Virus record (IMG/VR): IMGVR_UViG_2671180378_000024 | Reading direction: 5' to 3' (one strand) | DNA from: a virus | Lineage: Duplodnaviria > Heunggongvirae > Uroviricota > Caudoviricetes | DNA: 2,010 bases | Shown here: positions 1 to 2,010 of the stretch, one piece after another | Layout: each line of letters begins with the position of its first letter | How positions within the stretch are numbered: position 1 is the first letter of the stretch | Program-made: the position numbers and the translations under genes | The notes under the pieces: model-generated | Seen by the model: only the letters and a program-made list of their open reading frames with translations | Told to the model about the DNA's origin: nothing | Databases searched by the model: none

Positions 1-72
1 TTGATTTTCAATAACCGTTCTGACATCTTCGTCTTTGACCTCTTTAGAGTAACGTTGGGTTTTTCTGCTCAT
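1..72 (-). CDS. IS3-family transposase OrfA-like protein, 5' end only (continues beyond the left edge of the window)
   Basis: The reverse complement of 1-72 reads ATG AGC AGA AAA ACC CAA CGT TAC TCT AAA GAG GTC AAA GAC ... = MSRKTQRYSKEVKDEDVRTVIENQ. A canonical AAGGAG Shine-Dalgarno sits 6 nt upstream of the ATG (reverse complement of 79-84). The N-terminus resembles IS3-family OrfA helix-turn-helix proteins from memory (pattern MSRKTQRYSKEFKAEAVRTV..). Only 24 codons are visible, so the family call is tentative. Confidence 0.5.
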   Translation of the reverse strand, partial: MSRKTQRYSKEVKDEDVRTVIENQ

Positions 73-136
73 TATTAGCTCCTTCTGATGCCATTCTATT
101 TCAGGAAGGATTGTCCGTTAAACTCAGGCTACCTCA
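1..136 (-). mobile_element. Terminal segment of an IS3-family insertion sequence (inferred left inverted-repeat end near base 136; body extends left of the window)
   Basis: Read in IS orientation, the sequence from base 136 leftwards starts TGAGGTAGCCTGAGTTTAACGG..., a TG-initiated terminus about 64 nt upstream of the OrfA start codon. This spacing is typical of IS3-family left ends. Homology of the adjacent capsid fragment to lambda gpE begins within a few codons to the right of this point, consistent with an insertion junction. The exact boundary is uncertain by roughly 10-20 bp. Confidence 0.45.
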
Positions 137-488
137 CGCCGCAGAACTGGCCTGTAAAAACCTGGGTGAAGTGGTGAGCTTTAAAGGCTATCTGGGCGAT
201 ATTGCCCTTGTCGTCTATTCCGGCAAATACACTGACAGCGACGGCACCGAAAAATATTTCCTTGAGCCTGATTTGCTGGTCCTGGGTAACACCAACAATA
301 AAGGGCTGGTGGCCTATGGTGCGATTATGGATCAGGAAGCGGTCAGAACGGGCGCAACGCAAAACATGTTTTACCCGAAAAACTGGATTGAGGACGGCGA
401 TCCGGCGATTGAGTACGTGCAGACGCACAGCGCACCGCAGCCGGTACCGGCAGATATTCGCAAATTTGTTATCGTCAAAATTGGTTAA
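111..488 (+). pseudogene. Major capsid protein, lambda gpE family, C-terminal remnant (about 115 of about 340 residues), 5' truncated, probably by the IS insertion
   Basis: The translation ..AELACKNLGEVVSFKGYLGDIALVVYSGKYTDSDGTEKYFLEPDLLVLGNTNNKGLVAYGAIMDQEAVRTGATQNMFYPKNWIEDGDPAIEYVQTHSAPQPV.. aligns by eye with the C-terminus of lambda gpE as recalled (..AVKDLGKAVSYKGMYGDVAIVVYSGQYVENGVKKNFLPDNTMVLGNTQARGLRTYGCIQDADAQREGINASARYPKNWVTTGDPAREFTMIQSAPLML..), with roughly half the residues identical, down to the stop. The frame is closed by a TAG at 45-47. The only in-frame start upstream of the homology is a TTG at 111, which lies inside the inferred IS terminus. Homology to gpE begins near base 137-141. 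Confidence 0.75.
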
Positions 489-500
489 CGGGGGGATTCT

Positions 501-836
501 ATGGACACTCCATACATTGAGTTATTTGCAGGTAGTCAGCAGGTATCCACGACGCTGGTACATTTTGCTGCTGATGCTGGCGTTATTCAGGAATTTACCC
601 CGCTGATGCTGGCGGAAAATGGCGAGTTTAAGCCGTGGGATGGTCAGGAATCTGGCAAGGCTGTTTATCTGACCTCGTACCCCGTGGACACGTCGACGCA
701 GAAATCAGCACAGTGCTACAAGACGGGGATATTCAATATTGCCGCCGTTAACTGGCCTGAGAGCGCCGACACCGACGCGAAAAAATGCGCCGCCTTTGCG
801 GGTTCTGGCGTATCCGTTCAGCCGCTGGCGCGATAA
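501..836 (+). CDS. Head decoration protein, lambda gpD family (complete, 111 aa)
   Basis: ATG at 501 preceded by a GGGGGGA Shine-Dalgarno (490-496) with a 4-nt spacer. The translation ..TPLMLAENGEFKPWDGQESGKAVYL..STQKSAQCYKTGIFNIAAVNWPESADTDAKKCAAFAGSGVSV.. aligns with lambda gpD as recalled (..[70 protein letters not shown]). Length matches lambda gpD (110 aa). It starts 12 nt after the capsid-fragment stop. Confidence 0.85.
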   Translation: MDTPYIELFAGSQQVSTTLVHFAADAGVIQEFTPLMLAENGEFKPWDGQESGKAVYLTSYPVDTSTQKSAQCYKTGIFNIAAVNWPESADTDAKKCAAFAGSGVSVQPLAR

Positions 837-848
837 GCAGGGGGAACG

Positions 849-1262
849 ATGGCAACGAATGAAAGTATCATGACGCTACCGCTGGCGAGTAAATTTAAAG
901 CCGAAGCGCGGGCAATGGCTGACAGAGGTTTATCAACCTACGAGGCCGTATATCAACTTAACAGCCTGGAAGAGAAGGACAAGCCGCGCGCTGATGCGAT
1001 TATGGCGCTTCATGAATCTGACGACTATCAGCCGCTGTTACGTGCAATGGCAAACGTGCCTTGTATTGATGTTGATACGGCTAAAAACATCCTGAACATG
1101 ACCATAGAGCAGGAACGCCCGAAGGTTGCACCAGAGCTTACCGCAGCCTTTGAAAACTTTATGGACATGCACAGCCCACAAGCCGTATCAGCTGGCATGG
1201 CATACGATGGCAGAAACCCGGGCGATGACGGCGACATCGATCGCATACTGAAAACCATCTGA
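849..1262 (+). CDS. Hypothetical acidic protein (137 aa), function unknown; co-oriented and translationally close-packed with the gpD-like gene
   Basis: ATG at 849 preceded by an AGGGGGA Shine-Dalgarno (839-845). It starts 12 nt after the gpD-like stop and ends at a TGA (1260-1262), immediately followed by a rho-independent terminator. No in-frame stops; E. coli-like codon usage. The protein has a marked excess of Asp/Glu over Lys/Arg. I do not recognise a family. It is not similar by eye to lambda gpFI, gpW or gpFII as I recall them. Confidence 0.75.
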   Translation: MATNESIMTLPLASKFKAEARAMADRGLSTYEAVYQLNSLEEKDKPRADAIMALHESDDYQPLLRAMANVPCIDVDTAKNILNMTIEQERPKVAPELTAAFENFMDMHSPQAVSAGMAYDGRNPGDDGDIDRILKTI

Positions 1263-1267
1263 GACAA

Positions 1268-1290
1268 GGCCGGAGAAATCCGGCTTTTTT
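1268..1290 (+). terminator. Rho-independent terminator downstream of the capsid-module genes
   Basis: GCCGGA (1269-1274), GAAA loop (1275-1278), TCCGGC (1279-1284), followed by TTTTTT (1285-1290). Begins 6 nt after the ORF3 stop. The T-run is on the + strand only, so it is unidirectional. Confidence 0.7.
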
Positions 1291-1291
1291 G

Positions 1292-1364
1292 CGGGTCCTT
1301 TCCGGCATATGGACCTGTTACGGGGCGGAGACCTCGCGGATTTTCGCTATTTATGAGCCTTTTC
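1292..1364. other. Lambda-type cohesive end site (cos): cosQ-like block, cosN, and the cosN-proximal (I2-like) part of cosB
   Basis: 1292-1305 CGGGTCCTTTCCGG is identical to the lambda cosQ-region motif as recalled, and lies the same 17 nt from the cohesive-end sequence as in lambda. 1335-1364 CGCGGATTTTCGCTATTTATGAGCCTTTTC matches lambda CGCGGGTTTTCGCTATTTATGAAAATTTTC at most positions. Downstream of about 1365 the sequence diverges from lambda cosB. Confidence 0.85.
1323..1334. other. cosN 12-nt cohesive-end sequence GGGCGGAGACCT (lambda: GGGCGGCGACCT); predicted terminase nick sites flank this segment
   Basis: Context TTACG|GGGCGGAGACCT|CGCGGA compared with lambda TTACG|GGGCGGCGACCT|CGCGGG as recalled. 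There is a single C-to-A difference at base 1329, position 7 of the overhang. Nick positions are inferred by analogy, not observed. Confidence 0.8.
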
Positions 1365-1428
1365 AGGGGGGTGGTGGTGGTTTTGTTGTTTGATCTATCT
1401 TTATGAATGAAAAGGGAAAGATGCAAGC

Positions 1429-1466
1429 AATACACCAACCTGAAGCAGTAATTAAGTTGGTGTATT
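1429..1466. repeat. Perfect 11-bp inverted repeat (AATACACCAAC ... GTTGGTGTATT) with 16-bp spacer, ending 1 nt before the terS ATG
   Basis: 1429-1439 AATACACCAAC is the exact reverse complement of 1456-1466 GTTGGTGTATT. It lies between cosB and the first ATG of the Nu1-like ORF. It could be a protein-binding palindrome or an RNA hairpin affecting translation initiation. Confidence 0.5.
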
Positions 1467-1467
1467 A

Positions 1468-2010
1468 ATGAAATCTCATCTGATGAACAAAAAAAACATG
1501 GCGAAAAGCTGCCGTGTAAGTGCGACAGCGTTCGACAAGTGGGGAGTAACTCCCGTTGAGCGTAAAGGCCGTGAGGCGTTTTATGATGTTGCCAGCGTGA
1601 TAGAAAATAGGGTTAACAATGCAATTAGCCAGCTTATAAACGACAAAGGCGAGATTGACGATGATGAACTTTTACGAGTCAGGATCAGATTACTGACAGC
1701 ACAGGCAGAGGCGCAGGAACTTAAAAACGATCGCGATCGCGGTGACGTGATTGATACTGAGTTTTGCCTGTACGCGCTTTCAAAGCTGGCGAGTCAGATT
1801 TCATCAATCATGGACATCCTCCCGCTTACTATGCAAAGGAGCTTCCCACAGATTACCCCCGCCATGCTGGACAGGCTTAAAAGGGAAGTGGTTAAAGCCT
1901 GTAATGCCAGTGCCAGAGTTGCCGACAACCTCCCACAGATACTGGCTGATTACTTGAAAGAAACAACCGGAAACGTACCGGAAAAGTTGCTACAGAAGAA
2001 AGGCGAGTAA
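1468..2010 (+). CDS. terS: Terminase small subunit, lambda Nu1 family (complete, 180 aa; alternative start at 1483)
   Basis: The translation ..NKKNMAKSCRVSATAFDKWGVTPV..LLTAQAEAQELKNDRDRGDVIDTEFCLYALSKLASQISSIMDILPLTMQRSFPQ.. aligns with lambda Nu1 as recalled (MEVNKKQLADIFGASIRTIQNWQEQGMPV..RLTRAQADAQELKNARDSAEVVETAFCTFVLSRIAGEIASILDGLPLSVQRRFPE..). Length matches lambda Nu1 (181 aa). It lies about 135-150 bp downstream of cosN, as Nu1 does in lambda (about 190 bp). Stop TAA at 2008-2010. No obvious Shine-Dalgarno upstream of either candidate ATG. Confidence 0.9.
   Translation: MKSHLMNKKNMAKSCRVSATAFDKWGVTPVERKGREAFYDVASVIENRVNNAISQLINDKGEIDDDELLRVRIRLLTAQAEAQELKNDRDRGDVIDTEFCLYALSKLASQISSIMDILPLTMQRSFPQITPAMLDRLKREVVKACNASARVADNLPQILADYLKETTGNVPEKLLQKKGE

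What the first reader, a model, noticed from the sequence alone, without database searches (positions are those of the whole stretch)
1..488. IS insertion truncating the major capsid gene; possible IS-derived start for the capsid fragment
The minus-strand transposase start at 72 and the TG-initiated terminus inferred near 136 place an IS3-family element inside a gpE-like gene, leaving only its C-terminal third. This would inactivate autonomous head formation by the element, though the gpD-like gene, ORF3, cos and terS appear intact. The only in-frame start for the fragment is a TTG at 111 within the IS end, so a short N-terminally aberrant capsid fragment could still be made. Truncated capsid proteins can in principle interfere with assembly of related incoming phages; this is speculative.
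Basis: partly seen in the sequence, partly recalled or inferred. Interest (0 to 1): 0.45.

Follow-up and report, generated by a model that had tools for sequence, protein, structure and literature searches.

The report
IS600 insertion in a satellite's capsid-like gene
A common jumping gene (IS600) has landed in the capsid-like gene of a small phage-dependent island in an E. coli draft genome; the break is real but ordinary, because the island never builds its own heads and deleting this gene in a close relative caused no defect in the two assays tried.

Summary
Window 1-136 is the left end of IS600 (IS3 family): 131/136 identity, transposase orfA start at 72 on the minus strand, terminal TG at 136. 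From 137 on, the window is 99.9% identical to an intact island in E. coli O26:H11.

IS600 sits after nt 704 of a 1056-nt lambda gpE-like gene, so residues 236-351 remain. The reciprocal junction, found in other public assemblies, shows a 3-bp target duplication (CGC). This indicates a simple transposition.

The window is bases 2-2011 of a draft contig that ends inside the IS, so the sequence cannot be extended leftwards.

The host element is an EcCICFT073-type phage-inducible chromosomal island (PICI). It has no portal, protease, large terminase or tail genes, so it had no "autonomous head formation" to lose. The disrupted gene is 96% identical in protein to EcCICFT073 c1499. Deleting c1499 changed neither lambda interference nor island transfer (Fillol-Salom 2018).

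TTG-111 is the 5'-most in-frame start, not the only one; seven more lie downstream. It is GTG in canonical IS600, has no outward promoter match, and its Shine-Dalgarno-like motif abuts the codon. An interfering capsid fragment is unsupported.

Verdict: an ordinary lineage-specific IS allele of low interest.

The parts
1..136 (-). Left end of IS600 (IS3 family): terminal inverted repeat, 5' leader and the first 24 codons of orfA. The rest of the IS lies beyond the contig end.
   Evidence: 131/136 identity to annotated IS600 copies, with matches ending at 136/137. The window equals bases 2-2011 of contig LOGF01000184.1, which starts inside the IS.
1..72 (-). N-terminal 24 codons of IS600 orfA (MSRKTQRYSKEVKDEDVRTVIENQ). 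The start ATG is at 72-70 and an SD (GAAGGAG) lies at about 85-79.
   Evidence: Translation compared with canonical IS600 orfA, MSRKTQRYSKEFKAEAVRTVLENQ. The four amino-acid differences come from atypical bases at 12, 26, 32 and 39.
93..121 (-). Promoter-like site facing inward, towards the transposase gene (TTAACG-17-TAGAAT). It is the only promoter-like match in the IS end, and none faces the capsid remnant.
   Evidence: same site in a canonical IS600 copy. This is a consensus match only.
110..136 (-). IS600 left terminal inverted repeat (5'-TGAGGTAGCCTGAGTTTAACGGACA...). It is imperfectly matched by the right end, TGAGGTGTACTGGCAATAGCGGACAC.
   Evidence: Ends of a complete IS600 copy read in L004. 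Base 111 (T here, G in all other copies) falls in the conserved CGGACAC block.
137..139 (+). Right-hand copy of the 3-bp target-site duplication, CGC.
   Evidence: The intact gene reads ...GAATC|CGCCGCAG. Left-junction contigs read ...GAATCCGC|TGAGGTGTACTGG. The window reads ...CCTCA|CGCCGCAG.
137..488 (+). 3' remnant of the PICI capsid-homologue gene, a lambda gpE-like orthologue of EcCICFT073 c1499: nt 705-1056, residues 236-351 plus the stop codon.
111..488 (+). Chimeric 125-codon ORF: 9 codons read from the IS end (start TTG-111; codon 9 spans the junction) fused in frame to the capsid remnant. Gene callers call it and GenBank lists it as a hypothetical protein (KYS18445.1, KYW27148.1). 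There is no evidence of expression.
501..836 (+). Head-decoration (lambda gpD-like) gene, intact. It is the orthologue of EcCICFT073 c1500.
   Evidence: Pfam HDPD at 64.8 bits. 38% identical to lambda D. 95.5% identical to the CFT073 protein.
849..1262 (+). ORF3, a conserved 137-aa PICI protein of unknown function, intact.
   Evidence: No Pfam or PDB sequence match. 94% identical to the CFT073 orthologue, with dN/dS 0.21.
1267..1290 (+). Terminator-like hairpin (GCCGGA-GAAA-TCCGGC followed by TTTTTT) after ORF3.
   Evidence: RNA fold of 1256-1300 gives -18.9 kcal/mol. The consensus scan did not report it.
1288..1367 (+). Lambda-like cos site (cosQ and cosN). The cosN 12-mer GGGCGGAGACCT lies at 1323-1334. 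[quoted passage not shown]
   Evidence: 80-column ungapped alignment to the joined lambda ends, 15 mismatches. Homology to EcCICFT073 runs through this site to 1364. Both cos sites were shown functional in PMC6092414.
1468..2010 (+). Full-length Nu1-like small terminase gene (180 aa). It occupies the slot that holds rppA (c1503) in EcCICFT073.
   Evidence: Pfam Phage_Nu1 at 81.3 bits. 36% identical to lambda Nu1 over 180 columns. No similarity to the 144-aa CFT073 RppA.

Best explanation
A copy of IS600 (1264 bp in the reference copy used here; IS3 family) transposed into codon 235-236 of the lambda-gpE-like capsid-homologue gene of an EcCICFT073-type PICI. The island is integrated between roxA and phoQ in one E. 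coli lineage. The IS is oriented opposite to the island's late genes, so its left end and orfA start abut the 3' remnant of the gene.

The insertion duplicated the 3-bp target CGC and split the gene into two parts. One is a 5' part of residues 1-235 plus six IS-encoded codons, 241 aa in all, which keeps its native start. The other is a 3' part of residues 236-351 that has lost its start. It can be read only as a 125-codon chimeric ORF from a fortuitous TTG (GTG in canonical IS600) inside the IS terminal repeat.

The result is a simple loss-of-function allele of an accessory PICI gene. The island still depends on a lambdoid helper phage for capsids, tails and TerL, as it always did. Its cos site and terS are untouched, so mobilisation should at most suffer from polarity on the downstream D-like gene and ORF3.

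Shown: the identity of the IS, the exact breakpoint, the target duplication, the gene content of the island, and orthology to c1499. Inferred: that both junctions lie in the same genomes, that the IS is complete, and that the phenotype is mild.
For: IS identity and boundary.

Breakpoint at nt 704/705 of the intact 1056-nt gene.

Reciprocal junction. The predicted protein for a 3-bp duplication (capsid 1-235 + AEVYWQ) exists exactly in the public collection, while the predictions for 0, 2, 4, 5 and 6 bp do not. Seven shown places (L005-L011; 24 carrier contigs were read) read GGTTCAGAATCCGC|TGAGGTGTACTGG, followed by up to 140 nt of error-free IS600 right end. Other assemblies have contigs that stop at nt 704-706 of the gene. 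The two junction proteins are each seen on 19 contigs.

IS600 makes 3-bp duplications. GCG flanks the copy in ninF of strain E2865.

Satellite nature. The gene lists of the intact island in O26 11368, of L005 and of CFT073 lack portal, protease, terL and tail genes.

Orthology. 96.3% protein identity to EcCICFT073 c1499 at the same chromosomal site and in the same gene order.

Dispensability. Deleting c1499 or c1500 did not restore lambda plaquing and did not affect island transfer, and the island is packaged in phage-sized capsids (PMC6092414; PMC6739421).
Against: No single contig spans the IS. Its completeness, and the contiguity of the two junctions in the source genome (GCA_001606815.1), are therefore inferred. 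The left-junction contigs I could read come from other assemblies.

The gene is not junk. It is full length in 598 of 601 complete E. coli genomes that carry it, and dN/dS between the O26 and CFT073 alleles is 0.06. It must have a selected function that the published assays did not reveal, so "mild consequence" may be wrong under some helper phage or condition.

Polarity on downstream genes was not measurable here.
Confidence: 0.9

Rival explanations
1. The IS-capsid junction is an assembly artefact. IS reads were wrongly joined to the end of a contig that really breaks for another reason, and the capsid gene is intact in the organism.
For: The window lies at the very end of a draft contig. 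Its IS part carries five bases seen in no other IS600 copy, four of them G>T, which look like end-of-contig errors.
Against: The same chimeric 125-aa ORF occurs on 19 contigs from NCBI assemblies. The reciprocal junction, with the exact 3-bp duplication, occurs in independent NCBI and Logan assemblies. Dozens of further assemblies break at nt 704-706 of the gene. A chimera would not produce a matching target duplication.
Confidence: 0.02
2. The two junctions belong to an IS600-mediated rearrangement rather than a simple insertion. This could be an inversion or deletion between two IS copies, or a composite structure, in which case the island is split or partly lost in the source genome.
For: IS600 is multicopy in these genomes, with up to 43 places per genome. 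Drafts cannot show contiguity. Left-junction contigs were not recovered from the very assembly that gave the window.
Against: Not one target base is lost and 3 bp are duplicated, which is the signature of a primary transposition. The left part of the island from roxA and int onwards, and the right part through to phoQ and icd, keep their native chromosomal flanks (L005; L003).
Confidence: 0.05
3. The insertion creates a functional product. The 125-aa chimeric C-terminal fragment or the 241-aa N-terminal fragment is made and poisons capsid assembly of incoming lambdoid phages.
For: An ORF with a start codon and an SD-like GGAAGGA exists at 103-113. The N-terminal fragment keeps the native expression signals. 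The allele is found in many isolates, so it is at least not strongly counter-selected.
Against: The scan found no plus-strand promoter match in the IS end. The SD-like motif ends immediately before the start codon, which is suboptimal spacing. TTG is a weak start codon, though canonical IS600 has GTG here. A C-terminal third of a capsid protein is unlikely to fold alone (inference). Even the full-length orthologue shows no interference phenotype: interference in EcCICFT073 maps to rppA, not c1499. Spread of the allele is explained by clonal descent.
Confidence: 0.03

Closest known systems
IS600 (IS3 family insertion sequence of Shigella and E. coli)
   Same: The left terminal repeat, leader and orfA start match at 131/136. 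The terminal dinucleotide is TG. The target duplication is 3 bp. The right end in sister contigs is identical to canonical IS600.
   Different: Five atypical bases (12, 26, 32, 39, 111) are found in no other copy searched. Only 136 nt of the element are present in the window.
EcCICFT073, the prototype Gram-negative cos-type PICI (Fillol-Salom et al. 2018, 2019)
   Same: The chromosomal site next to phoQ is the same. The gene order 68-aa ORF, capsid homologue (c1499), decoration homologue (c1500), 137-aa ORF, cos is the same. These proteins are 94-96% identical and the DNA is 95% identical up to window 1364. A second inverted cos lies downstream in both.
   Different: Here the capsid homologue is split by IS600. 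The slot after cos holds a full-length Nu1-like TerS (180 aa) instead of RppA (144 aa).
Lambda gpE major capsid protein (Pfam PF03864)
   Same: The intact island protein is 43.6% identical to gpE over 328 residues. The remnant is 47% identical to gpE 229-341.
   Different: It is encoded by a satellite that lacks the partner head genes (portal B, protease C, scaffold Nu3). Its role is unknown, and in this window it is truncated.
Capsid-forming PICIs (cf-PICIs; Alqurainy et al., bioRxiv 10.1101/2022.09.08.507074)
   Same: Both are PICIs that carry a capsid-protein gene and a small terminase gene.
   Different: By that paper's abstract, cf-PICIs encode all the proteins needed to make their own capsids. 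This island has only the capsid-like, decoration-like and TerS genes, so it is not a cf-PICI.

Membership tests
IS600 / IS3 family | Terminal inverted repeats beginning 5'-TG, matching the IS600 ends | tested here: met
   Window 136-110 (minus strand) reads TGAGGTAGCCTGAGTTTAACGGACA. Overall identity to annotated IS600 is 131/136.
IS600 / IS3 family | orfA (HTH) followed by orfB (DDE), expressed as OrfAB by a programmed -1 frameshift | not testable with these tools
   Only the first 24 codons of orfA are in the window and the contig ends there. Canonical copies are annotated with a programmed frameshift.
IS600 / IS3 family | 3-bp target-site duplication | tested here: met
   CGC lies on both sides: window 137-139, and the left-junction contigs L005-L011. 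Control: GCG flanks the IS600 in ninF of strain E2865.
Lambda gpE-like major capsid protein (PF03864) | Pfam match above the gathering score | tested here: met
   The remnant scores 60.7 bits against 22.9, on profile positions 228-328/329. The intact orthologue scores 172 bits over positions 14-328.
Lambda gpE-like major capsid protein (PF03864) | Complete reading frame | tested here: not met
   Only residues 236-351 of 351 remain in the window.
PICI (EcCICFT073 type) | Integrase at one end, own replication module, cos or terS, about 10-15 kb, and no lysis, tail, portal or TerL genes | tested here: met
   Gene tables of the 99.9%-identical intact island (L001), of the left half in a lineage with the insertion (L005) and of EcCICFT073 (L014).
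PICI (EcCICFT073 type) | Induction, replication and high-frequency transfer by a helper phage | not testable with these tools
   Shown experimentally only for EcCICFT073 (PMC6092414).
Capsid-forming PICI (cf-PICI) | Full set of head-assembly and packaging genes. My reading of the abstract's "all the proteins" is portal, protease or scaffold, capsid, TerS, TerL and connectors. | tested here: not met
   Only capsid-like, decoration-like and TerS genes are present.
Rpp (redirecting phage packaging) proteins | A protein of 139-154 aa after cos, homologous to RppA, RppB or RppC | tested here: not met
   The gene after cos encodes a 180-aa Phage_Nu1 protein. BLASTP to CFT073 RppA found nothing at E<=1, and there was no PDB sequence hit at E<=0.01.

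The most novel reading that the evidence does not exclude
The capsid homologue of EcCICFT073-type PICIs is under strong purifying selection (dN/dS 0.06) and is full length in 598 of 601 complete genomes that carry it. Yet it has no known function, and deleting it had no effect in the published assays. The most novel reading not excluded is that this IS600 allele is selected rather than neutral. One of the two truncated products, more plausibly the 241-aa N-terminal fragment with its native start than the 125-aa chimeric ORF, could act as a dominant-negative decoy against lambdoid capsid assembly. Alternatively, loss of the gene could change helper range. Either way, the lineage would be a natural knock-out that exposes the gene's hidden role.
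Probability: 0.04. Interest if true: 0.5.

Novelty: already known. Interest (0 to 1): 0.1.

Why it matters
It matters little. IS600, the EcCICFT073-type PICI family, its capsid-like gene and its cos sites are all described, and an IS hit in an accessory gene is routine genome decay. The only residual value is practical. Isolates with this allele are natural knock-outs of a conserved PICI gene whose function is still unknown. The case also shows that a chimeric ORF at a contig end can enter protein databases as a "hypothetical protein".

Tried and rejected
1. Exact-pattern scans for the right junction (AGGCTACCTCACGCCGCAGAACTGG) in genome contigs and in metagenome contigs found nothing. No complete E. 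coli genome covers the junction: 0 records cover at least 80% of window 1-260. A single sequence spanning the IS could therefore not be obtained.

2. The 92% matches of window 1-162 in K-12 and other strains suggested the IS might extend past 136. The site is the degenerate IS600-like remnant next to IS30 near fec, and the extra bases are a low-identity BLAST extension. Rejected.

3. I considered that the host element is a defective lambdoid prophage or a cf-PICI capable of head formation. The gene tables reject this.

4. I considered that the gene after cos is an Rpp. It is rejected on Pfam Nu1 membership, its length and the absence of similarity to RppA.

5. I looked for a more similar IS600 variant in plasmids, including Shigella pINV, and in phages. 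The best identity stays at 96.3%.

6. PDB sequence searches with TerS and ORF3 gave no hits.

7. A literature search for IS600 together with PICI found nothing relevant.

8. I could not retrieve the other 18 right-junction contigs to see whether they share the five odd IS bases, because the look-up tool collapses them into one place.

Full report
**What the window is.** The 2010-base window is identical to bases 2-2011 of the draft contig LOGF01000184.1 of an E. coli assembly, GCA_001606815.1. It therefore sits at the very end of a contig. This is why the insertion sequence is cut off at base 1 and why the sequence cannot simply be extended leftwards.

**The observation.** Megablast splits the window cleanly.
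- Bases 1-136 (or 137) match thousands of IS600 copies at 96.3% identity. These lie in E. coli chromosomes, E. coli and Shigella plasmids and Stx phages.
- Bases 137-2010 match an island in O26:H11 and related genomes at 99.9%. The genes there are annotated major capsid protein, head decoration protein, hypothetical protein and terminase small subunit.

Aligned to a complete annotated IS600 in strain E2865, the window carries the IS left end. On the minus strand this is the terminal repeat 5'-TGAGGTAGCCTGAGTTTAACGGACA, the leader with an inward promoter-like site at 121-93, an SD, and the orfA start at 72-70.

In the intact island of O26:H11 strain 11368, window base 137 corresponds to nt 705 of the 1056-nt capsid-homologue gene. 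Residues 236-351 of 351 are left. The remnant hits Pfam Phage_cap_E and is 47% identical to lambda gpE 229-341.

**The other side of the insertion.** No complete E. coli genome, species-representative genome or JGI metagenome contig contains the junction. I therefore predicted the protein that the 5' part of the gene would encode when fused to the IS600 right end, for target duplications of 0 to 6 bp.
- The 3-bp prediction (capsid 1-235 + AEVYWQ, 241 aa) exists in the public protein collection, on 19 contigs. That is the same number as for the 125-aa right-junction ORF.
- A 235-aa form also exists. It turned out to come from contigs that stop at nt 704-706 of the gene, exactly at the insertion point.

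The contigs carrying the 241-aa protein read ...GGTTCAGAATCCGC|TGAGGTGTACTGG..., followed by up to 140 nt of error-free IS600 right end. With the window's ...CCTCA|CGCCGCAG, the target CGC is duplicated and no base is lost. This is the signature of a primary IS600 transposition. The control copy in ninF of E2865 is flanked by GCG.

L005 also shows that the left part of the island is in place. It runs from pepT, roxA and int through the replication genes to the capsid 5' part. L003 shows the right part running into phoQ, phoP, purB and on to icd.

That both junctions lie in the same genomes, and that the IS between them is complete, is inferred and not shown.

**What the host element is.** The intact relative lies between roxA and phoQ. 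Its genes are:
- an integrase and a small HTH regulator;
- an Icd-like gene and a RepA-type helicase;
- SSB and PerC;
- a 68-aa ORF, the capsid homologue, the decoration homologue and a 137-aa ORF;
- cos, a Nu1-like TerS and a 93-aa ORF.

There is no portal, protease or scaffold, large terminase, head-completion, tail or lysis gene.

E. coli CFT073 carries the prototype PICI EcCICFT073 at the same site with the same order. The capsid homologue is 96.3% identical to c1499, the decoration protein 95.5% to c1500 and ORF3 94%. DNA identity is 95% up to window 1364.

The cos site aligns to the joined ends of lambda over 80 ungapped columns with 15 mismatches. The cosN 12-mer at 1323-1334 differs from lambda's at one base.

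**Consequences.** For EcCICFT073, deleting c1499 or c1500 neither restored lambda plaque formation nor affected transfer of the island, and the island is packaged in phage-sized capsids (PMC6092414; PMC6739421). Interference maps to rppA (c1503).

The element is a satellite that never made heads on its own, and in the best-studied relative the gene is dispensable for the two phenotypes tested.

The gene is nevertheless not decaying in general. It is full length in 598 of 601 complete genomes that carry it. dN/dS between the O26 and CFT073 alleles is 0.06. Its real function is unknown, and this allele is a genuine loss of function of a selected gene.

None of the 601 complete genomes that carry the gene has this insertion. 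It marks one clone, represented by dozens of draft assemblies.

**The "IS-derived start".** The ORF 111-488 exists and is called by gene finders. GenBank lists it as a hypothetical protein.
- TTG-111 is its first start codon, but seven further in-frame start codons follow: GTG 171, 174, 309 and 417, TTG 273, and ATG 327 and 366.
- The SD-like GGAAGGA (104-110) ends directly at the start codon.
- The scan finds no promoter-like site on the plus strand in the IS end. Any transcript would therefore have to read through the IS antisense from the island's own promoter. That strand of IS600 shows only two weak terminator-like hairpins, no more than in shuffled sequence.
- Base 111 is one of five bases (12, 26, 32 and 111 G>T; 39 A>C) that differ from every other IS600 copy searched. 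They all lie within 112 nt of the contig end, and four are G>T, so they may be assembly or sequencing errors. With the canonical G the codon would be GTG.

The more plausible truncated product is the 241-aa N-terminal fragment, which retains the native start. Nothing supports an interfering role for either fragment.

**Comparison and verdict.** This is IS600. The ends, the orfA start and the 3-bp duplication were tested and met, while the frameshift and DDE domain could not be tested. It sits inside a member of the EcCICFT073-type PICI family, whose gene content, site and cos were met, while helper dependence could not be tested.
- It is not a cf-PICI, because the head-gene set is not met.
- Its post-cos gene is not an Rpp but a full-length Nu1-like TerS.

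Everything involved is already described, and the specific allele is a routine IS hit. Interest is low (0.1). The residual value is that such isolates are natural knock-outs of a conserved PICI gene of unknown function.

Noticed in passing
window 12, 26, 32, 39, 111: Five bases in the IS600 end differ from every other IS600 copy found (best identity 96.3% everywhere). Four are G>T, and all lie within 112 nt of the contig end. They change four of the first 24 orfA residues and one base of the conserved CGGACAC block of the terminal repeat. One of them creates the 'TTG' at 111, which is GTG in canonical IS600. They are probably end-of-contig errors, though a private mutated copy is possible.
   Followed up: partly
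window 1365-2010, compared with L014 7500-8100: Homology to EcCICFT073 stops at window 1364, just after cosN. The slot that holds rppA (144 aa) in CFT073 holds a full-length lambda-Nu1-like TerS here (180 aa, 36% identical to Nu1 end to end). Sibling islands thus appear to swap a cosB-plus-specificity-protein cassette. PICIs with terS homologues are mentioned in PMC6092414.
   Followed up: partly
L003 about 2160-2240, minus strand (just beyond the window end); also L001 about 14032-14072 and L014 about 8277-8316: A second lambda-like cos lies in inverted orientation just downstream of terS, with a cosN identical to lambda's (GGGCGGCGACCT). The terS or rpp cassette is therefore bracketed by inverted cos sites. 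The existence of two functional cos sites, cos1 and cos2, is already published for EcCICFT073.
   Followed up: yes
L001 11297-12352 (the intact gene) and proteins P0003, P0007, P0021: Other truncated forms of the same capsid homologue occur in other lineages: a 145-aa C-terminal form on 35 contigs and a 126-aa N-terminal form on 9 contigs. Yet the gene is full length in 598 of 601 complete genomes, with dN/dS 0.06. It is conserved but of unknown function.
   Followed up: partly
window 1267-1290: A clear hairpin followed by a T-run (GCCGGA GAAA TCCGGC TTTTTT) lies after ORF3 and immediately before cosQ. The consensus terminator scan did not report it, although the fold gives -18.9 kcal/mol for 1256-1300. 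It suggests terS is transcribed separately from the capsid-D-ORF3 unit, which would shield terS from polarity of the IS.
   Followed up: partly
window 111-488: The chimeric IS-capsid ORF has been deposited in GenBank as 'hypothetical protein' (KYS18445.1, KYW27148.1). It is an annotation artefact of an IS-split gene at a contig end.
   Followed up: yes

Follow-up and report, generated by a model that had tools for sequence, protein, structure and literature searches.

EcCICFT073 is the prototype Gram-negative cos PICI (Fillol-Salom et al., ISME J 2018; Mol Cell 2019). It is helper-induced and cos-packaged, and it carries a capsid gene (c1499), a decoration gene (c1500) and two functional cos sites (PMC6092414). 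Helper-dependent induction, replication and high-frequency transfer are experimental findings for EcCICFT073, not for the TerS-type island described here (PMC6092414, PMC6739421), and the papers that we searched contain no functional study of the TerS-type variant. A capsid gene occurs in 21 of 29 reference Gram-negative PICIs (PMC10111431). The PICIs of O157:H7 EC4115, O26:H11 11368 and O103:H2 12009 appear in the supplementary tables of the ISME J 2018 study, and the O26:H11 11368 island is listed there at 1619447-1630554 (Fillol-Salom et al. 2018 supplement).

The stretch of DNA analyzed here (the window, 2,010 nucleotides) corresponds to positions 2-2011 of draft contig LOGF01000184.1 in assembly GCA_001606815.1; the contig starts inside an insertion sequence. 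We conclude with high confidence that the window covers the right-hand end, devoted to morphogenesis and packaging, of an EcCICFT073-family PICI, a satellite of lambdoid cos phages of ~10.9 kb located between roxA and phoQ, and that its capsid gene was hit by IS600.

The right-hand end of an EcCICFT073-family island

The plus strand of the window carries, in order, a capsid fragment, a gpD-like gene, ORF3, a terminator, cosQ and cosN, a divergent cosB, and a Nu1-type terS gene (Table 1). The preliminary description had listed the same one-strand series, E-D-ORF3-terminator-cosQ-cosN-cosB-Nu1, and all of its elements are present as stated. Its observation that no IS lies at the D/ORF3/cos/Nu1 junctions also holds, and intact copies elsewhere show the same order and are likewise free of IS elements there. 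The novelty that it implied does not. The E-D-ORF3-cos-terS order is the ordinary right end of a published E. coli satellite family and was already known: it is standard for EcCICFT073-type PICIs, the window stretch 137-2010 is found in 490 of 5426 complete E. coli genomes, and the O26:H11 11368 island is catalogued. The arrangement is thus a known one in the spirit of the alternative that the description had left open, except that its carriers are satellites and not phages.

Table 1. Features of the window, with positions numbered from its first nucleotide.
Feature	Position	Strand	Evidence
IS600-family (IS3 family) left end	1-136	-	96.3% identity to 'IS3-like element IS600 family transposase' copies
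gpE-like major capsid gene, 3' part (codon 235-stop), pseudogene here	137-488	+	PF03864, E=1.7e-16
gpD-like head-decoration gene, 111 aa (c1500 in EcCICFT073)	501-836	+	PF02924, E=1e-17
ORF3, 137 aa (c1501 in EcCICFT073)	849-1262	+	phrog_1999, 4e-63
Intrinsic terminator hairpin after ORF3 (GGCCGGA GAAA TCCGGC + T run)	1266-1290	+	fold -17.5 kcal/mol
cos1 core: cosQ-like GGGTCCT (1293-1299) and cosN GGGCGGAGACCT (1323-1334)	1293-1334	+	cos alignment
~35 nt lambda-like, then cosB1	1335-1467	+	alignment and conservation among 32 TerS-type sequences
terS, full-length lambda Nu1 homologue, 180 aa	1468-2010	+	PF07471, E=7.9e-23

In O26:H11 11368, window positions 137-2010 match 1627541-1629414 at 99.9% identity, inside the catalogued PICI. 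The two are the same element, with the IS600 insertion and one base as the sole differences. Intact copies with this identity form a ~10.9-kb island between roxA and phoQ, which encodes an integrase, AlpA, a helicase/primase, SSB and PerC, followed by orf68-E-D-ORF3-cos-terS-orf93. The integrase adjoins roxA, and 36-bp direct repeats bound the island (12031-12066 and 22896-22931 in locus L001). The gene after int encodes a 62-aa AlpA (PF05930, Phage_AlpA), nearly all genes lie on one strand, and the replication module comprises a RepA/AAA_25 helicase or a D5_N primase together with SSB. The intact islands that we inspected contain no terL, portal, protease, tail or lysis genes, and their small size without lysis genes, tail genes or a complete head set is characteristic of EcCICFT073-type PICIs (~10-15 kb). 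For the copy in the window, attR is present downstream on its own contig, and the left part of the island is on a different one. The compact cos-bearing satellite with its own capsid, decoration and small-terminase genes, one of the readings proposed in the preliminary description, is therefore borne out by the intact islands with their integrase, AlpA and replication module. In these intact islands, the flanks that it suggested inspecting have no full head module on the right and the rest of E, replication genes and the integrase on the left.

EcCICFT073 shares the roxA|phoQ attachment site with the TerS-type island and has the same layout, int-alpA-...-rep-ssb-perC-orf68-E-D-ORF3-cos1-cassette-cos2-orf93, with 94% DNA identity to the window element over E-D-ORF3-cos1. 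Both have two inverted cos cores, a lambda-like cosQ/cosN and a foreign cosB. They differ in the cassette, which in EcCICFT073 encodes a 144-aa RppA next to a different cosB and in the window a 180-aa Nu1 homologue, and in replication, where the O26-type copy has a RepA-type helicase and EcCICFT073 a D5-type primase. IS600 in the capsid gene further separates the window copy from EcCICFT073.

The E-D-ORF3 module occurs in 591 of the 5426 complete E. coli genomes, and the E-D-ORF3-cos-Nu1 synteny holds in 91 further loci. A lambda-like cos flanked by gpE and gpD genes and by an orphan Nu1 or Rpp gene is a recognizable hallmark of this satellite family.

With respect to the left edge, the terminal TG of the IS lies at 136 and its orfA start codon at 72 on the minus strand. 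The 24-aa N-terminus of the IS ORF gives a weak match to HTH_Tnp_1, and the IS part of the window also matches IS copies in Stx phages. The insertion splits the capsid gene in codon 235 of 351, and the fragment begins at 137, not at 111 as previously proposed; the TTG at 111 is inside the IS600-family end. The fragment covers PF03864 profile positions 228-328 of 329 and differs by one base from the intact O26:H11 11368 gene, and the PICI capsid protein, 351 aa when intact, aligns collinearly with lambda gpE (44% identity). A search of the GTDB species representatives did not recover the exact IS/capsid junction, and a scan of GTDB representatives for the capsid, a weak negative that used two peptide patterns only, confirmed nothing. 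Because its capsid gene is broken, the copy in the window may be partly defective.

Head proteins, cos1 and the inter-cos cassette

The gpD-like protein matches the PHROG 'head decoration' family (phrog_49, 6e-27) and is 38% identical to lambda gpD; an index of the assembly collection lists the exact protein in 10,912 blocks. The profile that identifies ORF3 also matches the last 137 aa of gpC from a CFT073 prophage (4e-64) and lambda Nu3 (3e-26). A BLASTP comparison of ORF3 with the gpC C-terminus gave E=6e-10, and the alignment shows motifs in common. On sequence grounds, ORF3 is homologous to the scaffold domain at the C-terminus of Nu3/gpC in lambdoid phages, a homology that the papers we read do not mention. 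Pfam and NCBIfam returned no match for ORF3, orf68 or orf93, and no model was found behind 'phage head-tail connector protein', the name that ORF3 bears in some NCBI records. When ORF3 was searched against whole protein databases, the matches were limited to close relatives, a 40%-identical homologue and a Nu3-like protein of 195 aa; given so few relatives, the link to Nu3 rests on the PHROG profiles and targeted comparisons. With ORF3 as a Nu3-type scaffold homologue, these PICIs carry a shell-forming trio, more than a capsid gene alone.

The terminator hairpin that follows ORF3 is unusually stable (z=-3.5 against shuffled sequences, with 0 of 200 shuffles as stable) and is kept in 32 of 32 distinct TerS-type sequences. 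A simple terminator scanner failed to detect it. Beyond the hairpin, cosQ, cosN and ~35 nt to the right of cosN align nearly base for base with lambda and with a lambdoid prophage of CFT073, and the core also aligns with the cos of EcCICFT073. The predicted 12-nt cohesive end, GGGCGGAGACCT, has one mismatch to lambda; the A at cosN position 7 is limited to an O26-like clade, and all other copies carry the C of lambda.

Likeness to both lambda and the EcCICFT073 island stops ~35-40 nt beyond cosN. The lambda-like stretch is followed by cosB1, which is specific to the satellite and bears no relation to the R sites of lambda; a GGTGGTGGTGG run and ACACCAACCTGAA lie within it, and it has blocks conserved across the 32 distinct TerS-type sequences. 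A helper-type cosN/cosQ joined to a satellite-specific cosB is a combination typical of EcCICFT073-type PICIs. We weighed a perfect 11-nt inverted repeat at 1429-1466 as a candidate site for TerS or a regulator and dropped it, since its right arm is not conserved in relatives. Similarly, a 136-aa minus-strand ORF spanning cos (1028-1438) is broken in relatives and was rejected as a gene. A search of the plus strand upstream of terS for sigma-70-like promoters found none.

TerS scores 81 bits against PF07471 (cut-off 30 bits), matches phrog_57 over residues 1-174 (2e-51), and aligns end to end with lambda Nu1 and with Nu1 of a CFT073 prophage. Residues of its N-terminal helix differ from those of Nu1, and conservation is seen in the RLxxAQAxAQELKN and LPLxxQRxFP blocks. 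Among phage proteins, N15 gp1 is the closest (44%). There is no detectable similarity to RppA, and TerS, a Nu1 homologue over its full length, is not a protein of the Rpp type (144-153 aa, with a wHTH and a C-terminal coiled coil). A PDB sequence search with TerS returned nothing meaningful and did not recover the lambda Nu1 DNA-binding domain or RppC. The preliminary description had placed terminase immediately downstream of cos, which is correct for the small-terminase gene and not for terL (gene A): the intact islands have no terL. For this reason we regard terS as an orphan small terminase, which would have to use the gpA of a helper.

A second, inverted cos core (cos2) lies 191 bp past the right end of the window, giving the family layout orf68-E-D-ORF3-terminator-cos1-[cassette]-inverted cos2-orf93. 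By sequence, three CAGATCC-type repeats in cosB2 and the conserved blocks in cosB1 are candidate TerS-binding elements; small terminases of the lambda Nu1 type attach to repeated R elements in cosB and bring in gpA. The cassette bracketed by the two cores encodes a Nu1-type TerS in the window copy and RppA in the prototype. We observed at least three forms of it, with its own TerS, with rpp, or with no gene and a phage-like cosB, and the papers we read do not mention these three forms. The terS cassette is present in 757 of 5426 complete E. coli genomes. In the same set, the CFT073 rppA cassette used as a query matched 53 genomes at >=80% coverage and 175 with any match, so the unstudied TerS form matches more complete E. 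coli genomes than the queried rppA cassette does.

Alternative origins of the gene block

The block might instead be a decaying remnant, that is, a functionless head-gene fragment duplicated or captured as a moron or in a cryptic prophage, with cos and Nu1 as accidental neighbors. The IS-cut capsid gene of the window copy fits such a history, as do the few relatives in which ORF3 is frameshifted or deleted and the lack of a phenotype upon deletion of the capsid or decoration gene in EcCICFT073. Against it, hundreds of genomes keep the module intact and in the same gene order, and comparison of the O26 and CFT073 alleles gave dN/dS values of 0.06 for the major capsid protein, 0.18 for D and 0.21 for ORF3. 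The capsid module occurs together with varying integrases, replication modules and packaging cassettes, which is the pattern that a functional mobile module should show, and the family is mobile by experiment (PMC6092414, PMC6739421). We therefore consider decay very unlikely as an account of the block. In its more specific form, a duplicated head-gene moron at the right end of a prophage, it is excluded by the island context of the intact copies.

The same context excludes a lambdoid lineage whose head module is permuted, with E and D at the right end of the packaged chromosome and Nu1-A after cos; we give this reading almost no credence. In its favor, the E, D, Nu3 and Nu1 proteins are genuinely homologous to those of lambda, and the cos is lambda-like. 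However, the phage order, seen in lambda and in the CFT073 prophage, is Nu1-A-W-B-C/Nu3-D-E plus tail genes after cos, and the window has only E-D-Nu3'-cos-Nu1. In the complete genomes examined, the block always lies in an ~11-kb island that ends at attR by phoQ or another chromosomal site and is devoid of terL, portal, tail and lysis genes. In a megablast search of 50,697 phage records, only the IS part of the window gave matches, and therefore no sequenced phage carries the arrangement; the closest phage proteins to those of the satellite are only 44-47% identical. A 4.6-kb metagenomic contig (L073) does carry E-D-ORF3-cos and, after it, a different Nu1 and the N-terminal part of a TerL, but its joint falls at the ~76-nt cos core common to phages, and either recombination or chimeric assembly may account for it.

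Finally, the capsid, decoration, scaffold-like and small-terminase proteins might suggest a cf-PICI that makes complete capsids of its own and takes only tails from its helper, which is hardly credible given that intact copies lack the genes by which cf-PICIs are defined (terL, portal, maturation protease, head-tail connectors and HNH). Like classical E. coli PICIs, the cf-PICIs (EcCIEDL933; Alqurainy et al. 2023) have int, alpA and rep, to which they add head and packaging genes in a full set of terS, terL, HNH, portal, protease, capsid and connectors. The TerS-type island is limited to genes for capsid, decoration, a scaffold-like protein and TerS.

Packaging and the role of the capsid module

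For the satellite, we propose the following route. A helper prophage would induce the island, which would excise and replicate to concatemers. These would be packaged from the island's own cos sites by the large terminase of the helper (gpA). In the satellite TerS, the diverged N-terminal winged helix would bind the satellite cosB, and the conserved central and C-terminal region would recruit gpA. By analogy with the TerS of pac-type SaPIs, we infer that these two contacts direct packaging to the island; Rpp achieves this by a different route in EcCICFT073. In SaPI1 and SaPIbov1, our working analogy, a satellite TerS pairs with the helper large terminase and redirects packaging. Those systems are headful (pac), reside in Gram-positive cocci, use an unrelated TerS family and also need Ppi, whereas the E. 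coli island is cos-type, has a Nu1-homologue TerS and has no identified Ppi-like gene.

The dN/dS values suggest that the gpE-, gpD- and Nu3-like genes are kept by selection. Their products, in this putative role, probably join or modify capsid shells built on the helper portal and protease. In EcCICFT073, deletion of the capsid or decoration gene had no phenotype and small capsids were not seen. The capsid-module genes are under strong purifying selection despite no reported phenotype, a combination that the papers we read do not mention.

A more speculative idea, which we consider rather unlikely, is that the gpE-, gpD- and Nu3-like proteins together with the island's own TerS and cosB form a semi-autonomous unit for shell building and packaging, such that the island would build or co-build a shell on the helper portal and protease and fill it through TerS. 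If true, the island's own shell could differ in size or stability, and the island would be an intermediate between classical and capsid-forming PICIs. The published no-phenotype result may leave this idea standing. The marked EcCICFT073 islands named in the paper with that result were c1501::tetA, which disrupts the ORF3 homologue, or c1499::cat, in which the capsid gene is replaced; on our reading, the marker had therefore already disrupted one gene of the trio, and the island is Rpp-type, not TerS-type.

A related capsid strategy is known from SaPIbov5, a cos satellite that, like the E. coli island, encodes a homologue of the helper's major capsid protein (Ccm). SaPIbov5 Ccm redirects assembly to small capsids, which have not been seen for the EcCICFT073-type E. 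coli family. Unlike Ccm, the capsid gene of the E. coli island is accompanied by decoration and Nu3-like scaffold homologues.

A satellite island between roxA and phoQ

The window corresponds to positions 2-2011 of a draft contig (L097, LOGF01000184.1) that starts inside an insertion sequence and runs past orf93 and attR as far as phoQ. Six-frame ORFs and family scans recovered the parts listed in the preliminary description, and the gene order reported there stands with small corrections. The capsid fragment, previously started at TTG 111, begins at 137, codon 235 of 351, because the preceding positions belong to the end of an IS600-family element. This element (L097 1-137) interrupts the satellite capsid gene at that codon. 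The junction is common to 19 contigs in public assemblies, and the IS end reaches at best 96.3% identity to any copy among 5426 complete E. coli genomes.

Features of the window and, in the last row, of further loci (L-numbers)
Feature	Position	Strand	Evidence
IS600-family element end	1-136
gpE-type major capsid protein, C-terminal fragment	start 137	+	PF03864, E=1.7e-16, profile positions 228-328 of 329
gpD-type decoration gene	501-836	+	PF02924, E=1e-17
ORF3, 137 aa	849-1262	+
Hairpin and T run	1266-1290		folding -17.5 kcal/mol, z=-3.5
cosQ (GGGTCCT)	1293-1299	+
cosN GGGCGGAGACCT	1323-1334	+	single mismatch vs lambda
Nu1-type small terminase gene (terS)	1468-2010	+	PF07471, 81 bits vs cut-off 30
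Third cassette type, between the two cos cores	L077 8955-9490; also L025, L079-L082, L086, L088, L091

Window 137-2010 has a 99.9%-identical counterpart in 490 of the 5426 complete E. coli genomes, and outside the IS the window matched no sequenced phage. E. coli O26:H11 11368 has this stretch within a small island flanked by roxA and phoQ, and 36-bp direct repeats enclose ~10.9 kb. The island carries an integrase, an AlpA-type HTH, an Icd-like gene, small ORFs, RepA helicase, SSB, PerC, orf68, the capsid gene (351 aa), the decoration gene, ORF3, terS, and orf93; terL and genes for portal, protease, connector, tail, and lysis proteins are absent. The CFT073 island at this site has its genes in the same order; it is EcCICFT073, the prototype Gram-negative cos phage-inducible chromosomal island (PICI). 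Three explanations had been proposed: a permuted lambdoid head module, a duplicated head-gene moron, and a cos-bearing satellite. The island context, including the absence of terL, singles out the satellite. Sequence and context show the element to be a PICI whose cosQ and cosN are of helper type; it has a cosB of its own, encodes its own full-length Nu1 homologue, and lacks terL.

The arrangement, initially described as non-canonical, is already known and common. For EcCICFT073, the literature describes a capsid gene (c1499), a decoration gene (c1500), and two functional cos sites (PMC6092414). In that paper's supplement, the O26 11368 island (1619447-1630554) appears among the PICIs, marked 'same as O157:H7 EC4115', and c1501 is listed at 137 aa without a function. 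According to a later survey, 21 of the 29 reference Gram-negative PICIs have a major capsid gene (PMC10111431). Our additions are modest: the Nu3-like ORF3, a cos-bracketed cassette with three states, and purifying selection on the capsid module.

Islands differing in integrase and attachment site (near pntB/ydgV; roxA|phoQ), in RepA helicase or D5 primase, and in packaging cassette encode an identical decoration protein (L012, L010 vs L006-L015). These satellites are assembled from exchangeable modules.

The head module and ORF3

Lambda gpE aligns collinearly with the capsid protein (44% identity, two gaps), as does the capsid protein of the CFT073 prophage (45% identity). Phage homologues of the module proteins are only 35-47% identical, so the head module is old and was not captured recently. 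Comparison of the O26 and CFT073 alleles gives dN/dS values of 0.06 (capsid gene), 0.18 (D), and 0.21 (ORF3). A 68-aa ORF (phrog_3255, no known function; 19091-19297 in L001, a locus with the intact island) overlaps the capsid gene start by ATGA; it lies upstream of the capsid gene in every case and falls into two allelic classes, ~69% and ~97-100% identical.

The whole length of ORF3 matches phrog_1999 (4e-63), and ORF3 also matches the C-terminal end of the phrog_53 profile ('head maturation protease', 7e-9). phrog_1999 is likewise matched by the C-terminal 137 residues of the CFT073 prophage gpC (4e-64), by lambda Nu3 (3e-26), and by a stand-alone 195-aa Nu3-like protein (1e-41). Aligned directly by BLASTP, ORF3 and the C-terminus of gpC are 36% identical (E=6e-10), and the alignment shares an IMAL-E...PGM/PCI...A..IL repeat and FExFMxxHSP. 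These matches identify ORF3 as a Nu3-type scaffold homologue, an assignment not found in the literature searched on these PICIs. The satellite therefore has homologues of E, Nu3, and D, the three lambda proteins responsible for forming, filling, and stabilising the shell, and it has neither a portal nor a protease domain.

ORF3 is frameshifted in one copy (L044 4828-5240) and deleted in another (L046 4404-4533), with capsid, decoration, and terS genes intact. Such lesions in a few copies, and the loss of the capsid gene to the IS in the window copy, count against a necessary role of the head genes. So does the published result that EcCICFT073 lacking its capsid or decoration gene showed no phenotype (PMC6092414). 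Strain names indicate that the marked EcCICFT073 islands in the published deletion experiments carried c1501::tetA or c1499::cat (PMC6092414); on that reading, one gene of the E/D/ORF3 trio may already have been disrupted in them.

The cassette between two facing cos cores

The segment between ORF3 and terS aligns with lambda's cos region at nearly every base through cosQ, GTTACG, cosN, and ~35 further conserved bases, beyond which the window has no likeness to lambda cosB. Position 1329 (cosN position 7) is A, found only in the O26-like clade, where lambda, the same island's second core (cos2), and all other copies have C. The cos2 core is inverted and lies 191 bp past the window end (L097 ~2191-2202; L001 22021-22096), so that two cos sites facing each other bracket the terS cassette. 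With the core in the window (cos1) it forms a 76-nt inverted repeat, 79% complementary. In loci L028, L038, L040, L052, and L053, the cos1 cosQ-cosN spacer is the cos2-typical CTGGAATTATGGCCC rather than CCGGCATATGGACCC, which suggests exchange between the two inverted cores.

The O26-type island and EcCICFT073 share 94% identity over a stretch that starts upstream of orf68, takes in E, D, and ORF3, and ends ~40 nt past cosN; they are unrelated for the following ~800 bp and ~90% identical again from cos2 onward. The inter-cos cassette is cosB1-terS-cosB2 in the O26 type, with three CAGATCC-type repeats on the cosB2 side, whereas CFT073 carries a different cosB and rppA. Between the 180-aa TerS and RppA no similarity is detectable. 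TerS aligns over its whole length with lambda Nu1 and with the Nu1 of a CFT073 lambdoid prophage; its nearest phage relative is N15 gp1 (44% identity). Relative to these Nu1 proteins, it keeps the winged-helix region with different recognition-helix residues, lacks a 13-residue linker stretch, conserves the RLxxAQAxAQELKN and LPLxxQRxFP blocks, and has 12 extra C-terminal residues.

By analogy with what is established for lambda terminase and satellite TerS proteins, TerS would bind the satellite cosB and use its conserved central and C-terminal part to recruit helper gpA. The helper-like cosN would be nicked by gpA, and packaging of the concatemer would continue up to a cosQ-proximal cos. A lambda-size head would most likely hold several genome copies (4 x 10.9 kb = 43.6 kb).

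The layout orf68-E-D-ORF3-cos1(+)-cassette-cos2(-)-orf93 is maintained throughout 91 additional loci, with terS in 48, Rpp in 20, and neither in 23, some of the last being truncated contigs. Others of these hold a third cassette type of ~535 bp with no credible ORF and CCGGACAT repeats resembling phage (helper) cosB. Among complete E. coli genomes, 757 have the terS cassette, 53 the CFT073 rppA cassette (175 with partial matches), and 591 the E-D-ORF3 module. On a 4.6-kb metagenomic contig (L073 2301-4614), satellite E-D-ORF3-terminator-cos is fused to a phage-like cosB, followed by a different Nu1 of 169 aa and then a large-terminase N-terminus; the contig is a satellite-helper recombinant at cos or else an assembly chimera.

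Follow-up and report, generated by a model that had tools for sequence, protein, structure and literature searches.

ORF3, a 137-residue protein encoded at positions 849 to 1,262 on the forward strand of the 2,010-nucleotide window (the whole stretch of viral DNA analyzed here, IMG/VR record IMGVR_UViG_2671180378_000024), is by sequence comparison a stand-alone, protease-less scaffolding-domain protein of the Nu3 type in a widespread Escherichia coli satellite. It is the homologue of c1501 of the satellite EcCICFT073. PHROG, BLASTP and hhalign searches show it to be homologous, remotely yet significantly, to the scaffolding region at the C-terminus of the lambdoid gpC/Nu3 (S49 protease-scaffold) proteins. 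In these alignments ORF3 corresponds to the last ~135 residues of lambdoid gpC, without the protease part.

Compared directly, ORF3 and lambda Nu3 are only weakly similar (22% identity at a BLASTP E of 0.046, colinear to the C-terminus; an HMM built from the close family only scores 5.5 bits against lambda gpC), and the link between ORF3 and Nu3 therefore rests on intermediate sequences and profiles, namely the protein P0041, the gpC of a helper prophage and a profile-profile comparison. P0041 (195 residues) shares 33% identity with ORF3 over 114 residues (E 3e-12, or 2.7e-6 at the scale of a library of 1.8 billion proteins) and 47% identity with residues 353-414 of lambda gpC (E 2e-15). Its gene lies directly 5' of D and E homologues, a spot that the 3' end of C/Nu3 occupies in the lambda gene order. 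The second intermediate is the 501-residue S49 peptidase of the native helper prophage of strain CFT073, encoded between the portal and D genes, whose residues 416-493 were matched by c1501 (BLASTP 2e-10). Finally, hhalign of satellite-only against phage-only (gpC) profiles gave a probability of 95.9% and an E value of 5.6e-9 over 117 columns, with ORF3 residues 3-120 paired with helper gpC residues 367-486. Searches with the ORF3 profile retrieve proteins annotated as "S49 family peptidase", "scaffolding protein" and "phage capsid assembly protein", some of which contain PF01343. Only eight matches, P0041 among them, were returned by phmmer from 1.8 billion representative proteins. The other informative one of the eight, P0040 (134 residues, 40% identity to ORF3), is encoded in the same capsid-decoration-ORF order in a diverged island that uses Rpp.

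The earlier note had been unable to place ORF3 in any family. This holds for Pfam and NCBIfam, scans of which gave no match even at E <= 1, and not for PHROG, where ORF3 matches family phrog_1999 over its full length (E 4e-63) and the C-terminus of the head-maturation-protease family phrog_53 (E 7e-9); residues 355-438 of lambda gpC/Nu3 in turn match phrog_1999 (E 1.5e-25). A tblastn search of 50,697 phage records with ORF3 gave no match at E <= 0.01, and a PDB sequence search with the ORF3 profile gave none at E <= 1.

The protein comprises two helical repeats, a tail motif, an acidic stretch and a C-terminal peptide, in this order and all on the forward strand. The repeats are ~35 residues long and have the common pattern I-M-x-L ... 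A ... P ... A-K/R-x-x-L. Repeat 1 (residues 5-37, positions 861-959, ESIMTLPLASKFKAEARAMADRGLSTYEAVYQL) pairs with the middle repeat of the three-repeat prophage gpC proteins and is predicted by AF2 with a pLDDT of ~85-93, and repeat 2 (residues 49-82, positions 993-1,094, DAIMALHESDDYQPLLRAMANVPCIDVDTAKNIL) aligns with the last gpC/Nu3 repeat, residues 357-400 of lambda gpC. The repeat number thus varies within the family, with one in lambda, two in ORF3 and three in many prophage gpC proteins, and the 501-residue gpC of CFT073 prophage 4 represents a longer, three-repeat version. Natural 93-residue variants of ORF3 lack exactly residues 25-68, equivalent to one repeat unit, and this deletion falls between two RAMA strings. 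The conserved tail motif (residues 101-116, positions 1,149-1,196, FENFMDMHSPQAVSAG), recognized by alignment to gpC proteins, matches the prophage gpC pattern F(E/D)xFMxxHSPxxVxxG and the lambda sequence LDRLMQGAPAPLAAG. The protein ends in DIDRILKTI (positions 1,233-1,259), a predicted short helix that was delineated by conservation and by the AF2 model. IDRILKTI is identical between family members that share only 40% overall identity, and it resembles the lambda Nu3 C-terminus VNDLLNTPV; DIDRILKTI is the candidate capsid-binding end. The AF2 model, computed with an alignment, is all-helical, with a pLDDT of ~90 for residues 1-90. The tail is predicted at low confidence, with helices at residues 95-107 and 128-136 and a disordered segment at 109-126. 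Fold searches with this model returned generic helical bundles only.

The likeness to lambda Nu3/gpC and to the prophage gpC proteins therefore comprises a homologous repeat motif, the FExFMxxHSP tail motif and the shape of the C-terminal end. Size and charge are also comparable, since the lambda Nu3 values (131-201 residues, pI 4.5, net charge -7 to -10) bracket or approach those of ORF3 (137 residues, 4.6 and -9), and both genes adjoin D and E homologues. There are differences as well. Lambda Nu3 is read in frame from an internal start within the 3' portion of protease gene C, whereas ORF3 is an independent gene preceded by a Shine-Dalgarno sequence of its own; the phage gpC repeats carry a "GRE" signature that ORF3 lacks; and the ORF3 gene order is E-D-scaffold. 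Sequence identity is 22% to lambda and reaches 37% to the helper.

ORF3 is a genuine gene and not a chance open reading frame, as is evident from the full-length phrog_1999 match, its presence in 596 of 5,426 complete E. coli genomes (~11%, at DNA identities of 90-100%) and its dN/dS ratio of 0.21-0.40. At least 80% of its length is retained in 591 of the 596 carrier genomes. The gene is under purifying selection; the neighboring capsid and decoration genes, with dN/dS ratios of 0.06-0.18, are under strong purifying selection. The ATG at position 849 is the first start codon past the upstream in-frame stop. The decoration gene ends in TAA at 834-836, and the 12-nucleotide gap (837-848) contains the Shine-Dalgarno sequence GGGGGA (840-845, forward strand), read directly from the sequence, 3 nucleotides 5' of the ATG. 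The encoded protein is acidic, with 23 Asp and Glu against 14 Lys and Arg residues, a net charge of -9 and a calculated pI of 4.60. The earlier note was thus correct as to the spacing, the good Shine-Dalgarno sequence following the gpD-like gene and the strong acidity.

The window is the late end of a Gram-negative phage-inducible chromosomal island (PICI) of the EcCICFT073 type, an E. coli phage satellite. Bases 137-2,010 are 99.9% identical to an island of ~10.5 kb that E. coli O26:H11 11368 and many other strains carry between roxA and phoQ. In 11368 the first part of the island contains int, an alpA-type HTH gene, an Icd-like gene, a RepA-type helicase gene, ssb and perC, and the late part contains a 68-residue gene, the capsid and decoration genes, ORF3, terS and a 93-residue gene. 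EcCICFT073 occupies the same roxA-phoQ site in CFT073 and its late genes are alike. The layout is that of a PICI, with a fixed site, int, alpA, a RepA-type helicase, ssb, late genes, cos and TerS. The c1501 of EcCICFT073 (Fillol-Salom et al. 2018, 2019) has 137 residues, is 94% identical to ORF3 and has the same position at the same site. Unlike in the window, the next gene past cos in EcCICFT073 is rppA (144 residues); the window has a Nu1-type terS and a different cosB.

Homology of the window to the intact island starts at position 137, past the end of an IS3-family (IS600-like) insertion sequence (positions 1-136, reverse strand). The only matches of these 136 bases are to IS copies, some in Stx phages and others at E. 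coli loci, numbering in the thousands, that carry the annotation IS3-like IS600/ISEc52 transposase. The transposase orfA starts at about position 72 and reads leftward. The insertion breaks the island capsid gene at about codon 235 in the strain from which the window derives. What remains is the 3' part (137-488, forward strand, approximately the last 117 codons) of a major capsid gene of the lambda gpE type, the c1499 homologue, matching Pfam Phage_cap_E at profile positions 228-328 of 329 (E 1.7e-16). In O26 and CFT073 the intact gene encodes 351 residues with 44% identity to lambda E. As its partner capsid gene is cut, the capsid-scaffold module is probably not working in this particular strain. 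The gpD-like head decoration gene, the c1500 homologue, follows at 501-836 (forward strand), and its product matches Pfam HDPD (E 1e-17) and phrog_49 (E 6e-27) with 38% identity to lambda D.

Past ORF3 lies a non-coding stretch (1,263-1,467). It begins with a hairpin followed by a T-run (1,266-1,293, forward strand) directly 3' of the ORF3 stop, recognized by folding and as inverted repeat I3. The hairpin itself (1,266-1,287) reads AAGGCCGGA-GAAA-TCCGGCTTT, with a G+C-rich stem of 9 bp, and the fold energy of hairpin and T-run is -18.9 kcal/mol (z -2.6 relative to shuffled sequences). The hairpin is kept in the islands of CFT073, clone D i14 and L006. A terminator at the end of ORF3, as the earlier note proposed, is thus plausible; the stable hairpin with its U-run agrees with it, while a simple terminator pattern scanner made no call on this hairpin. 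The presence of cos beyond ORF3, also proposed there, is borne out by a cosQ-cosN-like region (1,288-1,367, forward strand) that aligns with the junction of the lambda right and left ends, is kept among the islands and contains the 12-nucleotide cohesive-end sequence GGGCGGAGACCT at 1,323-1,334. The window ends with the satellite's small terminase gene (1,468-2,010, forward strand), which is full-length, of the Nu1 type, and thus a terS and not an rpp gene. Its 180-residue product matches Pfam Phage_Nu1 (E 8e-23) and phrog_57 (E 2e-51) and shows 36% identity to lambda Nu1 along its entire length; similarity to RppA was absent.

The linkage of ORF3 to the island capsid and decoration genes is operon-like. 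A block of four genes (the 68-residue gene, the E-like capsid gene, the D-like decoration gene and ORF3) is contiguous in 598 genomes, ORF3 nearly always occurs as part of such a block, and the order capsid-decoration-ORF3 was found in all islands examined. The block is unchanged whether followed by rppA (CFT073, L006) or by a Nu1-type terS (the window, O26, clone D i14). The cosB sequence varies with the downstream rppA or terS gene and not with ORF3. A satellite embedded in a helper encodes a TerS that is 79% identical, has a different capsid lineage (57%) and carries an AlpA-like gene in the slot of ORF3. Taken together with the block contents, this indicates that ORF3 travels with the capsid genes rather than with the terminase and cos genes. 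The earlier note had looked to relatives that keep cos and terS and lack ORF3 as evidence against its proposals, and this satellite is in part such a case. It counts against a cos or terminase role for ORF3; given its different capsid lineage, it provides no argument against a capsid role.

Relative to the native helper, identity is 45% for the capsid protein, 43-45% for the decoration protein and 37% for the aligned scaffold region, and sequence divergence between satellite and helper is thus similar in order for the three. Within satellites, ORF3 evolves faster than its neighbors (40% versus 83-85% identity), and the partner capsid protein is still 83% identical where ORF3 family members share only 40%. 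No protease gene was found in the window or in the intact islands, and the ORF3 protein has no S49 domain; the island is also without portal and large terminase genes.

Several published experiments bear on the block. The supplement of the study describing EcCICFT073 lists c1501 as a gene of 137 residues (PMC6092414). In the same work, deletion of c1499 (capsid) or c1500 (decoration) left transfer and interference unchanged, and EcCICFT073 DNA packaged by lambda was of phage size only, with c1501 intact (PMC6092414). The proposition that the c1501::tetA marker inactivates c1501 in the EcCICFT073 experiments was considered and discarded, as the primers place the cassette directly after the stop codon and leave the gene intact. 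When genes past ori were cloned, only over-expression of c1503 (rppA) blocked lambda (PMC6739421), and an island in which cas9 replaces c1498-c1501 was still transferred by phi80 (PMC10530653). The published deletions and the replacement show that an island helped by lambda or phi80 can do without the block. This dispensability lowers confidence in an essential role and keeps alive the alternatives, discussed below, in which ORF3 is a relic or a competitor of the helper scaffold. In the searchable literature there is no paper that names c1501 as a scaffold or a Nu3 relative, or that gives it a function.

The reading that we favor, with moderate confidence, is that ORF3 serves as the cognate, Nu3-type scaffold of the island's own capsid protein. 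Late in growth of the helper phage, ORF3 would be translated along with the island capsid and decoration proteins. The two-repeat helical domain (residues 1-90) would self-associate, and the flexible acidic tail with its DRILKTI helix would bind the inner face of the island capsid protein. In this manner ORF3 would chaperone the capsid protein into procapsid shells, formed upon the helper portal, from which the helper gpC protease would strip the scaffold. Removal is assigned to the helper protease as genes for a protease, a portal and a large terminase are all missing from the island. The proposed activities have counterparts in the interaction map of lambda Nu3, where Nu3 is listed as a scaffold that self-associates and interacts with E, B and C (PMC3224144). 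Lambda Nu3 is described there as binding capsid protein and portal, as necessary if procapsids are to assemble correctly, and as a target of the prohead protease, which removes it. Dispensability with lambda and phi80 would follow if the helper's own E, D and Nu3 suffice, as we propose. Several observations argue against a cognate scaffold, namely the weak direct similarity to lambda Nu3 (E 0.046; HMM 5.5 bits), the lack of any functional requirement with the laboratory helpers lambda and phi80, the gene order E-D-scaffold as opposed to C/Nu3-D-E in lambda, the AlpA-like gene that fills the ORF3 slot in a related satellite, and the natural 93-residue variants without one repeat. With respect to the earlier note, which suggested a packaging or head-assembly accessory factor, the tie to head assembly stands by virtue of the Nu3/gpC homology and the block linkage, and the specific analogies to gpFI and Rpp do not.

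By analogy, ORF3 may work like other satellite scaffolds such as SaPI1 CpmB. Both are small helical satellite proteins related to a helper scaffold, and ORF3, too, would act inside the procapsid. We know of no sequence relationship between ORF3 and CpmB. CpmB differs in that it acts on the capsid protein of its helper, 80alpha, and makes small heads, whereas the ORF3 island has its own capsid gene, and small heads were not seen for EcCICFT073 with lambda (PMC6092414).

The CpmB precedent also frames a different and rather unlikely reading, in which ORF3 is a decoy that binds the helper capsid protein or portal in place of the helper Nu3/gpC and so either disturbs helper head assembly, causing interference, or changes shell curvature and yields satellite-sized heads. 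Competition between satellite and helper scaffolds is an established mechanism (PMC6893505), and ORF3 has features suited to it. It is homologous to the helper scaffolding region including the tail motif, its C-terminal IDRILKT resembles VNDLLNT of lambda Nu3, and with neither the protease domain nor the first repeat it could be a truncated competitor. Its faster evolution (40% against 83-85% identity) is what an arms race might lead one to expect. The experiments argue otherwise: lambda-packaged DNA of EcCICFT073 tetA, with its intact c1501, was all phage-sized (PMC6092414), lambda plaques were not reduced when cloned late-region genes apart from c1503 were over-expressed (PMC6739421), and deletion of rppA alone restored lambda growth almost fully. 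It is similarly doubtful that ORF3 is a vestige, that is, a piece of a captured lambdoid late-gene cluster that persists as a presently functionless passenger beside the capsid and decoration genes. Capture of helper late genes by satellites is known (bioRxiv 10.1101/2022.07.18.500453), neither transfer nor interference requires any of the block under laboratory conditions, the ORF3 dN/dS exceeds that of its neighbors, and there are one-repeat deletion variants, many truncated ORF3 copies and, in the window, an IS-broken capsid gene. A relic would not be expected to be at least 80% complete in 591 of 596 genomes, to have a dN/dS well below 1 beside capsid and decoration genes at 0.06-0.18, or to keep its start codon, Shine-Dalgarno sequence, tight spacing and C-terminal peptide at only 40% identity.

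Two further identities are far less probable. Lambda gpFI, whose gene follows E and which works with terminase and proheads, was the analogy preferred in the earlier note, with ORF3 as a packaging chaperone of this kind or as a modulator of terminase specificity. The resemblance lies in position near cos and terS within a head-gene region, in a size of ~130 residues and in acidity (gpFI has 132 residues and a pI of 4.55). We consider this reading very unlikely, as neither sequence nor profile comparison relates ORF3 to gpFI or Rpp, its linkage follows the capsid lineage irrespective of the Rpp, TerS or cosB type, and its homology is to a scaffold region. The best BLASTP alignment with gpFI spans 8 residues (E 0.85), and phrog_92, which gpFI itself matches at 3e-51, is unmatched by ORF3, so that the gpFI-like setting has no homology behind it. 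The Rpp/Nu1-type identity was likewise rejected; ORF3 and RppA gave no alignment at E <= 100, and ORF3 has no Phage_Nu1, MerR or HTH matches, whereas RppA matches phrog_57. The suggestion of an Rpp-type terminase modulator is further contradicted by the presence of ORF3 with either Rpp or TerS. The idea of an unrelated moron fares no better, as PADLOC found no defense match for ORF3 and the homology is to the Nu3/gpC scaffolding region. Extremely improbable, finally, is a head-tail connector or adaptor, NCBI's name for most members of the cluster. The sole argument for it is the label "phage head-tail connector protein" in the source records; searches of Pfam, NCBIfam and PHROG matched no connector family at E <= 1, lambda W and FII belong to other PHROG families, and all significant relatives of ORF3 are gpC/Nu3 C-termini.

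A capsid gene is present in 21 of 29 reference Gram-negative PICIs (bioRxiv 10.1101/2022.07.18.500453). The capsid-forming PICIs (cf-PICIs, e.g., EcCIEDL933) share with the ORF3 island the int/alpA/rep backbone and the possession of head genes of their own. They are reported to encode a complete head and packaging set comprising major capsid protein, protease, portal, connectors, HNH, TerS and TerL, whereas the ORF3 island has only shell, cement and scaffold genes in addition to TerS or Rpp, all of the lambda type. It is conceivable, though unlikely, that the block is a working shell kit that builds a satellite shell on the helper portal with certain natural helpers, other than lambda and phi80. 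Such a shell might differ from that of the helper in size, or in its surface and interior; it would be matured by the helper protease and filled by the helper TerL under the direction of the satellite TerS or Rpp. If this were true, these islands would form a class intermediate between the classical PICIs, which use helper-made heads only, and the capsid-forming PICIs. A shell kit could rescue transfer from helpers with defective head genes, and it could evade defenses or interference aimed at the helper capsid protein.

The homology of ORF3 gives a name and a testable role to c1501, a previously uncharacterized gene of a model satellite, and a function to PHROG family 1999. It also corrects the database name "head-tail connector" for a gene present in ~11% of complete E. 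coli genomes, the carriers including O157, O26, CFT073 and Nissle-type strains. The family delimits the Nu3 scaffolding domain, for which no Pfam model exists, into repeat units, a tail motif and a terminal helix. If ORF3 is a scaffold homologue, the island carries no stray capsid gene but encodes coat, cement and scaffold, the three proteins by which a lambda-type shell is defined, and the scaffold identity, if true, would make the hypothesis of self-assembly concrete and cheap to test.

Three 93-aa proteins from other E. coli genomes (P0028-P0030) are natural variants of the ORF protein that lack exactly residues 25-68. The missing segment corresponds to one repeat unit and the junction falls at the duplicated RAMA string, which supports the two-repeat architecture of the ORF protein and shows that repeat copy number in this family changes by recombination. 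Most members of the ORF cluster (P0001, P0004-P0006 and others) carry the NCBI name 'phage head-tail connector protein'. As no model in Pfam, NCBIfam or PHROG backs this name, it looks like a propagated mis-annotation.

A 68-aa gene, the c1498 homologue (L001:13091-13297; phrog_3255, unknown function), immediately precedes the capsid gene and falls beyond the window; its stop codon overlaps the capsid gene start. It is a constant member of the block that also comprises the capsid gene, the decoration gene and the ORF, and none of the lambda head proteins is recognizably related to its product. The island major capsid gene is interrupted at about codon 235 by an IS3-family (IS600-like) element, the end of which occupies window 1-136, with the transposase starting at ~72 and reading leftwards. 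The IS/capsid-gene junction is present in none of 5,426 complete E. coli genomes and the insertion is therefore strain-specific; because it interrupts the major capsid gene, the capsid module is probably broken in the strain from which the window derives.

The first gene after cos, terS (window 1468-2010), encodes a full-length Nu1 homologue that shares 36% identity with lambda Nu1 across its entire length; the alignment also covers the C-terminal region, through which lambda Nu1 binds TerL. In contrast, Rpp follows cos in EcCICFT073, the model island of strain CFT073. The same capsid block is found in sister islands with either the full-length Nu1 homologue or Rpp. Comparison of the cosB-side sequences (window 1335-1467, L002:17489-17670, L007:8787-9012, L008:8792-9012 and L006:2270-2450) revealed two unrelated types: the first accompanies TerS (in the window, clone D i14 and the helper-embedded satellite), the second Rpp (in CFT073 and the L006 island). 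The cosN core of the L006 island also differs. A perfect 11-nt inverted repeat, AATACACCAAC / GTTGGTGTATT (window 1429-1439 and 1456-1466, 16 nt between the arms), ends 2 nt upstream of the terS start codon. It could serve as a binding site for TerS or, in the transcript, form a hairpin that masks the ribosome-binding site of terS.

The helper-embedded satellite (L008, E. coli GN06489) resides within a prophage capsid gene, and the capsid protein that it encodes shares only 57% identity with that of O26. In this satellite the position that the ORF has in the window, after the decoration gene and before cos/terS, is taken by a gene for a 127-aa AlpA-family HTH protein (L008:8416-8799; PF05930, E 1.4e-8).

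The widely used EcCICFT073 tetA marker, 'c1501::tetA', is inserted exactly between the stop codon of c1501, the ORF homologue, and the terminator-like hairpin (PMC6092414), a site equivalent to window 1260-1266. Since the cassette is placed after the stop codon, c1501 is intact in the published constructs; in these, the gene is parted from its terminator-like hairpin and from cos.

Follow-up and report, generated by a model that had tools for sequence, protein, structure and literature searches.

Virulence and defence genes pass between enterobacteria on PICI satellites, and the phages able to spread a satellite are determined by the way it captures the packaging motor of its helper. For the cos-type PICIs of E. 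coli, Rpp is to our knowledge the only mechanism that has been worked out experimentally. We used the Rpp/EcCICFT073 system for comparison (Fillol-Salom et al. 2018, 2019; Murialdo and Feiss 2022). The cos1 of EcCICFT073 has been proven to be a cos, and its cosB is private to the island (PMC6092414, PMC6739421); the capsid gene is dispensable for transfer of the island (PMC6092414). In the SaPIs, the pac-type PICIs of staphylococci, the satellite's own TerS pairs with the large terminase of the helper and redirects packaging (PMC6092414). Searches of the literature found no experimental work on a TerS of the Nu1 type in any cos PICI of Gram-negative bacteria.

The window analyzed here is the whole 2,010-nt stretch from IMG/VR record IMGVR_UViG_2671180378_000024. 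Positions 1292–1467 are the cos1 of an 11-kb PICI satellite of the EcCICFT073 family in E. coli, not the cos of a phage. The site is a new example of an already known kind; its cosB is paired with the satellite's own N15-like TerS. Its features are the following (bp numbers start at the first base of the cohesive end, 1323):

1..136, minus strand: terminal part of an insertion sequence, by which the satellite capsid gene is cut short in this copy; outside cos
137..488, plus strand: 3′ remnant of the capsid gene, 116 codons, lambda E-type major capsid (PF03864, E = 1.6e-16)
501..836, plus strand: head decoration gene, lambda gpD-like (PF02924, E = 1e-17), counterpart of c1500 of EcCICFT073
849..1262, plus strand: 137-aa ORF, common to Rpp-type and TerS-type satellites
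1266..1290, plus strand: hairpin and T-run resembling an intrinsic terminator, just 5′ of cosQ (AAGGCCGGA/TCCGGCTTT plus TTTTTT)
1293..1305, plus strand: cosQ, GGGTCCT core at 1293–1299 plus TTCCGG
1323..1334, plus strand: cosN, 12-nt cohesive end GGGCGGAGACCT with variant A at 1329 (bp 7)
1335..1363, plus strand: proximal cos segment (lambda bp 13–41, "I2-like"), including the invariant CGCTATTTATGAG at 1345–1357
1373..1390 (bp 51–68), plus strand: candidate main TerS recognition element GGTGGTGGTTTTGTTGTT, the proposed R3 equivalent
1402..1408 (bp 80–86), plus strand: TATGAAT in an AT-rich spacer, aTGA.T kept across satellites
1428..1443 (bp 106–121), minus strand: block CAATACACCAACCTGA, possible inverted second R element (compare lambda R2)
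1456..1466, plus strand: perfect 11-bp inverted repeat, right arm (left arm at 1429–1439)
1468..2010, plus strand: terS, 180-aa small terminase of the Nu1 family (PF07471)

The nature of the island is evident from its gene context. In the annotation of O26:H11 11368, the gene order is int-alpA-helicase-ssb-perC-capsid-decoration-cos-terS, flanked by roxA and phoQ, and this copy has already been named as a PICI (Fillol-Salom 2018). The PICI layout (about 10–12 kb, with a unidirectional int-alpA-replication module) was found in O26:H11 11368 and in EcCICFT073, and the relatives are alike. The attachment site, ycfD/roxA-phoQ, is that of EcCICFT073, and the att core GGACATATTT reported in the supplement of Fillol-Salom 2018 is present at the phoQ-proximal end. 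A preliminary description of the window had implicitly taken the site for a phage cos, and the cos-terS layout does resemble the left end of a lambda-like phage. Nevertheless, that the site belongs to a complete lambdoid phage of new packaging specificity is scarcely credible. In O26:H11 11368, what comes after terS is not terL but a 93-aa ORF, then the end of the island and phoQ, and the annotations of this island and of EcCICFT073 contain no terL, portal, tail, or lysis genes after cos and terS. What precedes cos is capsid and decoration genes, not lysis genes, and the whole island measures 11 kb and carries PICI core genes. The phage reading was refuted by gene context in every complete genome examined.

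The island resembles EcCICFT073 in family and gene order and is 93.8% identical to it in DNA from the capsid gene through the first 41 bp of the left end (to window 1363). This stretch covers the capsid and decoration genes, the 137-aa ORF, cosQ, and cosN; identity returns only at the inverted second cos. Both islands have a private cosB, here a candidate one, at the R3 position and a second, inverted, phage-like cos downstream. From bp 42, however, the cosB+rppA cassette of EcCICFT073 is replaced by a different cosB and a full-length Nu1-family terS; the specificity gene encodes a 180-aa TerS instead of the 144-aa Rpp, and cosN has an A at bp 7. An Rpp protein (139–154 aa, wHTH plus coiled coil, without a TerL-binding tail) is absent next to cos1. 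Whereas Rpp-type islands carry ACCACCACC at bp 55–63, the window has its reverse complement, GGTGGTGGT, at bp 51–59. Of the genes shared upstream, the 137-aa ORF lies in the same place in CFT073 and O26 and has no Pfam match. The hairpin at 1266–1290 (folding energy −14.1 kcal/mol, z = −2.5) is kept in E. coli relatives and CFT073; a simple promoter and terminator scan of 1200–1520 called nothing, this hairpin included.

The cleavage half of the site follows lambda closely, as the preliminary description had proposed. cosQ (1293–1305, GGGTCCTTTCCGG) is identical to that of lambda and is kept in all satellites compared, and GGGTCCT begins 30 nt upstream of 1323, where the overhang starts, a distance that lambda shares. 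In the proximal segment, 28 of the 35 positions of bp 13–47 match lambda, and CGCTatTTATGAg is kept in nine satellite lineages. The overhang itself is identical at 11 of 12 positions to GGGCGGCGACCT, the partly dyad-symmetric cosN of lambda, phage 21, phi80, and PhiR5_1; the sole difference is the A that replaces C at 1329. This base belongs to the central dyad pair and is well removed from either predicted nick. Homology places the nicks at 1322/1323 (top strand) and 1334/1335 (bottom strand).

The A at 1329 is a real variant and not a sequencing error, a check that the preliminary description had called for: the exact 40-mer at 1310–1349 is found in one copy in each of 100 complete E. coli genomes. 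It also occurs in O26:H11 11368 and in five IMG/VR contigs, one of which is 100% identical to window positions 112–2010. The variant is not peculiar to this element, since ordinary lambdoid prophages carry GGGCGGAGACCT too, among them L033, in which TerL and lambda gpA share 97% identity that extends across the whole nuclease domain. The TerL of the prophages with this cosN is that of lambda gpA except for the first ∼33 residues, and therefore, the variant is very probably compatible with lambda-type cutting. The concern that the cohesive ends would be mismatched with those of lambda is minor: phages with the lambda nuclease use the variant, and self-annealing is unimpaired because both ends of one molecule derive from the same site and are always complementary.

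Whether this copy still moves is another matter. An insertion sequence interrupts its capsid gene, which is intact (351 aa) in O26 11368 and CFT073. Positions 1–136 show 96% identity, over 136 nt, to sequence that is present in 75 Stx phage records and at thousands of places in E. coli; matches to satellite copies in complete genomes begin only at 137, and none includes 1–136. One IMG/VR contig (L029) has the same junction. With the clonal-looking copies of the variant cosN, the insertion means that this copy may no longer move. The entire island might, in that vein, be an immobile, vertically inherited remnant in the O26 lineage, with the C-to-A change as drift in a dead site. The identical, single-copy 40-mer in all 100 genomes fits clonal descent, sister satellite lineages with a 90% identical TerS have the canonical cosN, and a cognate helper was not found (see below). 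We nevertheless consider a relic unlikely: terS is intact, the 1.9-kb region is 99.9% conserved among the genomes listed, every cos block conserved across genera is intact in the window, and prophages with the lambda-identical TerL nuclease use the same cosN. Loss of the capsid gene need not be disabling either, as EcCICFT073 transfer does without it.

Beyond the proximal segment, the similarity to lambda is lost. The region as a whole is related to phage cos sites far beyond chance (blastn of 1280–1470 against phages: E = 1e-21 for PhiR5_1 and 2e-12 for lambda), but the in-register identity to lambda falls to 13 of 28 at bp 48–75 and 13 of 35 at bp 76–110. This collapse after bp 47 shows that the break that had been placed near 1365 is real, and the EcCICFT073 homology stops at 1363. 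The shorter interval between cos and terS noted earlier also holds, with the terS ATG (1468) at bp 146 compared with bp 191 in lambda and bp 89 in N15. The window contains nothing within three mismatches of the lambda R sequence, and the IHF consensus had no match within one mismatch.

The best candidate for cosB, and the proposed main TerS recognition element, is GGTGGTGGTTTTGTTGTT at 1373–1390. Its pattern, GGTGGtgGT.TTGTTgTT, keeps the same register in nine different lineages of satellites spread over five genera (Escherichia, Enterobacter, Citrobacter, Kosakonia, and Superficieibacter). The G/T-rich consensus GGTGGTGGT(G/T)TTGTTGTT has a fixed register at bp 51–68, where it overlaps the R3 positions of both lambda (bp 50–65) and N15 (bp 48–60) (PMC9026076), and it co-occurs across genera with an N15-type DNA-binding domain. 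The R3 of N15 is GAGGTTGTTGTTT, and GTTGTT repeats lie upstream of N15-type terS in N15 itself and in two further loci (L027 and L028). In register over bp 48–75, the window matches prophage L033, which has an N15-type TerS, at 22 of 28 positions and N15 at 10 of 28. The preliminary description had instead pointed to an R-like element at 1404–1423. That element finds no support: the segment is kept only in the E. coli copies, not in the Enterobacter, Citrobacter, and Kosakonia relatives, and the conserved block is the one at 1373–1390.

Three minor elements lie between this block and terS. TATGAAT at 1402–1408 could be a −10-like element or a bend; the scan of 1200–1520 called no σ70 promoter there. 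At 1428–1443, CAATACACC(A/C)AC is kept in all TerS-type satellites. Read as its reverse complement, it is similar to the R3 block, and in several lineages the flanks match as well. The inverted-repeat relation between the two blocks reaches z = 6.1 in one lineage (L020) and about 2 in five others, the window among them, and it stays below 1.5 in four of ten lineages. A second, inverted R element at 1428–1443 is thus possible as a secondary hypothesis, individually weak. The inverted repeat of 1429–1439 and 1456–1466 has a folding energy of −14.5 kcal/mol (z = −4.2). Its right arm, which the E. coli relatives keep only in part and the other genera lack, may be either an R1-like copy or part of an RNA hairpin over the ribosome-binding region of terS.

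The protein encoded next to this cosB matches PF07471 with 81.3 bits (Pfam cutoff 30) and is 36% identical over its full length to lambda Nu1 and 44% identical to N15 gp1. Its DNA-binding domain (residues 6–55) is, by sequence comparison, of the N15 type: it is 54% identical to N15 gp1 compared with 28% to lambda Nu1, and it shares with gp1 a 5-residue wing deletion and the AFDKWGV recognition-helix region. The divergence of the N-terminal region from lambda had thus been read correctly. The central and C-terminal parts, described at the same time as conserved, are 44% identical to Nu1 in the middle and only 30% over the C-terminal 50 residues. Between E. coli satellites and those of Enterobacter and Citrobacter, the DNA-binding domain is 74% conserved, whereas the C-termini are only 26–30% identical. 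A PDB sequence search with TerS returned nothing meaningful, and even the lambda Nu1 domain was not matched; an AlphaFold2 model from a 9-sequence alignment (pLDDT 57, pTM 0.29) was too poor to confirm a winged-helix fold. With a cosB unlike that of lambda and a DNA-binding domain unlike that of Nu1, the packaging specificity would differ from lambda's. The earlier suggestion of a distinct specificity is sustained to this extent, but the specificity is probably not new; the identity to gp1 and the 22 of 28 positions shared with L033 point to the N15 type.

The resemblance to N15 comprises the short-winged gp1-type domain, a candidate G/T-rich GTTGTT-repeat element at the R3 position, and the lack of an IHF consensus. 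It ends at cosN, which in N15 is GGGCGGCGTCCG, and at the C-terminus of TerS, which is lambda-like in N15 and not in the satellite. N15 has a single-R3 cosB, whereas the window may hold extra inverted and direct copies at bp 106–144. A further comparison is with the prophage type represented by L033 and L030 in IMG/VR and found in 22 complete E. coli genomes. It shares the identical cosN and the N15-type TerS DNA-binding domain, and it also matches at 27 of 35 positions of bp 13–47. Unlike the satellite, these are complete phages (Rz-cos-TerS-TerL-portal), their TerS is only 42% identical overall with a different C-terminus, and their bp 51–59 read (GTT)3, compared with (GGT)3 in the satellites.

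We propose that the site is probably the cos1, where packaging would both begin and end, of an EcCICFT073-family PICI that has its own full-length TerS in place of Rpp and recruits the TerL of the helper. During late growth of the helper, a dimer of the satellite TerS would bind the element at bp 51–68 and possibly also the inverted copy at bp 106–121. Its Nu1-like C-terminal domain would recruit the helper's lambda-type TerL, which would nick cosN 12 bp apart, tolerating the C-to-A change at bp 7, and translocate satellite concatemers into helper proheads; cosQ and cosN would then end packaging. The cosQ-cosN-proximal part is common to lambda-like helper phages and Rpp-type PICIs. The logic proposed is that of the SaPI TerS, although SaPI packaging is headful (pac) rather than cos, the proteins are unrelated, and SaPI-type systems need a separate Ppi protein that blocks the helper TerS.

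The 180-aa protein could alternatively work as Rpp does: with no TerL binding of its own, it would heterodimerize with the helper TerS, which bridges to TerL, and the heterodimer would block recognition of the phage cosB and steer the complex to the satellite cosB. Rpp itself is the precedent (PMC6739421), the gene occupies exactly the place of rpp, within a cassette that stands in for cosB+rppA, and its C-terminal domain is at most 53% identical to any known phage TerS (the best match being PhiR5_1). We regard this as improbable, since BLAST found no similarity between RppA and TerS and the Nu1 alignment spans the whole TerS, including the last 40 residues, a C-terminal part that Rpps lack (PMC9026076). 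A natural control is provided by satellite L038, in which a PhiR5_1/21-type DNA-binding domain accompanies a PhiR5_1-type R3-R2-R1 cosB. Its TerS C-terminal domain is of the same type, 71% identical, despite the entirely different DNA-binding domain, which suggests a function of its own for the C-terminus.

If the satellite TerS does recruit TerL directly, the TerS-type cos PICIs might, more tentatively, represent a second, Rpp-independent route of hijacking, in which an N15-derived domain has shifted to a private (GGT)3-GTTGTT R3 and acts independently of the helper TerS. cosB+terS and cosB+rpp would then be interchangeable modules bounded by cos1 and the inverted cos2. The islands would also allow the proposal of Murialdo and Feiss, in which the helper TerS serves Rpp solely as a bridge to TerL, to be tested in a natural setting. 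The candidate element at 1373–1390 and the natural cosN variants offer concrete reagents for tests of terminase specificity.

We searched for a resident helper matching the satellite TerS C-terminus or the TerL N-terminus and found none. The Stx1a prophage that adjoins the island in O26 11368 has an HNH/HK97-type terminase; other Stx1a phages have a Nu1 that matches that of lambda over the N-terminal 60 residues shown. The PhiR5_1-type terminase was found in only 28 genomes, and the satellite-bearing accessions listed include none of these. A scan of genome contigs with the single TerS protein found no relatives, and a scan with an alignment yielded just six loci; four of the six belong to marine phages and not to satellites. 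The relatives L011–L015 and L023 are embedded in prophages. Of the complete E. coli genomes, about 490 among 5,426 have the TerS-type cassette itself. Enterobacter, Citrobacter, Kosakonia, and Superficieibacter also contain related elements, and some of these lie inside prophage capsid genes.

The cos site at 1292-1467 lies in the non-coding stretch that precedes a small terminase gene, in the following setting.

Gene layout of the window, from left to right
1-136: end of an insertion sequence, 96% identical to sequence in many Stx phage records and at thousands of E. coli places
directly right of this 136-bp stretch: last 116 codons of a lambda-E-type capsid gene (PF03864)
right of the capsid remnant: gpD-type decoration gene (PF02924)
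right of the decoration gene: 137-aa ORF without family assignment
between the 137-aa and 180-aa ORFs: non-coding stretch of 205 bp
right end of the window: 180-aa ORF, terS (Pfam Phage_Nu1, 81 bits against a cutoff of 30)

The insertion sequence end breaks the satellite capsid gene in this copy; its junction also occurs in L029, an IMG/VR contig of the same element, and is absent from every complete E. coli genome listed. Directly upstream of cosQ, a GC-rich hairpin followed by TTTTTT (1266-1290) is kept in CFT073 and the E. coli relatives. A scan for consensus terminators made no call there. If the hairpin stops transcription, terS requires its own promoter or antitermination.

The window belongs to a chromosomal island. 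E. coli O26:H11 11368 has window 137-2010 at 99.9% identity, inside an island of 11 kb that is flanked by roxA (ycfD) and phoQ. This island encodes an integrase, an AlpA-type regulator, an Icd-like protein, a RepA-family helicase, SSB, PerC, capsid and decoration proteins, the rest being the 137-aa ORF, cos, terS, and one more small ORF; its annotation contains no terL, portal, tail, or lysis genes. At this attachment site, and with this gene order, CFT073 has EcCICFT073, the model Gram-negative PICI with a functional cos1 (PMC6092414; PMC6739421). The O26 island is itself catalogued as a PICI (1619447-1630554) in the 2018 supplement of Fillol-Salom, where the ycfD-phoQ att core is given as GGACATATTT, also visible in the island DNA. 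The window site is the cos1 of a PICI.

Pairwise blastn showed 93.8% identity to EcCICFT073 from upstream of the capsid gene (18847 in L001, the locus extending around the window) to window 1363. Homology ends there, 41 bp into the left end, and resumes only at a second, inverted cos ∼150 bp past the terS stop. Within the swapped interval, CFT073 has a private cosB and rppA (144 aa), whereas this island has a different cosB and the 180-aa terS; between RppA, the packaging-redirecting protein, and the 180-aa TerS, similarity was undetectable. The terS cassette has thus exchanged places with cosB plus rppA. In ∼490 of 5,426 complete E. coli genomes, at least 80% of the window is covered at one place, so these genomes carry the TerS-type cassette.

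We aligned the non-coding stretch against the joined lambda ends, counting base pairs from the first overhang base (bp 1, window 1323). The preliminary description of the cos, coordinates included, proved accurate. The cosQ core GGGTCCT (1293-1299) precedes the overhang by 30 nt, the lambda spacing, and the overhang at 1323-1334 reads GGGCGGAGACCT against lambda GGGCGGCGACCT, the sole mismatch being A for C at 1329 (bp 7). Gap-free identity to lambda is 11/12 over bp 1-12, 28/35 over bp 13-47, 13/28 over bp 48-75, and 13/35 over bp 76-110, and the terS ATG falls at bp 146, whereas lambda has it at bp 191 and N15 at bp 89. The canonical 12-mer is present in phage 21, phi80, and PhiR5_1; N15 has GGGCGGCGTCCG. 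In blastn against 50,697 phage records, window 1280-1470 matched PhiR5_1 at E = 1e-21 and lambda at E = 2e-12, so the cos resemblance is real.

Sequencing error at 1329, a concern raised earlier, is excluded by recurrence in other genomes. The 40-mer centred on this base, which megablast recovers only when the central base agrees, has a single exact copy in each of 100 complete E. coli chromosomes, including O26:H11 11368, and an exact-pattern scan found it in seven IMG/VR contigs. Five of the seven are the same element, one being 100% identical to window 112-2010, insertion sequence junction included. The other two (L030 and L033) are a different entity, and L033 is a lambdoid prophage in which Rz, cos, TerS, TerL, and portal follow one another. 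The TerL of L033 shares 97% identity with lambda gpA, with differences confined to the first ∼33 residues; the A7 cosN therefore coexists naturally with a nuclease domain that is essentially the lambda one. This prophage type reaches at least 80% query coverage in 22 complete E. coli genomes.

Satellite relatives have the cosN types GGGCGGCGACCT, GGGCGTCGACCT, AGGCGGCAGCGT, GGGCGTCAGCGT, and GGGCGGCAGACT. Within the 16-bp symmetry frame of cosN (Murialdo and Feiss, PMC9026076), bp 6 and bp 7 form the central dyad pair, so that the window's C7A and the G6T of loci L018, L019, and L024 are rotational-symmetry mates. Both sit at the dyad centre, maximally distant from both nicks. Single-base cosN variation in satellites took these two forms.

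Over its whole length, TerS aligns with lambda Nu1 at 36% identity; its nearest phage relative is N15 gp1 (44%). By domain, identity to Nu1 is 28% in the DNA-binding region (residues 6-55), 44% in the middle, and 30% in the C-terminal 50 residues; the corresponding values for N15 gp1 are 54, 43, and 29%. Window TerS and gp1 share a shorter wing and an AFDKWGV recognition-helix region, and the DNA-binding domain is of N15 type. Among satellite homologues (Enterobacter and Citrobacter, with Kosakonia and Superficieibacter assigned by the same layout), this domain is conserved best, at 74%, and the C-terminus falls to 26-30%. The top phage match of the C-terminal 77 residues is PhiR5_1 (53%). When 1.8 billion representatives were scanned without a profile, one closer relative emerged, P0121, with 71% identity and the same extra tail, TTGNVPEKL..KGE. 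P0121 is encoded by L038, another satellite-like island, and joins this C-terminal type to a PhiR5_1/21-type DNA-binding domain behind a PhiR5_1-type R3-R2-R1 cosB. DNA-binding-domain type and cosB type thus move together, independently of C-terminal type, the pattern predicted if the N-terminal domain reads cosB. In L038, TerS and the matching cosB span 5780-6585, and cosN is GGGCGGCAGACG.

Stacking nine distinct TerS-type satellites gap-free from cosN delimited the following blocks.

Conserved blocks in TerS-type satellites
left nick: TACG/GGGCG (nick at the slash), conserved in all nine
bp 23-35: CGCTATTTATGAG, conserved in all nine
bp 51-68 (window 1373-1390): GGTGGtgGT.TTGTTgTT, conserved in all nine
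bp 80-86: TATGA.T, short, conserved in all nine
bp 106-118: CAATACACC(A/C)AC, conserved further along

The bp 51-68 block occupies the R3 position, coinciding with lambda R3 (bp 50-65, contacts 55-63) and N15 R3 (bp 48-60, GAGGTTGTTGTTT) (Murialdo and Feiss, PMC9026076). Prophage L033, which has an N15-type domain, matches the window at 22/28 positions over bp 48-75, reading GATGGTTGTTGTTTTATC there, and two marine phages likewise have GTTGTT repeats ahead of their N15-type terS genes. Together these observations point to 1373-1390 as the main candidate TerS recognition element. Over bp 51-59, phages have (GTT)3 and satellites (GGT)3; the recognition-helix region likewise reads VQAF in phages versus (A/V)TAF in satellites, and this pairing of (GGT)3 with (A/V)TAF could mark a private specificity. 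TerS-type islands read GGTGGTGGT at bp 51-59 (window 1373-1381), and Rpp-type islands carry the reverse complement, ACCACCACC, at bp 55-63 (15612-15620 in locus L009); both occupy the R3 position although the TerS and Rpp proteins are unrelated.

Read on the opposite strand, the CAATACACC block looks like the R3 block, and in several lineages the flanks match too; as a secondary hypothesis, it may be a second, inverted recognition element, but the likeness is statistically weak (z ∼2 in 6 of 10 lineages, <1.5 in 4 of 10). Window 1429-1439, within this block, and 1456-1466 form a perfect 11-bp inverted repeat that stops a single base short of the terS ATG (folded as RNA, −14.5 kcal/mol, z = −4.2) and could occlude the ribosome-binding region or be paired protein sites. 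The CAATACACC block and the 1456-1466 arm recall lambda's R3/R2(inverted)/R1 layout, and the arm is not kept in genera other than E. coli's. A single R-like element previously proposed at 1404-1423 was not borne out: lambda R sequence was unmatched within three mismatches anywhere in the window, and the stretch is unconserved outside E. coli. No IHF consensus occurs in the site.

As we read the sequences, satellite TerS would bind the candidate element at 1373-1390, and its Nu1-like C-terminus would bring helper TerL to cosN. TerL would nick the top strand before 1323 and the bottom strand after 1334, and packaging would proceed rightward into terS until halted by the following cosQ-cosN of the concatemer. 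Such pairing of satellite TerS with helper TerL is the scheme of SaPIs, here transposed to a cos system; Rpp logic differs in keeping helper TerS as the bridge. The main alternative, that the 180-aa protein acts as a long Rpp, is less probable but keeps some weight, since our searches turned up no helper whose TerS C-terminus or TerL N-terminus matches. Joint replacement of these two parts is clearly exemplified by L033, whose 2071-4760 mosaic combines a lambda-gpA-like TerL, an N15-type TerS DNA-binding domain, its own TerS C-terminus, and cosN GGGCGGAGACCT. A second alternative treats the copy in this lineage as a fossil, since the A7 copies appear clonal and an insertion sequence interrupts the window's capsid gene; however, the capsid gene is dispensable in EcCICFT073 (PMC6092414).

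The site is of a known kind, a PICI cos retaining helper cosQ and cosN with a private cosB. SatelliteFinder counts small terminase genes among PICI core components, and terS homologues were noted in some Gram-negative PICIs in 2018 (PMC6092414). Our literature search found no account of a Nu1-family, N15-type TerS in the rpp slot of an EcCICFT073-type island, of the conserved R3-position element of TerS-type islands, or of the A7 cohesive end. The chief value of the site is as a ready natural experiment on terminase specificity.

The second, inverted cos (L001 21876-22100, minus strand, about 45-190 bp past the window's right end) has the canonical GGGCGGCGACCT, then a phage-style cosB with three related repeats (GTCAGATCCGATCT, AGAAAGGATCTGAC, and TCAGATCCTTTCT); its top phage match is PhiR5_1 (76%). 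The arrangement recurs in EcCICFT073 (cos2) and in loci L020, L021, and L038. In the Enterobacter and Kosakonia relatives (L011-L015 and L023), the satellite interrupts the major capsid gene of a lambdoid prophage, terS being followed by a truncated E gene and then FI, FII, Z, U, V, G, T, and H. PMC10111431 describes this layout for helper-embedded PICIs. The Stx1a prophage ∼12 kb upstream of the O26 island has an HNH endonuclease and HK97-type terminase (29093-31969 in the O26 locus L037; 1587093-1589969 in 11368). In other Stx1a phages, Nu1 matches lambda's across the N-terminal 60 residues shown.
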